Shown here: in pieces, positions 1-64,000 of the stretch
How the letters are laid out: every line of letters begins with the position of its first letter
Position numbering within the stretch: position 1 is the first letter of the stretch
Assembly (NCBI GenBank): GCA_017450485.1
Contig: JAFSTN010000044.1
Span: forward strand, 72,792 to 136,791
Direction: 5' to 3'
Length of the DNA: 64,000 nt
Source of the DNA: Lachnospiraceae bacterium
Lineage (GTDB): Bacteria > Bacillota > Clostridia > Lachnospirales > Lachnospiraceae
Notes under the pieces: model-generated
The model's input: only the letters and a program-made list of their open reading frames with translations
What the model was told of the DNA's origin: nothing
Databases searched by the model: none
Position numbers and translations under genes: made by a program

Positions 1-237
1 GCCGAAAAAGATGATAAAAAGCTGAACTATCAGAGGCGTACCGCGGAAGATCCATATGTATATAAATGCAATGGTCTTAAGTACCGGGATCTTCGCAACC
101 AGAACAAGCGCAAGAAGAAGTCCCAGCACCAGACTCACCGCAAAAGAGAGTACCGTAAGCGGTATGGTGACTTTGATGCCGGGTATGAGTATCTTGGTAA
201 AGGATGTCAACAGGATATCAACAAGTCGGTCACTCAT
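1..237 (-). CDS. Polar amino-acid ABC transporter permease, N-terminal 79 codons (gene runs off the left edge)
   Basis: Not in the ORF track because it is truncated. Manual minus-strand translation from ATG 237-235 gives MSDRLVDILLTSFTKILIPGIKVTIPLTVLSFAVSLVLGLLLALVLVAKIPVLKTIAFIYIWIFRGTPLIVQLFIIFFG, open to position 1. The WIFRGTPLxVQLF motif and TM pattern are typical of HisM/GlnP-type permeases. It starts 17 nt after the stop of the binding-protein gene. Confidence 0.8.
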   Translation of the reverse strand, partial: MSDRLVDILLTSFTKILIPGIKVTIPLTVLSFAVSLVLGLLLALVLVAKIPVLKTIAFIYIWIFRGTPLIVQLFIIFFG

Positions 238-254
238 CTGTCTTTACCTGTTTT

Positions 255-1067
255 CTAGTTGTGCGATATGTCTGTCCCGAAATACTTCTGAGAAAGTTCC
301 GTGAGCTTGCCTTCATTAGCCAGTTCCAGGATAGCCTGATCAATAGCCGCACGAAGTGTATCGTTATCCTCGCCCTTAACCAGAGGGATGGATACTTCGG
401 ATGCGTCATCTGTGAGTGCCACGATCTTGAACTGTGCGTCAGGATGCTCTGTCAGGTAATCATAGAAAGAGAGCTCGGCATTGAGTGTGGCATCAGCCCT
501 GCCCGATATGACCATGTCGATGGTCTCAGACAGAGTATCCACATTTCGTACGGATGCTCCGTACTTCTCTGCGAGATCTGCATATGTTGAACCCAGCGAA
601 TTACTGGTTACTTTTCCGTCCAAGTCTTCGAATGTCGTGATGTCGGAGTTTGAATCCGATACCACCAATGCTGTCTTGATATATCCGTAAGGCGCGGAGA
701 AATCGTACTTCTCCATTCTCTCGGGGGTGATCTCCACTCCGTTGATGATGCAGTCGTAACGTCCGCCATCGAGTCCGGTGAAGAGTCCGTCCCATTCGCC
801 TTCCACAAACTCAGCCTGTACACCGAGTTTTTCTGCTATAGCTTTACCTACTTCGGTATCATATCCAACGAGTTCTCCCGACTCATCATGATATGTCCAG
901 GGGGACCACTGCCCCTCCATTGCGATGATCAGCTTACCGCCTGCCTTTACACGGGCGAGATGATCCATATCTCCTTGGTCAGCTGCGGATGAGCCGCATC
1001 CTGTCAGCATGATCACGCTGTTGGCGAGTGTGAACGCCATGAGTAAACCCATAAATCTTTTTTTCAT
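255..1067 (-). CDS. Amino-acid ABC transporter substrate-binding lipoprotein (family 3 solute-binding protein)
   Basis: 270-aa ORF with a signal peptide and lipobox (LTGC). The mature part resembles polar amino-acid binding proteins (KLIIAMEGQWSPWTY, GYDTEVGKAIAEKLG). SD AAGGAGG lies 7 nt upstream of the ATG. A permease gene follows directly. Confidence 0.85.
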   Translation of the reverse strand: MKKRFMGLLMAFTLANSVIMLTGCGSSAADQGDMDHLARVKAGGKLIIAMEGQWSPWTYHDESGELVGYDTEVGKAIAEKLGVQAEFVEGEWDGLFTGLDGGRYDCIINGVEITPERMEKYDFSAPYGYIKTALVVSDSNSDITTFEDLDGKVTSNSLGSTYADLAEKYGASVRNVDTLSETIDMVISGRADATLNAELSFYDYLTEHPDAQFKIVALTDDASEVSIPLVKGEDNDTLRAAIDQAILELANEGKLTELSQKYFGTDISHN

Positions 1068-1088
1068 GTTCTTTCCTCCTTAAGATAC

Positions 1089-1162
1089 GGATTCAATCAT
1101 ATACGATCACCCTTGCTGCGACCCGACAGTACTCGCTGCGGGTGACGTATATGCTTGAATCC
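1089..1162 (-). repeat. Hairpin repeat copy 1 (invariant 33-nt tip CCCTTGCTGCGACCCGACAGTACTCGCTGCGGG on a ~20-bp copy-specific stem)
   Basis: The 5' flank GGATTCAATCATATACGATCAC pairs with the 3' flank GTGACGTATATGCTTGAATCC (one mismatch, one bulged A). The core is identical to copies at 12445, 28090 and 35044. It lies 7 nt after the CaCA stop and 21 nt before the binding-protein start. Confidence 0.9.
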
Positions 1163-1169
1163 TTAATTC

Positions 1170-2258
1170 TTACACAAACTGAAATACAACGTAAGCCGCG
1201 TAGATTGCGAGCAGGGTCACACCCTGCGCACGATATATACGCCCCTTGATAAGGGCGGGCAGACACATGATGAGCATCACGGCTACCATCACGGGAATGT
1301 CCACTACAAGCGAAGCATTGACTCCCGCTATCGTCTTTTCAACCGGAATATGGAAAGGAGCCAGCGTCACGGCCAGACCGCTCACCAGCACCAGGTTAAA
1401 GAGGTTTGCTCCGATGACGTTGCCGAGGCTTAGGTCACTGTGCCCCTTAATAAGGGCCGTAATGGCGGTTACCAGTTCGGGAAGCGATGTTCCCAGTGCA
1501 ACGAAGGTCAGTGCGATGACAGACTGGGGGATACCTGCTGCCTCTGCGATCAGAGTACCGTTATCGACGAGCAGGTGCGCACCTACGGCGATCACGGCTG
1601 CTCCTAGGATCAGACGGCCGATGTTCAGTGCGAGTTCTTTTGTTTCATTCTGCTGAGGGCGCAACACATTTTCCACATAATCATCGGTCATGCGGGTGTC
1701 GTCAGGATTCACGGGTGTCTCGGTAAGACCTATGGCGTCGGCGCTCTCCTCCGTGCCGTCGATCCGGACTGACCTGTCATTCCCGTTTTTGGCTGCAAGA
1801 GCCTGCTTCACGCACAGGATCATATATGCAGCGAAGATCGCAAGCAGGATGACGCCCACGGTCCTGGAGAAAAACCCGGTCGCGTATGCCACACCGATAT
1901 ACAGCGCCGCTGCTCCGAAGAAAAATGCTATGGGCAGCTTCAGCGACTGCTTCTCAACCGCTGCCGGTCTGAATGTCATCGTAACGGCGGCAATAAGTGC
2001 TGTATTACATATGATCGATCCGATCGCGTTGCCGTATGCCATATCGCTCGCTCCGGCCGTCAGTGCCGCTGTCGATGAGACCATTACTTCGGGGATGGTG
2101 GTTCCGATGGATACTACCGTCGCTCCGATCAGGATCTCCGGCATATTGAATCTGTGTGCTATGCCGCAGGCCCCGTCAACGAACCAGTCTCCGCCTTTTA
2201 CCAGACAGAGCAGTCCCACTACAAATAGAAAAACTTCAATAATTATTGGTGATATCAT
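1170..2258 (-). CDS. CaCA-family cation/Ca2+ exchanger (YrbG-like Na+/Ca2+ antiporter)
   Basis: 362 aa and about 10 TM segments. Two alpha-repeat signatures are present (GTTIPE and GTSLPE, each followed by GNxIGS/GNVIGAN), separated by a hydrophilic loop. Confidence 0.85.
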   Translation of the reverse strand: MISPIIIEVFLFVVGLLCLVKGGDWFVDGACGIAHRFNMPEILIGATVVSIGTTIPEVMVSSTAALTAGASDMAYGNAIGSIICNTALIAAVTMTFRPAAVEKQSLKLPIAFFFGAAALYIGVAYATGFFSRTVGVILLAIFAAYMILCVKQALAAKNGNDRSVRIDGTEESADAIGLTETPVNPDDTRMTDDYVENVLRPQQNETKELALNIGRLILGAAVIAVGAHLLVDNGTLIAEAAGIPQSVIALTFVALGTSLPELVTAITALIKGHSDLSLGNVIGANLFNLVLVSGLAVTLAPFHIPVEKTIAGVNASLVVDIPVMVAVMLIMCLPALIKGRIYRAQGVTLLAIYAAYVVFQFV

Positions 2259-2283
2259 ATGTCTGTGCCGATCCTTTCCTGTC

Positions 2284-3390
2284 TTATAACACGCCCTTAC
2301 GCTCTATTTCCTGTATGATGATCCCCGCAACTTCGGTATGATTCTTCGCTCCGGGATGCGCATGTGCCCCCTGCTCGGATTCGGGACACTCGGGCAGAGC
2401 CTGGTACCACACGCGCGCGTCCCCGGTTTCAGCCTTATAGCGCTCGATGGTTTCCATGATATAGGGCTCCATCAGAGGTCCGCACATTCCATATACCCAC
2501 AGGATATATGAGGCCGGGTTGCACCTTCTGATCAGTTTCAGGAAGTCAAAGACTGCATTCTCAAATCTCGATCTCGAGCTCTGATCCCACTCTCTGCCCT
2601 GAACGGGCATCTGCTTATGAGCGATCCCCGTCTCCGCATCTATCCACTCGGGCGCCTCGGTCGCACCACCGTCATTCGTACCGAGATTGACTATGATCAG
2701 ATCGGGCTGCCATGATGAGAAATCCCACTCTTCCTGTGCGCCAAGCGTACCGTTCTCGGGATCGATGAGAACACCGCACACCTGAGTGTAGTACCGGGGA
2801 ATATTATGTCTGATATCATTATCCCATCCGCAATATACACCCCATCCACTCTGGGAAACAATCGAATACTCGGCATCGAAATGCTCTGCTATCTGCAATG
2901 CATAGTGTCCGTTCAGTCCGAATATGCCCGGACACCATTCCTTAATATTGGAGGTTCCGGTCAGGCCTTCACCGCTGGTGAGCGAATCGCCGATGAACTC
3001 GATCCTGCATGACTTCGGAGTAATGGGCTGAAGTACACGATCTGTACTGATGCGGTGTATCAGCAGACGTCTTGATGTATCATCGGCCATAGGCTGTGCC
3101 TCGATGATCAGTCGCACCGTCTTAAGCTCATCGGCAGGAAATCCGCGGAACATACATATCTCATTCCGCCCTTTCGAAACCATGAATCTCTGCACACAGA
3201 ATCCGTCGATTTCCACTCGCAGGTACATTTCCATTGATGTATAGTGACATTCGATATCGGCATAAGCCTCAGTAGAATCGGTATCGAACTCAATACCGCT
3301 CGCAGTCCAGAACAGAGCCAGAGGATTCTGTCTCAGTGTCCTTCCGTATACGCGTATATGGTCCGAATCCGTCGGAAAATAGTCATACAT
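2284..3390 (-). CDS. SGNH/GDSL hydrolase, CE2-like carbohydrate (acetyl-xylan type) esterase
   Basis: 368 aa. An N-terminal ~130-aa beta-rich domain is followed by SGNH blocks FIGDSLTSGEG (block I) and VNLGTNDG (block III). No signal peptide is seen. Confidence 0.7.
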   Translation of the reverse strand: MYDYFPTDSDHIRVYGRTLRQNPLALFWTASGIEFDTDSTEAYADIECHYTSMEMYLRVEIDGFCVQRFMVSKGRNEICMFRGFPADELKTVRLIIEAQPMADDTSRRLLIHRISTDRVLQPITPKSCRIEFIGDSLTSGEGLTGTSNIKEWCPGIFGLNGHYALQIAEHFDAEYSIVSQSGWGVYCGWDNDIRHNIPRYYTQVCGVLIDPENGTLGAQEEWDFSSWQPDLIIVNLGTNDGGATEAPEWIDAETGIAHKQMPVQGREWDQSSRSRFENAVFDFLKLIRRCNPASYILWVYGMCGPLMEPYIMETIERYKAETGDARVWYQALPECPESEQGAHAHPGAKNHTEVAGIIIQEIERKGVL

Positions 3391-3430
3391 TCCGGTATCT
3401 CCTTAAGTAAAATAAAAATGAAAAGACAAA

Positions 3431-4432
3431 TCAGCCGCCCAGTGTTGCTTTCATCACGGCCTTGATCGTATGCATGCGGTTCTCGGCTTCGTCAAACACC
3501 ACCGATCTCGGACCCTCGAATACCTCATTGGTCACCTCAAGCTCGGAAAGGCCGAATTTCTCATAAACCTGACGTCCGACAGCTGTGTTCAGATCATGGA
3601 AAGCGGGCAGGCAGTGCATGAATATCGCACGCTCGGAAGCATTATCGAAACAGCTCTGTCTGACCTGATAAGGTTTAAGCTCTTTGATCCTTTCGGCCCA
3701 GGCTTCCTCAGGCTCTCCCATCGATACCCACACATCCGTATAGATGACATCGGCGCCGCGGCATGCGGACTCCACATCATCCGTCAGAGTGATGGTCGCA
3801 CCTGTCTTCGCCGCCACCTCACGCGCATAGCTGACCAGCTTCTCGTCAGGATAGTACTTGGGAGAAGTGCAGGCCACGAAGTCAAATCCAAGCTTTGCTC
3901 CTGTGATCATCAGTGAATTCCCCATATTATAGCGGGCATCGCCCATGTATACGAAACGAATGTTATCCAGGTTCCCGAGATGCTCACGCATAGTCAGCAG
4001 GTCAGCCAGCATCTGCGTCGGATGAAACTCATTCGTCAGGCCGTTCCAAACAGGAACTCCGGCATATTTCGCAAGCTCCTCGACGATCTCCTGACCGTAT
4101 CCTCTGTACTCTATACCGTCGTACATACGGCCGAGCACTCTCGCCGAGTCGGCGATCGACTCCTTACGCCCGATCTGAGAGCATGCGGGGTCAAGGTAAG
4201 TCACGTTCATACCGAGATCGTATCCGGCCACTTCAAAGGAACAGCGGGTTCTGGTGCTGGTCTTCTCAAATATCAGAGCAATGTTTTTGCCGCGCAGAGT
4301 ATCGTGTGCGATCCCACGCTTTTTCTGGTCTTTGAGCTCGGCAGCCAGATCCACGAGATACAGGATCTCCTCCGGTTCATAATCCATCAGTTTCAGGAAG
4401 TTTCTGCCTTTTAACGAGATGTCCTTATTCAT
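3431..4432 (-). CDS. argF: Ornithine carbamoyltransferase
   Basis: Carries the motifs STRTR, HPTQ and HCLPA plus DVWVSMG. The ORF-track start at 4444 is GTG. The ATG at 4432 ([13 protein letters not shown]) has GGAG just upstream and gives a typical 333-aa OTCase. Confidence 0.95.
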
Positions 4433-4440
4433 GTCACTCC

Positions 4441-4950
4441 TCACTTCTTTCTCTTATTGTCAACAAAAACGGATGTTACGGAACCTGTAACATTCATGGT
4501 ATTGTGGTATTTCTGTGCCGCAGTCCCGGGTGAAACATGAGCAGGTCCGGCAGAGGGTCTGCAGTTCGCCGCCAGCCTGTCCAGACGTGCCTGAAGACGT
4601 CTCTCCGCAGCTTCGATCAATATGGACTTCTCGGAGATCTCACCGATCAGCTCCTGCATCCTGCGTATATGATCGGCATAACGCTTCGGATCCTTGCTGA
4701 TCACGGGAAAGACCCTGTCATGCAGCGCCGCGAATCCGTCATCGAGTTTGTTCAGATTCTCGATCAGGCTGCCCTTCATCTCCGTGACTTCGTTATACGT
4801 ATCCACATCCAGCTTCTCGCCGCATATGGCCTCCTCCTGTTTGCCGCACATTTCGGAGAGTGCGTCGAGGGCTTTATTCTTTTTTGCCAGAGAATCCTCC
4901 AGGATCGTCAGATACCGGTTCAGACTGACTTCATCGAATTCTTTTTCCAT
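4441..4950 (-). CDS. Hypothetical coiled-coil protein, FlgN-like (possible second flagellar export chaperone)
   Basis: Helical, heptad-rich sequence ([22 protein letters not shown]...) with a layout similar to the FlgN at 11033-11551. It is the last gene after csrA in the flagellar operon. The start is chosen at ATG 4950 (MEKEFDE) because the upstream GTG extension covers a stem-loop at 4973-4989; the start remains uncertain and no clear SD is present. Confidence 0.35.
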
Positions 4951-5052
4951 AAAAAATAAGTAATACAACAGAGCACCGAAACACGGTGCCCTGTCTTGCA
5001 CAATCTTACAATATTGGTTATAAACTGTTCATCGGTAACCCGGGATCCGGTC

Positions 5053-5274
5053 TCAGAAGCCCAGACTCTTGAGAGCATCAACTGCATTCTCAACGTCTGC
5101 GGACTCCTTATTTGCTTCCTGGATCTGCAGATATACTTCTTTACGGTATACCGGTATCTCGCGGGGAGCTTCGATACCTACCTTTACCTGATCACCCTTG
5201 ACTTCAAGGATCGTTATTTCCACGTTGTTGTTGATGATCAGCGCTTCGTTCTTTTTACGTGATAATGCGAGCAT
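5053..5274 (-). CDS. csrA: Carbon storage regulator CsrA (flagellar FliW-partner type)
   Basis: MLALSRKKNEALIINNNVEITILEVKGDQVKVGIEAPREIPVYRKEVY matches the CsrA fold signature. Start taken at ATG 5274; the track start at 5283 is GTG. It lies directly downstream of fliW. Confidence 0.95.
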   Translation of the reverse strand: MLALSRKKNEALIINNNVEITILEVKGDQVKVGIEAPREIPVYRKEVYLQIQEANKESADVENAVDALKSLGF

Positions 5275-5279
5275 TCCGA

Positions 5280-5741
5280 TCACCCCTCTTTCTGCTTCTT
5301 GGCTTCGGCGAGCTTGTCATAGATAGGATATTTAACCTTATACTCGTCGCTGTCTATTATTATCTGGCAGCCCTTGCATGTAGCCGAATTGATGATGACG
5401 GGGCCTCTCAGATTGACGGTCATCTTCTCTATCTCGTGAGGAATGGTCATGGTCACCAGCACTACCATATCATCATCGTTCATCTCGCCCAGTGGCTTGA
5501 GAAGTTCATCATCGACCGAAGGGTTATAGTCATCCTTGACGATCAAGGGACTGATGACCGGCATAGCAAAACCGGGTTCTTCAACGGACTGCAGCCACTT
5601 GACCGTATTGCTGCCCTGATCCTCATCATACAGAAGTACGAAATGCTGTAAATCGGGGAAACCTATGATTCCGCCGGGGAAATTGATAACTTTGGACTCA
5701 TCAATCTCGATCTCGCCAAAAGCTCGTGTTAACATTTGCAT
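5280..5741 (-). CDS. fliW: Flagellar assembly factor FliW
   Basis: 153 aa. The N-terminus TRAFGEIEIDESKVINFPGGIIGFPDLQHFVLL is typical of FliW, and the fliW-csrA gene pair is conserved. Confidence 0.9.
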   Translation of the reverse strand: MQMLTRAFGEIEIDESKVINFPGGIIGFPDLQHFVLLYDEDQGSNTVKWLQSVEEPGFAMPVISPLIVKDDYNPSVDDELLKPLGEMNDDDMVVLVTMTIPHEIEKMTVNLRGPVIINSATCKGCQIIIDSDEYKVKYPIYDKLAEAKKQKEG

Positions 5742-5784
5742 AGCTGTACCCTCCCAAAAGATTTATATATAAAAATATACAATT

Positions 5785-7317
5785 TTAGATGTAATTTATC
5801 AAGCTGTTCTGCATGATCTTGCCCGTAGCCATAAGGGCTGCATCGTAGGTAGTCTCGGCTGCTGTCAGCAGTACGGCAACTTCCGTCATATCGATGCCTT
5901 CGTTCTCCTCCTGGAGCTCCTTGAATGTGGACTGCTGCTCCTCGAGTCTGGCTTCGATGAGCTCGAGACGGGTGGATCTGGTACCGTTCTTGGTAATGGC
6001 TACGTTTGTGCTGTCCAGATAACTCTGATATCTGGTGATCTGATCGCCGAAACGCTTGCTGACCGCATCGCGGATGTAGGTGTATGCCTTTTCGGCTGCA
6101 TCCAGTCTCTTCCTGCAATCCTTATATTCGGCCGTGCCCTCTACATAACCGTCGAGCTCTGCACCCAGATCCTTGCGTATATTCTCGATCTCGGTGAACT
6201 GGTTGACTATATCGCGGAGGTCATCCAGGTCTCTCGCAACAGCGGGGTCAAAGACCTCGTATGCGTTGGTGTTAACCTGGATTGTCTGATTGTAGCCGAC
6301 GTCATATACAATCTGGGTTGCCACGTTGCCGCCTTCGTTGTAGCGGATGCCGGTATCTTTATCCGTGCAGTCGAAGAAGTGCTGGGGATTTAAGTCATCC
6401 ACTTCCCACTGGTTCTTGTCATATGTAACGGAGATGCTGCCGCCGTCGGTGAAGACGGTGCTGAGTTTGTCGGCCAGATCGGAAGTAAAAAGCAATTCAC
6501 CTGTTGCAGGCACATAGCAGGCTGTCGGAGTAACAGGATCGGAACTCTCGGCAACCGTCATAGCCTTATATGCCTGCTCCGCTGAGGCATATTCGTTAAC
6601 AGTCACACCTGCCAGAGGAGAAGGGGTGATCGGATTTCCGGCTTTATCCTTGAATTCGAAAACGGGATCCACTCCGCTCAGCGTATTATTGTACGACAGC
6701 CTGATCCTGTGGATCTCTGCATTGGTAATATCCAGTTCATCGGCGTTTGCAGCCGAAGCCTTCGTGTCGAATACACTGTAATCGGTATAGCTGAAGCTGT
6801 CGAGCTGGGCTTCCTTCAGATTCTCAGTGATCGTATAATCCGGTGTCTTATTGGCTTTATCGATCTGTTCCTTCTGGAACGTCAGCGGAGTATCCGTCCT
6901 GTATCCGGTGAAAATATATCTGCCGGCATAGTCCTGATTACCGGTGGCATATACTTCATTGGTATATGAATCGATCTGGGAAAGGAGCACCTGCATGTCG
7001 GATGCGGTATAGTCCTTGTTAACGCCGGTCTCGACCTGATCATAGAGGGAAGTGTAGACCTTAGTGATGGTATCTAAGGACTTGGCAGTCACGTCCAGCC
7101 ACTGACTGGCATCGGGTGCGTTTTTCTTATAATACTGTGTCGCAGTGGAAACATTGGTTCTGAGTCTGAGTGCACGGATAGCTACCACGGGATCATCGGA
7201 GGGTCTCGTGATCTTGGACTGGCTGGTCAGCTGTGTATTGTATTTATCCTCTGCTATCTTGGTCTGATTGATGTTATACAGCGAATTGTGCTGCATGATC
7301 TTATTCGTCATTCTCAT
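5785..7317 (-). CDS. flgL: Flagellar hook-associated protein 3 (FlgL), long form
   Basis: Flagellin-type N-terminus (MRMTNKIMQHNSLYNINQ...RPSDDPVVAIRAL) and C-terminal helix (TYDAALMATGKIMQNSLINYI). Its position after flgK matches the canonical order. Confidence 0.85.
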   Translation of the reverse strand: MRMTNKIMQHNSLYNINQTKIAEDKYNTQLTSQSKITRPSDDPVVAIRALRLRTNVSTATQYYKKNAPDASQWLDVTAKSLDTITKVYTSLYDQVETGVNKDYTASDMQVLLSQIDSYTNEVYATGNQDYAGRYIFTGYRTDTPLTFQKEQIDKANKTPDYTITENLKEAQLDSFSYTDYSVFDTKASAANADELDITNAEIHRIRLSYNNTLSGVDPVFEFKDKAGNPITPSPLAGVTVNEYASAEQAYKAMTVAESSDPVTPTACYVPATGELLFTSDLADKLSTVFTDGGSISVTYDKNQWEVDDLNPQHFFDCTDKDTGIRYNEGGNVATQIVYDVGYNQTIQVNTNAYEVFDPAVARDLDDLRDIVNQFTEIENIRKDLGAELDGYVEGTAEYKDCRKRLDAAEKAYTYIRDAVSKRFGDQITRYQSYLDSTNVAITKNGTRSTRLELIEARLEEQQSTFKELQEENEGIDMTEVAVLLTAAETTYDAALMATGKIMQNSLINYI

Positions 7318-7330
7318 AATTTATACCTCA

Positions 7331-9187
7331 TCACACGCCGGTCTGAAGAATCAGCCTGTCATATATCTCCTGGAAGGTCTGGATCATCTTGGAAGAAAGC
7401 GTATATGCATTCTCGTATTTGACCAGATTCACCGCTTCTTCATCGCTGTCCACGCCCGAGATCGATGTACGCTGATTGCCGAGTACCGACTGCAGGCTGA
7501 CAAATGTTGCTGAGAAGGTTCTTGCATTGCCGGTGTTCAGTGCCACATCCGAAAGTACCGACTCAAGGAATCCGCTGGCATTGTAGCCTCTGAAGCTCAG
7601 CTGGGTCTTGTCGCCCAATACTTCTATGGCTTTCTTGATGTTATCGCACTCTTCGACACCGTTGGAGCTGTCCTTACGTGAACCGAGCAGGTCGGGATTC
7701 TCATTTACTTCGCTCTCTACGGTACAGTTGAGGGCTGTTATCTGATAATACTTTCTGGCATCGACGCTGCCATTCAGTTCATCCTCGGAATACTCACCTC
7801 TGTCGGTGGTCTTGTTTCCGGTGATCAGGATCCCCGCATCTTCATTTGTGGTGGTATAGCCTGTGGTGAAAATATTGTTCATCGCACGGCTGAAGTTGCG
7901 GATCCACTCGTTCATCTGGCTCATATAGTAGGGAATGCCCTGATATTCCGAGTAGCTTCCCATCTGAGACAGCTTGCCGATCTTCTCGCTCGTTACCATC
8001 TGGTCGCATTTTTCATCGTCCATGGTAAAGATGTATGAAGCGATGGTATCGGTATCATCTCCGTTTGAATCCTTAACATAGCTGACTGTCCAGTCCTTGT
8101 AGTAATACTCCTGATTACCGAGAATGATGCGACCGCCGCTGTTTGAAATATTGCATTTATCTATGGAGCTCAGCATATCGCTTCCGGGAGCGATCTTAAC
8201 TATATGATTATCGCCTTCGTATTCAACCGTGGTAACCGTTCCCGTGAAATAATTGCCGTTGTTTCCGTCTCTTAAGTCCGCGAGGCCCTTGATGGATCCG
8301 CCCATTGCGGCATTATCCAGGTTAAACTTCGTACCGTCACTCCAATATACGTCATAGAGGCCGTCGGCATCGGTCTGGTAAACCTTTTCATAAGAAGCTC
8401 TGGCTACCACTTCCAGGGATTTGAAATCGTTCTGATCTACGATAGTCTGTCCTCCGGCGATCTTTATCAGGCATCTGGTCGCTCCGGTCTCTTCGTTATT
8501 CGCATTATATATGGGTGTTTCCTTAACCTGTACATCCACATATTTGGAAAGCTCGTCTACCAGGAGATCTCTCTTGTCTCTAAGCTCATTTGCCGTAGTG
8601 CCGGTCAGCTCGATGACATTGATCTGCTTATTGATGGTAGCAAGCTCCTCCGCGATGGAGTTTACCTGGCTGATCTGTATCTTCAATTCGTCATTTATAT
8701 CCTTCTGCAGGTCCTGCAGATCACCGGACATATTATTGAAGTAATCGGTCATGGTCTTGGCCTGAGCCAGGAACGTAGCCTTGGTAGATGTGGAGCTGGC
8801 GTTCTTGGTGACCTCCTCCAGCGTATCTATCAATTTATTAAATATAGATTTAAATCCTGTCTTGCCATCATCCTTGAAATAGGACTCCATGACAGTCATA
8901 TAATACTCTTTACGTTCGAACTCACCGAGACGTGTTTCGTTATCTCTGTACTTCTCATCATAGAAGACATCGCGTACACGCTCGATAGCCAGTGTGTCGA
9001 CACCTGCACCCGCACAACCGTATGTTGCGAACACCCGCATAGGATCGGTAGCAGCTGTTATTACTTTCTGACGGGAGTAGCCGTCAGTCTCAACGTTTGC
9101 CACATTATTGGCAGTGGTATTAAGCGCTGCGTTGCTGGCCTTAAGTCCCGAATATGCTATTTGTAATCCGAAAAATGTTGAAGGCAT
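7331..9187 (-). CDS. flgK: Flagellar hook-associated protein 1 (FlgK)
   Basis: The N-terminus STFFGLQIAYSGLKASNAALNTTANNVANVETDGYSRQ and the C-terminus ISGVDSDEEAVNLVKYENAYTLSSKMIQTF are canonical FlgK rod/hook-type terminal segments. Confidence 0.9.
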   Translation of the reverse strand: MPSTFFGLQIAYSGLKASNAALNTTANNVANVETDGYSRQKVITAATDPMRVFATYGCAGAGVDTLAIERVRDVFYDEKYRDNETRLGEFERKEYYMTVMESYFKDDGKTGFKSIFNKLIDTLEEVTKNASSTSTKATFLAQAKTMTDYFNNMSGDLQDLQKDINDELKIQISQVNSIAEELATINKQINVIELTGTTANELRDKRDLLVDELSKYVDVQVKETPIYNANNEETGATRCLIKIAGGQTIVDQNDFKSLEVVARASYEKVYQTDADGLYDVYWSDGTKFNLDNAAMGGSIKGLADLRDGNNGNYFTGTVTTVEYEGDNHIVKIAPGSDMLSSIDKCNISNSGGRIILGNQEYYYKDWTVSYVKDSNGDDTDTIASYIFTMDDEKCDQMVTSEKIGKLSQMGSYSEYQGIPYYMSQMNEWIRNFSRAMNNIFTTGYTTTNEDAGILITGNKTTDRGEYSEDELNGSVDARKYYQITALNCTVESEVNENPDLLGSRKDSSNGVEECDNIKKAIEVLGDKTQLSFRGYNASGFLESVLSDVALNTGNARTFSATFVSLQSVLGNQRTSISGVDSDEEAVNLVKYENAYTLSSKMIQTFQEIYDRLILQTGV

Positions 9188-9235
9188 CAGGTTTCTCCTT
9201 TCTTACGGAATCATTAAATGCGAGTACGCTGCCGG

Positions 9236-10990
9236 TTATCCGAGGGTACTGAGCAGATGCTCAAGCATGCTGTCCACCACATTGATAAAGCGGCTGGCTG
9301 CGTTATATGCATTCTGGAACTGAATCATGAATGTCAGCTCCTCGTCAGTGTTGACGCCCAGTATCTGCTGTCTCGCCGATGAGATCGCGTTAACCGTCTG
9401 GTCCTGAGCATCCTTGATGGTCGTGTATATCTTACCTGAGTTGGATACCTGTGAGATCATCGAATTGTAGAACGAATTGAAGTTCACGGGAGTCGTAACT
9501 CTGGGGTTAAGCGTGTAATCTTCTTTCGTAAATGCTTCCGAGAGCTTTCTCATGGTCTCGTTGTCTTCGCTACCGTCCTCAAGCCTGAAGCCGAGTTGTG
9601 AAGGAGACTGTCTTAAGTCCATATTGATGCGGATATTTGATACGGTGAAACCGTTCCAGTAATCCTGCATACCGGGATCGGGATTATTCAGCGAATCGGG
9701 CTCGCCTGTGGTCGGATCCTTATATACCGGTGATGTGCTGAACATTCTCTCGGGGCCGGTGATCTGCTCGAATATCTGGAGATAGGAATGATCATCATTT
9801 CTCAAATAAGTAGAAGCGGGATATCTCTCGCTCGCTCTGTCGGCGGCATCGGCCAGGATACTGTTGATCTTGGTCGTAACGTTATGTATGAGCGAATCGA
9901 ACTCAGCCTCCACATTCATCAGTACCGACTGGGAGATGGTGGTATCGTAGTAGTCCAGACTGTCAAGCGATACTTCGCCCGGCTTGAGCGGGTCGGGATA
10001 CCTGTTCAGATCCGCAAAGGTCGCATTATGATCGCCTCTGGCATACAGACAGGCCTTTAGCTCGCCAACATCGGTGTTTAATTCGGATGAAATGGGACGG
10101 CTCAGGTCAAACACCTGCGCTCCGGATATAGTCGCGGGATCGACTACCTTCTCTCCGTCGGAATTGAGCTTGTACTCTGCAAGCTGCTTCCAGTACACAC
10201 TGTAGAATCCGGTCTGGGGATCCTGATAGAGTTCCATCTTATTGATCATATCGCCCTTCAGGAGGTCAACACCCTCGAACTGAAGCGATACACAATGGTC
10301 TGAATCCTCTTTCCATGTGATATTACCCATCTGGCCGAGCTTGTCGATCAGGTCGTTACGCTCATCGCGCAGATCGTTCGCATTCTCAACCTCGGCGGAC
10401 TCGATCTTCATGATGTCTATGTTGAGTTCGTAGATTCTCTGGGTCCAGTCATTGATGTTGTTTACGTCATTTTTGATAGTGGTATTTAAGTTGAGCTGAT
10501 AATCACACAGCGAATTGTATACGTTATTCGCCTGAGTGATGAATTCGTAGGATCTCGTAACGAGAAGGTTCTGGTTGACCTCATTGCAGGGATCCTTCAG
10601 AAGCTCCTCAACAGATACCCACAGTTCATCCATGCTCATGGAAAAACTGCGGCCGCCCGCTGATTCGCCCAATATATCCTCCACCTGATTCAGCGCATCC
10701 ACACTTGTCTGATAGAATTCGCTTCGTCCGGATTCTTTACGATAATTAACATCGAGGAAATAATCTCTGACCTGCCTGGTTTCGGCATAGGTGACACCAA
10801 GCCCGAGCTGATCGTAACCGATAGCATGCTGCTTGGAGAAAGTCTGATATGTAGATGTGGCAAGAGATACCTGCTGGCGTGTATAGCCGTCAGTATCAAC
10901 ATTTGTCACATTATGTGCTGTTGTATTCAGAGCATTTGAGGAAATACGGAGTCCCGAAGTTCCCAAATACAGATTGCTGAACAATGACAT
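9236..10990 (-). CDS. Second FlgK-like hook-associated protein (paralog)
   Basis: The N-terminus SLFSNLYLGTSGLRISSNALNTTAHNVTNVDTDGYTRQ and the C-terminus ILGVNTDEELTFMIQFQNAYNAASRFINVV are again FlgK-type termini, with a central domain unrelated to the neighbouring FlgK. Confidence 0.85.
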   Translation of the reverse strand: MSLFSNLYLGTSGLRISSNALNTTAHNVTNVDTDGYTRQQVSLATSTYQTFSKQHAIGYDQLGLGVTYAETRQVRDYFLDVNYRKESGRSEFYQTSVDALNQVEDILGESAGGRSFSMSMDELWVSVEELLKDPCNEVNQNLLVTRSYEFITQANNVYNSLCDYQLNLNTTIKNDVNNINDWTQRIYELNIDIMKIESAEVENANDLRDERNDLIDKLGQMGNITWKEDSDHCVSLQFEGVDLLKGDMINKMELYQDPQTGFYSVYWKQLAEYKLNSDGEKVVDPATISGAQVFDLSRPISSELNTDVGELKACLYARGDHNATFADLNRYPDPLKPGEVSLDSLDYYDTTISQSVLMNVEAEFDSLIHNVTTKINSILADAADRASERYPASTYLRNDDHSYLQIFEQITGPERMFSTSPVYKDPTTGEPDSLNNPDPGMQDYWNGFTVSNIRINMDLRQSPSQLGFRLEDGSEDNETMRKLSEAFTKEDYTLNPRVTTPVNFNSFYNSMISQVSNSGKIYTTIKDAQDQTVNAISSARQQILGVNTDEELTFMIQFQNAYNAASRFINVVDSMLEHLLSTLG

Positions 10991-11032
10991 ATCGAATCAC
11001 CTGTGTTGAAATCGCCCTCGGCGCCGGGGATC

Positions 11033-11551
11033 CTACTGTTTAGCGTCAAATGACTGCTTGTCAACGCCCAGCGTATCACCCGTGCTGTATGCTCCCCTAT
11101 TGTAGTTGGCACTCTCGGGTGCCGATTTGGCTGATTGGAGCATGTTCATATTAAAGTGGACCATGTCAAGTGCGCTTTGAATGAGTTCCGCATTTCTCTC
11201 ATTTACCAGCTTAACCTGCCTGGCGGACGCCATCAGCCTGTCATAGGATTCCGCCAGAGCTCTCTGTTCGGAAGGTCTGCCCGCCATGATCCTTATGAGT
11301 CTCCTGAGACTCATCGTTTCAACATCCTTGTTGAGTACTTGTGCTATGTCCGCGATCGCCTCGTCCATTTTCTTTTCGAGGGTCTGTATGCGGCCCAGCT
11401 GCAGCTGCTCATCATCCGTGATTCGCGCCAGTGCATCCAGATTTTCGGAGACTATTACAGGTGTTTTTGAAAGGGTCAGTTCCAAGAGCTTGTCGTATTC
11501 GGCAGCTTGTTCATCCAGTATGCCGATGAGTGTTTCCATCAAAGACGCCAT
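11033..11551 (-). CDS. flgN: Flagellar export chaperone FlgN
   Basis: 172-aa helical protein (LIGILDEQAAEYDKLLELTLSKTPVIV...) lying between flgM and flgK, as in the Bacillus flgM-flgN(yvyG)-flgK order. Confidence 0.75.
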   Translation of the reverse strand: MASLMETLIGILDEQAAEYDKLLELTLSKTPVIVSENLDALARITDDEQLQLGRIQTLEKKMDEAIADIAQVLNKDVETMSLRRLIRIMAGRPSEQRALAESYDRLMASARQVKLVNERNAELIQSALDMVHFNMNMLQSAKSAPESANYNRGAYSTGDTLGVDKQSFDAKQ

Positions 11552-11573
11552 CCTAATCTCCTAAATCCGAATG

Positions 11574-11858
11574 TCAGATAAGTGATGCTCCGAATTTCTC
11601 GAGCAATTTGTCGGCAAAGCTCTCTGCGCTTACTTCATAAGTACCTGCAGCGATCTGAGCCTTGATAGGTTCGGTTTTCTCAGATCTGATATCAGGTGCA
11701 TTTGCTACAGCCTGCTTAGCGGTCTGGATATCCTTTCCTATACTGGAGAGTTGCAGTTTATCAACGAAGCTTGTACCTGTCTTGGCTACAGCCTGAGGCT
11801 TCTTGGCAGCCTGTGCCTGATAAACCGATGTGATCTGATTATACGCATCTATACGCAT
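11574..11858 (-). CDS. flgM: Anti-sigma-28 factor FlgM
   Basis: 94 aa from ATG 11858 (MRIDAYNQITSVYQ...), with SD GGAGGAG 7 nt upstream. The C-terminal segment IKAQIAAGTYEVSAESFADKLL is typical of FlgM. The track start at 11897 is probably too long. Confidence 0.85.
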   Translation of the reverse strand: MRIDAYNQITSVYQAQAAKKPQAVAKTGTSFVDKLQLSSIGKDIQTAKQAVANAPDIRSEKTEPIKAQIAAGTYEVSAESFADKLLEKFGASLI

Positions 11859-11914
11859 TGCATTTCTCCTCCTTCCATGCAAAGTATGATCGAGCATTCA
11901 AATCTCTGCTTATT

Positions 11915-11941
11915 ATATCGGACGAAATGCTCACGACTTTA
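11915..11941 (-). promoter_or_regulatory. Sigma-28 (SigD/FliA)-type promoter of the flgM operon
   Basis: The minus strand reads TAAA-N15-TCCGATAT, against the consensus TAAA-N15-GCCGATAT. The -10 ends about 57 nt upstream of the flgM ATG. Confidence 0.65.
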
Positions 11942-12031
11942 GAGGGCATGGCAAATTATTTTACGTTTTTTTCATGTATTTATGTATAATGTATATTATG
12001 AGCGAGAAAAAAGCCAAAAGGAGGCATACAT

Positions 12032-12433
12032 ATGAAAGCATTCTTCGCAGAATTCAAAAAGTTCGTACTTCGCGGTAATGTGATCGATCTGGCAGTCGGT
12101 GTGATCATCGGTGCCGCATTCCAGGCAATAGTGACCAGCCTGGTCGATGACATCATTTCCCCTCTGATCGGGCTTGTAGCCAACACTGACTTAAGCGCAA
12201 TGGTTGCTACGGTCGGCGATGTTGAGATCCGCTGGGGCGCATTCATAACCGCAATCATCAACTTCATAATAATGGCGTTCGTGATCTTCCTGATCGTCAA
12301 GGCCATCAACAAGGCTGCCGAGCTTGGCAAGAAGAAAGCGGAAGAGACACCGACTACGAAGAAGTGCCCGTACTGCAAGAGCGAGATCCCGATAGAGGCG
12401 ACCCGCTGCCCTCACTGCACGTCGGAGTTGTAA
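12032..12433 (+). CDS. mscL: Large-conductance mechanosensitive channel MscL with C-terminal CxxC...CxxC zinc-ribbon tail
   Basis: [40 protein letters not shown] is the canonical MscL TM1 region, and SD AAAGGAGG lies upstream. The tail is [24 protein letters not shown]. Confidence 0.95.
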
Positions 12434-12444
12434 GAAAGCGAAAA

Positions 12445-12524
12445 CTCGCAGGTGCACATATACGATCCCCCTTGCTGCGACCCGACAGTACTCGCTGCGG
12501 GGGACATATATGCACACCTGCGAG
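12445..12524 (-). repeat. Hairpin repeat copy 2
   Basis: Same 33-nt core. The flanks CTCGCAGGTGCACATATACGATCCCC and GGGGACATATATGCACACCTGCGAG pair. The three non-Watson-Crick positions are C-A on the plus strand but G-U on the minus strand. It lies 10 nt after the stop of the GT2 gene (12535) and convergent with mscL. Confidence 0.9.
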
Positions 12525-12534
12525 TGATATCATT

Positions 12535-13593
12535 CTATCCGATGATCCGACGGGCTGTGTTGGCCCATAATTCAAGTTGGATGAGAATATAATGGCCCAG
12601 GTTGCGAAGTCTGAAACGGACTTTGTGCCTGCGGCCATTCTTTATGTCCCGCCCGCATAGTCCGAATCCCCGGCAAAGTCCGCGCAGATAGGTGAATCCC
12701 ATCATTCTCGCCGAGAAAAAGAGAGTCTTGATGAGAAAGCCGACGATCAGAAGCGGCAGATTGATGATGAACTGCACGAGCGGCATGTTCTTGTAGATGA
12801 TATATACGCTGTTCTGTGCAGCCAGATTCACCTTGAACCGGTTATACCGGGAGCCCGACACGGCACTGCCGGCATGAAGTATCTCCGATGCGGGTTCATA
12901 CACATTCTTAAAGCCCATGATCCGGGCTCTGTACCCCACATCTATATCCTCGAGGTATGCGAAATGCTCCTCGTCAAACGTTCCCACATCCGTAAAAGAG
13001 CGCATCCGATACATAACAGCTGCTCCGCAACAGGCAAATACGCGACAGGGGCGGTCGTAGGCTTCGGCCGGCTTTCCTTTTCCGGGAGTAAAAGCCCATC
13101 CGAGTGCGGAATACAGGTCACCGCAGTCATCTATCCTGTCCGGATCCTTCATACTCAATATCCGTGACTGCGCGGAAAATATACACTCGTCACTGTCCAG
13201 CCTCTGCTCGAGTGCAGCTATCGCGCCCGTGCGGATGACAGTATCGTTATTGAGCAGGAAAACATAAGGAGTCTTAATATGCTCCAGGCCCACATTTACA
13301 GCTTTGCAGAAGCCGGTATTCTCGGAAAGCGGGATTAATAACACGTGTTCGTATACTGGCAGAGCATCACCTGATATGTGTGCTTCCAGCACTTCACGCG
13401 AACCGTCACAGGATCCGTTATCAACTACAACGATCGGGTAATCGCCATCGGCCATGACGCTCTCTATGCAGGCTTCGATATAATCGATGCCGTTGTAATT
13501 CGGTATAAGTACGGTAGTACGGGCCATTCGGTTTACTCGCTTTCTTTGGCTTTTTGCTCGAGCTTTTCTTTGGCTTTTATGCTCGCGGATCAT
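12535..13593 (-). CDS. Family 2 glycosyltransferase (rhamnosyltransferase-like)
   Basis: TVLIPNYNGIDYIEACIESV, VVVDNGSCDGS and LLNNDTV are GT-A/GT2 signatures. An alternative start at ATG 13527 (MARTTVLIPNYNG) would remove the K/R-rich extension and the 17-nt overlap with the upstream gene. Confidence 0.85.
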   Translation of the reverse strand: MIREHKSQRKARAKSQRKRVNRMARTTVLIPNYNGIDYIEACIESVMADGDYPIVVVDNGSCDGSREVLEAHISGDALPVYEHVLLIPLSENTGFCKAVNVGLEHIKTPYVFLLNNDTVIRTGAIAALEQRLDSDECIFSAQSRILSMKDPDRIDDCGDLYSALGWAFTPGKGKPAEAYDRPCRVFACCGAAVMYRMRSFTDVGTFDEEHFAYLEDIDVGYRARIMGFKNVYEPASEILHAGSAVSGSRYNRFKVNLAAQNSVYIIYKNMPLVQFIINLPLLIVGFLIKTLFFSARMMGFTYLRGLCRGFGLCGRDIKNGRRHKVRFRLRNLGHYILIQLELWANTARRIIG

Positions 13594-14983
13594 ACAGTAT
13601 CAGATAACCCTGCCTGTGCAGTTCTTCCGCGAAAGCCCGGTCAATGTCGGCTTTCCCTGCATCCTCTCCGGCTTTAGCGGCTTTGGTTGCCTTAGCCTCA
13701 CTGAGCAGTTCTGCAAGCTCCGGGCGGACCGTTACATGATCTATATCGGCCATATACACGTCCTGAGTACAGTCAAATCTGTTCAGCTCTCCCGCATAAT
13801 TTTTCGGTGTACCCGCATAGAGCCATTTTCCGGCTTTATCCGCGATGCATTCCGTCATCCGTCCGCGGCTGTCCAGAACACGTCCGATCACGGCGCCCAC
13901 ATCCGGACGAAGCGCGAAGAATGATTTATAGTCTCCAACACCCCAGTCGACATCATAGAAGCCACGATGCTTACTGTGCGAGACCCTGGGATAATCGCTG
14001 TCCGTGCTCATATTACGGCGGCAGAGTGTATTGACCATATCGGTCACTGCTTTTAATCCGGCTTCATAAGCGTATTCCTTACTGGATGTATTTGCGGCGG
14101 TACTGCCCCTGTGGCTCCTCCAGTGATACAGGACACGGGGTATATGAACGATATAATCGGACAGCTCATATGGCTGCAGGCCGTAATCACTGATCAGAGA
14201 TATGACCAGCTGCAAAACCAGATCATAATCCTGTGCTCCGTCATAAGCCGGTCTGAACTTGATAGTTTTAAGCATATCCTTGCGTACCAGCATTAAATGA
14301 CATATGTAATTATTGGTCATGAGCAGATCAAAGTTGAACTCATACTTCCTATGAGGATCGAAATATGATTTCACATGTCTGTCATCTTCCGAAAGCTTAT
14401 CCTCATCGGAATACAGCATCATCGGGTTATCCCGGCTGACTATCGTTTTCGCCATGTGATACAAGGCATCAGGGGGCAGCACATCATCATGATCCATGAA
14501 TCCTATATAATCGCATCCGCCTCCGGTTGTATCATCCAGAGCCATTTCCACTCCGGCATTGGTATTCCCGGATATGCCCATGTTGGATCCCAGCTCGACA
14601 TATCTGATTCGCGGTTCAGACGTGCATTTATCAGCCCATCTCCTGACGATATCATTATCACTGTCGGATGCATCAGCAATAACGAGTTTCCAATGGGGAT
14701 ATGACTGCCTGAGCACCGAGCCTAATGCCTCACGGAAAAAGTGCTCATCGGGATTATAAGCCGGCATAACTATAGTTATAGAAGGCCATCCTTCAGCATC
14801 AGCCGTTTCTTTACGCTGTTTTGCAAGTTCTCCGTCATCAGGCATCACATAGCTGTAATGGTTGTTCGCACGCGCTCCAAGCCGCTCCACAGCAGCAAAG
14901 AATGTATCACGAAACCCGTTACGCTTAAGATATTTCATGGTTTTTGCCAGATCGGACTGAAATCTCTTTTTCATACCTATCAT
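13577..14983 (-). CDS. Family 2 glycosyltransferase
   Basis: 468 aa with ITIVMPAYNPDEHFFREALGSVLRQSY, GISGNTNAG and FMDHDDVL (DxD), plus a C-terminal extension. Confidence 0.85.
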   Translation of the reverse strand: MIGMKKRFQSDLAKTMKYLKRNGFRDTFFAAVERLGARANNHYSYVMPDDGELAKQRKETADAEGWPSITIVMPAYNPDEHFFREALGSVLRQSYPHWKLVIADASDSDNDIVRRWADKCTSEPRIRYVELGSNMGISGNTNAGVEMALDDTTGGGCDYIGFMDHDDVLPPDALYHMAKTIVSRDNPMMLYSDEDKLSEDDRHVKSYFDPHRKYEFNFDLLMTNNYICHLMLVRKDMLKTIKFRPAYDGAQDYDLVLQLVISLISDYGLQPYELSDYIVHIPRVLYHWRSHRGSTAANTSSKEYAYEAGLKAVTDMVNTLCRRNMSTDSDYPRVSHSKHRGFYDVDWGVGDYKSFFALRPDVGAVIGRVLDSRGRMTECIADKAGKWLYAGTPKNYAGELNRFDCTQDVYMADIDHVTVRPELAELLSEAKATKAAKAGEDAGKADIDRAFAEELHRQGYLILYDPRA

Positions 14984-15043
14984 TATAGCAACAACCTGAC
15001 AGATGTATCAAATGATTGACACCCGTAAATATTCGGACCTTTT

Positions 15044-15054
15044 TGTGGTATACT
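15044..15054 (+). promoter_or_regulatory. Extended -10 promoter element (TGTGgTATACT) for the DUF975 gene
   Basis: A TRTG-type -16 element plus TATACT lies about 64 nt upstream of the ATG. The same 11-mer occurs upstream of the phosphohexomutase gene. No well-spaced -35 is present. Confidence 0.4.
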
Positions 15055-15117
15055 ATGGTTTAAATGTCAGGGACGATTCCCTGCAAAATACAAATATAGG
15101 TATGAAAGGATAAGAAT

Positions 15118-16353
15118 ATGAACCCTAAAATTGACAGAGCTTCTATCAAACTTCAGTCGAAGCAGCAGTTACAGGGCAAGATATGGATGACTTTCCTGTG
15201 CGTCCTGGTTGCTTCGCTCATAGGCGGAGCTATCGGAGGGATTCCGTCTAAGGTAATGCAGTATACCGACTCAGGTATCGTATGGTTTATTGCATGGGCT
15301 GTATATGTGGCTGCTCTCATCATGATCGCCATGCCCATAAATGTAGGTCTGACCAAGGTCTACCTGAACATCACTTACGGATACAAACCGAGCCTTGCTA
15401 CACTGTTTGAGCCTTTTGGCAAAAATTATAAGAACAGTGTCCTCACTCCTTTGCTTGTCAGCGTTTATGAGTTTCTGTGGTATATCCCGTTCTTCATCGT
15501 AAGCATCATCATTTCCGCGATAGCCTTTGCCGGAGCTATATATACCATCGGCGAAGATATCATGGACCTGTTTCTGTACGGCGACATGCCAAGCAGCGGA
15601 AGCATAGCAGGTGTTATAGGCGCGCTTTTCGGGATTTACCTGATCATTCTGCTCATGATGATCCCTTATATTATCATAGTCAACGCTTATGCCCAGTCGG
15701 TATATGTGTTATGCGAATATCCGGATATGACTCCCTCACAGTGCATCTCGGCCAGCAAGGCCATGATGAAGGGACGCAGATGGGAACTCTTTGTACTCAA
15801 CCTTTCATTTATCCTCTGGTATCTGCTGGTGGTTGTTACATTCGGTATCGCGATCATCTATGTCGGACCGTACGTATCGGTGACTCTGACCAACTATTAT
15901 CACCGGATAAAGGGTGGTTATACGGGCCCCGATGCGTATAATAACGGCAGTTATGGTCCTGATGGAGGCTATGGTCAGCCCCAATATGGACAGTCACAGT
16001 ACGGTCAGCCGATGCAGGGCCAGCAGTACGGTGCCACCACTCAGACCCAGGCTCCTTACGTTTACGGCGGACAGTCCGCGCAGAACCAGGCTCCTTACGG
16101 TTACGGTGGACAACCGGCTCAGAATCAGCAGTTCGGTACACCCTCTCAGCCTAAATACGATCCGAATACCGGCGAACCTCTTCAGCCGTCGGCACCCGGG
16201 TACGCACAAACCGCTGATCAGGTCGTAACCGGAGCCGAGCAGACCGCCGATCAGATCGTATCACAGGCCGAGCAGACAGTATCCGAGAGCCGGCAGGCAC
16301 TCGATCAGGCTTCGCACGATATGATGACAAACTTTGATGACTATACGAAATAA
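15118..16353 (+). CDS. DUF975-like integral membrane protein with Q/G/Y/P-rich C-terminal tail
   Basis: The N-terminal amphipathic start (RASIKLQSKQQLQGKIW) and about 6 TM segments resemble DUF975 proteins. The last ~140 aa are low-complexity and include a 13-aa tandem repeat, QAPY(V/G)YGGQ(S/P)AQN. Confidence 0.6.
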   Translation: MNPKIDRASIKLQSKQQLQGKIWMTFLCVLVASLIGGAIGGIPSKVMQYTDSGIVWFIAWAVYVAALIMIAMPINVGLTKVYLNITYGYKPSLATLFEPFGKNYKNSVLTPLLVSVYEFLWYIPFFIVSIIISAIAFAGAIYTIGEDIMDLFLYGDMPSSGSIAGVIGALFGIYLIILLMMIPYIIIVNAYAQSVYVLCEYPDMTPSQCISASKAMMKGRRWELFVLNLSFILWYLLVVVTFGIAIIYVGPYVSVTLTNYYHRIKGGYTGPDAYNNGSYGPDGGYGQPQYGQSQYGQPMQGQQYGATTQTQAPYVYGGQSAQNQAPYGYGGQPAQNQQFGTPSQPKYDPNTGEPLQPSAPGYAQTADQVVTGAEQTADQIVSQAEQTVSESRQALDQASHDMMTNFDDYTK

Positions 16354-16364
16354 AGACTGCATTG

Positions 16365-16393
16365 AAAAAGGCCCCCGGCGGGGGCCTTTTTTT
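16365..16393. terminator. Bidirectional intrinsic terminator
   Basis: AAAAA-GGCCCCC-GGC-GGGGGCC-TTTTTTT: a GC stem flanked by an A-tract and a T-tract, between convergent genes. The T-tract overlaps the phosphohexomutase stop codon. Confidence 0.85.
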
Positions 16394-18119
16394 AGATATT
16401 TGCTTTAACAGCCTCTGTCAATGCTTCCAGCTTTTTAGCCGCATCATCTGCGCTCGTTCCCTTGACTCCCATATAGAACTTGATCTTCGGCTCAGTACCC
16501 GAAGGCCTTGCACAACACCAGTTATTATCCGGCAGATCGAAGTAGAGTACGTTGGATGCAGGCAGGCCTGTTGGTGATTTTGCACCGGTCTCCATATCCA
16601 GAATATCTCCGGTCTTGTAATCTCTGAATTTCAGTACCTTCAGATCGCCGAAGCTCTTCGGAGGATCGTTTCTGAGCTTGTCCATGGTTGCCTGGATCTG
16701 CTTTGCTCCATCCGCGCCCTTCATGGTGATCGTGTACTGTGTCTCTTTGAAGTATCCGTATTTCTCATAGAGCTCGTTCATCATATCGCAGAGAGTCTTA
16801 CCGTTCTTCTTGCAGAAGGAAGCGACCTCACACAACATCATGACTGCTACGATAGCGTCCTTATCTCTCGCATGGGTACCGGCCAGACATCCGTATGACT
16901 CCTCAAGGCCGAATACATAGTTGTTATCCTTGTTACCGGCCTGCTCGAAGAGTTTTATCTGCTCTCCGATGTATTTGAAACCGGTCAGGACCTCGATCAG
17001 CTTGACGCCGTAGCTTGCTGTTATCGGGAAAGTCATGTTTGTGGTTACTATAGTCGTTACCATAGTAGGATTGGCGGGCATAGTGCCTGTGGCTTTTCTC
17101 TCACGCAGGATGTACTCTGCGATCAGCATACCCGACATATTTCCGGTAAAAGCCATATATTCGCCGGTCCCCGAATCCTTGGCATATACACCGAGACGAT
17201 CGGCATCAGGGTCGGTAGCAAGCACGATATCCGCATCTTTTTCCTTAGCCAGGTTCAGAGCATAGGTAAACGCTTTGGGATCCTCGGGGTTAGGATAATC
17301 AAGAGTGGTAAAATCGGGATCCGGGCCGGTCTGCTCGGGAACCACATATACATTCTCGAAGCCGAGTTCCTTAAGGATCCTCTGCGTAGGCTTGTTACCT
17401 GCTCCGCAAAGAGGCGTATATACGATCTTGAGATCTTTTGCAACAGCAGCGATCACATCGGGATGAATGATCTGCTTCTTGAGCTCTGCCATATATTTAT
17501 CGTCTATAGCCGAACCGATCTCCTCATAGAGGCCTGCCGATTTAGCTTCATCCACGGTCATTTTCCTGCAGTCGCTGTAGTTGACGATTGCCTGAACCTC
17601 TCCGATTATGCCTGTGTCGTGAGGAGGAGTGACCTGGGCACCGTCTTCCCAATATACCTTGTATCCGTTATATTCGGGGGGATTGTGGCTGGCGGTTACG
17701 TTGATACCGGCTGTGCAGCCCAGCTCTCTGACTGCGAAAGACAGCTCGGGAGTGGGTCTGAGCTCATCAAACACGTAAGCCTTGATGCCATTTGCTGCCA
17801 GACATGTAGCAGCAATATCGGCGAACTCACGTCCCATGCGGCGGCAGTCATAGGCGATGGCAACACCTTTGGACTGTGTCCCGGCCTTGATTATATAGTT
17901 TGCAAGGCCCTGTGTAGCCTTGTGTACGGTATATATGTTCATGCGGTTGGTACCGGCACCGATCACTCCGCGCAGTCCGCCGGTCCCGAACTCGAGCTCT
18001 TTGTAGAAACGATCCTCGATTTCTTTGTCATCACCCTCTATAGCCTTGAGTTCAGCCTTGGTCGCGTCATCGAACCAGGGATCCTCCAACCACTTACGAT
18101 ATTCGTCCTGATAGCTCAT
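16392..18119 (-). CDS. Phosphoglucomutase/phosphomannomutase-family phosphohexomutase (PgcA-like)
   Basis: 575 aa. The active-site loop TASHNPPEYNGYK, the metal loop ATDPDADR and the sugar loop GLEESYG are present. SD AAGGAGG lies upstream. Confidence 0.9.
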   Translation of the reverse strand: MSYQDEYRKWLEDPWFDDATKAELKAIEGDDKEIEDRFYKELEFGTGGLRGVIGAGTNRMNIYTVHKATQGLANYIIKAGTQSKGVAIAYDCRRMGREFADIAATCLAANGIKAYVFDELRPTPELSFAVRELGCTAGINVTASHNPPEYNGYKVYWEDGAQVTPPHDTGIIGEVQAIVNYSDCRKMTVDEAKSAGLYEEIGSAIDDKYMAELKKQIIHPDVIAAVAKDLKIVYTPLCGAGNKPTQRILKELGFENVYVVPEQTGPDPDFTTLDYPNPEDPKAFTYALNLAKEKDADIVLATDPDADRLGVYAKDSGTGEYMAFTGNMSGMLIAEYILRERKATGTMPANPTMVTTIVTTNMTFPITASYGVKLIEVLTGFKYIGEQIKLFEQAGNKDNNYVFGLEESYGCLAGTHARDKDAIVAVMMLCEVASFCKKNGKTLCDMMNELYEKYGYFKETQYTITMKGADGAKQIQATMDKLRNDPPKSFGDLKVLKFRDYKTGDILDMETGAKSPTGLPASNVLYFDLPDNNWCCARPSGTEPKIKFYMGVKGTSADDAAKKLEALTEAVKANI

Positions 18120-18167
18120 ATGTTTTCCTCCTTACTGATTAGTGTAATGAATGACATCACAACTTTA

Positions 18168-18178
18168 AGTATACCACA
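18168..18178 (-). promoter_or_regulatory. Extended -10 promoter element (TGTGgTATACT) for the phosphohexomutase gene
   Basis: The minus strand reads TTTTTTTGTGGTATACT, about 48 nt upstream of ATG 18119. The motif is identical to 15044-15054. Confidence 0.4.
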
Positions 18179-18208
18179 AAAAAAGTCCGATTACCTATTG
18201 CGGAACAA

Positions 18209-18237
18209 TTGATAACCGAACATATGTTTGATATAAT
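18209..18237 (+). promoter_or_regulatory. Near-consensus sigma-A promoter of the small-ORF transcript
   Basis: TTGATA-N17-TATAAT with an extended -10 (TGaTATAAT). The predicted +1 (7 nt downstream) is G 18244, exactly the first base of the long closing helix. Confidence 0.7.
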
Positions 18238-18243
18238 ATATGA

Positions 18244-18517
18244 GGTGCTACCTAAACGGTGGCGGTTAGTCCTCTGTCAGGGAGTACAAGCCCTGTTAAT
18301 ATAGAAACCCGTGAGGGAATAACTATAGGAGGAAATGTACTATGATCACCATGGAAAGCCTTATGGCGCTTATCGGGCTATGTATTACGATATTTGGTCT
18401 CGGCTATTCCATTGGAAGGAATAGCAAGCATTAAATAATCGCCACAGCCCGGAAAGCAGTTGGCGATTATTTAAAAACCACAATTTTCGGACTAACCGTT
18501 GCTGTACGGGTAGCACC
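18244..18517 (+). other. Structured ~274-nt transcript unit carrying the small toxin-like ORF (candidate type I toxin mRNA)
   Basis: The 5' arm 18244-18272 pairs with the 3' arm 18489-18517 over 29 positions: 22 Watson-Crick, 5 G-U and one 2x2 internal loop. Internal hairpins lie at 18279-18296 (CAGGG/CCCTG) and 18437-18468 (AATCGCCA/TGGCGATT). Confidence 0.5.
18342..18434 (+). CDS. 30-aa hydrophobic peptide, TxpA/BsrG/holin-like type I toxin candidate
   Basis: MITMESLMALIGLCITIFGLGYSIGRNSKH. SD AGGAGG (18327-18332) lies 9 nt upstream. The ESLMxxIG start resembles the Bacillus type I toxins TxpA/BsrG/BsrE (YESLMxMIxFG). It has one TM helix with a basic C-terminus. It is too short for the ORF track. 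Confidence 0.6.
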   Translation: MITMESLMALIGLCITIFGLGYSIGRNSKH

Positions 18518-18524
18518 TTTAATT
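18437..18524 (-). ncRNA. Predicted antisense (antitoxin-like) small RNA
   Basis: It would start about 7 nt downstream of the consensus minus-strand promoter at 18531-18559. It runs antisense across the 3' arm of the closing helix to the hairpin at 18468-18437, which is followed by AUUUAAUGCUU. The ends are not verifiable from sequence. Confidence 0.4.
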
Positions 18525-18530
18525 GATTCC

Positions 18531-18559
18531 ATTATAGATTTTGGTATATGCATTGTCAA
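18531..18559 (-). promoter_or_regulatory. Perfect-consensus sigma-A promoter facing the small ORF (antisense promoter)
   Basis: The minus strand reads TTGACA-ATGCATATACCAAAATC(17)-TATAAT. It begins 5 nt after the stop of the glycosyltransferase gene at 18565. Confidence 0.7.
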
Positions 18560-18564
18560 TATGA

Positions 18565-20550
18565 CTACTCCCACTTCGCCGGCACAATGCAGTAATCGCT
18601 GCGATCCAGGCTGAAGTTCGGGTTGTAGTACGGATCGCCGGCGGCAAGCTCAGCGACCCATTTCTCACGGAAGCGTTCGGATTCCTCGTTGTAACGCTCG
18701 GCAGAAGCTCCGGTCATATCCGATCCGCGGGATACCGATTCATAGTGATACAGTTCCGCAAAAGGCGTAAACACATTGAGATAGCCTTTTCCACGGCATT
18801 TGAGGCAGAAATCGACGTCGTTTAGTGACACGCGGAAGCTCTCGTCCAGCCCGCCTACTTCATCATAAATTGCGCGCAATACCATCAGGCACGCACCTGT
18901 CACGGCTGTCACGTCCTGAGCGTAGCACAGACGTCCCATATATCCGAGGTTCGTCACCGGCATCATATAATGCGTATGTCCGGCGGTTCTGTGTGCTCCC
19001 AATCCGATCACGACGCCGGCGTGCTGGATCGTCATGTCGGGATAGTACAATTTGGCACCCGCACACGCCACATCCGCGCGCTGGGCATACATCAGCAGCT
19101 CTTCGATCCAGTCGAGCGTGATGACCTCCGTATCATTATTCAGCAATAGAATGTACTCTCCGGTCGACTCCCTGACCCCCATATTGCAGACAGCAGAATA
19201 ATTGAACTCTCCCTCCCATGTAACCACACGGATATTGGGGTGAGTCTTCAATTCCTCGTAATATTCGAAGATCTCGTCAGTTACGGAATTATTCTCCACG
19301 ATCACGATCTCGTAGTTGTCATATGTGCTTTTCTCAAGGATCGACGAAATGCAGCGTTTCAGGTCCTCGATATGGTCCTTGTTGGGAATGACGATCGATA
19401 CCTTCGGATCGCCCTGGATCTCATATCTGATACGGAAAATGGTCTCAAAAGCCCGAGTCGATGTGATCTCGAAATTCTCATAACCGAGCGTACGCAGGTG
19501 ATCGGCCACCGCTCCCTTGGCGGCATCGATCGCATAACTCTTGGCATTTATGTTTTTCGCCACGGAAGCCTTATGCGAGCGCCAGTAGTACATCAGCTTC
19601 GGCACATGCACCACATGCTTCGCCCGGGCGGTCAGCCGCAATATCATATCATGGTCCTGACTGCCGTCAAACTCCGTGCGGAAAAGTTCCATACCCTCGA
19701 GCAGATCCCTGGAAAAAGCGCTGAAGTGACAGATATAGTTATTCGCCAGCAGGTTATCGGGTGCAAAATCGGGCTTAAAGTGAAGCGTGATCATATTATC
19801 CACGCTGTTACCCTTAAAAGTCGTCTCGTCGCAATAAATATAATCGGCATCCTGCTCGCAGATCACCTTCATATACTCATACAGCACCGAAGGATGCAGA
19901 ATATCATCATGGTCGAATAGAGCGATGAAGTTGCCCGTTGCCATTCGGTAACACTCGTTCGTATTGCCTGATATTCCTTCATTCGATTCCAGCTTCTTAT
20001 ATAAGATACGTTTATCTTCCGCAGCATATTGCCCACACAGCTCACCTACATAGGCGTGTTCGGCATCCGAACCATCCGCCAGGCAGAGTTCCCAGCCGGC
20101 GTAGGTCTGTGACCTCACGGACTCTATCATATCGATCAGGAACTTTTTCGGCGTATTATACAGAGGCACGAGTATGGAAAAGACTATATCGCGGTCAAAC
20201 CGGGTCTCCTCTTCCTTTTTGCGGCGCGCAGCATCGGGAAACGACTTCGTGCCATGGCTGGAGCGGGCTGCTCTCTCCTGCATTTTGGAGTCGACTTTGC
20301 GCAGGATCCCGCGGATGGAGCCGTATGCACCCAGTCTTTGCTTAGTACGCTGCAAAAAGTGGATAACATCTCTCGCCGGTTTGCTGGCCTTCCAAAGTCC
20401 CGATCCTTTGATACGCTCCAGCCTGTCAGCAGTGGCATTCATCTCATTCCGTGCCGCCGCGATCTTGGCCTGCAGAGCTTCGGTACGTTCTTTCTCGGAC
20501 TTGTATTCATTTATATAGTAGTTTTGGTCTTCCATATTCACTGTTACCAT
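18565..20550 (-). CDS. Dual-domain family 2 glycosyltransferase with N-terminal coiled coil
   Basis: 661 aa. About 100 aa of coiled coil contain GSGLWKASKPAR. Two GT2 modules follow: FSILVPLYNT...FDHDD, and VSIVIPNKDH...VENNS...LLNNDTEV. Confidence 0.85.
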   Translation of the reverse strand: MVTVNMEDQNYYINEYKSEKERTEALQAKIAAARNEMNATADRLERIKGSGLWKASKPARDVIHFLQRTKQRLGAYGSIRGILRKVDSKMQERAARSSHGTKSFPDAARRKKEEETRFDRDIVFSILVPLYNTPKKFLIDMIESVRSQTYAGWELCLADGSDAEHAYVGELCGQYAAEDKRILYKKLESNEGISGNTNECYRMATGNFIALFDHDDILHPSVLYEYMKVICEQDADYIYCDETTFKGNSVDNMITLHFKPDFAPDNLLANNYICHFSAFSRDLLEGMELFRTEFDGSQDHDMILRLTARAKHVVHVPKLMYYWRSHKASVAKNINAKSYAIDAAKGAVADHLRTLGYENFEITSTRAFETIFRIRYEIQGDPKVSIVIPNKDHIEDLKRCISSILEKSTYDNYEIVIVENNSVTDEIFEYYEELKTHPNIRVVTWEGEFNYSAVCNMGVRESTGEYILLLNNDTEVITLDWIEELLMYAQRADVACAGAKLYYPDMTIQHAGVVIGLGAHRTAGHTHYMMPVTNLGYMGRLCYAQDVTAVTGACLMVLRAIYDEVGGLDESFRVSLNDVDFCLKCRGKGYLNVFTPFAELYHYESVSRGSDMTGASAERYNEESERFREKWVAELAAGDPYYNPNFSLDRSDYCIVPAKWE

Positions 20551-20566
20551 CCCGTATACCGACTTG

Positions 20567-22972
20567 CTATACCGTGAATTTAGCCTCCGTATAAATGACC
20601 TTTCCGGTGCTCGCTGAAGCGTTTAAATCATGATTTAGCACGAGTGGCTCGATCCCGATGCTATATTCGCCCGCTACTAAATCATCTTTCAACACGCGAG
20701 CCTCGAAACCGCATAACCTGTTATTTTTTTCATCAGGGAAGGTCTCTTCGAGGTCAAAACGGGGTACGGGATCACTTTCAACCCTATATATAGTCCCATC
20801 AGTGTTATTTTTTAGTATCAGAGACACAAGATGCTGTGAATTGTCCCCTCCGGTTATAAACGACCAACCGCGAACCTCAATGATTTCGGGATCTTCCAGC
20901 CTTATCTTGGGTTGGATACCCGCGAAATCAATCGATATTTTATAGGTGTCTGCGGGCGATTCTGCAAGTTCGCTTGCATCAATTTGTCTGACACTTGCAC
21001 ACTTGACGTGATTATTGTATCCATAATCGAAATTACTTAGATAATTCGAGTCATTTCCGATTAAATTCGGGTTGTAATACGGATCTTCATCCAAAAATTC
21101 AGGATAGATTTGATACAGGCGATTTTTCTCATTCAAAAGACGATTCCACTTCCCATCGTCACCTTCATCCAAACCTCTGGTCATGGATTCATGATGATAG
21201 AGCAGCGCACCGTTACATTGCAAATTAACTAACCCCGAGCGGGCCAGTTTCATGTTCAAAGCCACATCATTGTATGCTACGGGAAAGCTTTCATCAAATC
21301 CGCCGGCACCGTCAAACTTGGAAGTCTGTATAAGCATGCAAGCTGCGGTCACGCCCAACATATCATATGCAAGGCTGTTTCTACCATAATAATAAATACG
21401 GTCATCGGGATACATGACCAGCTTATGTGATGGTCCTATTTCCATGGAAGTTATGCCCACATGCTGAATCAGATCGGAATCCGCGTACAGAAGCTTGGCT
21501 CCCACCGCGCCTATATGAGGTCTGAATGCATATCCGGCCATCAGACGAAGCCAGTCTTTCTGCACTACCTCGATATCATCATTCATGAACAGGAGCAGAT
21601 CGCCGTTTGCGGCTTCCGCTGCCCTGTTACACAATGCCGAAAAGTTGAAATCACGCGGTTCGTATATATATTCATGCGGATATCCACCTGCCAGTTCATC
21701 GATGATATCCACGTAACGCGCGCGATTATCGGGATCTGAGCCGTTATCCACCACTATGAACTCCAGATCATCGTAGTCGGTGCGCTCCGTAAAGGAAGTC
21801 AGCAGTTTGCGTACCAGTTCGGGGTGATCCTTGGATAATATCAGGACCGATACCAGATGTTTAGGCGGAAGATCATAGCAAATATGGTGATCTAAGGGGT
21901 TCTGGCCTGAGTAAAATCCCGCTTTAACCCCACGCCTCTTGAAGGAACGCTTCTTAACAGCGTCATATTCGGACGAGGCTCCCCAAATGAGTTTCCCCGA
22001 GCCTAAATCGTCTTTTAACCGTTTGGATATTTCGGACCACAGTTCATAACTATCGCTATTTGAATGAATATCCTTGACGTGGTTATGAGCAAGAACCTGC
22101 GGTATATGAACTACAGCCGGTTCATCGTAATGCTTGCCTATGCGGTCTGATACCTGCAGAAACAGGTCATAAACGTTAGCACGGCCATCTTTTGAACCCA
22201 TCCAGTCCGCACGGACAGCTATATCGGTACGTATCAATGCGATATTTCCGAGATAAAAGAAACTGTCAAGGGTATCCGGTGACCAGTCGGGCTTGAAATC
22301 AGGTTCCAGCCGGTGAATATGTGCAGCTTCGGCCGACAGGGACTCAACCGTATAATAATGATCCTCGTCCGCGTATGCTATCTGTGCATCAGGATGCTTG
22401 GACAGCTCATTGTCCAGTCTCTCTGCATATCCGCGTGCCAGCATCACATCCCTGGATGTGAACAGTATCCACGGAGCTCGCACGGATGCATCGAAAGGTG
22501 CCCGCATACCGCCGCAATCCTCAAAATAAACAATATGAAAGCGGCTCTCACGGACGCGGGCCATACCGGACTCATTGAAGGTAATATATTTATTCTCGAT
22601 CGGGTCCTTGCGGATCCATTGAGCATAGTAATCCTCGTATTCCCACAGACGTTTTGCGTATATTTCCGCAGGAGTGCTGCCGGTGCCGGATGCAGGCGCG
22701 GATGAACCACTGACTCCGTCCCGGGGGGTCACGGCGGTGTTGGGCGTGGATGAACCACTGACTCCGTCCCCGCGTATCATATGGTAGAGTTTGCGGGCAG
22801 GGGCGAGAGCCCGCCAAATAGAGCTGCCTGTCACGCGATTCAATGCGACATTCAGCTCATCGGTTTTGGCTGTGATCTCACCGAGTTCAACGGCCAGCGC
22901 GTTATTCAGTTTCTTCTGTCTGTGGCAGATATCCTCGTAATATCTCTCCCACGTGTATTCTTCGTATGACAT
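20567..22972 (-). CDS. Multidomain glycosyltransferase (coiled coil, linker, degenerate GT-like region, GT2 module, C-terminal beta-rich domain)
   Basis: 801 aa. The N-terminal coiled coil carries GSSIWRALAPAR, the same motif as its neighbour. The GT2 module is VSVLILSKDH...VVDNGS...FMNDDIEV. The last ~130 aa are beta-rich. Confidence 0.8.
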   Translation of the reverse strand: MSYEEYTWERYYEDICHRQKKLNNALAVELGEITAKTDELNVALNRVTGSSIWRALAPARKLYHMIRGDGVSGSSTPNTAVTPRDGVSGSSAPASGTGSTPAEIYAKRLWEYEDYYAQWIRKDPIENKYITFNESGMARVRESRFHIVYFEDCGGMRAPFDASVRAPWILFTSRDVMLARGYAERLDNELSKHPDAQIAYADEDHYYTVESLSAEAAHIHRLEPDFKPDWSPDTLDSFFYLGNIALIRTDIAVRADWMGSKDGRANVYDLFLQVSDRIGKHYDEPAVVHIPQVLAHNHVKDIHSNSDSYELWSEISKRLKDDLGSGKLIWGASSEYDAVKKRSFKRRGVKAGFYSGQNPLDHHICYDLPPKHLVSVLILSKDHPELVRKLLTSFTERTDYDDLEFIVVDNGSDPDNRARYVDIIDELAGGYPHEYIYEPRDFNFSALCNRAAEAANGDLLLFMNDDIEVVQKDWLRLMAGYAFRPHIGAVGAKLLYADSDLIQHVGITSMEIGPSHKLVMYPDDRIYYYGRNSLAYDMLGVTAACMLIQTSKFDGAGGFDESFPVAYNDVALNMKLARSGLVNLQCNGALLYHHESMTRGLDEGDDGKWNRLLNEKNRLYQIYPEFLDEDPYYNPNLIGNDSNYLSNFDYGYNNHVKCASVRQIDASELAESPADTYKISIDFAGIQPKIRLEDPEIIEVRGWSFITGGDNSQHLVSLILKNNTDGTIYRVESDPVPRFDLEETFPDEKNNRLCGFEARVLKDDLVAGEYSIGIEPLVLNHDLNASASTGKVIYTEAKFTV

Positions 22973-23009
22973 TTTGATCCCAGTGTGTGCCGGTGCTTCC
23001 TGCGAAATA

Positions 23010-25064
23010 TCACCCTAACCTCGCAGCGGTCTCCGGATCCAGCTCGGTGACCTTCATATCCACTGAGAACAGGTTGATCGGTCTGTCCTCAAGGCCCTTC
23101 AGGTTGATCGTGAATCCCGGATCCGACGTGGCGAAAGCATATGTATCGCGCCCGACTTTACGTCCGTTCGACTTGAATGAAAGCATACCGCGCGGAACCG
23201 GTGCTCCGTTCCATGTGATCTCGCCGATGCTCACCAGGCAGAAAGCACTGCACGGATCGACTCTCATGGCCTTTCGCCCGGACGGGACCTCCATCGTAAA
23301 AGGAAAACCGTCAGCAAAATAGGATTCCTCTTCATTAAAGCCTCGCCCTGTATCTTCATATACCTGCGGTCGCATATTCACCCCGGAACCGCTGCTCACG
23401 GAGCCGGATTCAAGCGTCTCTATATCGACTGCCCTGTAGCCTATAAGTTCTCTGATCTCAGCCAGTGATCTGTGGTTCGCAGTCACGCTTTTCTGGAAGG
23501 TCATTTCCTGCTCACGCAATTCTTCTGCGGTTGCAGAATTGATGTTCAATAATTCGATAATTGAATCTAAACTTAATTTATCTCTCTTTTTATCCTCGAG
23601 CACATAGCAGTAGATCGCCCTGAAACCAAGGTCTCTGGCCTTCCATACCTCAGATGTGGTCCACTCATAATCTATGACAGTCCATTTGTCTCCGTTCACG
23701 AGAATATTGGAAAAGATCAGGTCGATATCCGTGATATCCGCCATGTCTTCCCCATAGGAAATACGCTTCATATAATCCTTGAAAAGCTCAATAAATCCTT
23801 CCTGATCGTTGCGGGACAGGCAGCCATCCAGTAATTCCTCAAGCGATACACCCTGCACATAGTCAAACTCCAGAACAGTCCCATCCTCCGACAGCCTCGC
23901 AGGCGCGATCGACAGCTTGCAGCCGCGTCCCGAGTATCTCTTCGCCAGCTTCTTATACGCACCGGCCATCTCCCTCAAGTGTCCCGCAGCTTCTTCATTC
24001 AGGGCACGCTTCCGTACCACACAGGTTCCGTTCTGCTCGATCATCTCGGTAACGATACGGTACTGTCTGGCCCTGTCATTACTGTATCTGGCGAACTTCA
24101 CACCGGGCTCGGGCCCGAGGATCATCATATACGAGTTCGAATACAGATTAAACAGTCCCTCATCCAGGATCGTATCGTATGCATCTTTTTCGTTGAATAA
24201 AAGCAGACGGTCTCTGTCTAAATTACGCAGGTTATCCTTCAGCTCGCCCTTATTCGGCAGGCGTCTGTCGGAGTAGAGGTTCGTCATGAACTTATAATCC
24301 GGATAGGGATAATACATATGATATTCATCAAACCCGCTTCTGCGTGCCGTCTCGATGAGCTTGCGATCTGTGAAAGTGCGTACCACACCGCCATCCGGGT
24401 ATCCCTCAATGGAGCTGAAATAAGTCCCAAGATGGTCCTCTTTGCATCCGGCCCAGTATTTCAGTCCGAAACGGTTCTCTATCGCTATAACCACAGTTCC
24501 GCCCGGTTTAAGATGGGAGCGTATGAGCTTCAGAAAGTCTCCGTAAGGATCCTCGCTGTCCACATAGCCCCTGGCATATTCAAACACACCTATCAGGCAG
24601 ATATAGTCAAAATCACGATCCAGGGATTTCTCCACATCCGTGAAATTCCCGACATGAATCGTGATATTATCGCAGAACTGGTGCCTGTAGGCATTAATCC
24701 TGCTGCGTTTGTATGACAGGTCACAGCACGTCACACTCCCAGCTTTCTCAGAGAGTTTTCCTGTGATCGCACCGCATCCGGCCCCTACTTCCAGTACCTT
24801 CATCGACTTATCCACGGGAAGCCATTCCACGATGTTCTCGCGAAGCTCCGAAAGGTGATACAGTACCGGCCAGCTGGCAGATTCCTCTATGATGTCCTGA
24901 AACTCAGCCGGAGAGCGGTCTCTCGCTATCTCGAGCAGATCATCCTCCACCTGTCCGTCAGAGTATTTATCCTCACCATTGTAAAAGGTCAAATCTAGAT
25001 TTACTCTTCCGATGTTTTCAGTCTTTTTATTTGTCTTTTCGTCTGACGTGGCGTCTAAACCCAT
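23010..25064 (-). CDS. SAM-dependent methyltransferase fused to a kinase-like domain and a C-terminal domain (WbdD-like candidate chain terminator)
   Basis: 684 aa. Methyltransferase motif I is VLEVGAGCGAITG. The central region has DLIFSNILV (D-x4-N) and VIDYEW (metal-binding-loop-like), as in protein-kinase-like folds. It is adjacent to a Wzt/Wzm-type exporter. Confidence 0.6.
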   Translation of the reverse strand: MGLDATSDEKTNKKTENIGRVNLDLTFYNGEDKYSDGQVEDDLLEIARDRSPAEFQDIIEESASWPVLYHLSELRENIVEWLPVDKSMKVLEVGAGCGAITGKLSEKAGSVTCCDLSYKRSRINAYRHQFCDNITIHVGNFTDVEKSLDRDFDYICLIGVFEYARGYVDSEDPYGDFLKLIRSHLKPGGTVVIAIENRFGLKYWAGCKEDHLGTYFSSIEGYPDGGVVRTFTDRKLIETARRSGFDEYHMYYPYPDYKFMTNLYSDRRLPNKGELKDNLRNLDRDRLLLFNEKDAYDTILDEGLFNLYSNSYMMILGPEPGVKFARYSNDRARQYRIVTEMIEQNGTCVVRKRALNEEAAGHLREMAGAYKKLAKRYSGRGCKLSIAPARLSEDGTVLEFDYVQGVSLEELLDGCLSRNDQEGFIELFKDYMKRISYGEDMADITDIDLIFSNILVNGDKWTVIDYEWTTSEVWKARDLGFRAIYCYVLEDKKRDKLSLDSIIELLNINSATAEELREQEMTFQKSVTANHRSLAEIRELIGYRAVDIETLESGSVSSGSGVNMRPQVYEDTGRGFNEEESYFADGFPFTMEVPSGRKAMRVDPCSAFCLVSIGEITWNGAPVPRGMLSFKSNGRKVGRDTYAFATSDPGFTINLKGLEDRPINLFSVDMKVTELDPETAARLG

Positions 25065-25095
25065 GTAAAATCAACCTTTTAAGGGTGTACGTGTG

Positions 25096-26469
25096 TTATT
25101 TAACCGTCACCCTTGACTCGCTGTCATAGTATCCTACCGTATCCTTATCCGAGATGACGGTCAGATTGAGCACATCATACAATCTGTGATATACCGTGAA
25201 CGTATCCTCCTCGAAGCCCGTACAACCCAGACTCAGCAGATATTCACCGCCCTGCAGGTTCATATGCTGGGTAAACGTGATCTCCTTAACCTCTCCGGCT
25301 TTCACAGGTTCCAGGAAGCTCTTCTCTATCATGGTATTGGTGCCTGTTATCTCGGTACCGCGTATATTTTTGATCGTATATGCGAATATGGGGCCGGGAA
25401 TATCTTCATTTATCCTGACACGCATGTGAATACTGTAATCTGAACCCTTGATGATGGCAGATGTACGCGTCCCGTTTTCATCCGTGATGTAGTATTCCTC
25501 GATAGTAGCCTTCCCCGATCCGTACTCTATGAGTTCGGGATTCACATTTGCATCAGCAGATGCCATCGTTCCGCCTGCGCCTGCACCCGCTGAAGTCCCG
25601 GCAGAGCCCGTACCATCAGCTTCGGCTTCGGATTTATCCACCGCTTTAGCGGCAACGCTCCTCAATTCCTCATCATCCAGCAGCCGGTGTTCTCCGGGCT
25701 CGGGAAGCGTATACTGTCCCACCAGAACTTTCTTATATGCATCGATCATCTCTTTGGGGGCACCCTCGCCGAGCTTTACACCGCGATTCAACAGTACCAC
25801 CCTGTCGCAATACTTCGCGATCGAGCTTAAATCGTGACTTACGAAGAGAATCGTCTTGCCCATGGCCTTGAATTCTTCGAACTTGTGGTAGCATTTTGCC
25901 TGGAAAAACACGTCTCCGACGCTCAATGCCTCGTCCACGATAAGTATCTCGGGATCTATATTGATAGCCACGGCGAAAGCCAGTCGCACGAACATACCGC
26001 TCGAATATGTCTTGCACGGCTGGTAAACATACTCTCCGATATCGGCAAACTCCAGGATCGACTCCATCTTCTCGTCTATCTCTTTTTTAGAGAATCCGAT
26101 CATCGTACCGTTCAGATAGATATTATCGATACCGTTGTATTCCATATTGAAACCGGCGCCCAGTTCGAGCAACGCCGAGATACGCCCATCGACCTCCACC
26201 TCGCCGGCAGTAGGATTCAGAACGCCCGTTATGATCTTGAGAATAGTGGATTTTCCGGATCCGTTGGTACCGATGATACCGACAGTCTCACCCTTGCGGA
26301 TCTCCATATTCACATCGCTTAGGGCCTTATGATCCGTATGCCTGCACTTTGACAGACCGAGGGCTTCTTTCAGCCGGTCCGACGGCTTATCATACAGCCT
26401 GTAGACCTTATCCACGTGGCGGACACTGATCGCTATGCTGTTGTCATCCGTTTTCTTAATGTCGCTCAT
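25096..26469 (-). CDS. Polysaccharide ABC exporter ATP-binding protein (Wzt/TagH type) with extended C-terminal domain
   Basis: Walker A GTNGSGKST, signature YSSGM and Walker B ILIVDEAL are present. A G/A/S/T-rich linker and a ~150-aa beta-rich domain follow, in the position of the Wzt glycan-cap-binding domain. Confidence 0.85.
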   Translation of the reverse strand: MSDIKKTDDNSIAISVRHVDKVYRLYDKPSDRLKEALGLSKCRHTDHKALSDVNMEIRKGETVGIIGTNGSGKSTILKIITGVLNPTAGEVEVDGRISALLELGAGFNMEYNGIDNIYLNGTMIGFSKKEIDEKMESILEFADIGEYVYQPCKTYSSGMFVRLAFAVAINIDPEILIVDEALSVGDVFFQAKCYHKFEEFKAMGKTILFVSHDLSSIAKYCDRVVLLNRGVKLGEGAPKEMIDAYKKVLVGQYTLPEPGEHRLLDDEELRSVAAKAVDKSEAEADGTGSAGTSAGAGAGGTMASADANVNPELIEYGSGKATIEEYYITDENGTRTSAIIKGSDYSIHMRVRINEDIPGPIFAYTIKNIRGTEITGTNTMIEKSFLEPVKAGEVKEITFTQHMNLQGGEYLLSLGCTGFEEDTFTVYHRLYDVLNLTVISDKDTVGYYDSESRVTVK

Positions 26470-26481
26470 ATATCTGCACGC

Positions 26482-27492
26482 CTACAGCACATCCGCAAAA
26501 TGTACTTTCAATTTCTTAAACATCATCGAACCTATCGTAAACAGCAGAAGCAACAGGATCCAGAAGTACGCGCTGGAGTAGAAATGCTGCCAGAACCACT
26601 CATCTGAGTACATCGACATCCTGAAGCCGTTCACTATATAAACCATGGGATTGAGTTTAAACAGAGGTTTAAGCTGGTCGGGAACCATATGGATATCCCA
26701 GAGGATGGGGGTTGCCCACATGCCTATCTGCAGTATGATCGCCACTATCTGCTGGAGATCCCTGAAAAATACGACCACCGCGCAGTTGATATATCCCAGC
26801 GCCAGCACCAGCAGGAAAAGGCACAGGTCGTAATACACGATCTGAACGGTATATACAGTCGGATAATAGCCATACAGACTGGATACCAGGATCAGGATGC
26901 CCACAAAAAAGATATGCGTGAACCACGCGCCGATCACCTTAATAATGGGCAGCACGGATATGTTGAACACGACCTTTTTGACAAGATAATTATACTCGAT
27001 CATCGCCATCATGCCGTGATTGACTCCCTCCTGAAAAAAGAACCACGGAACCAGGCCTGCCGTCAGAAAAAGCACATACGGCACTTCAACCCCGCTTGCA
27101 ATCATCTGGGAACGCGTGTTAAAAACCTTATCGAACACTATCCAGTACATCAGCACGGTCACAACAGGCTGAGCCATTGCCCAGACTGCGCCCAGATACG
27201 ATCCGGCATAGCGTTTCTTGAAGTCATTTTTCGCAAGCTTCCAGATCAGGCCTCTGCTCTGATACAGCTCGAGCGGAATGGCTTTAAGCTGGTCGAAAAA
27301 GATGCAAAACAGAACGCACGCCACCACAACCAGCGATATTCCGCTGAATTTCTTGAGTCTCGTTGTTCCGGGGTCATCCATCGGATTCTGATGGAAAAGA
27401 ATGAGCAGCGCCAATGCGATGCACAACAGGATCACGGCTATGATCACTATCTTCTTATAGATATGCGGTTTACTTTTAAGTCTGCCTTTCAT
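26482..27492 (-). CDS. ABC-2 type polysaccharide exporter permease (Wzm/TagG type) with ~75-aa N-terminal extension
   Basis: The core starts with LIWKLAKNDFKKRYAGSYLGAVWAMAQP, the typical ABC-2 entry motif, followed by 6 TM segments. Two extra predicted TM helices precede it. Confidence 0.85.
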   Translation of the reverse strand: MKGRLKSKPHIYKKIVIIAVILLCIALALLILFHQNPMDDPGTTRLKKFSGISLVVVACVLFCIFFDQLKAIPLELYQSRGLIWKLAKNDFKKRYAGSYLGAVWAMAQPVVTVLMYWIVFDKVFNTRSQMIASGVEVPYVLFLTAGLVPWFFFQEGVNHGMMAMIEYNYLVKKVVFNISVLPIIKVIGAWFTHIFFVGILILVSSLYGYYPTVYTVQIVYYDLCLFLLVLALGYINCAVVVFFRDLQQIVAIILQIGMWATPILWDIHMVPDQLKPLFKLNPMVYIVNGFRMSMYSDEWFWQHFYSSAYFWILLLLLFTIGSMMFKKLKVHFADVL

Positions 27493-27504
27493 GTACCGGT
27501 TATC

Positions 27505-28053
27505 CTATCTCAGGTCCCTCAGCTGTCCCCATTTGGTGTCCTTATCGGACATGATCAGCTCCATTCCCTCAGGGATCGGCCATTCGATACCTATATCGGG
27601 ATCATTATAAATGATACCGCTCTCATCGTTAGGATGGTAGAAATCCGTAACCTTGTAGCAGAACTCAGCATATTCGGACAGTACGAGAAATCCGTGTGCA
27701 AAATGCTTCGGGATGTAGAACTGCTTCATGTTTTCCGCCGAAAGGACCACGCCGAACCACTGGCCGTATGTCGGAGAGTCTTCACGCATATCCACAGCTA
27801 CGTCAAAAACTTCACCGGAGATCACGCGTACCAGCTTCGACTGCGCATGCTCGATCTGGAAATGCAGCCCGCGGAGTACGCCGCACTTGGATGCCGACTG
27901 ATTGTCCTGCACGAACTCCTCGGTGATGCCGGCCTCGCTGTATGCCTGCTTGTGATAGGTCTCCACGAAATAGCCGCGGGCATCGCCGTGAACTTCGGGA
28001 GTAATGACCTTAAGTCCCTCGATATGACATGTTTCTACTGTGATCTTACCCAT
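27505..28053 (-). CDS. rfbC: dTDP-4-dehydrorhamnose 3,5-epimerase
   Basis: 182 aa with GDARGYFVETY, RGLHFQ and KLVRVISGEVFDVAVDMR. Confidence 0.95.
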   Translation of the reverse strand: MGKITVETCHIEGLKVITPEVHGDARGYFVETYHKQAYSEAGITEEFVQDNQSASKCGVLRGLHFQIEHAQSKLVRVISGEVFDVAVDMREDSPTYGQWFGVVLSAENMKQFYIPKHFAHGFLVLSEYAEFCYKVTDFYHPNDESGIIYNDPDIGIEWPIPEGMELIMSDKDTKWGQLRDLR

Positions 28054-28089
28054 GATGTTTTTCCCGTCCTTATATATATATCCGGCCTC

Positions 28090-28151
28090 GCAAATCCATG
28101 ATCACCCTTGCTGCGACCCGACAGTACTCGCTGCGGGTGACATGGATTTGC
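28090..28151 (-). repeat. Hairpin repeat copy 3
   Basis: Same 33-nt core. The flanks GCAAATCCATGATCAC and GTGACATGGATTTGC pair perfectly apart from the conserved bulged A. It lies 10 nt after the GH25 gene stop and 36 nt before the rfbC start. Confidence 0.9.
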
Positions 28152-28161
28152 TCGTCCTATA

Positions 28162-29412
28162 TTATCTATACCTAATATTCAGATCCACTCTGCCTTCGAT
28201 GCCGTCTACCTTACCCTTGGAGGTGTACTGCCAGTAGTCGTAGTAGCCTTCGTAATCGGGCTCATCGGTGTACTGGGCGAGCCACGCATGGTAAAGCGTC
28301 AGCTGCTCGGCATCGAGCTTCTTATTCCACCAGTTCTTCGAAGCGTAGATGCCGGCTTCATAGCCTGAATTTGCGATCGTCTCGCAGAAAGCTCTGGTGA
28401 TCGCGGTCCTCTTTTCCACATCCAGATCGTCAGCCCGGCCCGATCCGCCGGCAGACTCCGAGTCTATGAATATCGGCAAGTCGAGCATATAGAGCTTGCA
28501 TTCCTCGACCACCATACTGGCCTCTTCGATGGCCTCGGTCTCATTTACAGCCTGTGAGAAAAAGTACACACCCACGGGGATACCTGCCTTGATCGCTCCG
28601 CGCATGTTTTCTTTAAAATACGAATCCAGGATCAACGATCCGGATGAAGCACCTCTGTATCCGCATCTGATGATCGCATATTCTATACCGGCCGCCTTTA
28701 CGGCCTCCCAATCTATCTCACCGTTATGTCCGGAGACGTCTATGCCCAGCTTACCCGCATCCGTATATGCGTCAGCATCGATATTCTCGCTGCCGTCGCC
28801 CTCGACTTCCGCCGATCTCTTCTCGGTATCCTCGACCTTCACATCGACCTGATCCTCGGTAAGCACGAGAAAAGCGATATCGCTCAGCGCTTTGAACTCC
28901 AGATCCTTGCTGATCTTGATCATGGTCTTGGTGCGGGGGACTATATATCCCTCAAGCTCGTCCAGTTTGACGAAATAATCGCCTTCACGGAGATGATCCA
29001 CATAAATGATGCCGTCCATATCATCATCCGTATATATGCCGACACCCTCAACATCGGCCACGAACTTCTGACCGGTAACCAGATGCCCCATTCCGTCGAT
29101 GACCATGATCCTCAGATCCTGACCGATGGAATCCATCATCACATTGACCTTGAGGCCGGTCTCGATATTCACATCCGAATGGAACTGCGACGAACCTTTA
29201 TCAAAAAAATCCTCATCATTCAGGAATCCGCTCAGATCGTCTCCGATCTGTCCGCCCTCAGCTTCCGGATCGGATGCAACCACAGTAGCAGGGGCAGGGT
29301 GTCCGAACCGTCTCCTGATGGTATCCCAGTTCATCACGAGCACCAGCACCAGGATGCCGATAACCATGATCACTCCCATCAGAATAGATTGCCTGACCCA
29401 TTTCGATCTCAT
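28162..29412 (-). CDS. Membrane-anchored GH25 muramidase (lysozyme)
   Basis: 416 aa. An N-terminal TM anchor and a beta-sandwich-like spacer precede a GH25 domain (GIDVSGHNGEIDWEAVKAAGIEYAIIRCGYRG, FIDSES, YDYWQYTSKGKVDGIEGRVDLN). Confidence 0.85.
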   Translation of the reverse strand: MRSKWVRQSILMGVIMVIGILVLVLVMNWDTIRRRFGHPAPATVVASDPEAEGGQIGDDLSGFLNDEDFFDKGSSQFHSDVNIETGLKVNVMMDSIGQDLRIMVIDGMGHLVTGQKFVADVEGVGIYTDDDMDGIIYVDHLREGDYFVKLDELEGYIVPRTKTMIKISKDLEFKALSDIAFLVLTEDQVDVKVEDTEKRSAEVEGDGSENIDADAYTDAGKLGIDVSGHNGEIDWEAVKAAGIEYAIIRCGYRGASSGSLILDSYFKENMRGAIKAGIPVGVYFFSQAVNETEAIEEASMVVEECKLYMLDLPIFIDSESAGGSGRADDLDVEKRTAITRAFCETIANSGYEAGIYASKNWWNKKLDAEQLTLYHAWLAQYTDEPDYEGYYDYWQYTSKGKVDGIEGRVDLNIRYR

Positions 29413-29432
29413 CGCGTCTTACGTCTCCGGTT

Positions 29433-30302
29433 CTACAGCCCCTCGGCTACCTCAAGCAGATACTTGCCGTAATCGGTCTTAAGCAGCGGTTCCGCCAGCC
29501 TGATCAGCTGATCCTTATCAATGAAGCCTCTCTTATAGGCGATCTCCTCGATACAGGAGATATACAGTCCCTGCCTCTTCTGAAAAGCGGACACGAAGTC
29601 TGCCGCATCGAGCAGTGAATCATGGTTACCCGTATCCAGCCATGCAAAACCGCGCCCGAGCGTCTCTACATGCAGGGTTCCGCGGCTTAAATACTCATTA
29701 TTTATACTGGTGATCTCGATCTCGCCTCTGGCAGAGGGCTTCACATTCGCCGCGATATCTACCACATCATTATCATAGAAATAAAGACCCGGTACCGCAT
29801 AATTGCTCTTCGGATTCTCGGGTTTCTCCTCTATGGAAATCGCCATACCGTTTTCATCGAACTCAACTACGCCGTATTCCCTAGGATCACGCACATAATA
29901 GCCGAAAATGGTGGCTCCCCTATCCCTGGATGCCGCCTCACGCAACACCTTGGAAAAGCTCTGTCCATAGAAAATATTGTCGCCCAACACCAGAGCCACA
30001 TTATCATCACCGATGAAATCTGCGCCTATGATGAACGCATCGGCAAGTCCCCGGGGGCTCTCCTGGACCGCATATTCAAACCTGAGTCCCAGCTGCTCTC
30101 CCGTACCGAAAAGCTCCTCGAACACCGGCAGGTCTCTCGGTGTCGATATGATCAGGATCTCCCTTATACCGGCCAGCATCAGTGTCGACAGCGGATAATA
30201 TATCATCGGTTTGTCATACACCGGCATGATCTGCTTCGATATGGCTTTGGTCAACGGATATAATCTCGTGCCGGATCCACCGGCGAGTATGATACCTTTC
30301 AT
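29433..30302 (-). CDS. rfbA: Glucose-1-phosphate thymidylyltransferase
   Basis: [18 protein letters not shown], with RmlA-type length (289 aa) and motifs throughout. Confidence 0.95.
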
Positions 30303-30399
30303 GGCAACCTCCGGACTTAATCAGATAGTTTTTATGTAAAAATGCACGCATTCATACGAGTTGCGGCATTTTGCAGCAACTCTAATTTTACCACAAATA

Positions 30400-31836
30400 C
30401 TACACAGACAAAAGATTTCTCACATATCCGAGGTCAATGAGCGTCCGCGTCTCGACCAGACCGAAGAAAAGCAGAGATACACAGGAGGCCGTCAGAACCA
30501 CGATTCGGAATGCACGTTTTTCCCACAATCCCACAGCTCTGCTGCCGAGATAACACGTTGCCAGCAGGACCGGCAGCAGATAGCGCCCCTGCGGCTGGCA
30601 GTCTATCAGGTATGAATTGAGAACAGATGCAACCACGCTCCCTATATTGAGTACAGTGCAAAAAACAAATACGGGAACGTCTCCGTGCCTGCACAGATAT
30701 ATCCCCAGCCAGGCGTATATCGCAATATACAGCAGCCCCATAACAGAGAAAAAGAGCATATGACCTTCATAGTATATGCTCGCAGCCGCGAATGATCTGT
30801 ACGACAGAGCGAACCACTTCGGCTCATGCTCAAACATATCGGACAGCGCATATCCTTTGGAAGCCATATGATATGTAGGCGCCTGCTCCTCTACCGGTGT
30901 GGTCGGGTTCTTGTCATAGTCTGAATACATTTCCGACATCTGCGCTTTCGCCTGTGCCTTGTCGAATCCGTAATAGTGAAGATCAAGCAGGGCCCGTCCG
31001 GCCAGAATTGCGAATGCTATGCCGGCTATCAGGATATACCTGCCAAGCAAGCTCTTGCGATTATTAATTTCTGATTTAATTAAACGACATATCAAAACAA
31101 CAAACGTCAGGAATAAAGTGGCGAAATAGTAAGGCTTTCCGAGCAGCATCAGGCCATACATGATTCCCAGAACGATACAGCTGATGACGATGCGTATGTC
31201 AAATATATGACCGTGACGTGCCACATTCGGATCTGTCTGTCCGGATACTGTTTTCCCTTCAAGAGTCCTCCACAGGAAGCTGTCCCTGTCGGCAAGCATT
31301 GCGATCGATATGAATGCCAGGAGGAAATCTTCGGCATCGGCAGTCACATATGAGAATATATACCAGGCTTGTACACATATGCCGAATCCCAGCATAAGCC
31401 AGTTATTATCACGTATTTTGCGGATTATATACACGGTCAGGACTGCCATTAAAAGAAGATTTGGCATACGGTAATACGGCAGATTTTCCATGAACTGTTT
31501 GAAAACGTATGATATCTTACTGAATATCAGGAAGTAAGGGGTATAATTGCAGACTTTGGTATACCCATATCCGCTGAATGTGTCACCCAGACCGACACCC
31601 ATCTGTCGCATATCCGGCCATATCCACCGGCTCATACACCAGTCCATGCAAGCCTTCACGTCGAATTCATCCGGATGTTTACCGGGCTCGGAAAGAAATG
31701 CGATCATGCACGCCACCAGAAACGCGCCGATCAATATAAGTACAGACATATACACATAGATACGGTTGCGGTTCTGCGTGCTCATATCACGGTTCTGCGC
31801 GATTCTGCCGCCGTCGGCCGTCTTTTTTATATCCAT
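30400..31836 (-). CDS. Large polytopic membrane protein, candidate GT-C-type glycosyltransferase
   Basis: 478 aa and about 12 TM segments. An acidic first external loop (HPDEFD) follows TM1, as in GT-C enzymes. It is clustered with a GtrB-like gene. No family could be assigned by eye. Confidence 0.4.
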   Translation of the reverse strand: MDIKKTADGGRIAQNRDMSTQNRNRIYVYMSVLILIGAFLVACMIAFLSEPGKHPDEFDVKACMDWCMSRWIWPDMRQMGVGLGDTFSGYGYTKVCNYTPYFLIFSKISYVFKQFMENLPYYRMPNLLLMAVLTVYIIRKIRDNNWLMLGFGICVQAWYIFSYVTADAEDFLLAFISIAMLADRDSFLWRTLEGKTVSGQTDPNVARHGHIFDIRIVISCIVLGIMYGLMLLGKPYYFATLFLTFVVLICRLIKSEINNRKSLLGRYILIAGIAFAILAGRALLDLHYYGFDKAQAKAQMSEMYSDYDKNPTTPVEEQAPTYHMASKGYALSDMFEHEPKWFALSYRSFAAASIYYEGHMLFFSVMGLLYIAIYAWLGIYLCRHGDVPVFVFCTVLNIGSVVASVLNSYLIDCQPQGRYLLPVLLATCYLGSRAVGLWEKRAFRIVVLTASCVSLLFFGLVETRTLIDLGYVRNLLSV

Positions 31837-32939
31837 TTACGCACCTCCGGAATGAGTCTGAGAACCAGGACGATACACAGCGCTACCGCGAAAGCCACGA
31901 TATCCTGTATCGCCACCGCAAAAAGCCGGTTCATGAATCTGCACATGTTCCAGTAGATCATATGTGTGCCGGTACACACAAAGTCCGCAAACAGATATAT
32001 ACCGAACGTGGCCGGTGCCAAAAATCCTATCACCCGTCCTAAGCCCCCATCAGCCTTCAATTTGATCAGGAAGCAATAAACTGCCACGCTCTCAACGACC
32101 ATAAGCAGGGTCTCTATCTCGGTGAATGATACGAATGAGTTCCCGCCGCTGAGCCGGAACTCCGCTCCCGCCAGAACCATATTTCCCGCAAAAGCAGCAA
32201 GAAATACGCCGATCAGCCACAGATCGGAGATCTTCAGACCGCCTCCGGCGCGCAGTTCGTCGCGATACAGGTAACATGCGTGGCCTATGAAGAGATACAT
32301 CACGGCGCATCCGATCATAGGGAGTTTGAAGTTGGGATTCAAAGCAGCTTCCGGACACAGGATCGTCACTGAAGGGATCACCGAAACATATACCGAAGCG
32401 ACTGCCAGCACTGCTATCAGGGTCCTACGGGACATGGCCGGCGACGATGCATCTGCCCCGGAAAACATCGCAGCAACCCTCTGCATGGCCGGCATCATGA
32501 TCATAAGTCCGAGATATGTATACAGGTACCAGAATGCATCCGTTGCTCCGTCCCGCCACAGCACCTGTATGTATCCGGCGATATATGCCCCGGCCTTCTG
32601 AAGCACGGTTGCTCCCTCCGGAAGTCCTGTCGGATATGTGTGTGACAATATATGCCATACGTGATAGAAAAGTGACATTACCGCCAGAACGACGGCTATC
32701 CGGACGATCCTTTTTACATAAACCCGGTAATCATCGCTGCGATGCAGCAGATTGTACCCCGTGATCATAAAGAATCCGGGCACAGTGATCTTGGTGATAA
32801 AGATAACGCCCACAGTCACATACCACGCGAGCGACTTGGGCGTAACCTGAGCTAAAACTTTGGAATTGCAATGGTTGATGATCACGAACGCACAGCCGAT
32901 GATCCTGTACAGATCGAGACCACTCAGTCTCTTATTCAT
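31827..32939 (-). CDS. Acyltransferase family 3 (OafA/YrhL-type O-acetyltransferase)
   Basis: 370 aa and about 10 TM segments. The N-terminus LDLYRIIGCAFVIINH is typical of Acyl_transf_3. Confidence 0.75.
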   Translation of the reverse strand: MNKRLSGLDLYRIIGCAFVIINHCNSKVLAQVTPKSLAWYVTVGVIFITKITVPGFFMITGYNLLHRSDDYRVYVKRIVRIAVVLAVMSLFYHVWHILSHTYPTGLPEGATVLQKAGAYIAGYIQVLWRDGATDAFWYLYTYLGLMIMMPAMQRVAAMFSGADASSPAMSRRTLIAVLAVASVYVSVIPSVTILCPEAALNPNFKLPMIGCAVMYLFIGHACYLYRDELRAGGGLKISDLWLIGVFLAAFAGNMVLAGAEFRLSGGNSFVSFTEIETLLMVVESVAVYCFLIKLKADGGLGRVIGFLAPATFGIYLFADFVCTGTHMIYWNMCRFMNRLFAVAIQDIVAFAVALCIVLVLRLIPEVRKWI

Positions 32940-32951
32940 AAGCAGATAGGG

Positions 32952-33887
32952 TCAATCCTCACGGGAAATGCGGGAATTCAACGTTGTCAGATTGAACTCG
33001 AACTCACGGCGGTTAGCCAGCGCCAGATTCGACAATATCAGGCCGGAAAAGAGAGATTGTATCGCAGCCAGATATACGAAGCAACAAACGATCAGGGTCG
33101 GGAACTTCGCAACCATACCGGTACGCGCATAATCGATCAGAACCGGGATCAGGAAGGCAGTGGACAGAAACACCAGTACAAGAGCGAGCAATGAGAAAAA
33201 TGCCATCGGCTTATAATCCTTATACAGCTTCACTATGGTGAAAAGTACCTTGAAGCCATCGGAATATGTATTCAGCTTGGATTCCGAACCTTCGGGACGG
33301 TCACGGTACTCGATCACCACGTTATCGATCTGCATATGGTTATATACCGCATGGATCGTCATCTCGGTCTCTATCTCGAAGCCTCTGGAGAGAACAGGGA
33401 AGGTTTTGACGAAATTATAGCTGAAAGCTCTGAATCCGGTCATAATGTCCTTGATCTCACAGTCAAAAAGGCGATTGATCGTTGCTCTGACCAGCGAATT
33501 GCCCATATTGTGGAACGGACGCTTATTTTCCGTAAAATATGTGGAAGAAAGGCGGTCGCCTACTACCATATCCGAATTGTACTCCAGCACTTTACTCACC
33601 ATCTCCGGAGCGAACTCCATAGGATATGTGTCATCACCGTCGACCATCACATAGCACTCGGCATCGATCTCGCGGAACATCCTGCGGATCACGGCGCCTT
33701 TTCCCTGTATATACTCATGACGCACCACCGCACCGGCACGTTCGGCTAATTCGGCGGTCCTGTCGGTGGAATTGTTGTCATACACATAGATAACCGCTTC
33801 CGGCAATGCGCGTCTGCTGTCCGTAACAACTTTCTCTATGGTTTTTTCTTCGTTATAACACGGGATAAGTACTGCTATCTTGTCCAT
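32952..33887 (-). CDS. GtrB/CsbB-like polyprenol-phosphate glycosyltransferase (GT2 with two C-terminal TM helices)
   Basis: IAVLIPCYNEEKTIEKVV, VYDNNSTDRT and VMVDGDDTYP are present, followed by two C-terminal TM segments. Confidence 0.8.
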   Translation of the reverse strand: MDKIAVLIPCYNEEKTIEKVVTDSRRALPEAVIYVYDNNSTDRTAELAERAGAVVRHEYIQGKGAVIRRMFREIDAECYVMVDGDDTYPMEFAPEMVSKVLEYNSDMVVGDRLSSTYFTENKRPFHNMGNSLVRATINRLFDCEIKDIMTGFRAFSYNFVKTFPVLSRGFEIETEMTIHAVYNHMQIDNVVIEYRDRPEGSESKLNTYSDGFKVLFTIVKLYKDYKPMAFFSLLALVLVFLSTAFLIPVLIDYARTGMVAKFPTLIVCCFVYLAAIQSLFSGLILSNLALANRREFEFNLTTLNSRISRED

Positions 33888-33940
33888 TTTTCTCCTGCCG
33901 GCCGTCGGAATTTTTGCGTGATAATTAAATCTTGATGTAA

Positions 33941-35023
33941 TTATCGATTGGAATACATTGAGTCGTAATACTTCTCATAGTCGCCGCTGGTCACGTTCTT
34001 CATCCACTCTTCGTTCTCGAAGAACCATTTGATAGTCTTGCGGATGCCCTCGGCAAACATGGTCTCGGGCTCCCACCCTATCTCGGATTTGATCTTGTCC
34101 GGGGCGATAGCATACCTGCGATCATGTCCTTTGCGGTCGGTCACATATGTGATCAGATCGTCACTGACATTCGCACGTCTCGGATCGGACTCCGGCAGCA
34201 TCTCACGCAGGGTATCCAGAATGATATGGATGATCTCGATATTCTGCTTTTCGTTATGGCCGCCGACATTATAGGTCTCGAACAGTCTTCCCGTCTCCTG
34301 AACCATATCTATAGCCTTCGCATGATCCTCAACATAGAGCCAGTCACGCACATTCCTGCCATCGCCGTATACGGGCAGATTTTTGCCCTGCAGGGCGTTA
34401 TTGATGATCAGCGGGATCAGCTTCTCGGGGAACTGATACGGGCCGTAGTTATTCGAGCAGTTGGTGATATTCGCAGGGAACTTATATGTATCCATATATG
34501 CTTTCACCAGCATATCTGAGCTTGCCTTGGATGCGGAATACGGACTGTGAGGCGCATAAGGAGTAGTCTCATAGAAATATCCGCCGTCCTCCTCCAATGA
34601 TCCGTAAACCTCATCGGTGCTGACATGCAGGAACTTATGATCCGGCTTGAAGCTGCCGTCGGGAAGCTCCCATGCAGCCTTTGCAGAGTTCAGCATCACA
34701 GCTGTACCGAGCACATTCGTCTGAACGAATACCTCGGGAGTCTCGATGCTTCGATCCACATGGGATTCCGCTGCGAAATGAACCACTCTGTCGACATCTT
34801 CCTCCGCAAAAATAGCCGCTATCGCATCTTTATCGCAGATGTCCGCACGTACGAAACGGTAATTTGAACGGTTCTCGATGTCTTTCAGATTCTCGAGATT
34901 GCCCGCATATGTAAGCTTATCCACGTTGATGATGCGGATGTCATCGCCGTATTTGCGAAACATGTAGTGGATGTAGTTGGATCCGATGAATCCGGCGCCG
35001 CCGGTTACGAGGTATGTGTGCAT
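33941..35023 (-). CDS. rfbB: dTDP-glucose 4,6-dehydratase
   Basis: YLVTGGAGFIGSNY and YSASKASSDMLV (YxxxK) are present, and the 360-aa length is typical of RmlB. Confidence 0.95.
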   Translation of the reverse strand: MHTYLVTGGAGFIGSNYIHYMFRKYGDDIRIINVDKLTYAGNLENLKDIENRSNYRFVRADICDKDAIAAIFAEEDVDRVVHFAAESHVDRSIETPEVFVQTNVLGTAVMLNSAKAAWELPDGSFKPDHKFLHVSTDEVYGSLEEDGGYFYETTPYAPHSPYSASKASSDMLVKAYMDTYKFPANITNCSNNYGPYQFPEKLIPLIINNALQGKNLPVYGDGRNVRDWLYVEDHAKAIDMVQETGRLFETYNVGGHNEKQNIEIIHIILDTLREMLPESDPRRANVSDDLITYVTDRKGHDRRYAIAPDKIKSEIGWEPETMFAEGIRKTIKWFFENEEWMKNVTSGDYEKYYDSMYSNR

Positions 35024-35043
35024 GTTTTTTCTCCTATTTCCTC

Positions 35044-35114
35044 GGAATCACCGAATATGATCTCCCTTGCTGCGACCCGACAGTACTCGCTGCGGGAGAC
35101 ATATTCGGTGATCC
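35044..35114 (-). repeat. Hairpin repeat copy 4
   Basis: Same 33-nt core. The flanks GGAATCACCGAATATGATCTC and GAGACATATTCGGTGATCC pair with two bulged A residues. It lies 14 nt after the large GH25 gene stop and 20 nt before the rfbB start. Confidence 0.9.
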
Positions 35115-35128
35115 CTTACTCTTCTATC

Positions 35129-38100
35129 TTAATAACGTATGTTCATATCTACATTACCGCTTATACCGGCGACTGAGCCTTTAGATGTGTACTGCCAGTA
35201 GTCGTAACGGGTGGCGGTGTAGGTCGGTGAGGCCGCATACTGTGCGAGCCAGATCTTGTATCCCGTGAGCTGTGAAGCGTTCATATAGCTGGTAAACCAC
35301 GTCTTATTCGCATATATACCGGCCCCGAATCCGGAGTTGCGTACCGTATTGCAGAACGCTTTACATACCGCTGTTCTGGTGCCTGCGTCGATCGCATCTC
35401 CACGGCCTCCGGAGTGCTCCACATCGAGGAATATCGGCAGACTTAAACCGTATCCGCTGCAGAGCCCGATCGCCATGGACGCTTCCTCGACGGCTTCGAC
35501 TTCATTCGTCGCCTGGGTGAAGAAGTAAGCTCCCACTGCCAGACCTGCTGCTTTTGCACCCTGGATATTGGATCTGAACTTCGGATCCTCGATCAGGGCT
35601 CCGGTGGTCGAGCCTCTGTATCCGCATCTGATGATGACATAGGATACACCCGAATTGCGTACGGCATTCCAGTCGATATTGCCGTTCCACTTGGACACAT
35701 CTATTCCCATAGTACCACTGCCCGCCTGCAGATGTCCATCTGATGAGAAAGTATACTTCGCTCCCTGGATCACCTGCTCACCGGTCACGTAATTACCGTT
35801 CTTATCAAAGAAATATGTCGAACCGTTCAGCGTCTGCCATCCGGTGTATTTGTAAACGGCATCGCCGTCTCCGCCTTCGATATAGAACCCGACAGCAGAC
35901 TCATAATCAGCCACGGTCGCTTCAACATATTTACCGTCAGAAGTCTTGATATAAACCTGCCTTCCCGAAGAATCCTTAAGTTTCGCTTTCGGATCGGCAG
36001 CTGCAGTTACCGTAACGGATACTGTCGCTTTCTTGGAAGTATCTGCCTTTAATGTGGCAGTGACCGTTGCAGATCCGGCTTTTACGCCCTTTATATTTCC
36101 GTTCCCGTCCACTGTGGCGATGTTCGCATCGCTTGATGCCCACGTCACACTCTTATCGGTCACGCCGGATACAGTGGCGGTAACCTTGGATGAAGCCCCC
36201 ACCTTGATCGATACGGAAGTGGGGTTGAGAGTTATATTTGCCACATTCTTATCTGCTACCGTAACCGTACAGGAAGCACTCTTGGATGTATCGGCGGTAC
36301 TTGTTGCGGTGATGGTGGCTGTACCGGCTTTCTTGGCACTCAGGCTGCCGCCGGATACCGTTACAACATTACTGTCCGATGAAGTCCAGTTAACCGCAGA
36401 TGTGGTAGAGTTATCGGACATTTTAACTGCAGCCGTCAGCGATGATGTGTCTCCGACGGTCAGACTCAGAGTCTTCGGAGATACATCCACTGATGAAACC
36501 GTTACACTTACGGGAGGCGGATCAGGAGTGCTGACCGCTCTTACGGTAACAGTACATGATGCGCTCTTTGAAGTATCGGCTACACTTTTTGCCGTGATAA
36601 CGGCCGTTCCGGCAGATATAGCTGTAACAGTTCCGCCGGATACAGTGGCCACACTTGTGTTTCCGCTGTCCCAGGTCACATCTTTATTATCTGTTCCGCT
36701 TACCGTTGCACTCAGGCTTCCGGTTTTACCTTCTTCCAATTCCAGGCTCGTCGGAGATACCGATATTTCCACGGATGCGGGAGGATCAGTATTAGACGAC
36801 TGTCCGCCGCTGTTTTCAGATCCCGACGACGGGTCTGTCGAAGTGCCCGCAGAGGGATCGGTCGGAGTATCTGTCGCAGGTGTTCCCAGCTGGTCTGCCG
36901 GGGTATCTGTCGGTGTGTCCGGTGTTGTATTTGTATTCTCGGTTCCCGCATAAGCCAATGTCCTGTAGAAAGATGTTGCAGTCACACCTCTCGCCTGTTT
37001 CATATAACCGACAACCAGACCGCTCTTATTGGGATCCGGGATGGAGCTCTTGTCGATGGCCTTATAGCCTTTCTCGCTTCCGCTGACCAGGGTTTTGCTC
37101 GATTCTACCCACTCAACCGTATCCTTCAGCGAAGATTCGATGGCGGTATCCTGTACTGCGGTATCCTCTTTGGCTACGTTTACTTCGGCCTCGGTCTTCA
37201 CCTCATCGGCCACGTCAACTTTCTTGTATGCGATCGTATCGGTAACCTTGACGCCTTTGACATCTGCCGGCATCACATAATCCTCATACTCGGGACCTTC
37301 AAGAGGTTTCATCGATACATTATATGTTCCGTTCGGAACCTCGGTATGATACATCAGGCCGTCTTTATTCTCATCGGACCAGTTGTATTCCTTACCGGAG
37401 TCACTGGTCACGGTCACCTCGAAAGGAATACCGCTGATCAGCTTATCTGTCGACTTGTTGGCAAACTTGATCTTTAAGTCGGACTGTACGGAGGAAACCT
37501 TCATCACGATCGTAACAGTCTTATCTTCGATCACGATCTCCTCGGGCTCCTCAACTTCCTCAACAACATCTTCAACATCTTCTTGCACTGCGGAATAACC
37601 CGCACGGGCAGCCACGACAGCGTTCAAACCGCTTTCGCCGATCACATATATGCCATCGGTAGAAGCTCCCACCGTATCAAAAGATGCTACCTGCTTCTTG
37701 ACAGTCTGAGCGTTGGCAAATATCACGCCGGTCACGATCGCTGTTATGAGTACACATACACCGGTCACGACGATCAGCCTGTCGCCCATTGACATATTTG
37801 AGAAAAAGCCTGCAGACTTAGCTTTCTTTTCGTATGCATCTGCCTTCTTTTCATATGCTCTGGCAGATTTAGCGGACTTGGCAGCAGACTTGGCATATTG
37901 GGCTTTTGCCTTGGCGTTCTTCGCATTCTTTGCCGCAGACCTGGCATTCGCCTTTGCGCTTCGAGCGGATGATCCGGCTTTTGCCTTGGCGGATCCGGCG
38001 GATCTTTCCTTATGTACCTTAGGCTTGGCTGCACGCCCCCCGTCCGTCCTGTGATACAGCTCCTCGGCCACGGCTGCAGCCTCAAGTTCGGCAGTTTCGG

Positions 38101-38836
38101 ACATGCTGTAGAAATCGAAGTCTTCATCTTCGTCTACAGGCTCCTCATCTTCATAGGAAGCCATCTCACTGTATGCCCTGTATGAATCGTCAATATCGGA
38201 ATCCTCGTCATACCGGTCATCGGCATATCGGTCATCGGAGGAAGTTCCGCGTATATCTTCGTCAGCCCCGCCTATCACACTTTCTTCTGCCAGGGCGCGT
38301 TCTGTCTCCGCCAGTATCGCAGCGGATATATTCATGGTCTCGGAGCCGATCTCATGAGGCTCGTCCGGCTCGGAATCGGACGCATAATCGGCTGCGTCCG
38401 GCTCAGCATCGAATTCAGTCACAGTCGCGGTCGCATACGATTCATCAGCGGTCACGTTCGTCCCGGCATCATCCACCGTGGCATCCGCGTCACCGTCGAG
38501 CTCGCCATCCACGCTCATCTCGGCAGCCAGCGAAGCCATCTCGGCTTCCACTATCTCTGCGGCGATGATCTCCGTACGCTCACCTACGCGAGGTTTCCCG
38601 GACGGCTCATCCTCGATGTCGGCTGAATCCCATCCGGCTGTCTCATCCTCAACAGCTACCACATCCCACTCAGAGGTATACTCCTCATCGAACTCTACAT
38701 CCGCCTCTTCATCATCCTCGGCAGCGCCGAACAGGAATTCGTCACGTCCGTACTCGGCTTCCTGCCTTTTATGTCTTTCTTCGACCCTCTTTTCAAACCT
38801 GCTCAGTTTCGAGGGTTTGTTCATACTTTTTTTCAT
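35129..38836 (-). CDS. Large surface protein: cytoplasmic acidic/basic disordered region, TM, beta-sandwich spacer, three Big_2 Ig-like domains, cell-wall-binding repeats, C-terminal GH25 muramidase
   Basis: 1235 aa. Residues ~1-345 are D/E-rich then K/A-rich, and a TM lies near 350-372. There are three Big_2-like repeats (...VTWDSGNTSVATVSGGTVTAISAGTAVITA...). A CW_binding-type repeat is present (GWQTLNGSTYFFDKNGNYVTG). The GH25 domain reads GIDVSKWNGNIDWNAVRNSGVSYVIIRCGYRG, FLDVEH, YDYWQYTSKGSVAGISGNVDMN. Confidence 0.85.
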   Translation of the reverse strand: MKKSMNKPSKLSRFEKRVEERHKRQEAEYGRDEFLFGAAEDDEEADVEFDEEYTSEWDVVAVEDETAGWDSADIEDEPSGKPRVGERTEIIAAEIVEAEMASLAAEMSVDGELDGDADATVDDAGTNVTADESYATATVTEFDAEPDAADYASDSEPDEPHEIGSETMNISAAILAETERALAEESVIGGADEDIRGTSSDDRYADDRYDEDSDIDDSYRAYSEMASYEDEEPVDEDEDFDFYSMSETAELEAAAVAEELYHRTDGGRAAKPKVHKERSAGSAKAKAGSSARSAKANARSAAKNAKNAKAKAQYAKSAAKSAKSARAYEKKADAYEKKAKSAGFFSNMSMGDRLIVVTGVCVLITAIVTGVIFANAQTVKKQVASFDTVGASTDGIYVIGESGLNAVVAARAGYSAVQEDVEDVVEEVEEPEEIVIEDKTVTIVMKVSSVQSDLKIKFANKSTDKLISGIPFEVTVTSDSGKEYNWSDENKDGLMYHTEVPNGTYNVSMKPLEGPEYEDYVMPADVKGVKVTDTIAYKKVDVADEVKTEAEVNVAKEDTAVQDTAIESSLKDTVEWVESSKTLVSGSEKGYKAIDKSSIPDPNKSGLVVGYMKQARGVTATSFYRTLAYAGTENTNTTPDTPTDTPADQLGTPATDTPTDPSAGTSTDPSSGSENSGGQSSNTDPPASVEISVSPTSLELEEGKTGSLSATVSGTDNKDVTWDSGNTSVATVSGGTVTAISAGTAVITAKSVADTSKSASCTVTVRAVSTPDPPPVSVTVSSVDVSPKTLSLTVGDTSSLTAAVKMSDNSTTSAVNWTSSDSNVVTVSGGSLSAKKAGTATITATSTADTSKSASCTVTVADKNVANITLNPTSVSIKVGASSKVTATVSGVTDKSVTWASSDANIATVDGNGNIKGVKAGSATVTATLKADTSKKATVSVTVTAAADPKAKLKDSSGRQVYIKTSDGKYVEATVADYESAVGFYIEGGDGDAVYKYTGWQTLNGSTYFFDKNGNYVTGEQVIQGAKYTFSSDGHLQAGSGTMGIDVSKWNGNIDWNAVRNSGVSYVIIRCGYRGSTTGALIEDPKFRSNIQGAKAAGLAVGAYFFTQATNEVEAVEEASMAIGLCSGYGLSLPIFLDVEHSGGRGDAIDAGTRTAVCKAFCNTVRNSGFGAGIYANKTWFTSYMNASQLTGYKIWLAQYAASPTYTATRYDYWQYTSKGSVAGISGNVDMNIRY

Positions 38837-38842
38837 AACACT

Positions 38843-39886
38843 TTATTTATCCTGCGGATACTTATTGATCGCATACGCGATACGCTGAGCCAGAGCCTTT
38901 CTGCCCTCGTCGGTCAGGCGTATATAATCCGCCTCACGGCTCAAGTCCACATATTTTGAATAGTTATCCTGATTAATGGTTCCATAGAAATTGTCCAGGA
39001 ACGACACCGAAAGCTCCGTACATGTATTCAGCTCGTTATAGAAGTAGTTGGAAAGAGTACCATTTCCGGAGTCAACCTTGTCCGGGTCATATGCTTTGCC
39101 TTCAGCATCCACTCCATCTGTGTAGAAAATACTGGACACGATGATCCTGACATACGGATAAGCCTGTTTGATCCTGCGGATAGAGTAATTCAGCGAACCG
39201 ACTATCGTACATCTTTCCTCATCATCCTTAGGATTCTCTATGGCTCTGCCCTCAAAGTAATCCGACGGATCATACATGATCACGATCACATCCAGTTTCT
39301 CATAATCGACATTCTTCAATACTTTAACGGATTCCTGAGTGAAATTGCCGTCTGCATGGTATTTGTCGGTCACACGGTCTATCTCCGAAAAGTCGCCCGT
39401 GCATATCGCATCGGCCAGATACGTCAGCGAATATATATCATCGGGGTAGTTCTGCTCGATCATGGCCAGATTTCTGGTGGCCAGCGTCGGGTACGGAAAA
39501 GCTGCATTATACACGGTCACGCCCGCGGCATCGGCTATCATCCGGTCCAGCGCCTGCTCATCATTCCGCGACATCGCCAGATCACCGTTACCCAGCAGAA
39601 GGACCGTAGTCTCGTCATCAAAGTCATGTCCCGCATAATCATCGGGAGCCATAGGGATAAGTTCATCCAACACTTCTATGTCAAACATAGATGTGTCCTC
39701 ATTGGGATCCAGTGAGATCCTTTCTCCCCTGTTCCAACGTATCAGTTCATATGCGGAAATACCCAGCACCAGAACGATCGCAGCGATAAGGATCATATGG
39801 ATGTTTATTCTGAAACCCTTTTTCGCGGGCTCGTCCGTTTCCTCCTCAGAGGTAATATTCTCTTGTTCAAATTCAGTATTGCTCAT
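38843..39886 (-). CDS. Membrane-anchored SGNH-like protein with degenerate catalytic motifs
   Basis: 347 aa with an N-terminal TM anchor. SGNH-like blocks are recognisable, but block I reads LLLGNGDL (no Ser) and block V reads DYIRLTDEG (Arg where His is expected). Confidence 0.4.
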   Translation of the reverse strand: MSNTEFEQENITSEEETDEPAKKGFRINIHMILIAAIVLVLGISAYELIRWNRGERISLDPNEDTSMFDIEVLDELIPMAPDDYAGHDFDDETTVLLLGNGDLAMSRNDEQALDRMIADAAGVTVYNAAFPYPTLATRNLAMIEQNYPDDIYSLTYLADAICTGDFSEIDRVTDKYHADGNFTQESVKVLKNVDYEKLDVIVIMYDPSDYFEGRAIENPKDDEERCTIVGSLNYSIRRIKQAYPYVRIIVSSIFYTDGVDAEGKAYDPDKVDSGNGTLSNYFYNELNTCTELSVSFLDNFYGTINQDNYSKYVDLSREADYIRLTDEGRKALAQRIAYAINKYPQDK

Positions 39887-39922
39887 AAGTAGTAGTCTCC
39901 GTCAATCTTTCGGCATGTCCGC

Positions 39923-40951
39923 TCACAGCTTGTAATACTCTCGGTACCAGTCAGCGAAACGCTCCAATCCCTCCGCCAGAGGGGTCGCCGGTCTGAAGTC
40001 GAAATCACGCATCAGATCATCCACATCGGCATACGTCTGATACACATCTCCGGGCTGCATCGGCAGATACTCACGCACAGCCTTCATCCCCAGCTTTTCC
40101 TCAAGGATATTGATGAAATCCAAAAGCTTCTCCGGGGTATTATTGCCGATGTTATATACCTTGAAAGGCGCATCCGCATCGCTTGCATCCCCTGCGGACG
40201 GCGGGTTGCACAGCATGCGCTCCAAGCCTGTCACGATGTCATCCACATAGGTGAAGTCTCGCATCATGTCACCATTGTTATATATCTGGATAGGTTCGCC
40301 TCTGCGCATCTTATCGGCGAACTTGAAGTACGCCATATCCGGCCGGCCGTACGGACCGTATACGGTGAAAAAGCGCACCCCGGTCATCGGTATGCCATAC
40401 AGGTGCGAGTATGCATAACCCATCAGCTCGTTAGACTTCTTGGTCGCAGCGTACAGACTGATCGGATGATCCACGGGATCGCTCACCGAGAAAGGAGTCT
40501 TACGCTGATTACCATATACTGAGGATGAGGATGCATATACCAGATGCTTCACGCCCTCACGCTCATCATAGCTGTGCCTGCAGGCTTCCAGTATATTGAA
40601 AAAGCCGACCAGATTGCTGTCGATGTAGCTCGCCGGATTATCTATCGAATATCTCACACCGGCCTGGGCAGCCAGATTCACGACTATGTCGGGACGCCAG
40701 TCCTCGAATACGTTATTTACCAGTTTCGCATCCGATATGGAGCCCCTGACAAAAGAAAACCTCTCGTAGGTCTCAAGTATCGCCAGGCGTGATTCCTTCA
40801 GGCCAACGTCATAGTAGTCGTTCATGTTGTCGAGTCCGACTACGACAGCCCCCTCGGAGAGCAGCAGTTTCGATAAGTGAAACCCTATGAAACCGGCCGC
40901 TCCGGTGACCAGTATGATGTTGTCCGGATTAAACGGATTATATGTCGACAT
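39923..40951 (-). CDS. NAD-dependent nucleotide-sugar epimerase (UDP-glucuronate 4-epimerase-like)
   Basis: ILVTGAAGFIGFHLSKLLL, GLDNMNDYYDVGLKESRL, ASSSSVYG and YAATKK follow the pattern typical of CapI/LpsL-type UDP-GlcA epimerases. Confidence 0.75.
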   Translation of the reverse strand: MSTYNPFNPDNIILVTGAAGFIGFHLSKLLLSEGAVVVGLDNMNDYYDVGLKESRLAILETYERFSFVRGSISDAKLVNNVFEDWRPDIVVNLAAQAGVRYSIDNPASYIDSNLVGFFNILEACRHSYDEREGVKHLVYASSSSVYGNQRKTPFSVSDPVDHPISLYAATKKSNELMGYAYSHLYGIPMTGVRFFTVYGPYGRPDMAYFKFADKMRRGEPIQIYNNGDMMRDFTYVDDIVTGLERMLCNPPSAGDASDADAPFKVYNIGNNTPEKLLDFINILEEKLGMKAVREYLPMQPGDVYQTYADVDDLMRDFDFRPATPLAEGLERFADWYREYYKL

Positions 40952-41015
40952 TTATCTTCTCCATACGCTTTTGGGCGCCAAACATACTCTTTCCAGTTTA
41001 CCACATGGCCGCATC

Positions 41016-42191
41016 TTACTCAAATACAAAGAAATCCCCGGTCTCGATGCGGTGATCTATCTCCTCAACCGCTGCCGGGTATTCGGCCAGCCACAGCGCA
41101 TAAGCCTCGTCCCAGGTGCGGTCATCACCTGTAACGGAATCGGCAGCCATTGCAGCTTCAGCGGATCCTGAGCCGGATCCGGTCCGGCCGCCTGCTCTGT
41201 GGTCGGGCAGATCATAGTGTGACCTCAGATACTCTCCGAGAAATACGGTACACTTCTGCGCTCCGACGGCATTGGTATGAACTCCGTAGTCACTGAAGTC
41301 ACGTGAGAAATCCAAACCCATCTCATCATAATACTGATTCATATCCAGATAATCATATCCCGCGGCCTCTACCACCTCTCTGATATGCGCATATTTCTCT
41401 GCGTCATCTTCTTTCTGCTCATAAGGAGAAACATAGAAAAGCGCATGAGCATCGATCTCATCGAGATATGCCAGCAGGTCGGTAAGCGCCTGCTCCTGAT
41501 ATGACTCGAGCTCCATAGGCACTGCATCGGCCGGAGCATACGGGGTATCAACGGGGCCAACCTGTCCCGTGATCTTATATCCCTTATGCGGGTCAGGATA
41601 TGTCAGGTCCCATCCCCTCCACTGATCGGGATCCGCCAGTGCGGGCCAATTTGAATGATACTTGAAGATGTCGAAATAATACGTATATTTCGAAGTATCT
41701 TCAGCCAGTGGATTCAAATGATCGGTCAGTGAAGCATTGATCAGGGCTACACGATCAGGCGAATACTTTATATTGTCCGTAACCTCACGCGTGTACGCCA
41801 TGTTGTTGGTGAGGCCGATCTCCAGTCCGACATACATACGCATTTCGAACATATAGAGTGCAGGTGACTGCGTCTTCTCCGCCTCTTTCACCAGATACAT
41901 GCCTGCAACGGGACGCTGGACATTGCTGGCCAGAGGGTATGCCTTGATACCATACTCGCCGTAGAGTTCAGGTGTCACGCAGCACGAATAGGTCGGACTC
42001 GAGCCTATCATCACGATATCAAGCGAGTTCTCAGGCTCCGCATAGAATCCCATGAAGCGTGTCTTCGTATCGCCCGCAGGCCGCAGTATATACGACAGCG
42101 GGACGAGCACAATGAGAAAGATGACTGCGAAGACAGCCGCGGAGATCATTGGGCGTATGAGGTTGTGAGGTTTATTTGTTCCTGTCATCAA
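41016..42191 (-). CDS. DltD-like membrane-anchored SGNH acyltransferase/esterase
   Basis: 391 aa with an N-terminal TM anchor. Block I is IVMIGSSPTY (GSS as in DltD) and block V is DYGVHTNAVG (DxxH). It lies directly downstream of the MBOAT gene. Confidence 0.6.
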   Translation of the reverse strand: MMTGTNKPHNLIRPMISAAVFAVIFLIVLVPLSYILRPAGDTKTRFMGFYAEPENSLDIVMIGSSPTYSCCVTPELYGEYGIKAYPLASNVQRPVAGMYLVKEAEKTQSPALYMFEMRMYVGLEIGLTNNMAYTREVTDNIKYSPDRVALINASLTDHLNPLAEDTSKYTYYFDIFKYHSNWPALADPDQWRGWDLTYPDPHKGYKITGQVGPVDTPYAPADAVPMELESYQEQALTDLLAYLDEIDAHALFYVSPYEQKEDDAEKYAHIREVVEAAGYDYLDMNQYYDEMGLDFSRDFSDYGVHTNAVGAQKCTVFLGEYLRSHYDLPDHRAGGRTGSGSGSAEAAMAADSVTGDDRTWDEAYALWLAEYPAAVEEIDHRIETGDFFVFE

Positions 42192-42218
42192 TTCGACTCC
42201 GAATCTGTGGATATACCT

Positions 42219-43793
42219 CTAAAATCCCTGATATATAAATTCTGCCGCGCTGTAGCCCGGGCCGTACCGGCCGAGCAGGATCACGTAGAACAGCAGCGCA
42301 AACCATATGATAAATCTGAGCACGACCGGACGGGTTGCAATGGCGTCGCGTATGTCGCTCTTAGTCCTGTTCTTATAAACATCAACCGCAAACAGGATGA
42401 TCAGACTCACTATCGCGATAATGATGTCGGCATAAGTAAGGCCGAGCACACTCACATCGTTCATAATACGCATGCCCTGCTCGGAAAAACCAGATATCAG
42501 GGCACCGATCACAGTCCCCGATGCCACACTTTTAAATCCGCATCCGAGCAGCGTGACAGCATCGCCTACGGACGACGCGCGGAAGAAAGCCATCGACAAT
42601 GCAAAAAGCAGAAACGTACGGATTATGCGTACTGCTTCAAGTAAACGATTGGCAGGGTTTACACCCATCCGCTCCCACAGTTTCTTAAAGGGCTCGTCCA
42701 GAGTCTCCTCAAGCACGATATAAACCCATTGCAGGAGTCCCGATCCTATCACGAATGTCATATTGGCTCCGTGCCACAGTCCGATCGTAAACCAAAGCAC
42801 CAGCATGGCGATATATGTGGAGATACGTTTCGCACGCTTCTTTGCTTTCTTATCTTTCCCGTCAGAAAGGCGATTCTGCAGTGCGGTATGCACCCGTGAC
42901 CTCAGCAGCGGATAGAAGACATACTCCTTGAACCATACGCCGAGAGTCATATGCCAGCGGCGCCATAATTCTGCGATGGAGCGGGAGAAAAAAGGCATAT
43001 CAAAGTTCTCGGGCAAGCGTATACCCAGACACTGCGACAGGCCCAGCACAATATCCATAAGACCGGAGAAATCCGCATACAACTGTATCGTAAAGCACAC
43101 AACAGCCAGCCACACATACCTGCCGGAATAAGTCAGGGGATCGTCATATACGGTCGCAACGATCACTCCGAGGCGCTCCGCGATAACAAGTTTCTTGAAG
43201 AATCCCCACAACATCCGCTGCATACCGCGCGCAACAGCTTCAGGATCAAACTCGTGCTCAGCATAGAATGACTGCGACACGAGACGATACTGCAGGATCG
43301 GGCCGGAGACAAGAGTCGGCGCGTACATTCCGAAAGCCATGAAGCGAAGCAGATTGGTTTCCGGAACCGCAATGCCGTTATAGACATCTGTCAAATAACT
43401 GATCAGGGTGAAAGTGTAATAAGACAGACCGAGCGGAACGAGCAGGCCTGAGAGGGACTCACTCGCATCCTCATTCACCAGTCCGACTGCGAATCTCAGA
43501 TACTTAAGGATCACCAGGATCACAATAAGTGCAACGATACCGGTCACGAGGCACGCACGACGCTTAATACTATATCCATCAAATCGCACAATAAGCCGCG
43601 CCATCGCATATATCAATACGGAACTGAGCACAGGGTACAGCGCCAGTACAGGGTGATCGCCTGCCAGGCAGAATGCGATACTGCCAACGAGAATTACGCC
43701 CCACTGAAGCTTACGCGGGGCGAGATAATACAGGATCAGGACTATAGAAAAGAATATAAGAAAATAAAAATCCGTAAGGTTCATAGTTAACAT
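42219..43793 (-). CDS. MBOAT-family membrane O-acyltransferase (DltB/AlgI/PatA-like)
   Basis: 524 aa and polytopic. The conserved segment AELWRRWHMTLGVWFKEYVFYPL contains the MBOAT histidine region. Confidence 0.85.
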   Translation of the reverse strand: MLTMNLTDFYFLIFFSIVLILYYLAPRKLQWGVILVGSIAFCLAGDHPVLALYPVLSSVLIYAMARLIVRFDGYSIKRRACLVTGIVALIVILVILKYLRFAVGLVNEDASESLSGLLVPLGLSYYTFTLISYLTDVYNGIAVPETNLLRFMAFGMYAPTLVSGPILQYRLVSQSFYAEHEFDPEAVARGMQRMLWGFFKKLVIAERLGVIVATVYDDPLTYSGRYVWLAVVCFTIQLYADFSGLMDIVLGLSQCLGIRLPENFDMPFFSRSIAELWRRWHMTLGVWFKEYVFYPLLRSRVHTALQNRLSDGKDKKAKKRAKRISTYIAMLVLWFTIGLWHGANMTFVIGSGLLQWVYIVLEETLDEPFKKLWERMGVNPANRLLEAVRIIRTFLLFALSMAFFRASSVGDAVTLLGCGFKSVASGTVIGALISGFSEQGMRIMNDVSVLGLTYADIIIAIVSLIILFAVDVYKNRTKSDIRDAIATRPVVLRFIIWFALLFYVILLGRYGPGYSAAEFIYQGF

Positions 43794-43828
43794 GAATGCC
43801 CGGTGCTATCTGAAAAGATCGTTCAGCA

Positions 43829-44557
43829 TTATACAATAAGGATATTCTCACCGTCTCCAGCGCCCTCATCAAGCAGAAGATGTTCGATATGCGGCACCAC
43901 GTCCAAAGTTTCCAAAAGCTTTCCACCTGATCTGTTACCGGCATACTGCTCTATCATCAGGTGTGACAGTCCCGAGATATATCTCGTATCCATCATATCG
44001 GGAGATACGGCATTTATATGCACGCCCGTACCGGCATATTCGGATGCAAGGCTCTTCATCAGACCAAGAAGCGCATATTTCACTGTGACGTATGCACTCT
44101 GGAATTCCGGAACATCGCCCTCAGTCACCGAAGAAAGCACAAATACGACACGTCCGTTTCGATTCTTTTTCATGTCGGGCAGAAAAGCCTGCAACGGCAT
44201 GACAGTTGAGCGGATGGCCAGCAGCATGGAGGCCTCGAAATCCTCCTCATCTGTCTTCACGAACTTTTTCACCGCATACGGTGCCATGGGAATGTGGACG
44301 ATGTGGTCGGGTATGGCAGCACCCGAAGCCGCTCCGGCACTCCGGCGAACAGTATCGATCAATTCCTCAATGTCTTCTTTATCCGACAGATCGGCATGTA
44401 CAGGGCGGATGCGTCCGTCATGCTTCCGCACAAGTGCTTCAAGGTTCTCATTCATGGTGCGATAGGTCGCCCAGATCGTTTCATATCTCTCTGCCACACT
44501 GTCGATCAGTGCACAGCCCAGATCCGAGGATGCTCCCAACACCAGAAGAACACTCAT
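43829..44557 (-). CDS. Short-chain dehydrogenase/reductase (ketoreductase-like)
   Basis: LVLGASSDLG (Rossmann) and S...YVTVKYAL (YxxxK) are present. Start taken at ATG 44557, which has SD AGGAG 7 nt upstream and forms an ATGA overlap with the MaoC stop. Confidence 0.8.
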   Translation of the reverse strand: MSVLLVLGASSDLGCALIDSVAERYETIWATYRTMNENLEALVRKHDGRIRPVHADLSDKEDIEELIDTVRRSAGAASGAAIPDHIVHIPMAPYAVKKFVKTDEEDFEASMLLAIRSTVMPLQAFLPDMKKNRNGRVVFVLSSVTEGDVPEFQSAYVTVKYALLGLMKSLASEYAGTGVHINAVSPDMMDTRYISGLSHLMIEQYAGNRSGGKLLETLDVVPHIEHLLLDEGAGDGENILIV

Positions 44558-44985
44558 GCCATCACTCCTATCTCCATCCTGCCACGGCATACTTTATCAC
44601 CGTGCTGATTACGAATGGCTGTTTTCAGTGTGAAGAATCTGTATTCGTCATTCACATCGGTCACTTCACCGGTCACGGTCAGCTCATCGCCGATCATCAC
44701 CGGCTTCGGGAACTTCACTTCCACGCTGCGGATCAGACTGTACCGCCCCGGCAGATATACACCGGCCAGAGTCGACAGAAAAGAGGACGTCAGCATCCCA
44801 TATGCCACACGCGCATCAAAACCCTGCTCGTGTGCGTACGCTTCATCATTATGCAGGGGATTGATATCCCCCGTGATATCACGGAAGCTGCTCATCATCT
44901 CCTCGGTAACCGTTACCGAGAAACTCTCCGTCATCCCGATATGTATATCTTCATACTTGTATTCGTTCATAACTCCGCAGATCAC
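44554..44985 (-). CDS. MaoC-like (R)-specific dehydratase, hotdog fold
   Basis: 143 aa. FRDITGDINPLHNDEAYA is the MaoC hydratase motif. The GTG start overlaps the ACP stop (GTGA); an ATG at 44970 is an alternative. Confidence 0.8.
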   Translation of the reverse strand: MICGVMNEYKYEDIHIGMTESFSVTVTEEMMSSFRDITGDINPLHNDEAYAHEQGFDARVAYGMLTSSFLSTLAGVYLPGRYSLIRSVEVKFPKPVMIGDELTVTGEVTDVNDEYRFFTLKTAIRNQHGDKVCRGRMEIGVMA

Positions 44986-45221
44986 ACCATCGACTCGATC
45001 AGGTCGACCATCTCACCGACGTTCTTAAGCGTCACGATCTGACCCATGTTGAACTTCACACCGAACTGCTGCTCTACGGCAGCCAGCAGATTGATGTGCT
45101 CCAGAGAATCCCAGTCCTCGATATCATCAGCTGTGGTCTCATCCGTAACAACGATAGATTCATCATCAAATACGTCACGGAATACTTCGTTCAGTTCTTC
45201 AAATATTTCTTCTCTTGTCAT
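44982..45221 (-). CDS. Acyl carrier protein
   Basis: 79 aa from ATG 45221 (MTREEIFEELNEVF...). The phosphopantetheine site motif is DWDSLEHINLL. The track ORF is extended upstream into the FkbH gene end. Confidence 0.85.
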   Translation of the reverse strand: MTREEIFEELNEVFRDVFDDESIVVTDETTADDIEDWDSLEHINLLAAVEQQFGVKFNMGQIVTLKNVGEMVDLIESMV

Positions 45222-45244
45222 GCCCTGTCCTTTCCAATACCATA

Positions 45245-47026
45245 TCACTCTACAGTTATAACTGTGTTTCGCACTTCCCGGTCTCCGCTTACATCCAGAG
45301 ACCACACCGTACCGTTTCCCTTTTCTTCAATAAGTTCAAAACCCATCGTCCCATAGAACTCTCTCACCATCCCGTTCTTCGCGGTCGGTAGGTAATATCC
45401 ATACAACATCTTCAGCCCGCGCGCACGTGCGGCATCCACTACGGCATCCAGCATCGCGCACTCCATATCACGCTTGAGTACACGGCAGCTCATCAGCCAC
45501 AGCCTGATATGCAGTACCTGTGCCTCCGGATCGATCTCACCCATCACGAGCGACACGATACCGTTATCTCCGAACTTGTCGGAGAGCTGTCCGTAGAGTG
45601 TGATGTATCTGTCGTCACCGGCATACCGCTCTATATCCGCCACAGTGCATCTGAGCGTGGTCAGATTGAACTGGTTGGACTTATTCGTCAGCTGGGAGAT
45701 ACGGTTATAATACAGCGGCTCAAACGGTGCGATATGCGCTGTCATCTTAAGACCCAGCAGGTATTCATGATAGTCGGTGTATGCAGCCTGCAGATGTGCA
45801 CGCTCGGCATTTGCCTTATACATCGTGTTGCGCTGCTTATCATCTTCGGATAAGCCGATCACTTCGAAGTACCCGTTTCTGTCTATGCGGCGGATGTACT
45901 CCTCGGGCTGGCCTATATCCGGCACCGCAACTCCCGGCACCTGATCCTCCACGATCATGCGCTCGGCAGGGTTATCATCAACGAAGACGAAAGAATCCGG
46001 GAGTATGTTGATTGCAGAAGCTATATCCACAAGATTGCGGTCCTTCGGCTCCCAGTTGGCTCTGATCTCTATGAAATCATCAGGCCGAAGCACCCCGTCG
46101 GGATGCTCCAGTCCGGCCATTGCGTTGGCCTCATCATTTTTTGAATCCACGTTCAGGAGTACACCTATGCTTTTCTGCTCCTTCAGGTAAGTCTGGAACT
46201 CGGCATACGTCTCCGCAACCGCGGTTTCCTGACCTATCTCCAGGTTCTCCGGCCCGTCATCGCCCACGATGCCTCCCCAGAGGGTGTTGTCGAGGTCGAG
46301 CGCGAGAGCTTTTTTGTTACGGCCCCAGACAGCCTTGATGATATGCGAGAGACTGAACGCAAACTCGGGAATCGCCTGCATCGAGCACATATATTTGTAC
46401 ATATTCCAGAATGCGGGATCAATCCATTTATCCAGGCCGTATGCGGCCGATAGATAGTTGATGTCGTGGATATAGAATGCCTCATGCCCTGCTGCATAAC
46501 CGGCGAAAAGCTCATTCAGACGATTCACATACCGCACCCGTCCTGAGGGATCCACCGCCTCGTAGTTGCCCATCACTCGATAATAAGGATACTCGAAGTT
46601 ATTCTGGATAACAGGACACATATACCTCGATGCCAGATGCTCCCACATGCTCCTGAACCGCTCAAACTCGGCATCCAGCATGGCATCGACATCAGACGAC
46701 GGCATCCCGGGCGACGGGAGATGCTCGATATTCCTGTACCCGGTGTGGATATAGATCAGATCCGGAGAAAAAGAAACAAGCTCCTTAGGATCAAACATCG
46801 CATCCTGATAGTACTGTGCATACTCCGACTCGTAGAACTCCGGCTCGATCCCGTAGTTTAACAGGAACAGCTCCAGGATCCTGATAAAATCATGTGTCGT
46901 GGAGCCGCCCAGCACCGCAATGCGCTTGTGCATGCGCGACGAAGAGTCCGCCAGCAGCTGCCTGCGGAGAGACTTCGATTTCTTGAGTATATATTCACTG
47001 TCAAAAGGGTATTCAAGTTCTTTCAT
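45245..47026 (-). CDS. FkbH-like HAD-IIIC phosphatase/acyl-loading enzyme
   Basis: 593 aa. The HAD motif LDLDNTLWGG (DxDxT) is present. The C-terminal GNAT-like region carries LMSCRVLKR, the Cys region conserved in FkbH-type glyceryl-loading enzymes. It is followed by an ACP gene. Confidence 0.75.
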   Translation of the reverse strand: MKELEYPFDSEYILKKSKSLRRQLLADSSSRMHKRIAVLGGSTTHDFIRILELFLLNYGIEPEFYESEYAQYYQDAMFDPKELVSFSPDLIYIHTGYRNIEHLPSPGMPSSDVDAMLDAEFERFRSMWEHLASRYMCPVIQNNFEYPYYRVMGNYEAVDPSGRVRYVNRLNELFAGYAAGHEAFYIHDINYLSAAYGLDKWIDPAFWNMYKYMCSMQAIPEFAFSLSHIIKAVWGRNKKALALDLDNTLWGGIVGDDGPENLEIGQETAVAETYAEFQTYLKEQKSIGVLLNVDSKNDEANAMAGLEHPDGVLRPDDFIEIRANWEPKDRNLVDIASAINILPDSFVFVDDNPAERMIVEDQVPGVAVPDIGQPEEYIRRIDRNGYFEVIGLSEDDKQRNTMYKANAERAHLQAAYTDYHEYLLGLKMTAHIAPFEPLYYNRISQLTNKSNQFNLTTLRCTVADIERYAGDDRYITLYGQLSDKFGDNGIVSLVMGEIDPEAQVLHIRLWLMSCRVLKRDMECAMLDAVVDAARARGLKMLYGYYLPTAKNGMVREFYGTMGFELIEEKGNGTVWSLDVSGDREVRNTVITVE

Positions 47027-47157
47027 GATCTATACTATTGTACCAAACGGACTGCTAAAAAGGAACAGTAGACACTACGGGCCCCGGAGTGCTAAACTAA
47101 ACCTTGCCCCGATTCGGGGAGAATTATCAAGATGACGAAAACAACGAGGTGTGATCC

Positions 47158-47931
47158 ATGTTCTCATATGACGACTACAGAGAGATAATACAGGCTGTCA
47201 AAGACAGCGGACGCGTAAACAAATATCCCGAAGCGCTCGGAGCAGATGAGTTTGCCATCATGCGACACGATGTCGAATACAGTGTGGAGCGTTCATATCA
47301 GATGTCTCTGGTCGAAACGGAGATGGACTTCACGAGTACATGGTTCTTCCAGTTCACGAACAACAGCTACAATCCTTTCTCAAGGACTACCAAAGACCGC
47401 ATCTACAGAATGCGTGATAACGGCCACACGATCGGCCTGCATTTCGCACTCGACGGTGAGACCGACATGGAAGTGATCCGGCAGCAGATACCGAAGCAGC
47501 TCGAGATCATGTCATATATGCTCGGCTTCGAAGTCAACCAGTTCAGCATCCACAGGCCGCCGTCGGCAGCACTTGCGGCGAACTTCAAGTATCCGGGCAT
47601 CATCAACGCATATCAGGATGATTTCTTCAGCTATCAGGAAGGCGTGGATGACAACACAGTCCTGGATGTGAAGTATATGTCGGATGCGAACCACATCTGG
47701 AGATACGGCTATCCCACCCGCGAAAACATCCTGAATCATAAGAAAGTCCAGATACTCACCCACCCCTTCGGATGGTGCGAACACGGCTACGACAATCATG
47801 ATAACTATGTGGCTCTCGCCAAAGAGAAATACAAAGAGATGATCGTCTCGATCGATGATGAATGCAAGGACTTCAAAGAATATCTGGACGAGTTTCTCGG
47901 TGCGGAGATCGATCTGAAGATGAGATCATAA
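47158..47931 (+). CDS. Hypothetical protein, possibly a divergent polysaccharide-deacetylase-like fold
   Basis: 257 aa with SD GAGGTG upstream. Segments FAIMRHDVEYS and GHTIGLHF resemble metal-dependent deacetylase-like barrels, but this is a weak by-eye call. It is the only plus-strand gene inside the locus. Confidence 0.3.
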   Translation: MFSYDDYREIIQAVKDSGRVNKYPEALGADEFAIMRHDVEYSVERSYQMSLVETEMDFTSTWFFQFTNNSYNPFSRTTKDRIYRMRDNGHTIGLHFALDGETDMEVIRQQIPKQLEIMSYMLGFEVNQFSIHRPPSAALAANFKYPGIINAYQDDFFSYQEGVDDNTVLDVKYMSDANHIWRYGYPTRENILNHKKVQILTHPFGWCEHGYDNHDNYVALAKEKYKEMIVSIDDECKDFKEYLDEFLGAEIDLKMRS

Positions 47932-49029
47932 GAGGTCCTCTATATAATCAGCCCACTGCTTAAATACGATATCGGGGTGAGCGCGGTCTGCGATGCGGCG
48001 TGCGTTTTCGCCCAGCCGTTCCGCCAGCTCACGGTCCTCGATCAGTCGGTTCATGCCTGCTGCCAGTGCTTCGGGATCATGTATGGGCACGAGCAGACCG
48101 TCCTCACCGTCCGTGATCAGTGTCGCCGGACCCCCACACGGGCAGTCGGTCGATACGATCGGCAGCCCCAGCGCCATCGCTTCCATCAGTGCGTTCGGCA
48201 GGCCTTCCCATTCTGAAGAAAAAGCATATACTCCGCCGTCTAACAGATCCTTTTCCAGAGAGTCAGAATCTCCCCGCAGAAATATGAAATCATGCGCATC
48301 ATATCTCTCGATGCGTTCCTCAAGTATCTCCTTAGTACCGTCAAAAGAATCCGGTCCCCAAATCTCCAGTATCCAGTCGGGATGTTTCTCATGAACGATC
48401 ATAAAAGCGTCTATCAGCTGATGCTGGTATTTGAAGTCGACGAGACGGCCGGACTGAACCACGGCCTTGCGGCGTGACGCAGGAGGCTCGACTCCTATGT
48501 ATTTCTCACTTAAGGGATTCAAGATTATGCGGGAATTCTCCTGGAGATAGGGTTTGAAGAACTCTCTCTGCCCCTCAGTCTGGAAGACGCAGCCGTCCGC
48601 CCTCGGAAAAAGGCGCGGGATATACAGTTTATCAAGCCTGCCGTCATAGTGTCCCACAGGATCCGTTCTGACAGAGATCAGCACCGGTACCTTCATCCGA
48701 TATGTCGCCATCAGGGTACGGTAGATCGCGAGATGCGCAAAAGCTATGACTATGTCGGGCTGAGTTTCTTTAATGATCTTCTTAAGGCGGCTGATCCTGA
48801 GCAGATATTTCGCTGCGCGGCTACGATGCTCGTCGGCTTCGGTGATGCCGATATTGATATGGCGGATAGCAGGATCGAGCGGATACTCGACCTCTCCGAT
48901 CCACTCCACCGCCACGATGATATCATAGCCCTCCGCAGCGAACCTGTTCGCAAGGTTCGATACCACGCGTTCAGCTCCGCCATGTTCCAGGCAGTTTATA
49001 TGGAATAGAATACGTCTCTTAGGATTCAT
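47926..49029 (-). CDS. GT4-family (GT-B) glycosyltransferase
   Basis: The N-terminus LFHINCLEHGGAERV and the C-terminal E-x7-E region SEWEGLPNALMEAMALGLPIVSTD are present. Confidence 0.85.
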   Translation of the reverse strand: MNPKRRILFHINCLEHGGAERVVSNLANRFAAEGYDIIVAVEWIGEVEYPLDPAIRHINIGITEADEHRSRAAKYLLRISRLKKIIKETQPDIVIAFAHLAIYRTLMATYRMKVPVLISVRTDPVGHYDGRLDKLYIPRLFPRADGCVFQTEGQREFFKPYLQENSRIILNPLSEKYIGVEPPASRRKAVVQSGRLVDFKYQHQLIDAFMIVHEKHPDWILEIWGPDSFDGTKEILEERIERYDAHDFIFLRGDSDSLEKDLLDGGVYAFSSEWEGLPNALMEAMALGLPIVSTDCPCGGPATLITDGEDGLLVPIHDPEALAAGMNRLIEDRELAERLGENARRIADRAHPDIVFKQWADYIEDLL

Positions 49030-50458
49030 TGCTTGCTGTTGCCATTTTCAGGAATTCTTCGCGGTAACGTTCATAGCTGTACTCTCTCGCACGCCCCTCG
49101 GCCACCGAACGGTAATGGTCGCACAGTGCCTTGTCGCGGAGCATGTCTATCATCACGTGAGCATTCTCGAAGTCAGCCGGGGTTATGTGTGCGAAATCCA
49201 TATCTTTCTCCATGGTAAGTGCAGGAGTGATGACTCCGTACTGTGCATATATAGCCATCGGACGGCCTGAGTCACGACGTGATTCAGGGATATCGGGCAC
49301 GATAGATACCTGTTCAGGTTTCACATCGGCCGCCGGCTCCGGTGCCACATCGAATCCCAACGCAGCCAGACCGGGATGATCGGCCACGTTACGGGCCACT
49401 CGCCAGTCAACCGGGTATCCTTCGATTGCCTGCAGCCAGCCGCTGTCATCACCTCGCTCGGAAATAGTGAACCGCGCTTCAAACTCCGCCTCACAATCCT
49501 GTACTCCGCTGGCTGCCAGTATCTCGGCGGGACCTACCCAGCAGTTCGTGGATACGATCGGCAGGCCGACCGCAAGTGCCTCCACAACAGCGTTCGGGAA
49601 GCCTTCGGTACGTGAAGTCGTCCAATATACATCCGCATATCTGACATATTTATACGGGTTATCACATGCGCCCATGAATCTGATGAAATCCGTGATGCCC
49701 AGCCACTCGGCCATGCGCTTGTACGGCTCGTATTCACCGGCACCCATGATGATCAGTCTGGTATCCGGCATCGTCATCTGGATCAGCTTGAATATCTTGA
49801 GCATGCGCCAGTACATCTTCAGATCCGCCTCGCGGCCCATGGTCATGATGTAGCTGATCGGTCTGCCCTCCTCGGTAGTCGTCGGGAATTCGGCTCTGCC
49901 GGAGTCATCTCCGTAGGCGTCCTTCCGGATACCGTCTATGTCAAAAGGATTGCGAAGCAGGCTTACCTGCGTTCCCGATGCGGCTATGGCGGCTGCGAAT
50001 CGCTCAATAACAGCTTTCTCTATATCTTCCGAGCAGCATACTATACGGTCGCTGTGGCTGATGAAAAGGCGCATGTTCGATATCTCGGTCACATCGGGAT
50101 ACGTACGCAGACCTACCCAGGTAAGCGATGACTGCATGCGCGTAAGGCTGTTGGCAATATTGGCCGCTCTGCCGAAGCTGTATGATATATATGGGCGAAT
50201 CCTAGATTTAAGCCGGCGCAGCTTAACGAAACGCCGGACTGTATTGATGAGCTTGAGTATCAGTCCCGATCTGGCAGGAACATTCAGATTCACTACATTG
50301 AATGCGCTCACATCATAGCCGATGTCCGAATCATCAAATATCGCGATCGTGATGTCGAAATCATCAGCGAGCAGTCCCGCGGTACGGACCACCACTCGTT
50401 CCTGGCCACCCTGATGCAGAGTCGGCACTATAAGCAGGAGTTTACGTCGATCACTCAT
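49019..50458 (-). CDS. GT4-family (GT-B) glycosyltransferase with insertions
   Basis: LLLIVPTLHQGGQERV and SRTEGFPNAVVEALAVGLPIVSTN are present, with an extra ~100-aa C-terminal segment. Confidence 0.8.
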   Translation of the reverse strand: MSDRRKLLLIVPTLHQGGQERVVVRTAGLLADDFDITIAIFDDSDIGYDVSAFNVVNLNVPARSGLILKLINTVRRFVKLRRLKSRIRPYISYSFGRAANIANSLTRMQSSLTWVGLRTYPDVTEISNMRLFISHSDRIVCCSEDIEKAVIERFAAAIAASGTQVSLLRNPFDIDGIRKDAYGDDSGRAEFPTTTEEGRPISYIMTMGREADLKMYWRMLKIFKLIQMTMPDTRLIIMGAGEYEPYKRMAEWLGITDFIRFMGACDNPYKYVRYADVYWTTSRTEGFPNAVVEALAVGLPIVSTNCWVGPAEILAASGVQDCEAEFEARFTISERGDDSGWLQAIEGYPVDWRVARNVADHPGLAALGFDVAPEPAADVKPEQVSIVPDIPESRRDSGRPMAIYAQYGVITPALTMEKDMDFAHITPADFENAHVMIDMLRDKALCDHYRSVAEGRAREYSYERYREEFLKMATASNES

Positions 50459-51464
50459 AAGTCACTCTCCCCTCATCAACATACCTCCGAATGTAATCAT
50501 GAAAACGTCTGACAGTCTGCATTTCCATCGCGCGATCGTCAGTCATATAGAAATCCCTCGCTGACTCCTCAGGAACCTCGAGAGTCGACTCGGATGTCAG
50601 CATCCGTCCGGGATGAATGTTCAGTTCCAGATCATATCCGTGCTTTCCGCAAAACTTCAGCATATCCGGCATAATCGAACTGATGCGCTCGAGATCCATA
50701 TGTCCCGTCATGATCAGTCCCCACAGGTATGCAGGTTTGATGTTGCGGGACTTCAGATACTTCTCTGCCTTCGGAGCCATGCATGCCAGCACGCGGTTCT
50801 TCACGAAACCTACGGGGCTGAAGCCCAGAGCGAGGTGTTTCATGAAGGGGCCGAGCGGTTCGTGGGAGGTGCGAATGTATTCTATCCGGGCGAATCCCAA
50901 ACCGGGTCCCTCCGAAAGGCCGAAGCCGTTGTCAAGAACACTCACCAACGCACGCCATACTATAGGAAGCAGATGAACATGCTGATGTGAATCGATGCGT
51001 AGTCCTCTCGATCTGACCGGTATGCCGCACTCGTCAGCTCGTGTAATCACCCTGTCGATCAGATCTGTAGCCCTGCTGATCTGTGCCGCGATCTCAGCCT
51101 GCAGCTGAGCATACACTTCATCATATTTCATACGTTTGCCGGTGTTATCCCTGACAGGCAGGTGAAATGATACGAAGAAAAGCTTCTTCCAGGTCCAGGG
51201 GAGAAGGCGGTCATCAATAAGACTCTTCCCCTCAATAGGATTAATATGCACACTCAGATAAGGTATGAAGGGAAGATCGGGAACAGCGTCAATCAACATG
51301 CGCTCGCACTCCGGATATATGCTCATGTTAGCAAGGATGCTGACGCCGTCCAGATATCCGCCTTTCATCAGTTCCAGGATATCTTCTGTAGTGTGCATGC
51401 TCTCGCCGTAGTCGTCAGCGTGGAGTTCTATGTGGATTTTTTCGTTATTTTTGTTTGAAGTCAT
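50451..51464 (-). CDS. YdjC/ChbG/HpnK-family carbohydrate deacetylase
   Basis: The N-terminal motif IELHADDYGES and the later DSHQHVH are typical of YdjC-like deacetylases. No signal peptide or TM is present, so it is predicted cytoplasmic. Confidence 0.75.
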   Translation of the reverse strand: MTSNKNNEKIHIELHADDYGESMHTTEDILELMKGGYLDGVSILANMSIYPECERMLIDAVPDLPFIPYLSVHINPIEGKSLIDDRLLPWTWKKLFFVSFHLPVRDNTGKRMKYDEVYAQLQAEIAAQISRATDLIDRVITRADECGIPVRSRGLRIDSHQHVHLLPIVWRALVSVLDNGFGLSEGPGLGFARIEYIRTSHEPLGPFMKHLALGFSPVGFVKNRVLACMAPKAEKYLKSRNIKPAYLWGLIMTGHMDLERISSIMPDMLKFCGKHGYDLELNIHPGRMLTSESTLEVPEESARDFYMTDDRAMEMQTVRRFHDYIRRYVDEGRVTYE

Positions 51465-52931
51465 TTATTGTCCCGCTACGCCCATCTTCACGGCATCATG
51501 CTCTGCTACGTCTGTCTTGGTCTCAGGCCTGTGCCATATCCTATAAATCATCAACATCATCGCTATATAGAACGGCGCCATCAGATATATCGTATATCTG
51601 GTCTGGCAGAAGATCACTGCGCTCACCAGCCCTACATTCACGAGTATGCCTGCAAGCGTCAGTCCCGCAAAGCAGGCGATCTGCCTGTTGCCGCGCCTGA
51701 TATACACCACGAGCAGTCCCAGATATAATGCATAAACCAACACGGCATATATGCACAGTACCGGGTGCAGTTTCGCCACCGTGAGCACCAGCCCCGCAAG
51801 CAGGTTATTGATAAAAATGCGCAGCAGTCTTCCGGCCTCATGCGGCAGAAGCGAAGAGTTAAACTCACTCCTGATCGCATCCATCCGTGCGGAATGAAGT
51901 TCATTCCTGTCGACTGTCTCCATTCCGGTATCATCAGCGGTCCTTTCCAGGACCACCTGCATCACATCCAGCTGTATGTGATCGTAATTATCCTCGAAAT
52001 GTCTGACGGCATCCAGCCATCCGTCCGGTGCACTGTGATACAGATAACCGGCTTCATCACAGGCATCATATATCTCCAGCCAGATATCTCTGAGACCGGG
52101 GTCTATGTACTCAGCATATTCTCGCTCAGCTGTATACAAAGCCATCGTGGATACGAATCTGTTATCCTCTGTATGACGGGTGAAATCACCTCGCAGGATA
52201 TAATTGTATGTGCAGTCGTACAGCGCGGGTACGCCGAGCGCCAGAGCCACACACACCATGCAGGTGAAGGCCGTACTCCCGAGCCGACGGGAAAGCGCAC
52301 CACCGGCTTGCCCGCTTGCCACACCATCCGTGCCATCGGCTTCTGCATCTCCGGGTCCGGATCGAACCCCTACAACAACCAACACCAACAACAACAGCAC
52401 GAGCAGCACATACATCTGCTTACGCGTCGACACTCCCAGGATCGTCATCGCCACTGACAGGATCAGCGCCTTTTTCGATCCGCTGATCATATACTCATAG
52501 GCAAATCTTATAAACAGCAGAAATATGCTGATCGTGATTCCCTCGGTAAGGATACAGTTGGAATACATGCTTCCACGCTTAGCTGCATATCTGTTGAGCA
52601 GAGACACCCCGAGGGGGATCATCATCAACACGTATCCCATCCATTTGCTCAGCTTCAGCTGACGTACCAGATATATCACCAGTACACTCACGGACACAGC
52701 CGCCAGGATACTCTGCACACCCACTACCCAGAACAGGTATCTCTGTTCCTCCATAGGCACGGATCCATCGGGCGGTATCAGGCGTCTGAAGAGTGCTAGC
52801 AGCGTCGGATAGAGCGGTTCCCTGGAGTCATACATGACCACATAGCTCATACTGTCGGCACACCATACTGCGCCGTCATATATCCAGTACGCCATGTAAA
52901 AAAGCAGAGGGATGACCACTATCGGAATCAT
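51465..52931 (-). CDS. Large polytopic membrane protein, candidate GT-C-type glycosyltransferase
   Basis: 488 aa and about 11-12 TM segments. The first external loop carries CADSMSYVVMYDSREPLYP (acidic residues after TM1). The gene abuts the GtrB-like and YdjC-like genes without gaps. Confidence 0.4.
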   Translation of the reverse strand: MIPIVVIPLLFYMAYWIYDGAVWCADSMSYVVMYDSREPLYPTLLALFRRLIPPDGSVPMEEQRYLFWVVGVQSILAAVSVSVLVIYLVRQLKLSKWMGYVLMMIPLGVSLLNRYAAKRGSMYSNCILTEGITISIFLLFIRFAYEYMISGSKKALILSVAMTILGVSTRKQMYVLLVLLLLVLVVVGVRSGPGDAEADGTDGVASGQAGGALSRRLGSTAFTCMVCVALALGVPALYDCTYNYILRGDFTRHTEDNRFVSTMALYTAEREYAEYIDPGLRDIWLEIYDACDEAGYLYHSAPDGWLDAVRHFEDNYDHIQLDVMQVVLERTADDTGMETVDRNELHSARMDAIRSEFNSSLLPHEAGRLLRIFINNLLAGLVLTVAKLHPVLCIYAVLVYALYLGLLVVYIRRGNRQIACFAGLTLAGILVNVGLVSAVIFCQTRYTIYLMAPFYIAMMLMIYRIWHRPETKTDVAEHDAVKMGVAGQ

Positions 52932-53959
52932 CAGTCTTCCTCCCGCTTACGGCACTCCCTGAGCACGACGGAATCCACTATATATCTCGGACGGTGCTTG
53001 GATTCCATATAAGATTTACCGACATACTCACCTATGACGCCGAGACTCAGGAGGATCACTCCGCCCAATGCCAGCATCACGATGACCATAGTCGTATAAC
53101 CGGGAACATTCTTGCCGTTGATCCAGTCTATCAGAGATATGACTATCAACACCAGCGTCGCCAGCACCGTCAAAAATCCCAGCGTTCCGATGATATGCAG
53201 CGGCCTGATACTGCATGATGTGATACCATCAATAGCCAGTCTCATCATCTTCTTGACAGTATACTTGGACTGTCCCGCCTCACGGGCCTTCACATCGAAA
53301 TATACAACGTCTGATGCAAACCCCATCGTTGGAATCAACCCGCGCAGGAACAGACTGCTCTCTTCATACTCCGAGAGTGCTTCCAGAGCCTTCGCGGACA
53401 TCAGGCGGTAGTCTGCGGAATTAGTGATGGCACTGCTTCCAAGCGCATGCATGAGCTTATAGTACATGGTCGCCGTAGCACGCTTCATGAAGCCGTCAGT
53501 CTTGCGATCGTTACGAACCCCGTAAACCACATCGCATCCGCTCATATATGCTGCGATAAAATCGTCCAAAGCCTCGATATCCTGCTGCAGATCCGCATCT
53601 ATGGTCACCACCGCATCGGCATAGTGCCTGGCCTCCATCATACCGGCCAGTATCGCACTCTGATGACCGTAATTCCCCGCAAAAGAAAGTACCCCGTAGA
53701 ATGAATCCTGCTTTGAGAGATCATGCAGCATACGCAGGGTGTTATCGGTACTTCCGTCATTGACAAACAGAGCCTTGCTCTCACGCGTGATAAGTCCGGC
53801 ATCCGCCATCCTCGTCAGCTTATCCTTAACTACGACAGCAGTCTTCGATATGACTTCTTCTTCGTTATAGCAGGGTAATACAAGATAAAGAGTTGGTATA
53901 CGAGTTCTTATTTCCGACAAAACAGAAACCTCCTCAGATAAATGATCACTAGTCCACAC
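52931..53959 (-). CDS. GtrB-like polyprenol-phosphate glycosyltransferase (GT2 with two C-terminal TM helices)
   Basis: YLVLPCYNEEEVISKT, VNDGSTDNT and TIDADLQQD are present, with two C-terminal TM segments. An alternative TTG start at 53920 is preceded by GAGGAGG at 8-nt spacing. Confidence 0.85.
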   Translation of the reverse strand: MWTSDHLSEEVSVLSEIRTRIPTLYLVLPCYNEEEVISKTAVVVKDKLTRMADAGLITRESKALFVNDGSTDNTLRMLHDLSKQDSFYGVLSFAGNYGHQSAILAGMMEARHYADAVVTIDADLQQDIEALDDFIAAYMSGCDVVYGVRNDRKTDGFMKRATATMYYKLMHALGSSAITNSADYRLMSAKALEALSEYEESSLFLRGLIPTMGFASDVVYFDVKAREAGQSKYTVKKMMRLAIDGITSCSIRPLHIIGTLGFLTVLATLVLIVISLIDWINGKNVPGYTTMVIVMLALGGVILLSLGVIGEYVGKSYMESKHRPRYIVDSVVLRECRKREED

Positions 53960-55596
53960 TCAAAAATCATACCACACCACACACCCACACTCAAAACACG
54001 CTTGTGGTATTCCATGATGGCGATACTCTCGTCATACATATACATCGGGGTATTCACATCCTGATAACCGACGATCAGTTCACCGGATGATCTTAAGCCG
54101 GCTGCTTCATCCTCAGTCAGATACAACGGCTCCATGCCGAAAGACTCTCCGGCTTCATCCTGCTCTCTATCGGCATATAATGCATGAGGCGGATCGGTAG
54201 CCAGTACGTAGGCGGATGAAGCGATGCAACCGACTACCGCACCCAACACCAATGACAGCAGAAACTTTGTGACCCCTGCCTTTGTATAGACATCCGGTTG
54301 AGGCTTTTCGGTCGTATCAGAGTCATCCGTAACTGTCTGGTCGCCTCTGCAACCCACAGCTCGGGTTTGAGCTTCGTCAGTGGATCCCACACGAGCCGTC
54401 TGCCATTCAGCCATCATCCGATACAGTGCCATACCCATAAATACATACACGAAGTTCTTGAATCCGAGATTATACAGGAAGGGCTCCCATATTCCGGCGA
54501 AAAGCACGCCCATCAACACCGCCAGCTCTGCCATATGCGCAGCCTTCAGTTCCCTGTGTATATACACCATGGTGATCACACTTATCACTGCAAATGCGAT
54601 CAGTCCCAGCTGCAGGAAAAGATAAAGCTGAGCCATATCAATTCCGTACGTACGATATTCCGGATCAGGATTAGCCAGTCTGATCCCCCACAGAGACATG
54701 CGGTTATGAGACCAGAAATATCTCGCGATAGTATACCTGGTGGTAAAAAGCGTACGATCCACAAACTCAAAAATCGAATCCGGAACTATATGCGGAAGCA
54801 CGATTGCCAGGAAGCACACAAATGGGAATGATACATAGCAGACGATCCGTTCAAACAGCCCCGGAGTACGTCTGATATAGAACCAAAGATTAACGATCAG
54901 ATAAGCAGTCGTCGCAAGCAACCCCGTTCGACTGCCGGAGTACCGGAAAACATATAAGTTAAAAAGAAATACAACTGATGAAGCAATCACGAGATACAGA
55001 AGACCATACAGATTGGAGGTTTCTATTTCAGATACACTTCCGCCGGTCGATTCGATACTCCGTCTATGAGTCACCAGATACGTCACAAGATATATCACCA
55101 GCATGCTCAGCATCAGTACATTCATATGCAGAGTGTTGGGATGAGCATATCCGAGTGCATGACGAAACATAAGTCCCGCTCCTGATCTGATCTGAGGCCA
55201 ATACCGCTCCGGCATAAGCCCGAATACCCCTGTGACTATACGTCCGAATATACACACTGCCGCTACCAGAGCACCGCAACTGAGAGCCTTGATATGGTCC
55301 ACGCCTTTCATACCCAGCAGTGTAGCAAAGCACACTATCAATCCGGCTTCTCCGGTATGCCGGTATACTATCACGGCTACACCCATAAGCACGACTGCAA
55401 CCGTGTATTCCTTCCATGTATGCGGTGTAACGATCATCTTGCATACGAATAACAGCATCGCGAACACAAACACGATACTGTATGTTTTCATGCCTTCATA
55501 CATTCCTATGGCACGTGCTGCCATCATGACGGTGAAGTATATGATATATATGATCTCACCTATGCGGGATCTTTTTTCGATCATCTCTCCGCTCAT
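53908..55596 (-). CDS. Large polytopic membrane protein, O-antigen polymerase/ligase-like (Wzy_C-like) candidate
   Basis: 562 aa with more than 10 TM segments. The loop RHALGYAHPNTLHMNVL resembles the conserved loop of O-antigen ligase/polymerase-type proteins. The call is tentative. Confidence 0.35.
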   Translation of the reverse strand: MSGEMIEKRSRIGEIIYIIYFTVMMAARAIGMYEGMKTYSIVFVFAMLLFVCKMIVTPHTWKEYTVAVVLMGVAVIVYRHTGEAGLIVCFATLLGMKGVDHIKALSCGALVAAVCIFGRIVTGVFGLMPERYWPQIRSGAGLMFRHALGYAHPNTLHMNVLMLSMLVIYLVTYLVTHRRSIESTGGSVSEIETSNLYGLLYLVIASSVVFLFNLYVFRYSGSRTGLLATTAYLIVNLWFYIRRTPGLFERIVCYVSFPFVCFLAIVLPHIVPDSIFEFVDRTLFTTRYTIARYFWSHNRMSLWGIRLANPDPEYRTYGIDMAQLYLFLQLGLIAFAVISVITMVYIHRELKAAHMAELAVLMGVLFAGIWEPFLYNLGFKNFVYVFMGMALYRMMAEWQTARVGSTDEAQTRAVGCRGDQTVTDDSDTTEKPQPDVYTKAGVTKFLLSLVLGAVVGCIASSAYVLATDPPHALYADREQDEAGESFGMEPLYLTEDEAAGLRSSGELIVGYQDVNTPMYMYDESIAIMEYHKRVLSVGVWCGMIFECGLVIIYLRRFLFCRK

Positions 55597-55603
55597 AAGA
55601 TAA

Positions 55604-57184
55604 TCATGTGTCCTCTTGTCGTTCCGCAGCTACTGTATACGCGGGTTCATACAATCCCATAGCTATCGTGATCGGACACACGAGGAAGCTGACAAAGAAG
55701 AACCTCGCATCATGTCCCGACAGCAGGAGCATAGTTCCGAAGTCATACGCTAATATCGGAAGACATATCAATACACGCTTCCAGCTCGCTGCAGATGTCC
55801 AACGCAGCCTCGAGAGTATCACAATGATAACAAGCAGTATTCCGAATCCCAGCTTGCGGAAGAAGTTCCAGCCTCTCAGTTTCAATGCGGCAGCATACTT
55901 ATCAAACAGGCTTCCCAACTTCCAGACGCCGTTATAATCCAACCCTAATTCATTCTCAATGATACGGTTCTTCATGATATCGATATCAGCCTTATCCTGG
56001 ATATCGATTCCGTATACGAAGTCTGTCAGGGCGAAGATCGCATCCATCGAAGCCTGCGGAGACTGCACCATACACCTGGCTGCCATCGAAACGATCCTGC
56101 CTGCACCTGCCTCCTCTACAACCCCCGGATTCCAGGCACCACCATACTTCATCAGGTTGAAATTGCCGCGGTTATATCTCTCTTCCCAAACTTCACGCGG
56201 CGCATATGAATATGCAAAATCCACTATATCCTGATCGATGACTTCCGGAGTCTCCTTCACGGCATTGCCTATGATCGACATCGGGAAACCAACAGTCTGA
56301 ACCACATCTGTTTTGGATATATGTGCATTGAGCCCGTGGTAAACAGGTCCCTGTATCACTATCATTGTCAATGCAAAACCGGCTGCGATCACGATCCACT
56401 GTCTGAACTTGACATTAAATAACAGCGCGAGCAGAATCATCCCCGTAAGCAGTACACCGTTGTATCTGAAAAGTGTAGCATTGGTCAGCATGAATCCCAG
56501 GAGTGCACACTTATACCATTTGCCGGACCACTCTCCGCCGCTGAAAAATATCTGCGCCGTCATCGCCATAGCCAGAGTACCCGCTGTCGCAAAAGGAACG
56601 TCCTTAAAAGGGAATAACAGAATAAATCCCGTAAAAGGATTGAGCATCACATATGACGCAGCAATCACGGCATATACCATGCCTATATACCGATACAGCA
56701 CCATGAACATATATCCCACGCTGATCGAGAAGCATATCATCTGAAAAACGACCACACTCTCCGCACGTCCCGTCAGCTTATAAGGCAGGGTAAAGAACAC
56801 GAGTGTATGCCATATCGGATGCCAGCTGTCATACTCACCTGAAATGGCCTGCTTCAGCTGGGCGATATTATCCTGCTCGTATGACCCCGGCCTGAAAGCA
56901 ATAAACCAGACCGCAGTGATCACCAGACAGATAAGCGTACTGATCAGAAACGCCATCACACACTGTCTGTCCGTCACGTCACTTTGTCTCCCCAGCCTGA
57001 TCCGCCCGGCATACTCCAGAAGGAAATGCGCAACAAAGAAAAACAGAACAAGCCCAACAATAATGATCCCGGCCAGATAAAGCTTGTTATGCGTAACGTA
57101 GAGAAAGATCGAAGCGATACAGATCAGCACCAGATACAGTGCAAGTATGATTTTGTTTGCGGTTATCTTAATTCCCTTGATCAT
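55604..57184 (-). CDS. Large polytopic membrane protein, candidate GT-C-type glycosyltransferase
   Basis: 526 aa and about 12 TM segments plus a ~120-aa external domain. The first loop is PGSYEQDNIAQLKQAISGEYDSWHP. No family could be assigned by eye. Confidence 0.35.
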   Translation of the reverse strand: MIKGIKITANKIILALYLVLICIASIFLYVTHNKLYLAGIIIVGLVLFFFVAHFLLEYAGRIRLGRQSDVTDRQCVMAFLISTLICLVITAVWFIAFRPGSYEQDNIAQLKQAISGEYDSWHPIWHTLVFFTLPYKLTGRAESVVVFQMICFSISVGYMFMVLYRYIGMVYAVIAASYVMLNPFTGFILLFPFKDVPFATAGTLAMAMTAQIFFSGGEWSGKWYKCALLGFMLTNATLFRYNGVLLTGMILLALLFNVKFRQWIVIAAGFALTMIVIQGPVYHGLNAHISKTDVVQTVGFPMSIIGNAVKETPEVIDQDIVDFAYSYAPREVWEERYNRGNFNLMKYGGAWNPGVVEEAGAGRIVSMAARCMVQSPQASMDAIFALTDFVYGIDIQDKADIDIMKNRIIENELGLDYNGVWKLGSLFDKYAAALKLRGWNFFRKLGFGILLVIIVILSRLRWTSAASWKRVLICLPILAYDFGTMLLLSGHDARFFFVSFLVCPITIAMGLYEPAYTVAAERQEDT

Positions 57185-57224
57185 ATGACACTCATAATCC
57201 TATCAACTGCATGGAATCCGAATC

Positions 57225-58121
57225 CTATCGTCTGCGCAGGATCCGGTGAAAAACATAAGCTGCTGCCAGATATATCCGGTTATACATTTCCGCACACCAT
57301 AACAATACAAGTCCGGGCAGCGAATAATAACGACGGCAAAGATACTTGCGTGACTCATAGCTGTTCCTCGTCAGCAGAACCTTCTCCCGGAATGTCAACT
57401 CCGAATCGTCCGGTGCCTGATGGTCGTGACAGTATCCCGCATCCTCTGCTATCAGCACAATATAGCCGGCTTCTTTAAGTCTGATACCCAGCGATATCTC
57501 CTCACCATACAGAAATATATTCTCATCAAAAAAACCGATCTTACGCAGAGAGTCTGTTGTGGCCAAAAAGAAACATCCCGCAACACATTCCGTGCGTATA
57601 AGCCCGGGCTCGATACGATCAAACACGGGATCCCCTGCATACCTTCGGCTGTGTATGAGCTGTGTCTCCGCCAGCCCCCATACTCCGGGAATATTCCATC
57701 CTGAACGCTTCAGATCGGCATGACCTTCACTGTCCAGGATCGCACCACCGATCAATGCATAGCGTTCATCCGCGCACAAACGGTCAACCATCATGGGGAT
57801 CATATCGCGATCAGATATGATCACGTCCGGGTTCAGTATTCCTGCTACCTCGGCGCCGTATCGGTCGATAGCATATCTGATGCCGAAGTTATTACCTGCC
57901 CCATATCCGCCGTTTCTGTCAGACCTGATCACATCTACCTCAGACTCAGAGTAGCGGTCACACAACCGCTCATATGATCCGTCGGGTGAGCAGTTATCCA
58001 CTACGATGATACGGCATCCGAGATCAAATGCTGCCAATCCGTCGACACATCGCACGGTCATATCATATGAGTTATAATTCAGCACTATGAGCGCGACCCT
58101 GCTCATATCACACATCTTCAT
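57225..58121 (-). CDS. Family 2 glycosyltransferase
   Basis: VALIVLNYNSYDMTVRCV, IVVDNCSPDGS and NGGYGAGNNFG are present. Confidence 0.85.
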   Translation of the reverse strand: MKMCDMSRVALIVLNYNSYDMTVRCVDGLAAFDLGCRIIVVDNCSPDGSYERLCDRYSESEVDVIRSDRNGGYGAGNNFGIRYAIDRYGAEVAGILNPDVIISDRDMIPMMVDRLCADERYALIGGAILDSEGHADLKRSGWNIPGVWGLAETQLIHSRRYAGDPVFDRIEPGLIRTECVAGCFFLATTDSLRKIGFFDENIFLYGEEISLGIRLKEAGYIVLIAEDAGYCHDHQAPDDSELTFREKVLLTRNSYESRKYLCRRYYSLPGLVLLWCAEMYNRIYLAAAYVFHRILRRR

Positions 58122-59214
58122 GCCATGTACCCGATACCAGATCGTCGAGATTATGCACGTATCTGTCTATGGAGAAATCTTCCGCCCTGCGATGAGCAGC
58201 CTCGGATATCCGGGACTTCTCTTCTGCCGACATTGAGGATAACCTCAGCAATGCATCGCGAAGCGCTTCTTCATTGCCCTTTTCCAGCAGGAATCCGTCT
58301 ACCTGATCCGTAACGATCTCCGGCATCGCACCACTGATCGCACATACACAGATAAGTCCCGCTGACATTGCCTCGACTACTGCTATGCCGAAGCCCTCCT
58401 CCCAGAAAGGCATATGTATGAATACATCAGCTGTCTGAAGCAGCTCGGGCACATCATCACGACTGCCGAGGAACTCGATCCTTCCATGCTTATCATACTC
58501 TGCTGCGATCTGTTCCAGCGCCTGTCTGTATGGTCCGTCTCCTACAATCCTGTAACGCACATTCACATTTTCATCCAAAGAAGCTATCACTTTGATAACC
58601 ATCTGGACACCCTTTTCCTCGATCAGACGTCCCACGTATATGAGTTCAAGTCTGTCTCCGTCATAAGTTCGCTGCTTATACGGAAACCTGCCCAGATCGG
58701 TACCGTTATATATGGTCCTGATCCTGTCGACCGGAGTATCCAATACGTCGATCAGACTCTGCTTCACGGATTTAGAGATTGCTACCACATCATCCGCCCG
58801 CTTAAGCGAAGCCCTGATCACACTTCTCCTGAGCCACAGCCGCTCCTTCTGATGAATATGGATCATATCGACTGCATTTGATGTGGCATAAGCGATGGTA
58901 TGTATCCCGGGTACATGCTTTTTAGCCCACATCAGACACAGGTGGGACATCGGTGCCGCATGCATAGCGATCAGGGCATCTGCATGCTCCTCGCGGACTA
59001 TCTTCATAACACGGTGTACTGTGGCGATGATATTGCGCTTGGATGCCTGCAGGTTGATCACTCGTATCCCCAGTGCACGCATCTGTTCATCGACATATCC
59101 GTCGCCCCACAGGATCAGCATCAGATTGTCATGCTTTGACCGAAGCGCATAGTCCTTGCATCTGGTCTCGATCCCGCCTATATGACCTGCCGTCATCAAT
59201 GTGATAACTTTCAT
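58108..59214 (-). CDS. GT4-family (GT-B) glycosyltransferase
   Basis: Start taken at ATG 59214 (MKVITLMTAGHIGGIE), with SD AAAGGTGA upstream; the track start is 59247. The C-terminal region is FWEEGFGIAVVEAMSAGLICV. Confidence 0.85.
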   Translation of the reverse strand: MKVITLMTAGHIGGIETRCKDYALRSKHDNLMLILWGDGYVDEQMRALGIRVINLQASKRNIIATVHRVMKIVREEHADALIAMHAAPMSHLCLMWAKKHVPGIHTIAYATSNAVDMIHIHQKERLWLRRSVIRASLKRADDVVAISKSVKQSLIDVLDTPVDRIRTIYNGTDLGRFPYKQRTYDGDRLELIYVGRLIEEKGVQMVIKVIASLDENVNVRYRIVGDGPYRQALEQIAAEYDKHGRIEFLGSRDDVPELLQTADVFIHMPFWEEGFGIAVVEAMSAGLICVCAISGAMPEIVTDQVDGFLLEKGNEEALRDALLRLSSMSAEEKSRISEAAHRRAEDFSIDRYVHNLDDLVSGTWHEDV

Positions 59215-59247
59215 GTGATCACCTTTTCCGCTGTCTGCTATCTCCAT

Positions 59248-60123
59248 CTACCTGGCTAAATACTGTACATCGATCACTTCATATCTGTCCGATACCGAAT
59301 ATGTATGGACACCTATAAGTTTCCTGCCCGCTTCACATCTGACGCTCGCAGGTGTGATCTCACGTACCATCTCTCCCGTAAGCGGTTCATCCCTGTGGAA
59401 TTCCACGGAATAACCGTATACGCCCGATGTACTGCGCTGTAAGGGATAGATGGTATGTCCGTCTCTCTTAAGCGGATACCCCGCCATCCTCGACTTAAGT
59501 GTGTACTCTTCTCCTATGGCGCCGAGATCTTCGCCGACGATCTCTCCCGAGGCATCACGATAAATCCTGAACTTCCTGAACCTGGTGTAGAATCCCTCTC
59601 CTTCGCGGTGCTCTGATGTCCAAAATGTGATGCTCTCGGACGACTGCGATTCCACTACGGTATCCACGAGTTTCATGCCATCCATTATGCGCGCGGCATG
59701 TTCCCATTTGTCAGGGAAAGAAACACACCTGTAGAGATTGATCGCACGGTCCATCGAAGTCTCGGGAAGCATATACAACTCTCCCTGCCACTCAAAACAC
59801 ATGGGAAATGACATATGGAAATTCTCTGTGATGACCGGTACAGGATCTGACCACTCTCCATCCGTAATGTCAGAATACACGATCGCTCCAAGCCCCGTAT
59901 GCCTGTCTACACGCTCCATAAAGAGTATGTCTCTGCCATCCCTGTTAAGTATCAGCGGATCCGCATACCAGTAGTCATCAGAATGCGGCAGTATCTTAAA
60001 TGCCTCATCACTTCCGACCGGCCTGATAGCGCATGTGAAGATCGCTTTATACCCGATGAATTTCATGAAACCCAGACGAAGTCCGAGTTTCTTTGCTTTT
60101 CTTATAAAGGTGGAAATATTCAA
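59248..60123 (-). CDS. Hypothetical protein (beta-rich, no TM), coupled to the radical SAM gene
   Basis: 291-aa ORF with no motif I can assign confidently. It overlaps the radical SAM gene stop by 4 nt and abuts the next GT4 gene. Confidence 0.5.
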   Translation of the reverse strand: MNISTFIRKAKKLGLRLGFMKFIGYKAIFTCAIRPVGSDEAFKILPHSDDYWYADPLILNRDGRDILFMERVDRHTGLGAIVYSDITDGEWSDPVPVITENFHMSFPMCFEWQGELYMLPETSMDRAINLYRCVSFPDKWEHAARIMDGMKLVDTVVESQSSESITFWTSEHREGEGFYTRFRKFRIYRDASGEIVGEDLGAIGEEYTLKSRMAGYPLKRDGHTIYPLQRSTSGVYGYSVEFHRDEPLTGEMVREITPASVRCEAGRKLIGVHTYSVSDRYEVIDVQYLAR

Positions 60124-61142
60124 TGTGATACCTCTGCCACAAGGGGCGTGATGAACTTATTCTCAGAGAGTGAATAGCCGCGCTTAATGAACTTATGTAC
60201 GAATACCCACCATGCCGGGATCCAGATGTATCGATGCATTGCCGGTGAAGCCGAGCCGATCATCCAGCAGTTGCGGTCGCATTTACGTGTACACTCTCTG
60301 ACGTGCTCGGCCTGAGATGAATTCCAGAGCACATCCCAGTCAGTATCTCTTAAGTTACCCATCACTGCTTTAGCGGCCATGCCGTTACACGGGATCACGT
60401 CACAGAACGGATCGATGAAGAAAGCATCCTTACTCATATCGCAAGGCAGAAGCCTCTTATTTCCGTAGATATAATTGATCAGTCCGTGATTGAAGTATGC
60501 GCGGAACCACTTCTTGGGTGACTTGCTCTTAAGAAGCTCATTGATCAGCTTCTCGAAGTTCTGAGCGACCTTATACTTATCCTCGATCTTATTGTCGGTC
60601 TTACGGAAGTAAAAAGAATTATGTAGAGTGGCCGTGGCGAACTCCATGCCGAGTCCGTTCGCGATCTCATACAGCGGCACCAGATCCTCGCAGTTCATGT
60701 CCTGAACCGTCATACCGAATCCCACATCCGGGTGTCCCATCTCGACCAGCGTCTTAAGAGTGGTATATCCTCTCTCAAATCCGTTCGGTATGCCGCGGAT
60801 CGCGTCGTTTGTCGCCTGCAGTCCCTCGATGCTGATGCGTATGCCGACCTTCGGAAATTCCTTGCACAGTGCAATGATCCGGTCAGTGAAGTATCCGTTG
60901 GTAGATATAACGATCCGATCCGACTTCTTATACAGTTCACGGACAATCTCAGGCATATCCTGTCTGATGAACGGTTCGCCGCCTGTGATATTGGTAAAGG
61001 CCATTTCAGGCAGCTTACGGATCACATCCAGTGATATCTCATCCTCGGGACGCGTAGGGTCCTTGAAGCAATCGCACATATTGCATCTGGCATTGCATCT
61101 GTATGTGACTATGACTGTACCGTATAGTGTTCTGCGTGACAT
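60120..61142 (-). CDS. Radical SAM enzyme with C-terminal Cys-rich (SPASM/twitch-like) extension
   Basis: CNARCNMC (CxxxCxxC) lies near the N-terminus. The C-terminal region carries additional Cys clusters (CDMS...CDVIPC...CTRKCDRNC). Confidence 0.8.
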   Translation of the reverse strand: MSRRTLYGTVIVTYRCNARCNMCDCFKDPTRPEDEISLDVIRKLPEMAFTNITGGEPFIRQDMPEIVRELYKKSDRIVISTNGYFTDRIIALCKEFPKVGIRISIEGLQATNDAIRGIPNGFERGYTTLKTLVEMGHPDVGFGMTVQDMNCEDLVPLYEIANGLGMEFATATLHNSFYFRKTDNKIEDKYKVAQNFEKLINELLKSKSPKKWFRAYFNHGLINYIYGNKRLLPCDMSKDAFFIDPFCDVIPCNGMAAKAVMGNLRDTDWDVLWNSSQAEHVRECTRKCDRNCWMIGSASPAMHRYIWIPAWWVFVHKFIKRGYSLSENKFITPLVAEVSH

Positions 61143-61148
61143 AATGTT

Positions 61149-63776
61149 CTATCTCCCGATTGAATTATATACTTTTTCCGTCTGATCAACCATCGCACCC
61201 CAGCTGTATCTGTTACAGATATGATCGGCGCTTCCGGCGCGGATGCTCTCAACTCCGGCAGGATCCGATATCAGCGCTTTCAGCTTATCACTAAGATCCT
61301 CCGTATCTCCGTGTCTGAAAGTCACGCACATCTCTCCCATGACCTCGGTATTCTCTGGTATATCACTGATCAGACAGCAGTTGCCGTACGATGCCGCCTC
61401 CAGCAGACTCAGTGCCATGCCCTCGATATCGGAAGGCAGCACATAGATGTATGCGTTCGAGTAGAGTTCCTCGAGCAGCCGTCCCTCCACAAACCCGGTC
61501 ATGATGATCCGGTCATCGCCTGCTGCCATCTCGCGCAGCCTGCTCTCGTATTCATCGGCTGATCCGCTTCCTCCTGCAATCACGAGCTTCATATCGGTAT
61601 CCAGCTGTTTGTATGCTTCTATCAGATAGTGAGCACCTTTCTCAGGGACAAGACGAGCGAGGAAAAGAATATAATCCCTGCCATTCAAACCATACCTCGC
61701 ACGTATCATATCCGCTTCGATGTTCTCATGACGATCAACACCGTTCGGAATATAGATAGTCTTGCGACCATATGTCTGCTCGAAATACTCACGTACATTC
61801 TCAGATAGTACTATGATCTCATCGGCATGTTTAACCGCCTGTTTCTCTCCGTGCATGATCGCACGGGATGCGAGATTGCCCCACTTCGCTCTCTGCCAGT
61901 CCAGACCGTGAACAGTGACCACGATATGCCTGCGGAACATCTTCAGAAGCCACAGCATCGCGCAGGGACCTTCCGCGTGATAATGATATATATCGAAGTG
62001 TCCGAAGAGTGCCCGTATCGTAGCGAGGTATGCATAGACGATCGCATTGTATCCGCTGCTGATCGGAGCGGGGATCGTACGTATCCTGACACCGCGATAG
62101 TACTGTCTGTCACCGCGACCATACTCTGCCTCATACTCACTCGTCCCACGCTTATAGAGTCGGCGATTATACGCCTCCACATCATGCCCGCGGGCTGCCA
62201 GTTCGGTAGCAAGCTTATCCACGACGATCTCTACACCACCCTGTCTGGAAGGGATAGACTTGTGCCCTATCATGACTATATTCATCGGGCGTTCAGCAGC
62301 AACTTCTGCGATGATCCGGTTTCTGTGTTTTAGCCTCTCCGGTATCATGTACATGAAGAACTTGAAGTTCGTGACCACGTACCGCTTAATGAGACGTCCC
62401 GGATCCTGCAGCAGTCTGTAGAACCACTCGAGACCTATCTTCTGTATCCATACCGGAGCACGACGGATAGTCCCCGCGTGGAAGTCAAATCCGGCTCCTA
62501 CACCCATCATCACGCCCCGCACTCTGCCGGCATGATCATGCATCCATTTCTCCTGCTTGGGAGCACCCAATCCAACCCAGACGATATCCGCACCGGATTC
62601 TTTGATACGCGCCGTGTCGGCTTCATCCTCCTCGGGAGTCAGCTCTCTGAACGGCGGCGAATACATGCCGCATATCTTTATATCCGGGTACTTTTTCTTA
62701 AGCGCCGTTTCAAGCGCTGACAGCGTCTCGGGTTTAGAGCCGTAGAAATAGTGTCCCACGGAGCCGTCAGCCGTATCACGAAATACATGATCCATGAAAT
62801 CAGGCCCCGCTACTCTCTCTACACCTGTGAGACCGGCACGGATCTGAAGCTGCGCTATGGGGTTGCCGTCGGGAAATGTGATGGCAGACGAATTCAGGAC
62901 CTCACGATAGTCCGGGTTCTCACGGGCCATCACGAGAGTATGGACATTGGAGAAGCATACATACTGTCCCGACAGATCCTGCAGATGTCTGAGTATATGG
63001 AGCACCGCTTCCTCAGTCCTTGCGATCGCGTATCTGACGCCGAAAACTTCATACTTCTCACGTCTGATCTCCACGGGGATCGATGCATAGCCTGACACAT
63101 CACCGGCTATACCGCTCCTGACCTCATATCCGGGAATCTGCATAGCCGCATACACACGGGCCCCGGTCGAGCACGCCGCATCAAGCGCCAAAGAATATTC
63201 CTCATCAGATGCCCCTGTCCTGTGTACGAGAATGTCACAAGCCGGCTCATCTCCGCTCAAGCGAGCAGTACTGTCCGCTATCATCCTCTCCAGTTCGTCA
63301 GCCTCAGGGTACGGGTATCTTAATTCCAGGACGCTCCGTGAATCCTTACTGCGTCCCGACTTCAGATATCCATGTCTGATCAGCATCCTGAGCAGATAGT
63401 CATATATGATGCTGAGCACATATACAGCGAAGATAACGAACCTGGATGAGATTTCTCCCTGCTGTGTCGCGTACAGATACAGTACGGTCATGACCATGAC
63501 GATGGTGCGGTCACGCAACACGGCCATCAGGTTTTCCACGGGATCCATCTCGTATACAGACTTACGCCGCATATCTATGGCCAGAAAGACGACCGTCTGG
63601 ATCAGACACATGGATATGATCAGAGCAATGTAGAGTCTGTCAAATATGTCCGATACGGCATCATATCTGATGACAAGCGCAGTAAACGAAGCCACAACGA
63701 GCGAGGCTATATCCGCAGCGTATATTCTTCTTTTGGGATATCTGCCGTAAGACTTGGGAGTTGCCATATCTTTCAT
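61149..63776 (-). CDS. Triple-fusion protein: N-terminal polytopic membrane plus linker domain, WecG/TagA/CpsF (GT26) domain, C-terminal GT4 domain
   Basis: 875 aa. About 4 TM segments occupy the first 130 aa. The GT26 signature is GADIVWVGLGAPKQEKWM...GLEWFYRLLQDPGRL. The GT4 part is IVMIGHKSIPSRQGGVE...DIEGMALSLLEAASYGNCCLISD. Confidence 0.8.
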   Translation of the reverse strand: MKDMATPKSYGRYPKRRIYAADIASLVVASFTALVIRYDAVSDIFDRLYIALIISMCLIQTVVFLAIDMRRKSVYEMDPVENLMAVLRDRTIVMVMTVLYLYATQQGEISSRFVIFAVYVLSIIYDYLLRMLIRHGYLKSGRSKDSRSVLELRYPYPEADELERMIADSTARLSGDEPACDILVHRTGASDEEYSLALDAACSTGARVYAAMQIPGYEVRSGIAGDVSGYASIPVEIRREKYEVFGVRYAIARTEEAVLHILRHLQDLSGQYVCFSNVHTLVMARENPDYREVLNSSAITFPDGNPIAQLQIRAGLTGVERVAGPDFMDHVFRDTADGSVGHYFYGSKPETLSALETALKKKYPDIKICGMYSPPFRELTPEEDEADTARIKESGADIVWVGLGAPKQEKWMHDHAGRVRGVMMGVGAGFDFHAGTIRRAPVWIQKIGLEWFYRLLQDPGRLIKRYVVTNFKFFMYMIPERLKHRNRIIAEVAAERPMNIVMIGHKSIPSRQGGVEIVVDKLATELAARGHDVEAYNRRLYKRGTSEYEAEYGRGDRQYYRGVRIRTIPAPISSGYNAIVYAYLATIRALFGHFDIYHYHAEGPCAMLWLLKMFRRHIVVTVHGLDWQRAKWGNLASRAIMHGEKQAVKHADEIIVLSENVREYFEQTYGRKTIYIPNGVDRHENIEADMIRARYGLNGRDYILFLARLVPEKGAHYLIEAYKQLDTDMKLVIAGGSGSADEYESRLREMAAGDDRIIMTGFVEGRLLEELYSNAYIYVLPSDIEGMALSLLEAASYGNCCLISDIPENTEVMGEMCVTFRHGDTEDLSDKLKALISDPAGVESIRAGSADHICNRYSWGAMVDQTEKVYNSIGR

Positions 63777-64000
63777 ATCAGGGCATCAAATATGCCCATT
63801 AAAGCTTCATAATGCTTCTCGGGTGAATATCTGTCACTCACGGGCTTATGAGCCTCAATACCCATTCTGATGACGGCATCATCATCATCCATGAGCAGGA
63901 TCTTATCCGTCAGTTCATCCACATTCCGCGGCTCATACAGATAGCCGTTCACCGAATCATCTACCAGCTCACTCAGGCTCCCGATATCGGCAGCTATCAG
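63773..64000 (-). CDS. C-terminal 75 codons of a GT4-type glycosyltransferase (gene starts beyond the right edge)
   Basis: Manual minus-strand translation, in frame from 64000, gives LIAADIGSLSELVDDSVNGYLYEPRNVDELTDKILLMDDDDAVIRMGIEAHKPVSDRYSPEKHYEALMGIFDALI. The stop TGA overlaps the ATG of the next gene (ATGA). This is a typical GT-B C-terminal segment. Confidence 0.7.
   Translation of the reverse strand: MIAADIGSLSELVDDSVNGYLYEPRNVDELTDKILLMDDDDAVIRMGIEAHKPVSDRYSPEKHYEALMGIFDALI

Follow-up and report, generated by a model that had tools for sequence, protein, structure and literature searches.

The stretch of DNA analysed here (the window, 64,000 nucleotides from a rumen-type Lachnospiraceae bacterium) is chromosomal, has about 50% G+C and carries nearly all of its genes, chiefly flagellar and cell-wall polysaccharide genes, on the minus strand. 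Between these genes the 33-mer CCCTTGCTGCGACCCGACAGTACTCGCTGCGGG occurs four times, always on the plus strand (Table 1), where no occurrence is expected and where 100 shuffles gave no match; the four exact copies described in an earlier note on this DNA were thus recovered at all four places. No further match was found in the window at up to three mismatches. Between 5785 and 11897, late flagellar genes (flagellin-like, two flgK-like, flgN, flgM) adjoin glycosyltransferase, rml and ABC-transporter genes, a layout that would suit a region for the glycosylation of flagellin or of the cell wall.

Each copy of the 33-mer forms the apex of a single hairpin of 62–82 nt lying between minus-strand genes. 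As the earlier note had it, all four hairpins follow closely on a stop codon, at distances of 7, 9–10, 10 and 13–14 nt (genes at 1170, 12535, 28162 and 35129), and three of them also lie just ahead of the next gene, 21, 36 and 20 nt from the starts at 1067, 28053 and 35023. Copy 3 has in addition a 470-aa plus-strand ORF beside it (26689–28101), which runs antisense over rmlC and an ABC2-membrane gene, ends 3 nt ahead of the tip, and is probably spurious.

Table 1. Positions of the four hairpins in the window, with the genes on either side.
Copy	Hairpin	Length (nt)	33-nt tip (plus strand)	Gene at higher coordinates	Gene at lower coordinates
1	1089..1162	74	1110–1142	Na/Ca-exchanger gene, stop codon 1170–1172	SBP_bac_3 gene, start codon 1067
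2	12444..12525	82	12469–12501	family-2 glycosyltransferase gene, 12535–13593 (hairpin downstream of it)	
3	28090..28151	62	28105–28137	GH25 muramidase gene, 28162–29412	rmlC, 27505–28053
4	35044..35115	72	35064–35096	GH25/Big_2 gene (1235 aa), 35129–38836	rmlB, 33941–35023

The four hairpins have folding energies of −34 to −56 kcal/mol whichever strand is folded, with z-scores of −6 to −9. Within the tip, CCC and GGG enclose a TT bulge, then GCTGCGA, an 11-nt loop and TCGCTGC, so that the upper stem holds one T·T mismatch. The tip rests on 3 bp, beneath which the A of GATC is left unpaired, and a further 11–21 bp, variable among copies, complete the stem. Reading and folding the flanks bore out the earlier description of sequences that differ from copy to copy and pair within each copy, with the pair beside CCC/GGG being A:T, C:G, A:T and T:A in turn. 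The A of GATC is likewise unpaired in all four copies, and it lies 3 bp under CCC/GGG rather than directly adjoining it. The C·A mismatches that copy 2 shows on the plus strand correspond to G·U/G·T wobble on the minus strand. Among the loci retrieved from outside the window (L numbers), L011 and L018 are orthologues of copy 2, and the copy 3 element is identical in the same-species contigs L022–L027. Another hairpin with a similar inner stem, at 57805–57886, lies inside an ORF and was judged to be a chance resemblance.

None of the known families or signals that we searched for coincides with the hairpins. The earlier note had not recognised the family, and Rfam likewise gave no match over the 64 kb at gathering thresholds; in permissive mode the only matches were to miRNA precursors, at no more than 21.6 bits against thresholds of 60–117. 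Ribozymes (hammerhead, twister and similar) were rejected, there being no Rfam match and both orientations relative to transcription. A terminator scan of the gene strand placed no site at the hairpins; a T-run follows the hairpin only in the copy represented by L001 and L007, and no promoter or terminator signal recurs across copies, so that both functions were rejected; an intrinsic terminator would need a GC-rich stem with a T-tract directly behind it on the transcribed strand. A Pfam scan of 20 window ORFs returned flagellar, polysaccharide and DUF975 genes and no transposase or recombinase family, and the neighbours of L002 gave no Pfam match.

To place the hairpins in a wider family we drew on two large scans and on protein-anchored look-ups. 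A species scan for an exact 25-mer, covering one genome for each of 185,579 species and blind to copies with variant tips, found five copies: Lachnospiraceae bacterium XBB2008 has two, and a Lachnospiraceae MAG from red deer has three. A metagenome scan in which any loop was permitted added 13 real copies, together with three matches (L008, L015, L016) rejected as chance, these being GC-rich, within ORFs and without inverted flanks. All approaches together yielded 22 distinct sequences, representing 15 element lineages at 13 genomic sites. Counted by exact tips, the element is rare within a genome: two and three copies in the two reference genomes, and at least four to five in the organism of the window. 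No copy was found in phage, plasmid and IMG/VR viral collections, and no description of such a hairpin element turned up in the literature, whether searched by topic or by sequence string. Elsewhere the members neighbour pheT, metG, aspartokinase, ffh, htrA, pncB and sufC, and a link to polysaccharide loci (JUMPStart- or LoaP-like) was rejected on the strength of these contexts. Two Logan contigs with window-identical rmlC (L026:1 and L027:1) begin within the hairpin loop, and the element therefore seems to interrupt short-read assemblies.

The 33-nt tip is identical in every copy except those of L021 and L028–L030. At L021:3070–3153 the loop reads CCTGTCGTAC in place of CCCGACAGTAC, which looks like an inversion of the central CGACAG (6 nt) with one base lost. 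At L028:9865–9969, and likewise in L029 and L030, a perfect 21-nt mini-hairpin (TATAGTTTCGCAGACGAAACT) is nested in the tip loop, replacing one C; this element sits in the spacer from pheT to an aminopeptidase gene, in contigs from the same ENA samples as window-identical contigs. Both large scans demanded an exact tip stem, so that the invariance of the tip is partly a product of ascertainment, and unbiased evidence on the tip is limited to the protein-anchored loci (L028–L031, L036) and to a covariance-model search of 330 kb (the window and the fetched loci). That search recovered no degenerate copies. Nor does any pair of paralogues match from end to end, so there is no sign of a recent burst.

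Alleles without the element define what is inserted. The spacer from pheT to the aminopeptidase gene is 119 nt in L031 and L036 and 138 nt in L028–L030, all filled, but only 25–44 nt and without an inverted repeat in L032–L035 and L037, where the aminopeptidase is 87–95% identical. Empty L035 and filled L036 match base for base on both sides of a 92-nt insert, made up of the 75-nt hairpin plus 3 nt at one end and 15 nt at the opposite end; these junctions show no target duplication, and the empty allele holds no hairpin. At copy 1, the spacer measures 102 nt in the window and 23 nt in ten contigs that encode a 99% identical SBP protein; the ten contigs and the window share the RBS-proximal GGAGGAAAGAAC, and the segment 1080–1169 is missing from these close relatives. 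More distant relatives (88% and 84% identity) have spacers of 21 and 47 nt that are also empty. Among relatives with 95–99% identical flanking proteins the spacers are hairpin-free and 21–28 nt long. The stems arrive with the tip, and the inserted unit comprises the entire hairpin, from the outer stem through the AT-rich inner stem and its single bulged base to the invariant 33-nt tip. Between a few and about 15 flanking bases travel with it; its ends are approximate, and its total length is about 80–110 nt. Since neighbours that are 99% identical differ in the presence of the hairpin, the element has been gained or lost on a short time scale.

The insertions leave no uniform footprint. A possible TTAA duplication at copy 1 and a possible 10-nt repeat at L001 are common to no other copies; target-site duplications are inconsistent across sites and have no fixed length, and at the junctions, whether resolved or approximate, the flanks have no motif in common. 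Because neither arm occurs in the empty alleles, we rejected an origin of the outer stems by inverted copying of the target flank.

Orientation relative to the flanking genes is close to evenly split across the 15 lineages, with seven sense and eight antisense. In two clear cases one and the same spacer holds the element in opposite orientations: L005/L031/L036 versus L013/L028, and L017 versus L021, where the element precedes alpha-galactosidase-like genes with 84% identity. A third case may be L020. There (L020:2704–2928) the left flank, with the RBS and first codons of pncB, recurs in inverted and nearly identical form (84/96) in the 96 nt that follow the tip on the right, and the differences cluster within the outer stem. 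Either two strains with opposite orientations have been joined into a chimeric contig, or the inverted duplication is real and has the hairpin at its centre. Replication-strand bias was set aside as an explanation, being inseparable from gene orientation, with element orientation mixed either way, and GC skew merely tracks gene direction without any separate signal.

Against this indifference to the genes stands an asymmetry intrinsic to the element. In 22 of 22 copies it is the same arm that carries the bulged base. Transition mismatches become wobble pairs on the reverse-complement (core-minus) strand 17 times and on the strand as written (core-plus) three times, or about 14 versus two as independent events in a symmetric arm-against-arm alignment. 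Minimum-energy folds contain 41 G·U pairs on the reverse-complement strand versus five on the written strand, a bias that holds in both the sense and the antisense groups. These patterns argue for a folding strand that is set by the element and not by transcription, and hence would point to a strand-specific single-stranded intermediate rather than to a role selected in mRNA.

A role in mRNA is nonetheless the alternative that fares best. The earlier note was right that this is a genuine and previously unannotated hairpin family; its suggestion of processing, stability or attenuation on the sense strand has lost ground. A host-selected intercistronic RNA of this kind, serving as a processing site, a barrier to 3′–5′ decay or a weak attenuator that tunes neighbouring cistrons, would suit the placement of all four window copies 7–14 nt past a stop, with three of them 20–36 nt before the next start. 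It would also suit the very stable mRNA-sense folds (−36 to −56 kcal/mol) and orthologues that keep intact tips and paired stems where their flanks are 80–90% identical. Some REP/BIME and BOX elements are known to set the relative expression of neighbouring cistrons. Yet about half of the lineages are antisense to their flanking genes, the asymmetry of wobble and bulge goes with the element and not with the transcript, the hairpin is missing from strains whose neighbouring proteins are 99% identical, most copies have no T-tract after it, and an invariant 33 nt exceeds the need of a generic stabiliser hairpin; we consider such a role unlikely.

The same strand asymmetry bears on the possibility that the element is a duplex DNA or cruciform site for a host protein (nucleoid, topological or regulatory), the tip being recognised and the AT-rich stem aiding extrusion. 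The constant tip, the irrelevance of orientation to the genes and the AT-rich inner stem of most copies would all fit such a site, but it would not yield wobble tolerated on one strand only. Nor would one expect near-identical strains to differ in its presence, the scattered housekeeping contexts are unlike a regulon, and there are only two to five sites per genome, so that we regard this as quite improbable.

Orthologous copies have not kept pace with their flanks in their evolution. L003 and L019 have flanks about 80% and arms about 86% identical, with the tip matching at 33 of 33 positions. Between L001 and L007, flanks identical at 295 of 299 positions enclose outer stems (17/26 and 19/26 identical) that have been replaced along with one extension and still pair. 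In L004 and L010, whose flanks are 98–99% identical, rewriting is restricted to the left arm and left extension, and the right arm is unchanged (26/26); the L010 hairpin is degraded because of this rewriting. The rewritten arms look like the outcome of re-insertion at the same site or of repair copying from other members of the family, anchored on the common tip. The persistence of intact tips between flanks about 80% identical may be a sign of selection in place and not of mobility alone, with the caveat that the orthologues with 33/33 tips came from the exact-tip scan and are biased toward intact tips.

Turnover of this kind raises the possibility of an invertible or rewritable cassette, in which the arms would act as inverted repeats that flip the tip and promote break-repair copying at fixed sites. 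The opposite orientations at two to three spacers, the rewritten yet paired outer stems of L001/L007, the one-sided difference between L004 and L010, and the L021 loop with its resemblance to a 6-nt inversion could all be read in this way. A simple flip is insufficient, however, because the outer stems and extensions, too, are unlike between alleles of opposite orientation; moreover, the empty alleles represent copies gained or lost as whole units, and L020 may be a chimeric contig. On balance we doubt strongly that a cassette accounts for the family.

Pairing of the stems was assessed in a gapless alignment of 20 family members. Standard pairs fill 90.2% of the stem cells across the 20 copies, versus 69.7% in shuffles and 34–55% in slid registers, and 19 of the 20 variable pairs have changed on both sides; the covarying stem proposed earlier from four copies therefore holds in the larger set. 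The inner stem is semi-conserved (..TATATG-A-TCN, tip, N′GA-CATATA..) and, in most copies, AT-rich (..TATATG / CATATA..), and likeness fades outward until the outer 8–13 bp seem unrelated among many copies. Contrary to the earlier claim, the stems are not wholly specific to each copy: they do differ between copies and pair within them, but copies that are not orthologous share stem and flank motifs. Copy 4 in the window resembles the unlinked L021 in stem (GGAATCACCGAATATGATCT and GAGATCACCAATTATGATCT, respectively) and right flank; the right-flank motif TTACNCTTCT is common to window 35064, L021 and L004, and AAGATAC is a left-flank motif common to window 1110, L009, L010 and L012. As a set, the stems are mosaic, paired and inherited. 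The further suggestion that a unit of about 42 nt was inserted repeatedly into the loops of hairpins already present at each site, for which the seemingly unrelated outer 8–13 bp might speak, is contradicted by empty alleles of 21–47 nt without inverted repeats at two spacers (including cases with 95% and 99% flanking-protein identity) and by the outer stems and flanking extensions that unlinked copies share, and it is now highly improbable.

We suggest, with belief and doubt about evenly balanced, that the hairpins are a rare, low-copy, non-autonomous REP/MITE-like mobile element of about 80–110 nt that moves via a strand-specific single-stranded intermediate. The moving strand, most likely DNA, would be the reverse complement of the 33-mer as written. 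A trans-acting enzyme would recognise that strand by its tip, its bulged base and its AA/A·A irregularities, much as HUH/Y1 transposases or folded-ssDNA recombinases act on hairpins, while the lower stem would be constrained to pairing alone. Such movement would explain a constant tip on free but complementary stems, wobble tolerated on one strand only, random orientation to genes, near-identical strains that differ in presence and absence, and the want of a consistent target duplication. The stable stem-loop would enter operon transcripts because the element survives only in short spacers, and any effects on mRNA stability or processing are probably secondary. A protein that recognises the hairpin is plausible. 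Confinement of the family to a narrow clade of rumen and gut Lachnospiraceae forms part of this reading and is held with the same divided confidence. The main weaknesses of a mobile origin are that copies are few, that no paralogues were found to be degenerate or identical, that conservation of the tip is subject to ascertainment bias and that the enzyme is putative.

Comparison with known systems yields partial likenesses, and the element lacks the defining features of the REP, IS200/IS605 and attC families. REP/REPIN elements of Proteobacteria, mobilised by RAYT (TnpA-REP, HUH/Y1), are likewise short and imperfect extragenic palindromes that occupy the spacers between genes in both orientations. 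Like the hairpins described here they make no target duplication, are presumed to be recognised in folded, single-stranded form by an enzyme acting in trans, and may affect mRNA stability secondarily. In REPs, however, the stem and a 5′ GTAG/GTGG are conserved and the loop or spacer varies, whereas here the tip is invariant and the lower stem free; no GTAG/GTGG was found at the foot of the hairpins, and REPs run to tens to hundreds of copies against two to five per genome here (exact-tip counts). REP genomes also carry the RAYT gene, as a rule with REPs beside it; the 20 window ORFs scanned gave no match to a transposase.

IS200/IS605 ends and their miniature derivatives (PATEs) also transpose as strand-specific ssDNA, with precise excision and no target duplication, and the IS200/IS605 enzyme reads imperfect hairpins with an extrahelical base, which recalls the one bulged base and one-strand wobble of our element. 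Those ends nevertheless comprise distinct left and right subterminal hairpins and insert 3′ of a fixed tetra- or pentanucleotide target, whereas we see one long hairpin, no common target and no orientation bias against a replication proxy. Integron attC sites are similar in being recognised as folded single strands, in keeping the pairing of a stem whose sequence is free, and in fixing the strand by extrahelical bases. Their conservation is reversed: attC conserves boxes at the base of the stem (R″/R′, GTTRRRY) and has a variable tip, while here the base varies and the tip does not. Sites of the attC type are moreover carried in cassette arrays beside intI, and the hairpin copies are dispersed singletons among housekeeping genes.

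The Firmicute and Neisseria MITEs RUP, BOX, SPRITE and Correia are likewise non-autonomous, hairpin-forming intergenic repeats of about 100 nt that are co-transcribed with their neighbours, and polymorphism in presence and absence at orthologous sites, a classical MITE trait, was seen here too. They carry terminal inverted repeats matching a known IS, have a fixed duplication (e.g. TA) and occur in many near-identical copies, none of which applies here, and a low copy number is unlike typical REP or MITE families. The origins of CRESS-DNA viruses and rolling-circle replicons, with an invariant loop on a variable paired stem read as ssDNA by HUH enzymes, offer an analogy of architecture only: the hairpins match no nonanucleotide, no replicon goes with them, and they are missing from the phage, plasmid and viral collections.

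Taken further, the family might represent a new kind of bacterial mobile hairpin, in which an invariant, asymmetric apical module is recognised, the basal stem is free so long as it pairs, and one defined strand moves by means of an enzyme not yet linked to such elements; the same operon spacers would be re-used in either orientation, and arms would be rewritten between near-identical strains. This stronger claim is tentative, and we would not be surprised to see it fail. If the family is indeed a mobile hairpin of the kind suggested above, it would be a compact and experimentally tractable element whose conservation is the reverse of that in REP and attC, with the tip kept and the base free, and it might offer a route to a new ssDNA-handling enzyme or a new mode of hairpin recognition. 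The element occurs in a cultivable rumen isolate, strain XBB2008. It accounts for surprising expansions of 80–100 nt in operon spacers of Lachnospiraceae, and it marks places where metagenome assemblies break or fold back. It also carries a caution, in that ‘covariation’ in such hairpins is no proof of a regulatory RNA.

Two other features of the window deserve mention in their own right. A perfect 13-bp GC-rich palindrome (AAAAAGGCCCCCG C CGGGGGCCTTTTT, 16365–16391), flanked by A and T runs, sits between the convergent genes 15118–16353 (plus strand, DUF975) and 16392–18119 (minus strand, phosphoglucomutase) and resembles a terminator acting in both directions. The phosphoglucomutase gene is preceded by a 445-nt gap that holds a full-consensus promoter-like TTGACA-17-TATAAT on the minus strand (18559–18531) and a perfect 14-nt inverted repeat (TTAAATAATCGCCA/TGGCGATTATTTAA, 18431–18474), which could be an operator.

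Follow-up and report, generated by a model that had tools for sequence, protein, structure and literature searches.

A self-contained cassette of ∼300–350 bp in the window, the whole 64-kb stretch of Lachnospiraceae DNA that was analyzed (64,000 nucleotides), combines an ORF for a 30-residue membrane peptide with a predicted convergent antisense RNA gene and is probably a chromosomal type I toxin–antitoxin module of the BsrG/TxpA (Pfam Hol_Tox) kind. The cassette forms a branch, not annotated so far, of a kind of system that is already known; the kind itself is not new. At the level of the DNA sequence, a sigma-A-type promoter is placed to drive the mRNA of the 30-aa membrane peptide, and a stronger convergent promoter is placed to drive an antisense RNA of ∼95 nt. 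The window copy resides in the chromosomal backbone and is flanked by a phosphoglucomutase/phosphohexomutase gene and glycosyltransferase genes. The features of the cassette are listed in Table 1.

Table 1. Features of the toxin–antitoxin cassette in window coordinates (SD, Shine-Dalgarno; P1, helix between the 5′ and 3′ ends of the toxin RNA).
Feature	Coordinates	Strand	Description	Basis
Toxin promoter	18209–18237	+	TTGATA (18209–18214), 17-nt spacer, extended −10 TGaTATAAT (18229–18237)	
Predicted LexA (SOS) operator	18217–18230		CGAACATATGTTTG; in the toxin promoter spacer, overlaps the extended −10	
Toxin RNA 5′ domain (P1 5′ arm)	18243–18272	+	Hairpin H1 (18247–18263), invariant CGGUUAG	Inverted repeat I1, folds
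Anti-SD UCCUCU	18270–18275	+	Pairs with GGAGGA 18328–18333; first three bases are also the last P1 pairs	
Hairpins H2 and H3	18278–18327	+	H2 18278–18295; H3 18300–18327, inner stem CCC/GGG	Covariance-model alignment
SD AGGAGGA	18327–18333	+	An SD 5–11 nt ahead of the start codon is kept in related modules	Sequence
Toxin ORF, 30 aa	18342–18434	+	MITMESLMALIGLCITIFGLGYSIGRNSKH; one hydrophobic helix and a basic tail	
Hairpin T1	18431–18474		Perfect 14-bp stem, 16-nt loop; begins inside the toxin stop codon	Inverted repeat I2, folds
P1 3′ arm	18489–18519	+	Followed by a U-run (18519–18528)	Fold with the 5′ end
Predicted antitoxin RNA, ∼95–100 nt	18426–18524	−	5′ hairpin (18517–18489), spacer, T1, U-rich tail UUAUUUAAU	
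Antitoxin promoter	18531–18559	−	TTGACA 18559–18554, N17, TATAAT 18536–18531; 12/12 matches	

Both promoters proposed in a previous sequence-only reading of this DNA were recovered. The coordinates of the plus-strand promoter TTGATA-N17-TGaTATAAT were borne out, with 11 of 12 matches and an extended −10 element in a promoter scan of the window, and the minus-strand promoter TTGACA-N17-TATAAT was found as claimed at 18531–18559 with 12 of 12 matches. A lenient promoter scan returned six promoter-like sites against 3.1 ± 2.0 expected, a count that by itself is not significant; among the six, only the toxin (11/12) and antitoxin (12/12) promoters score so high. A promoter is present at the toxin position in most of 35 related modules. 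TTGACA-17-TATAAT/TATATT is likewise found in most related modules and is mostly nearer the consensus than the toxin promoter. Transcription of the toxin RNA is predicted to begin at 18243/18244. The same reading had placed an AGGAGG motif 9 nt ahead of a 30-aa ORF between the convergent promoters; the motif is located at 18327–18332, the ATG at 18342 and the ORF at 18342–18434. A sense RNA is still predicted there, although its length is probably ∼285 nt, through the hairpin to ∼18525, in place of the ∼230–280 nt given in that reading.

The strongest argument against chance is comparative. A public scan with the 29-nt motif that follows both promoters (given below) identified the whole cassette (both promoters, SD, 26–37-codon hydrophobic ORF and hairpin) in 23 Butyrivibrio/Lachnospiraceae genome loci and also gave 53 viral contigs; the cassette occurs further in gut metagenomes and in a faecal phage record. 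Most loci share ∼18218–18537 alone with the window, and the flanks are syntenic only in locus L006. Gene calls for one sister peptide, present on 348 contigs, and for a second cluster of 77 members all bear the label ‘hypothetical’. TxpA-like genes of Clostridiales have been reported earlier (PMC2887945; PMC6563280).

The minus-strand promoter points at the phosphohexomutase gene (16392–18119, minus strand) ∼400 bp downstream, and one alternative takes it as a distal promoter or leader of that gene and the small ORF as a product of chance. This alternative is extremely improbable, because the promoter moves with the cassette into loci that lack the phosphohexomutase gene, a conserved hairpin and U-rich tail lie ∼95 nt past the promoter, and the conserved ORF bears the signature of coding sequence. 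The combination of convergent promoters, 3′ overlap and a transmembrane peptide with a basic tail, described in the sequence-only reading, is conserved as a unit across many genomes with unrelated flanking genes, which excludes the scenario, raised in that reading, that the minus-strand promoter merely provides a phosphohexomutase leader.

The coding signature of the ORF was observed among 13 distinct Butyrivibrio alleles, in which the three codon positions contain 11, 5 and 19 variable sites, respectively. In the C-terminal 13 codons of these alleles, pairwise differences comprise 162 synonymous and 58 non-synonymous changes. An overlapping ORF in the +2 frame (18335–18424, 29 aa) was rejected; its ATG lies 2 nt past the SD and is missing in most relatives. 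The exact window peptide is found in public gene calls without a name. Peptides of its subfamily end in xLGYxxG and are carried by rumen and human-gut Lachnospiraceae and their phages. A tblastn search of phages with the window peptide yielded one real relative, and the other matches were noise from Burkholderia phages.

The likeness to BsrG and TxpA proposed from the sequence is not borne by the window peptide itself, which fails the Hol_Tox comparison (PF16935; no match at E ≤ 10, gathering cut-off 23.3 bits), has no match in Pfam and NCBIfam as a whole and gives no BLASTP alignment with BsrG. The likeness is instead carried by relatives and by the RNA architecture. Sister peptides of the same RNA-defined family, which share the RNA scaffold, pass the comparison with the Hol_Tox model (26.4 bits for L031, above the cut-off), against which BsrG and TxpA score 34.5 and 31.3 bits; the sister peptide of L049 scores 21.3 bits, below the cut-off. 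A profile–profile comparison with hhalign aligned the window group with the Hol_Tox-like group in register from Met1 over 24 columns (E = 2.2e-4, probability 45%), and intermediate peptides between the two groups exist, such as MVTFDSLFNFSLVLIAIAGGSYSLGFTMGKLSSKRK. The assignment of the window peptide to the BsrG/TxpA group would hold only indirectly. The peptide is assumed to act on the cell by damaging the membrane or envelope, with growth arrest or lysis as the outcome.

A peptide that matches no toxin model might also be no toxin but a benign small membrane protein, for instance one that is induced by stress and modulates a transporter or envelope synthesis, with its level tuned by the antisense RNA. 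The chromosomal syntenic site amid envelope-glycan genes fits such a housekeeping accessory role, and some predicted type I ‘toxins’, such as YhzE-2, were non-toxic on testing (PMC2887945). A non-toxic product is nevertheless quite unlikely. Sister modules encode bona fide Hol_Tox peptides, and copies adjoin Mob_Pre, Abi_2, integrase and Cro/C1 genes and occur in phages. The decay of the cassette is asymmetric: in four copies (three independent deletions in L014, L017 and L023, plus L008), the toxin promoter, 5′UTR or N-terminus is lost and the antitoxin gene is kept, and the reverse, loss of the antitoxin with retention of the toxin, was seen in no copy among the modules compared. In addition, the two layers of SD occlusion described below are typical of a product that needs to stay off.

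The predicted antitoxin RNA complements the toxin RNA in full, starting at the stop codon and continuing through the 3′ arm of P1. It folds with −31.8 kcal/mol (z = −3.4), and its layout is the same in all related modules. Hairpin T1 is predicted to be the terminator of the antitoxin RNA and may act as a partial terminator for the toxin RNA as well. The core of the T1 stem displays compensatory variants, with TAACCG/CGGTTA in 22 modules, TAATCG/CGATTA in five and TAGCCG/CGGCTA in two. A simple terminator scan of the window returned no match, and T1 was missed because its loop spans 16 nt. The sequence-only reading had likewise not seen a bidirectional terminator hairpin over the stop codon. 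Among the Rfam 15 covariance models, the best E value in 18100–18620 was 8.5, and no match anywhere in the window, or in the modules from 12 related loci, rose to the gathering score. An unconstrained duplex search with the 5′ part of the antitoxin against the toxin was noisy and gave no conserved site. A role of the antitoxin 5′ domain as an anti-SD in trans was not adopted for the window locus (z ≥ 0 in the window's subfamily; the mean z was only −0.65). Such a role is plausible in subfamilies L015, L036, L054, L066 and L074.

The two promoters are each directly followed by one copy of a 30-nt inverted repeat, which would allow the toxin RNA to form a helix of ∼28 bp between its two ends. 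As a 29-nt motif, GGTGCTACC-N11-GGTTAGTCC, the repeat occurs exactly twice in the window, against 0.02 occurrences expected, and the spacing between its two conserved blocks ranges from 3 to 11 nt across modules. Neither the inverted repeat nor the P1 helix had been noticed in the sequence-only reading. From the sequence, the 5′-terminal 30 nt of the toxin RNA can pair beyond T1 to form P1, with a segment that exactly complements the 5′ end of the antitoxin. The window RNA (18243–18530) folds with 28 bp to the 5′ end (−111 kcal/mol, z = −7.0), and P1 of 23–29 bp is present in the minimum-free-energy fold of 19 of the 22 modules. The P1 duplex is stronger on the sense strand (−44.7 kcal/mol) than its antisense-strand equivalent (−34.4 kcal/mol) in 33/33 modules, a result that, like the Wilcoxon p-values, overstates independence because the modules share descent. 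Across the 33 modules, the P1 duplexes contain 131 G·U pairs on the sense strand versus 17 on the antisense strand. The first module of L045 exhibits two compensatory changes in P1, and an insert specific to the toxin RNA is paired with the sequence complementary to the antitoxin loop. Classical covariation in P1 is sparse because the P1 arms are mostly family-invariant; cognate arms pair with −44.8 kcal/mol versus −40.8 kcal/mol for non-cognate arms (∼4 better), and the cognate partner is the best in 2 of 32 modules.

As DNA elements, the 30-nt inverted repeats could mark the ends of a miniature mobile element, or be a palindrome bound by a protein, with the ORF and promoters incidental, as the many genomic contexts, the sharp homology boundaries and the frequent proximity to mobile-element genes might suggest. 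This interpretation is very improbable: the conserved promoters lie outside the repeats, no transposase is associated, and the ORF bears a coding signature. Furthermore, the 3–11-nt block spacing suits RNA hairpin loops rather than a protein site, and the strand-specific G·U asymmetry argues for selection at the RNA level.

A further alternative retains the type I module but ends the toxin RNA at T1, without P1. The mirrored 5′ domains would then be the same stabilizer hairpin or protein-binding element in both RNAs, and repression would rely solely on the ∼50 nt by which the two RNAs overlap at T1. With A- and U-rich stretches to either side, T1 has the shape of a true bidirectional terminator, and much of the toxin RNA may therefore end at ∼18480 without the P1 3′ arm. 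The U-run past P1 in the window (UUUAAUUGAUU) is weak, and no separate hairpin follows P1 there, the U-run (18519–18528) standing alone. A local fold of the toxin 5′ domain that resembles the antitoxin hairpin is possible too and is the RNAalifold consensus, and the anti-SD:SD fold of the 5′UTR is supported without P1. A toxin RNA without P1 is still unlikely, since it fails to explain the transitions between the two repeat copies that give G·U pairs in the sense RNA only (131 versus 17; 33/33 modules), the pairing of the toxin-specific insert with the antitoxin-loop complement or the compensatory changes in L045, and since the probed bsrG mRNA contains exactly such a P1 (PMC3834814).

Comparison of related modules shows a conserved fold of the toxin 5′UTR that would sequester the SD through the upstream UCCUCU. 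The anti-SD:SD helix, which is number 3 in the alignment to the covariance model, reaches 97% pairing, and four of its six pairs display compensatory changes. Across 40 distinct sequences, compensatory changes are found in 5/5 pairs of H2 and 3/3 pairs of the H3 inner stem. In the 5′UTR fold as a whole, 95% of the cells are paired versus ∼50% with the partners slid, 18 of 24 pairs exhibit compensatory changes, and 0 of 500 shuffles match the observed values, all in an alignment that had been fitted to the structure under test. MAFFT and RNAalifold applied to 18 diverse 5′UTRs produced a poor alignment from which the local 5′ hairpin alone was recovered, and the covariance model was used instead.

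The coupling between P1 and the SD was assessed by thermodynamic modelling in which the antitoxin-complementary 3′ part of the toxin RNA was blocked in silico. In the window RNA, the unpaired probability of the SD decreased from 0.55 to 0.14, and the probability of the SD:anti-SD helix increased from 0.00 to 0.62. The family means changed in the same way, from 0.28 to 0.11 and from 0.09 to 0.53, respectively (p ∼1e-7). Together with the analogy to bsrG/SR4, these folding calculations suggest a switch for a type I module with P1. In the free full-length toxin RNA, P1 would keep the anti-SD off the SD, so that the SD would be partly exposed. The antitoxin would first meet the toxin RNA at the complementary hairpin loops and then zip through the P1 3′ arm to free the toxin 5′ arm. 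The freed arm would refold into H1 and the anti-SD:SD helix and block translation, and the resulting duplex of ∼97 bp would be a substrate of RNase III.

The toxin promoter carries a predicted LexA operator, and the promoter motif points to control by LexA. CGAACATATGTTTG is the sole match to CGAAC-N4-GTTYG in the 64-kb window and fits the clostridial LexA motif GAAC-N4-GTTT/C (PMC4234289). It also fits the Firmicute/clostridial form (C)GAAC-N4-GTT(C/T)(G), between −35 and −10; the window holds neither the lexA nor the recA promoter from which the host's own motif might be read. The box returns at this position in distantly related modules. A 9/10 match is located at the same promoter offset in L006, L018 and L012 (Butyrivibrio sp. 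AE3009) and in the phage L025, and no LexA-box match was found in the antitoxin promoters of related modules. At least 16 distinct gut-metagenome modules contain a LexA box between −35 and −10, in a scan that demanded CGAAC...GTT by design and from which ∼80% of the loci were filtered out as chance matches from soil and water samples. Most Butyrivibrio copies, among them those of B. proteoclasticus P18 and Butyrivibrio sp. YAB3001, are without the box, and SOS control is thus not family-wide. The box is absent from the description in the sequence-only reading. LexA would repress the toxin promoter, and DNA damage would thereby shift the balance to the toxin, as with E. coli tisB. The subfamily may, tentatively, represent a LexA-controlled toxin of the BsrG/TxpA type whose antitoxin displaces the mRNA 5′ end from a fold-back helix, which would make it the first SOS-wired type I system of Firmicutes and a Gram-positive counterpart of TisB.

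Toxin–antitoxin systems of type I have been considered sparse in Clostridia outside C. difficile (PMC6563280). The cassette defines a large family, so far unannotated, that Lachnospiraceae of the rumen and human gut share with their phages and that current protein and RNA models miss. An Rfam or Pfam entry could be started from the covariance model and the peptide alignments. The family provides a sequence-based rationale for an antitoxin that binds the 3′ region and closes a distant ribosome-binding site, a mechanism shown experimentally for bsrG/SR4, and offers many natural variants for testing mechanisms of this type. A functional LexA box would mean that membrane toxins triggered by the SOS response are not limited to enterobacteria, which would bear on the antibiotic tolerance of gut anaerobes and the biology of their prophages. 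If the LexA-controlled reading is true, DNA damage or prophage induction would be tied to dormancy or lysis driven by a membrane peptide in strict anaerobes.

The closest parallel is bsrG/SR4 of the B. subtilis prophage SPbeta, which shares with the window module a small hydrophobic peptide with a basic tail and an antisense RNA over the toxin 3′ end. In the probed bsrG mRNA, nucleotides 1–35 pair with nucleotides 232–262 (P1), and the stop codon resides in SL3 (PMC3834814). Pairing of SR4 with the 3′ arm of P1 sets the 5′ arm free and makes SD sequestration tighter, and RNase III then cleaves the duplex; SR4 binding leaves bsrG nucleotides 1–33 single-stranded and lengthens the SD helix from 4 to 8 bp (PMC3834814). 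The window module reproduces each of these structural points in silico. The bsrG mRNA has a P1 helix, an SD in a short helix and a stop codon on the 5′ side of a stem-loop whose antisense is the antitoxin terminator, all of which are predicted for the window RNA as well, with T1 corresponding to SL3. As in bsrG/SR4, the window antitoxin is complementary to the P1 3′ arm (18489–18519) and the stop-codon stem-loop (18431–18474). The two RNAs nevertheless lack sequence similarity apart from a chance 9-mer. The window peptide has 30 residues and ends in GLGYSIGRNSKH, whereas BsrG has 38 residues and ends in a lysine run. The window antitoxin (∼95 nt) starts right at the P1 end, and SR4 is ∼180 nt long. 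Unlike bsrG, the window has a U-run alone after P1 instead of a separate toxin terminator stem-loop. bsrG is temperature-responsive, whereas the window module carries a predicted LexA box.

The txpA/RatA module of the B. subtilis skin element, with its relatives EF3263 of E. faecalis and sprG/SprF of S. aureus, combines a toxin of the Hol_Tox family with a convergent antisense RNA that overlaps at the 3′ end. A frequent location on prophage-like elements is a feature that txpA/RatA and its relatives share with the family of the window module, although the window copy itself resides in the chromosomal backbone. TxpA (59 aa) and RatA (∼220 nt) are larger than their window counterparts (30 aa and ∼95 nt). 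The mechanism described for txpA/RatA is RNase III-dependent degradation, and an SOS operator has not been reported for this module.

In the E. coli modules tisB/IstR-1, dinQ/AgrB and symE/SymR, the toxin promoter contains a LexA operator and the antitoxin promoter is constitutive (PMC5848175). Like the window module, for which the operator and the RNA structure are predicted, these modules combine a LexA operator in the toxin promoter with a structured, translationally inert toxin mRNA, but their toxins are unrelated to the window peptide. The genes for the tisB and dinQ antitoxins lie upstream, and their RNAs target the 5′ region in trans; the symE antitoxin overlaps the 5′ end. The E. coli operators are of the Gram-negative CTGT-N8-ACAG type, unlike the window box.

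Further systems resemble the window module in RNA architecture. In hok/sok of plasmid R1 and aapA1/IsoA1 of Helicobacter pylori, whether the full-length toxin mRNA can be translated and reached by the antitoxin is governed by a 5′–3′ fold-back helix. T1TAdb counts such long-distance interactions among its structural descriptors (PMC8594479). The hok and aapA1 antitoxins target the 5′ translation-initiation region after 3′ trimming, whereas the window antitoxin complements the 3′ arm of the fold-back helix. The par locus of E. faecalis pAD1 (fst RNA I/RNA II) consists of convergent genes with one bidirectional terminator and a short antitoxin, and the loops are thought to make the first contact. 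Direct DNA repeats in par give complementary 5′ ends, whereas the inverted repeats of the window give 5′ ends that are alike, and the toxin family (Fst/Ldr) differs. Convergent genes, a shared bidirectional terminator and a short antitoxin would be common to par and the window module.

The candidate type I toxin-antitoxin module at window positions 18209-18559 carries the putative toxin gene on the plus strand and the putative antitoxin gene on the minus strand. Both promoters, the AGGAGG Shine-Dalgarno (SD) sequence and the 30-codon open reading frame (ORF) described in the sequence-only reading stand where that reading had placed them. Three elements that it did not report, namely a candidate LexA operator, a 30-nt inverted repeat and a hairpin over the stop codon (T1), lie within the same unit. 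A lenient promoter scan returned 6 sites versus 3.1 +/- 2.0 expected, a count that is unremarkable in itself, and the two cassette promoters are the best-scoring sites of the scan. The window contains two copies of the repeat motif GGTGCTACC-N11-GGTTAGTCC, and no more, versus 0.02 expected. An 8-bp hairpin (GCUAUUCC/GGAAUAGC; 18403-18410 with 18418-18425) is located within the 3' part of the ORF and is kept in every Butyrivibrio allele, the changes in the hairpin loop being exclusively synonymous.

Features of the window copy of the module (window coordinates)
Feature	Position	Strand	Details
Toxin promoter	18209-18214, 18229-18237	+	TTGATA, 17-nt spacer, TGaTATAAT; 11/12 matches, extended -10
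Candidate LexA operator	18217-18230		CGAACATATGTTTG; in toxin promoter spacer; sole such site in 64 kb
Inverted repeat	18243-18272, 18489-18518		30 nt; directly downstream of each promoter
Anti-SD:SD helix (covariance model)	18270-18275 with 18328-18333	+	UCCUCU with GGAGGA
SD	18327-18332	+	AGGAGG; 9 nt ahead of ATG
Toxin ORF	18342-18434	+	30 codons; product MITMESLMALIGLCITIFGLGYSIGRNSKH
T1 hairpin	18431-18474		Perfect 14-bp hairpin; starts within stop codon
Antitoxin promoter	18559-18554, 18536-18531	-	TTGACA, 17 nt, TATAAT; 12/12 matches

Scanning a genome collection for the repeat motif yielded 24 loci, 23 of which belong to Butyrivibrio and other Lachnospiraceae, mostly from the rumen; the remaining one, in Chitinophaga, was judged a chance match. 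The full unit recurs in the 23 loci, running from the toxin promoter and the 5' domain through the SD, the hydrophobic ORF and the stop-codon hairpin to the mirrored domain and the antitoxin promoter. A relaxed motif recovered 53 viral contigs, and tblastn identified a record of a faecal phage whose peptide is 50% identical and whose layout is that of the window module. A non-redundant set of 36 modules was assembled. Only approximately 18218-18537 is common to the window and most loci. The window copy is chromosomal, with flagellar genes, mscL, glycosyltransferase genes, a DUF975 gene and a phosphoglucomutase gene as neighbours, and flank synteny is restricted to the related locus L006 (84% identity over the phosphoglucomutase and glycosyltransferase genes). 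At other loci, the neighbours include housekeeping genes and genes encoding a Mob_Pre relaxase, a phage integrase, an Abi_2 protein and a Cro/C1 regulator. The minus-strand promoter had been considered a possible source of a mere leader for the phosphohexomutase gene. This scenario is not borne out: the whole unit recurs with different neighbours, and the promoter is therefore part of the cassette.

Several loci display further features. In L018, a metagenome-assembled genome, the module (5-342) adjoins DNA (354-1375) homologous to window positions 14006-15027 instead of the glycosyltransferase gene, which, compared with the window and L006, indicates a putative rearrangement or a separate, independent insertion. 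The large viral contig L045 contains two tandem modules (5695-6045 and 6120-6470), the first of which encodes MITISLQTIYYALGIASILCTSAYKIGYEIGKNARK. tRNA genes are found near modules on phage contigs and at an integrase-bearing locus (L034, 176-259 and 3645-3882; L045, 3935-4981; L021, 5396-5467). The module-bearing viral contig L054 also contains a Hammerhead type II ribozyme (1998-2064; 44.6 bits, gathering score 37). In the window, the DUF975 membrane protein (15118-16353) ends in a long Q/G/Y/P-rich low-complexity C-terminal tail.

Judging by its substitution pattern, the toxin ORF is coding. Among 13 distinct Butyrivibrio alleles, variable sites at codon positions 1:2:3 number 11:5:19, and the C-terminal 13 codons exhibit 162 synonymous versus 58 non-synonymous pairwise differences. 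Public gene calls name the peptide and its relatives only 'hypothetical', and the peptide tails form a continuum from xLGYSIG-type to MVTY...KKK types across the family. The proposed likeness to the BsrG/TxpA toxins holds only indirectly. Searches of the window peptide against Pfam, Hol_Tox included, and NCBIfam gave no match, and the peptide does not align with BsrG in BLASTP (BsrG sequence verified by 100% identity in SPbeta). Its sister peptide from locus L031 exceeds the Hol_Tox cut-off (26.4 versus 23.3 bits), 4 of 12 peptides in the L031 group match at E <= 1, and BsrG and TxpA score 34.5 and 31.3 bits with the same model. A profile-profile comparison aligns the two peptide groups in register from Met1 (E = 2.2e-4, probability 45%). 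The TxpA family was earlier expanded to 118 members, including Clostridiales, by Fozo et al. (PMC2887945). The window peptide is a probable member of the BsrG/TxpA toxin family.

When the toxin RNA is extended past T1 to ~18525, its first 30 nt are predicted to pair with 18489-18519 through 28 bp, forming helix P1 between the two RNA ends (-111 kcal/mol, z = -7.0). Of 22 diverse modules, 19 have a P1 of 23-29 bp in their minimum-free-energy folds. Most differences between the repeat copies are transitions yielding G.U pairs in the sense RNA and A.C mismatches on the other strand. The sense duplex is the more stable in all 33 non-redundant modules, which are not independent samples (-44.7 versus -34.4 kcal/mol; 131 versus 17 G.U pairs). 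The diverged first module of L045 contains two compensatory changes in P1. The P1 arms vary little within the family, and cognate pairing is only ~4 kcal/mol better than non-cognate pairing. The antitoxin gene lies opposite the P1 3' arm, and the antitoxin RNA therefore begins almost exactly as the toxin RNA does, which explains the mirror symmetry.

Covariance modelling describes the toxin 5'UTR as a structured RNA that is conserved and predicted to occlude the SD. The model was seeded with nine Butyrivibrio UTRs, specified hairpins H1, H2 and H3 and the anti-SD:SD helix, and found 42 instances. Because the alignment was fitted to the model, its figures are somewhat inflated: 95% of cells are paired versus ~50% with partners slid, and 18 of 24 pairs show compensatory changes, 4 of the 6 anti-SD:SD pairs among them (observed values reached by 0 of 500 shuffles). 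Rfam contains no matching family for the cassette region, the related loci or the whole window (1-64000, no tRNA, riboswitch or other family at gathering score). In some subfamilies (L015, L036, L054, L066 and L074), the UUAGCCC(CCU) segment of the antitoxin 5' domain shows 7-10 bp of complementarity to the toxin SD region, which points to a possible extra anti-SD contact in trans; the window's own subfamily lacks this contact.

T1 looks like a bidirectional terminator. Its core, UAA(C/U)CG...CG(G/A)UUA, is almost invariant, whereas the family peptides and UTRs have diverged. Both RNAs also carry the CGGUUA of the core in their 5' domains (18264-18269; 18492-18497 on the minus strand), and the window repeat I9 matches 18259-18268 with 18436-18445. 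The 5' domain of either RNA could compete with the T1 3' half, and CGGUUA hints at a built-in antitermination choice.

The candidate operator in the toxin promoter fits the clostridial LexA motif GAAC-N4-GTTT/C (PMC4234289). A repressor bound between -35 and -10 would exclude RNA polymerase. L006, L018, L012 and the phage locus L025 each carry, at the window-equivalent offset, a site that agrees with the motif at 9 of 10 positions, and the antitoxin promoters of the modules contain none. Pattern scanning and filtering identified 16 or more additional distinct modules of the window's peptide subfamily, mostly from the human gut, with variable central four bases and fixed half-sites; by design, the scan demanded CGAAC...GTT. 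In most Butyrivibrio copies, the promoter is a different one and has no such box. In the literature searched, LexA-controlled type I toxins are reported from E. coli only.

Decay of the module is one-sided. The toxin promoter, 5'UTR or N-terminus was lost through three independent deletions (L014, L017 and L023) and, in L008, through a replacement, but the antitoxin promoter and RNA stayed intact in these copies; no module retains an intact toxin without the antitoxin. Antitoxin promoters are also usually nearer consensus than toxin promoters. Both observations suggest indirectly that the peptide may be harmful.

The cassette is spread widely among Lachnospiraceae of the gut and rumen and among the phages of these bacteria. 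Its conservation, the coding ORF, the sister Hol_Tox peptide and the bsrG-like predicted folds support the type I toxin-antitoxin interpretation. In bsrG mRNA, P1 joins nt 1-35 with nt 232-262, and the stop codon lies within the 5' side of SL3 (PMC3834814). The SR4 L4 loop touches the bsrG L3 loop, and SR4 then pairs with the P1 3' arm; binding renders bsrG nt 1-33 single-stranded and extends the SD helix from 4 to 8 bp, and the duplex is subsequently degraded by RNase III (PMC3834814). The probed bsrG geometry is reproduced in the predicted folds of the window module. Antitoxin binding was modelled by barring the complementary 3' region of the toxin RNA from pairing. In the window, the modelled SD unpaired probability decreased from 0.55 to 0.14, and anti-SD:SD pairing increased from 0.00 to 0.62 (means over 35 modules, 0.28 to 0.11 and 0.09 to 0.53; p ~1e-7). 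Binding to the P1 3' arm would free the toxin 5' arm and tighten SD sequestration as in bsrG/SR4, with the three bases (UCC) common to P1 and the anti-SD as the likely physical coupling. The 9-mer GGTGCTACC is also found in the bsrG terminator loop of SPbeta (L080, ~612-620), identical to the family's conserved block; it lies there in another position and orientation and is probably a chance match. The module, whose peptide falls outside Pfam Hol_Tox, is best classed as a putative unannotated variant among type I toxin-antitoxin systems of the BsrG/TxpA kind. What sets it apart, besides its wide distribution, is a minimal antitoxin, a shared hairpin over the stop codon and a predicted operator for LexA; to the extent that in-silico tests can show, it works like bsrG/SR4.

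Follow-up and report, generated by a model that had tools for sequence, protein, structure and literature searches.

A candidate FkbH-loaded, carrier-protein-dependent MBOAT–SGNH acylation cassette in a cell-wall polysaccharide locus of a rumen Lachnospiraceae bacterium

The stretch of DNA analysed here, 64,000 nucleotides from a rumen Lachnospiraceae bacterium and hereafter called the window, holds a cell-wall polysaccharide locus rich in glycosyltransferases, and a block of six genes lies within it. The six open reading frames were confirmed to be co-oriented on the minus strand between positions 41016 and 47026, with the coordinates that a sequence-only reading had given, and a seventh, conserved gene diverges from the first of them. 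The features are as follows.

45245..47026, minus strand: FkbH-like loader, 593 aa (TIGR01686, PF21211, match to PDB 3slr, motifs)
44982..45221, minus strand: discrete acyl carrier protein (ACP), 79 aa (PF00550)
44554..44970 (or 44985), minus strand: MaoC-type (R)-hydratase/dehydratase, 138-143 aa (PF01575)
43829..44590, minus strand: classical SDR, 242-253 aa by the start chosen (PF00106), its start overlapping the MaoC stop
42219..43793, minus strand: MBOAT, 524 aa (PF03062, conserved His, C-terminal FxYxxF)
41016..42188, minus strand: membrane-anchored protein with a putative SGNH fold, 390 aa (AlphaFold/Foldseek, motifs)
47158..47931, plus strand: conserved protein of unknown function, 257 aa, divergent from the FkbH gene

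Translational coupling had been claimed for several of these genes; the only overlapping pair is that of the MaoC and SDR genes (by ATGA, or by 37 nt if the longer start is used), and gaps of about 11-35 nt at the remaining junctions mean that the genes are tightly packed and not all coupled. Promoter and terminator counts were the same as in shuffled sequences and are thus uninformative on the limits of the operon. It is uncertain if the divergent 257-aa gene is part of the system: it recurs alongside the window locus's SGNH family, no Pfam family was found for its product, the sole NCBIfam match is weak and at chance level (16.4 bits, E 0.0023), the CE4 hints are only faint, and an hhalign comparison with the neighbouring deacetylase was negative.

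The first protein of the block meets the FkbH family by score, HAD motifs and cysteine. It reaches 264.8 bits against the NCBIfam FkbH domain TIGR01686 (cut-off 146.65), 40.2 bits against FkbH_N (PF21211, cut-off 27; residues 35-230) and 58.3 bits against TIGR01681 (cut-off 35.75), and it matches PDB 3slr with an E-value of 4.5e-51. The two motifs on which the HAD-IIIC assignment had been based, DxDxT and SCRV, are both kept (LDLDNT and LMSCRV); the phosphatase domain contains D244-x-D246-x-T, S295-K296-N297 and D350-D351, and the C-terminal domain an invariant S513-C514-R515. These DxDxT, SKN, DD and SCR residues are invariant among close relatives and also in an alignment with FkbH proteins from PKS contexts, namely those of tetronate operons (Streptomyces, Methylosinus), the FkbH of the zwittermicin cluster (the HAD-IIIC gene of the Bacillus thuringiensis pBMB400 NRPS/PKS cluster) and the FkbH domain in the PKS of Burkholderia sp. 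FERM BP-3421. Full-length identity to these PKS-context proteins is only 26-31%. That the enzyme loads a glyceryl unit is presumed from family membership. The adjacent ACP scores 29.3 bits against PF00550 (gathering score 20.8), and the proposed DSL site is present as the phosphopantetheine site within WDSLEH.

The family assignments of the two putative tailoring enzymes agree with the initial dehydratase and ketoreductase-like annotations. The MaoC protein obtains 73.1 bits against PF01575 (gathering score 27), carries the Asp/His hydratase motif GDINPLH and is similar to the MaoC domain with which the FERM BP-3421 loading module begins (P ~6e-7). The SDR obtains 87.1 bits against adh_short (PF00106, 26.6) and has the GASSDLG and YVTVK (YxxxK) motifs of a classical SDR; similarity between it and the ketoreductase of the same Burkholderia module was undetectable.

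The fifth protein was correctly identified as an MBOAT, with 51 bits against PF03062 (cut-off 27) and two invariant histidines, H281 (RWHMT) and H341 (WHG), that align to DltB. Its C-terminus is the acyl-shuttle motif F519-I-Y521-Q-G-F524 (FIYQGF), a fused FxYxxF of the PatA type with which 73 of the 74 members of its clade end; this motif has been experimentally established as an acyl-tyrosine shuttle in PatA and DltX (PMC12148441). By profile, histidines and C-terminal motif the protein meets the bacterial fused-shuttle type (PatA/AlgI). DltB is both its closest solved structure (3.7e-25) and its best NCBIfam match. It is not a DltB equivalog (TIGR04091), since it scores 158.4 bits where 375 are required and its shuttle motif is fused, and the intergenic gaps of the cassette leave no space for a separate DltX-like small ORF.

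The sixth protein had been described as a membrane-anchored, DltD-like SGNH protein with GSS and DxxH motifs, and here the description survives only in part. An N-terminal transmembrane helix (~12-34) and the invariant G63-S64-S65, N90, D298/D301 and H305-T-N were found; the acid/His spacing is a non-canonical D-Y-G-V-H, that is DxxxH rather than DxxH. Its AlphaFold model (pLDDT 82) retrieved PatB (7tlv/7trr/7tjb) as the top PDB matches in Foldseek, followed by TesA and other SGNH proteins, at a probability of 1.0 despite weak E-values (2.7e-3 and worse). Lipase_GDSL_2 matches, sub-threshold only, occur in 19 of 37 relatives. The SGNH assignment rests on the predicted structure and these weak matches and is tentative. 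Membership of the DltD family (PF04914) was rejected: neither Pfam nor NCBIfam gave a DltD match, a PDB sequence search with the single sequence and with a profile returned zero matches, DltD was not among the top 50 Foldseek matches, and hhalign of the window's SGNH family against DltD-like neighbours gave 5.8% probability. Family checks by HMM, which had been proposed for all six proteins, therefore placed five above their cut-offs and left the DltD model unmatched. The SGNH partner also varies with the type of locus, being of the window's family in some and of a 426-aa GDSL family in others; the hhalign comparison between these two was insignificant.

The recurrence of the gene set was assessed by an FkbH-centred scan of species-representative genomes, which gave at least 574 matching places; the best 80 loci were examined, 57 of which are fully flanked (at least 8 kb either side). 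Among these 57 species loci the ACP is present in 54, directly after FkbH in 51, an MBOAT of the window clade in 52 and any MBOAT in 55; FkbH-ACP and the MBOAT of this clade occur together in 52 of the 57. Gene order differs (L018, L042, L059, L086, L092) and gene content is preserved; Lachnospiraceae bacterium XBB2008 (L018), which is cultured, keeps the set in the window's order, and Clostridium sp. CAG:510 (L059) has it permuted. The recurrence of the gene set across many species is more than chance would give. All loci of this sample come from related Lachnospiraceae and are consequently not independent. The coupling is not obligatory, since FkbH and ACP occur without an MBOAT within 10 kb in seven species (beside pfk/dnaX) and also in Subdoligranulum, and FkbH adjoins an MBOAT without ACP in six species. 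In the Gram-negative Sinorhizobium meliloti, pSymB carries genes for a VOC-like protein, an MBOAT (ending FLYQGF), an SGNH-like protein, an ACP and an FkbH-like protein, with capsule export genes adjoining; this cassette is an independent occurrence.

The tailoring genes behave as alternative add-ons. In the 57 fully flanked loci MaoC and SDR are found in 8-9 and VOC, a methylmalonyl-CoA-epimerase-like protein, in 31; SDR accompanies MaoC in 10 of 11 loci and is never found with VOC at any examined locus, and MaoC+SDR occurs together with VOC in none of the 80. Most relatives lack MaoC and SDR and must therefore make a different base product, and it is the presence of both enzymes at the window locus that makes a lactyl unit favoured over a glyceroyl one, an inference of chemistry.

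From family knowledge, the FkbH-like enzyme would take 1,3-bisphosphoglycerate onto Cys514, its HAD domain would strip the phosphate, and the neighbouring ACP would receive the glyceryl unit on its phosphopantetheine arm. MaoC may then remove the 3-hydroxyl of glyceryl-ACP to give, through the enol-pyruvoyl form, pyruvoyl-ACP, which the SDR, acting as a 2-ketoreductase, may reduce to lactyl-ACP. By analogy with Dlt and PatA/PatB, the MBOAT, by means of its conserved histidines, would carry the acyl group of the ACP thioester through the membrane to its own Tyr521 in FIYQGF, and the SGNH protein would accept it on Ser64 or Ser65 and pass it to a hydroxyl of the polysaccharide encoded by the surrounding locus. 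The computational tests agree with this logic, which the sequence-only reading had put forward, and its support is computation only: what was observed is the families and catalytic motifs of the proteins, the conservation of the cassette, the alternation of tailoring modules and the linkage of the MBOAT clade to carriers, and everything said of substrate, products, acceptor and the transfer from ACP to MBOAT is inference. In the absence of biochemical or genetic evidence, we consider it probable, with reservation, that the cassette carries out carrier-protein-dependent MBOAT–SGNH acylation of a cell-surface glycopolymer with an acyl group drawn from glycolysis.

Use of an ACP by an MBOAT of this type is without precedent, since characterised MBOATs with a fused motif use acyl-CoA and the non-Dlt MBOAT/SGNH pathways have been described as carrier-free (PMC12148441). 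It could be argued, then, that two independent functions lie side by side, the MBOAT/SGNH pair being an ordinary acetyl-CoA O-acetyltransferase like PatA/PatB or AlgI/AlgJ/AlgX that acts on the polysaccharide, and the product of FkbH, ACP, MaoC and SDR being used by another enzyme, for example one that acylates a sugar nucleotide or a lipid-linked intermediate in the cytoplasm. Besides the fused FxYxxF, this explanation can draw on the genomes that keep FkbH and ACP, with or without MaoC and SDR, and no MBOAT nearby, and on the frequency of acetyltransferases in polysaccharide loci, the window itself having an AT3 gene at 31827-32939. It is nevertheless judged unlikely. The cassette conserves no other acyltransferase, the association recurs in S. 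meliloti, and acetylation could be performed by the second, separate MBOAT and DltD-like pair that many loci hold. Moreover, in a metagenome scan centred on the MBOAT, which sampled the matches listed and not the closest relatives, 22 of 23 MBOATs with at least 300 bits against the clade profile had a carrier and either FkbH or a DltA-like adenylase nearby, compared with 1 of 10 carrier-linked among the distant ones below 250 bits, again among the matches listed. Loader type tracks MBOAT sequence clusters, and the superclade around the window MBOAT is nearly always linked to a carrier, the partners being FkbH with ACP or DltA-like with DltC-like proteins.

A comparably small chance is given to the machinery working as proposed on another acceptor, such as lipoteichoic acid, peptidoglycan, a membrane glycolipid or a surface protein. 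No sequence feature identifies the acceptor, the seven species above have FkbH and ACP amid housekeeping genes, and Dlt and PatAB modify polymers encoded elsewhere (PMC12148441). Against this, the cassette is embedded among glycosyltransferase, Wzy-like and exporter genes in the window and in most relatives, and the type of SGNH partner switches with the type of locus.

Less credible still is the notion that this FkbH clade loads a unit other than glycerate, or that the final acyl group is not lactyl, either because it is glyceroyl or pyruvoyl or because MaoC and SDR act on another substrate. The low identity to PKS-context FkbH proteins, the undetectable similarity of the SDR to the Burkholderia ketoreductase and the scarcity of MaoC and SDR among relatives speak for it; on the other side, every FkbH catalytic residue is invariant, the score is well over the NCBIfam cut-off, and the FERM BP-3421 loading module, which reportedly makes L-lactyl-ACP via dehydration and 2-keto reduction, unites the same set of MaoC, adh_short, FkbH and carrier in one protein. 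Work on lankacidin also cites pyruvoyl-ACP or lactoyl-ACP formed from 1,3-bisphosphoglycerate (PMC6162330). A secondary-metabolite role (a tetronate or PKS starter unit) was rejected because genes for a ketosynthase, a FabH-like enzyme or a PKS are absent from the window and glycosyltransferases surround the cassette.

The cassette may represent a large unrecognised class of carrier-dependent MBOAT–SGNH systems with interchangeable loaders that place non-acetyl esters on surface glycans, a generalisation that could as easily fail as hold. C3 hydroxy acids drawn from glycolysis would enter through FkbH and be tailored by MaoC and SDR or by the VOC epimerase-like protein, other acids would be supplied by DltA-like adenylases, and glyceroyl or lactyl esters would be expected on the surface glycans of S. 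meliloti and of Lachnospiraceae dominant in gut and rumen. To our knowledge no glycerate or lactate ester of a Lachnospiraceae or S. meliloti polysaccharide is known, and a literature search for one found none. Nor did the search find a functional link of FkbH with MBOAT or polysaccharide acylation, in line with the earlier statement that no characterised system has this composition; the two co-mentions of FkbH and MBOAT concern unrelated steps in the aeruginosin and suomilide clusters. Two forms of MBOAT–SGNH acylation have been described, Dlt with a carrier and a separate DltX, and the others with acyl-CoA and a fused shuttle (PMC12148441); the cassette would be a third, with a carrier and a fused shuttle, loaded from a glycolytic intermediate without ATP-dependent adenylation. 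The lactyl or glyceroyl esters it predicts would be a new surface-glycan decoration in very abundant gut and rumen bacteria, with a bearing on phage receptors, immune recognition and glycan degradation, and would tie the starter-unit chemistry of polyketides to the biology of the cell envelope. Tractable organisms for testing it are S. meliloti and cultured Lachnospiraceae; cultured carriers of the cassette include XBB2008 and Eisenbergiella tayi.

Among known systems, the Dlt pathway (DltA, DltC, DltB, DltX, DltD), responsible for D-alanylation of teichoic acids, shares with the cassette a small carrier gene beside genes for an MBOAT and a membrane-anchored transferase of SGNH type, tentatively so assigned in the cassette, and the acyl group would likewise go from a thioester through Tyr and Ser to the polymer. 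The loader differs, being an FkbH-type glyceryl transferase/phosphatase instead of an adenylating enzyme; no AMP-binding gene of the DltA type was found in the cassette, although sister cassettes elsewhere do carry one. The acyl group is proposed to be a C3 hydroxy acid and not D-alanine, the MBOAT is ~100 residues longer and has its own FxYxxF where Dlt uses a separate DltX, and the SGNH partner matches no DltD. The Dlt-like build that had been proposed is refined for the MBOAT/SGNH pair, which, with its fused FxYxxF and PatB-like SGNH protein, is PatA/PatB-like in build and not DltB/DltX/DltD-like. PatA/PatB, AlgI/AlgJ/AlgX and WssH/WssI have an MBOAT with a fused C-terminal FxYxxF (PMC12148441), and the SGNH protein finds its best structural match in PatB. 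PatA/PatB carries out peptidoglycan O-acetylation, and the target of such pairs is an extracytoplasmic glycan, as is proposed for the cassette; those pairs use acetyl-CoA and have been described as lacking a carrier, whereas the cassette has a conserved ACP, a loader and tailoring enzymes.

For the soluble half, the fused counterpart of the four proteins is the trans-AT PKS loading module encoded by plasmid p1 in Burkholderia sp. FERM BP-3421, the FR901464/spliceostatin producer. In this module MaoC, adh_short, FkbH and PP-binding domains follow one another in a single protein; its FkbH domain and the window protein share 30% identity across 90% of the query. There a fused megasynthase starts a polyketide chain, whereas the window has four separate proteins, no ketosynthase and an MBOAT/SGNH outlet. 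A discrete FkbH-like protein beside a discrete ACP is also found in the tetronate glycerate-utilisation operon and the methoxymalonyl-ACP pathway (FkbH/OzmB), and the FkbH mechanism from 1,3-bisphosphoglycerate has been described (PMC9057759, PMC7489565). The tetronate-operon FkbH genes (L180, L181) encode the same three-domain architecture of ~600 aa, and across the HAD and C-terminal region their products share 38-41% identity with the window protein; unlike these pathways, the window has neither a FabH-like condensing enzyme nor an Agg4/Agg5-like pair, and neither the FkbK/FkbI/FkbG dehydrogenases nor the methyltransferase of the methoxymalonyl-ACP route.

The cassette comprises six closely spaced genes, all on the minus strand, between positions 41016 and 47026 of the window, which encode the following proteins:

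45245-47026, minus strand: FkbH-like protein, 593 aa (TIGR01686, 264.8 bits, cut-off 146.65; TIGR01681, 58.3 bits; PF21211, 40.2 bits)
44982-45221, minus strand: ACP, 79 aa (PF00550, 29.3 bits; WDSLEH)
44554-44970/44985, minus strand: MaoC dehydratase (PF01575, 73.1 bits; GDINPLH)
43829-44590, minus strand: classical SDR (PF00106, 87.1 bits; GASSDLG, YVTVK)
42219-43793, minus strand: MBOAT, 524 aa (PF03062, 51 bits)
41016-42188, minus strand: predicted SGNH-fold protein, 390 aa (the sixth protein)

In profile searches five of the six proteins pass curated thresholds, the sixth being the exception, which bears out the FkbH-like, ACP, MaoC, SDR and MBOAT assignments of the sequence-only reading; its six-gene observation as a whole is confirmed with small corrections. 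It had also described several genes as translationally coupled. Close packing is indeed observed, but only MaoC and SDR overlap, the remaining junctions being gaps of about 11-35 nt. The mechanism it proposed, in which an FkbH-loaded carrier would feed MBOAT/SGNH acylation of a glycopolymer, is supported by comparative genomics (computation only), and we lean towards it without great assurance, every step lacking experimental evidence and the acceptor being unidentified.

The neighbourhood of FkbH was surveyed in one genome per GTDB species, which gave at least 574 matching places; the best 80 loci were analysed using profiles derived from window sequences and their relatives, and 57 of them had at least 8 kb on both sides. 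The expected FkbH-ACP-MBOAT association was upheld among these fully flanked loci, with an ACP in 54/57 (immediately downstream of FkbH in 51), an MBOAT of the window's clade in 52 and any MBOAT in 55. Tailoring enzymes are more variable: a VOC protein, whose top match is methylmalonyl-CoA epimerase, under the cut-off, occurs in 31/57 and MaoC+SDR in 8-9/57, and MaoC was found together with VOC in none of the 80 loci. Cassette content is kept across species while gene order is shuffled; Lachnospiraceae bacterium XBB2008 (comparison locus L018) has the order of the window, and Clostridium sp. CAG:510 (L059) has FkbH-ACP-MBOAT-SGNH-MaoC-SDR. Eisenbergiella tayi DSM 26961 (L093) has FkbH-ACP-MBOAT but no tailoring genes, so that glyceroyl would be the predicted acyl group there, and Lachnospiraceae bacterium 28-4 (L071) represents the VOC form. 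In 22 of the 80 loci (L001 12235-13776 and 21 others) the gene after the ACP encodes a 513-aa multi-pass membrane protein for which neither Pfam nor NCBIfam gives a match.

Other arrangements were also encountered. Seven Lachnospiraceae species (L057, L068, L078, L081, L088, L089, L094) carry FkbH and ACP among housekeeping genes, between a methyltransferase gene and phosphofructokinase/dnaX (e.g. L078 9336-14756), with no MBOAT within 10 kb; this glycolytic-gene neighbourhood may or may not be meaningful. In six further species (L052, L063, L065, L066, L090, L091) the next gene after FkbH encodes an MBOAT of a different clade, without an intervening ACP, and after it come an unknown protein of 367 aa and a DUF6077 protein (e.g. 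L052 9998-16304); hand-off could be direct here, or the carrier could be encoded at another site. In Subdoligranulum FkbH-ACP-MaoC-SDR is present, and no MBOAT lies within 9 kb. On 56-kb plasmids of C. perfringens (L182 6676-8957) a VOC, ACP and FkbH-like trio adjoins radical SAM and ABC transporter genes, which shows that the VOC-ACP-FkbH unit exists also outside polysaccharide loci.

The association was also approached from the MBOAT, in a sample of 80 metagenome loci, with carriers counted only where at least 3 kb was available on each side. A carrier lies near 22 of 23 MBOATs scoring at least 300 bits against the clade profile and near 1 of 10 scoring below 250 bits, and it is accompanied by FkbH or by a DltA-like adenylase and a DltC-like protein. 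Loader type tracks MBOAT clusters (average linkage, 176 MBOATs); that of the window (at least 45% identity, 58 members) occurs only in FkbH-bearing loci, a count weakened by relatedness and sampling bias. In the DltA-like gut-metagenome cassettes (L013 1-3847; L100 7890-12623; L104, L111, L115, L142, L147 and others) the adenylase is found with a DltC-like carrier of 75 aa, an MBOAT whose FxYxxF tail is fused and a relative of the window's SGNH protein; some also have a formyltransferase. These cassettes look like Dlt paralogues, so far uncharacterised, within polysaccharide loci.

PDB 3slr matches the FkbH-like protein in its N-terminal and HAD parts. OzmB is 366 aa long; an extra N-terminal domain is present in the window protein and in tetronate-type FkbH proteins. 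Relatives in PKS contexts were recovered by tblastn against plasmids: in Streptomyces and Methylosinus in tetronate-type operons (FabH-like, FkbH-like, ACP, E2-like, hydrolase), in B. thuringiensis pBMB400 as a HAD-IIIC gene of an NRPS/PKS cluster, and in Burkholderia sp. FERM BP-3421 in a PKS encoded on plasmid p1. A joint alignment shows no variation in the HAD motifs or the S-C-R motif between these and the window protein. The FERM BP-3421 loading module unites in one fused protein the same four functions as the window's MaoC, SDR, FkbH-like protein and ACP: MaoC (10-98), adh_short (280-467), FkbH (716-1034) and PP-binding (1156-1216). He et al. (Angew. Chem., 2014) are said to have found that this module dehydrates glyceryl-ACP and reduces the 2-ketone to give L-lactyl-ACP. 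Formation of pyruvoyl-ACP or lactoyl-ACP from 1,3-bisphosphoglycerate is cited in PMC6162330. On these grounds, lactyl-ACP is by analogy inferred to be the most likely product of the window locus, without experimental data. For FkbH itself, the route from 1,3-bisphosphoglycerate through phosphoglyceryl-S-enzyme and glyceryl-S-enzyme to glyceryl-ACP is established (PMC9057759, PMC7489565).

DltB is the top NCBIfam match of the window MBOAT (158 bits, cut-off 375) and its nearest solved structure (6bug, E 3.7e-25). Both MBOAT histidines are retained, and the C-terminus reads FIYQGF, an ending of a type shared by 73/74 clade members. The sixth protein has no above-threshold match in Pfam, NCBIfam or PDB sequence searches. 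Its 737 matches include several named SGNH/GDSL hydrolase by NCBI, and its relatives have in common an N-terminal hydrophobic helix and invariant G63-S64-S65, N90, D298, D301 and H305-T-N. An AlphaFold model (37 sequences; mean pLDDT 82.4; helix at residues 12-34) gave PatB of Neisseria gonorrhoeae as the top Foldseek match (E 2.7e-3, probability 1.0), followed by E. coli TesA and other SGNH proteins, and 19/37 relatives have sub-threshold Lipase_GDSL_2 matches. Because of the helix, the invariant residues, the model and these GDSL matches, the sixth protein is tentatively assigned as a membrane-anchored SGNH-fold protein, its PatB/DltD role being inferred. The earlier description of a membrane-anchored DltD-like SGNH protein with GSS and DxxH thus stands as regards the anchor, the modelled fold and GSS, but the acid/His spacing is DxxxH, and membership of the DltD family is ruled out: DltD is absent from the top 50 Foldseek matches, 0/37 relatives match its profile, and hhalign finds no significant similarity between the family and DltD-like neighbours in related loci. 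A separate 347-aa membrane-anchored protein (38843-39886, minus strand), with clear GDSL/SGNH homology (hhalign 99.7%), has Gly in place of the nucleophile Ser and Arg in place of the catalytic His, and is therefore probably an inactive, conserved SGNH-like paralogue.

The cassette is embedded in a long cell-wall polysaccharide locus containing GT4 and GT2 glycosyltransferases, a Wzy-like protein, YdjC, an AT3 acyltransferase, sugar-nucleotide enzymes, an ABC-2 exporter and GH25 lysins; the nearest relatives are Lachnospiraceae, and ruminant gut metagenome contigs carry identical proteins. Two GH25 muramidase genes lie at 35129-38836 and 28162-29412 (both minus strand), and one product (1235 aa) combines an acidic low-complexity N-terminal region, three Big_2 domains and a choline-binding-type repeat. 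Divergent from the FkbH gene lies that of a conserved 257-aa protein (47158-47931, plus strand) with no match in Pfam, none that is credible in NCBIfam, and only faint CE4 deacetylase hints; its orthologues (52-76% identical) accompany the window's SGNH family in many loci, also without FkbH (L011, L013). On S. meliloti pSymB (L178 4243-10077; CP140955.1, ~1047.7-1053.5 kb) the cassette adjoins rkpR and capsule export genes, and comprises a VOC-like ORF, an MBOAT ending FLYQGF and a membrane protein of 409 aa, and then an ACP and an FkbH-like protein of 628 aa. Although its annotation is that of a TonB-dependent receptor, the 409-aa protein has GGST and DPGH motifs and looks like a membrane-anchored SGNH-like protein. 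The same cassette is therefore available in a Gram-negative species that is genetically tractable. Tblastn against plasmids gave 40 matching Sinorhizobium plasmid records.

No description of such a system was found in the literature searched, most subscription journals lying outside the scope of the search, and the cassette is inferred to be a new form of MBOAT–SGNH glycopolymer acylation. DltB moves D-alanine from DltC to the FxYxxF-tail tyrosine of the microprotein DltX, whereas PatA, which uses acetyl-CoA, acetylates an FxYxxF fused to its own C-terminus before handing over to PatB; non-Dlt MBOAT/SGNH pathways work without a carrier protein (PMC12148441). Set against these arrangements, the FIYQGF ending and both histidines of the window MBOAT indicate that the system, as predicted from its sequence, is a hybrid, carrier-linked as in Dlt and built like PatA/PatB.
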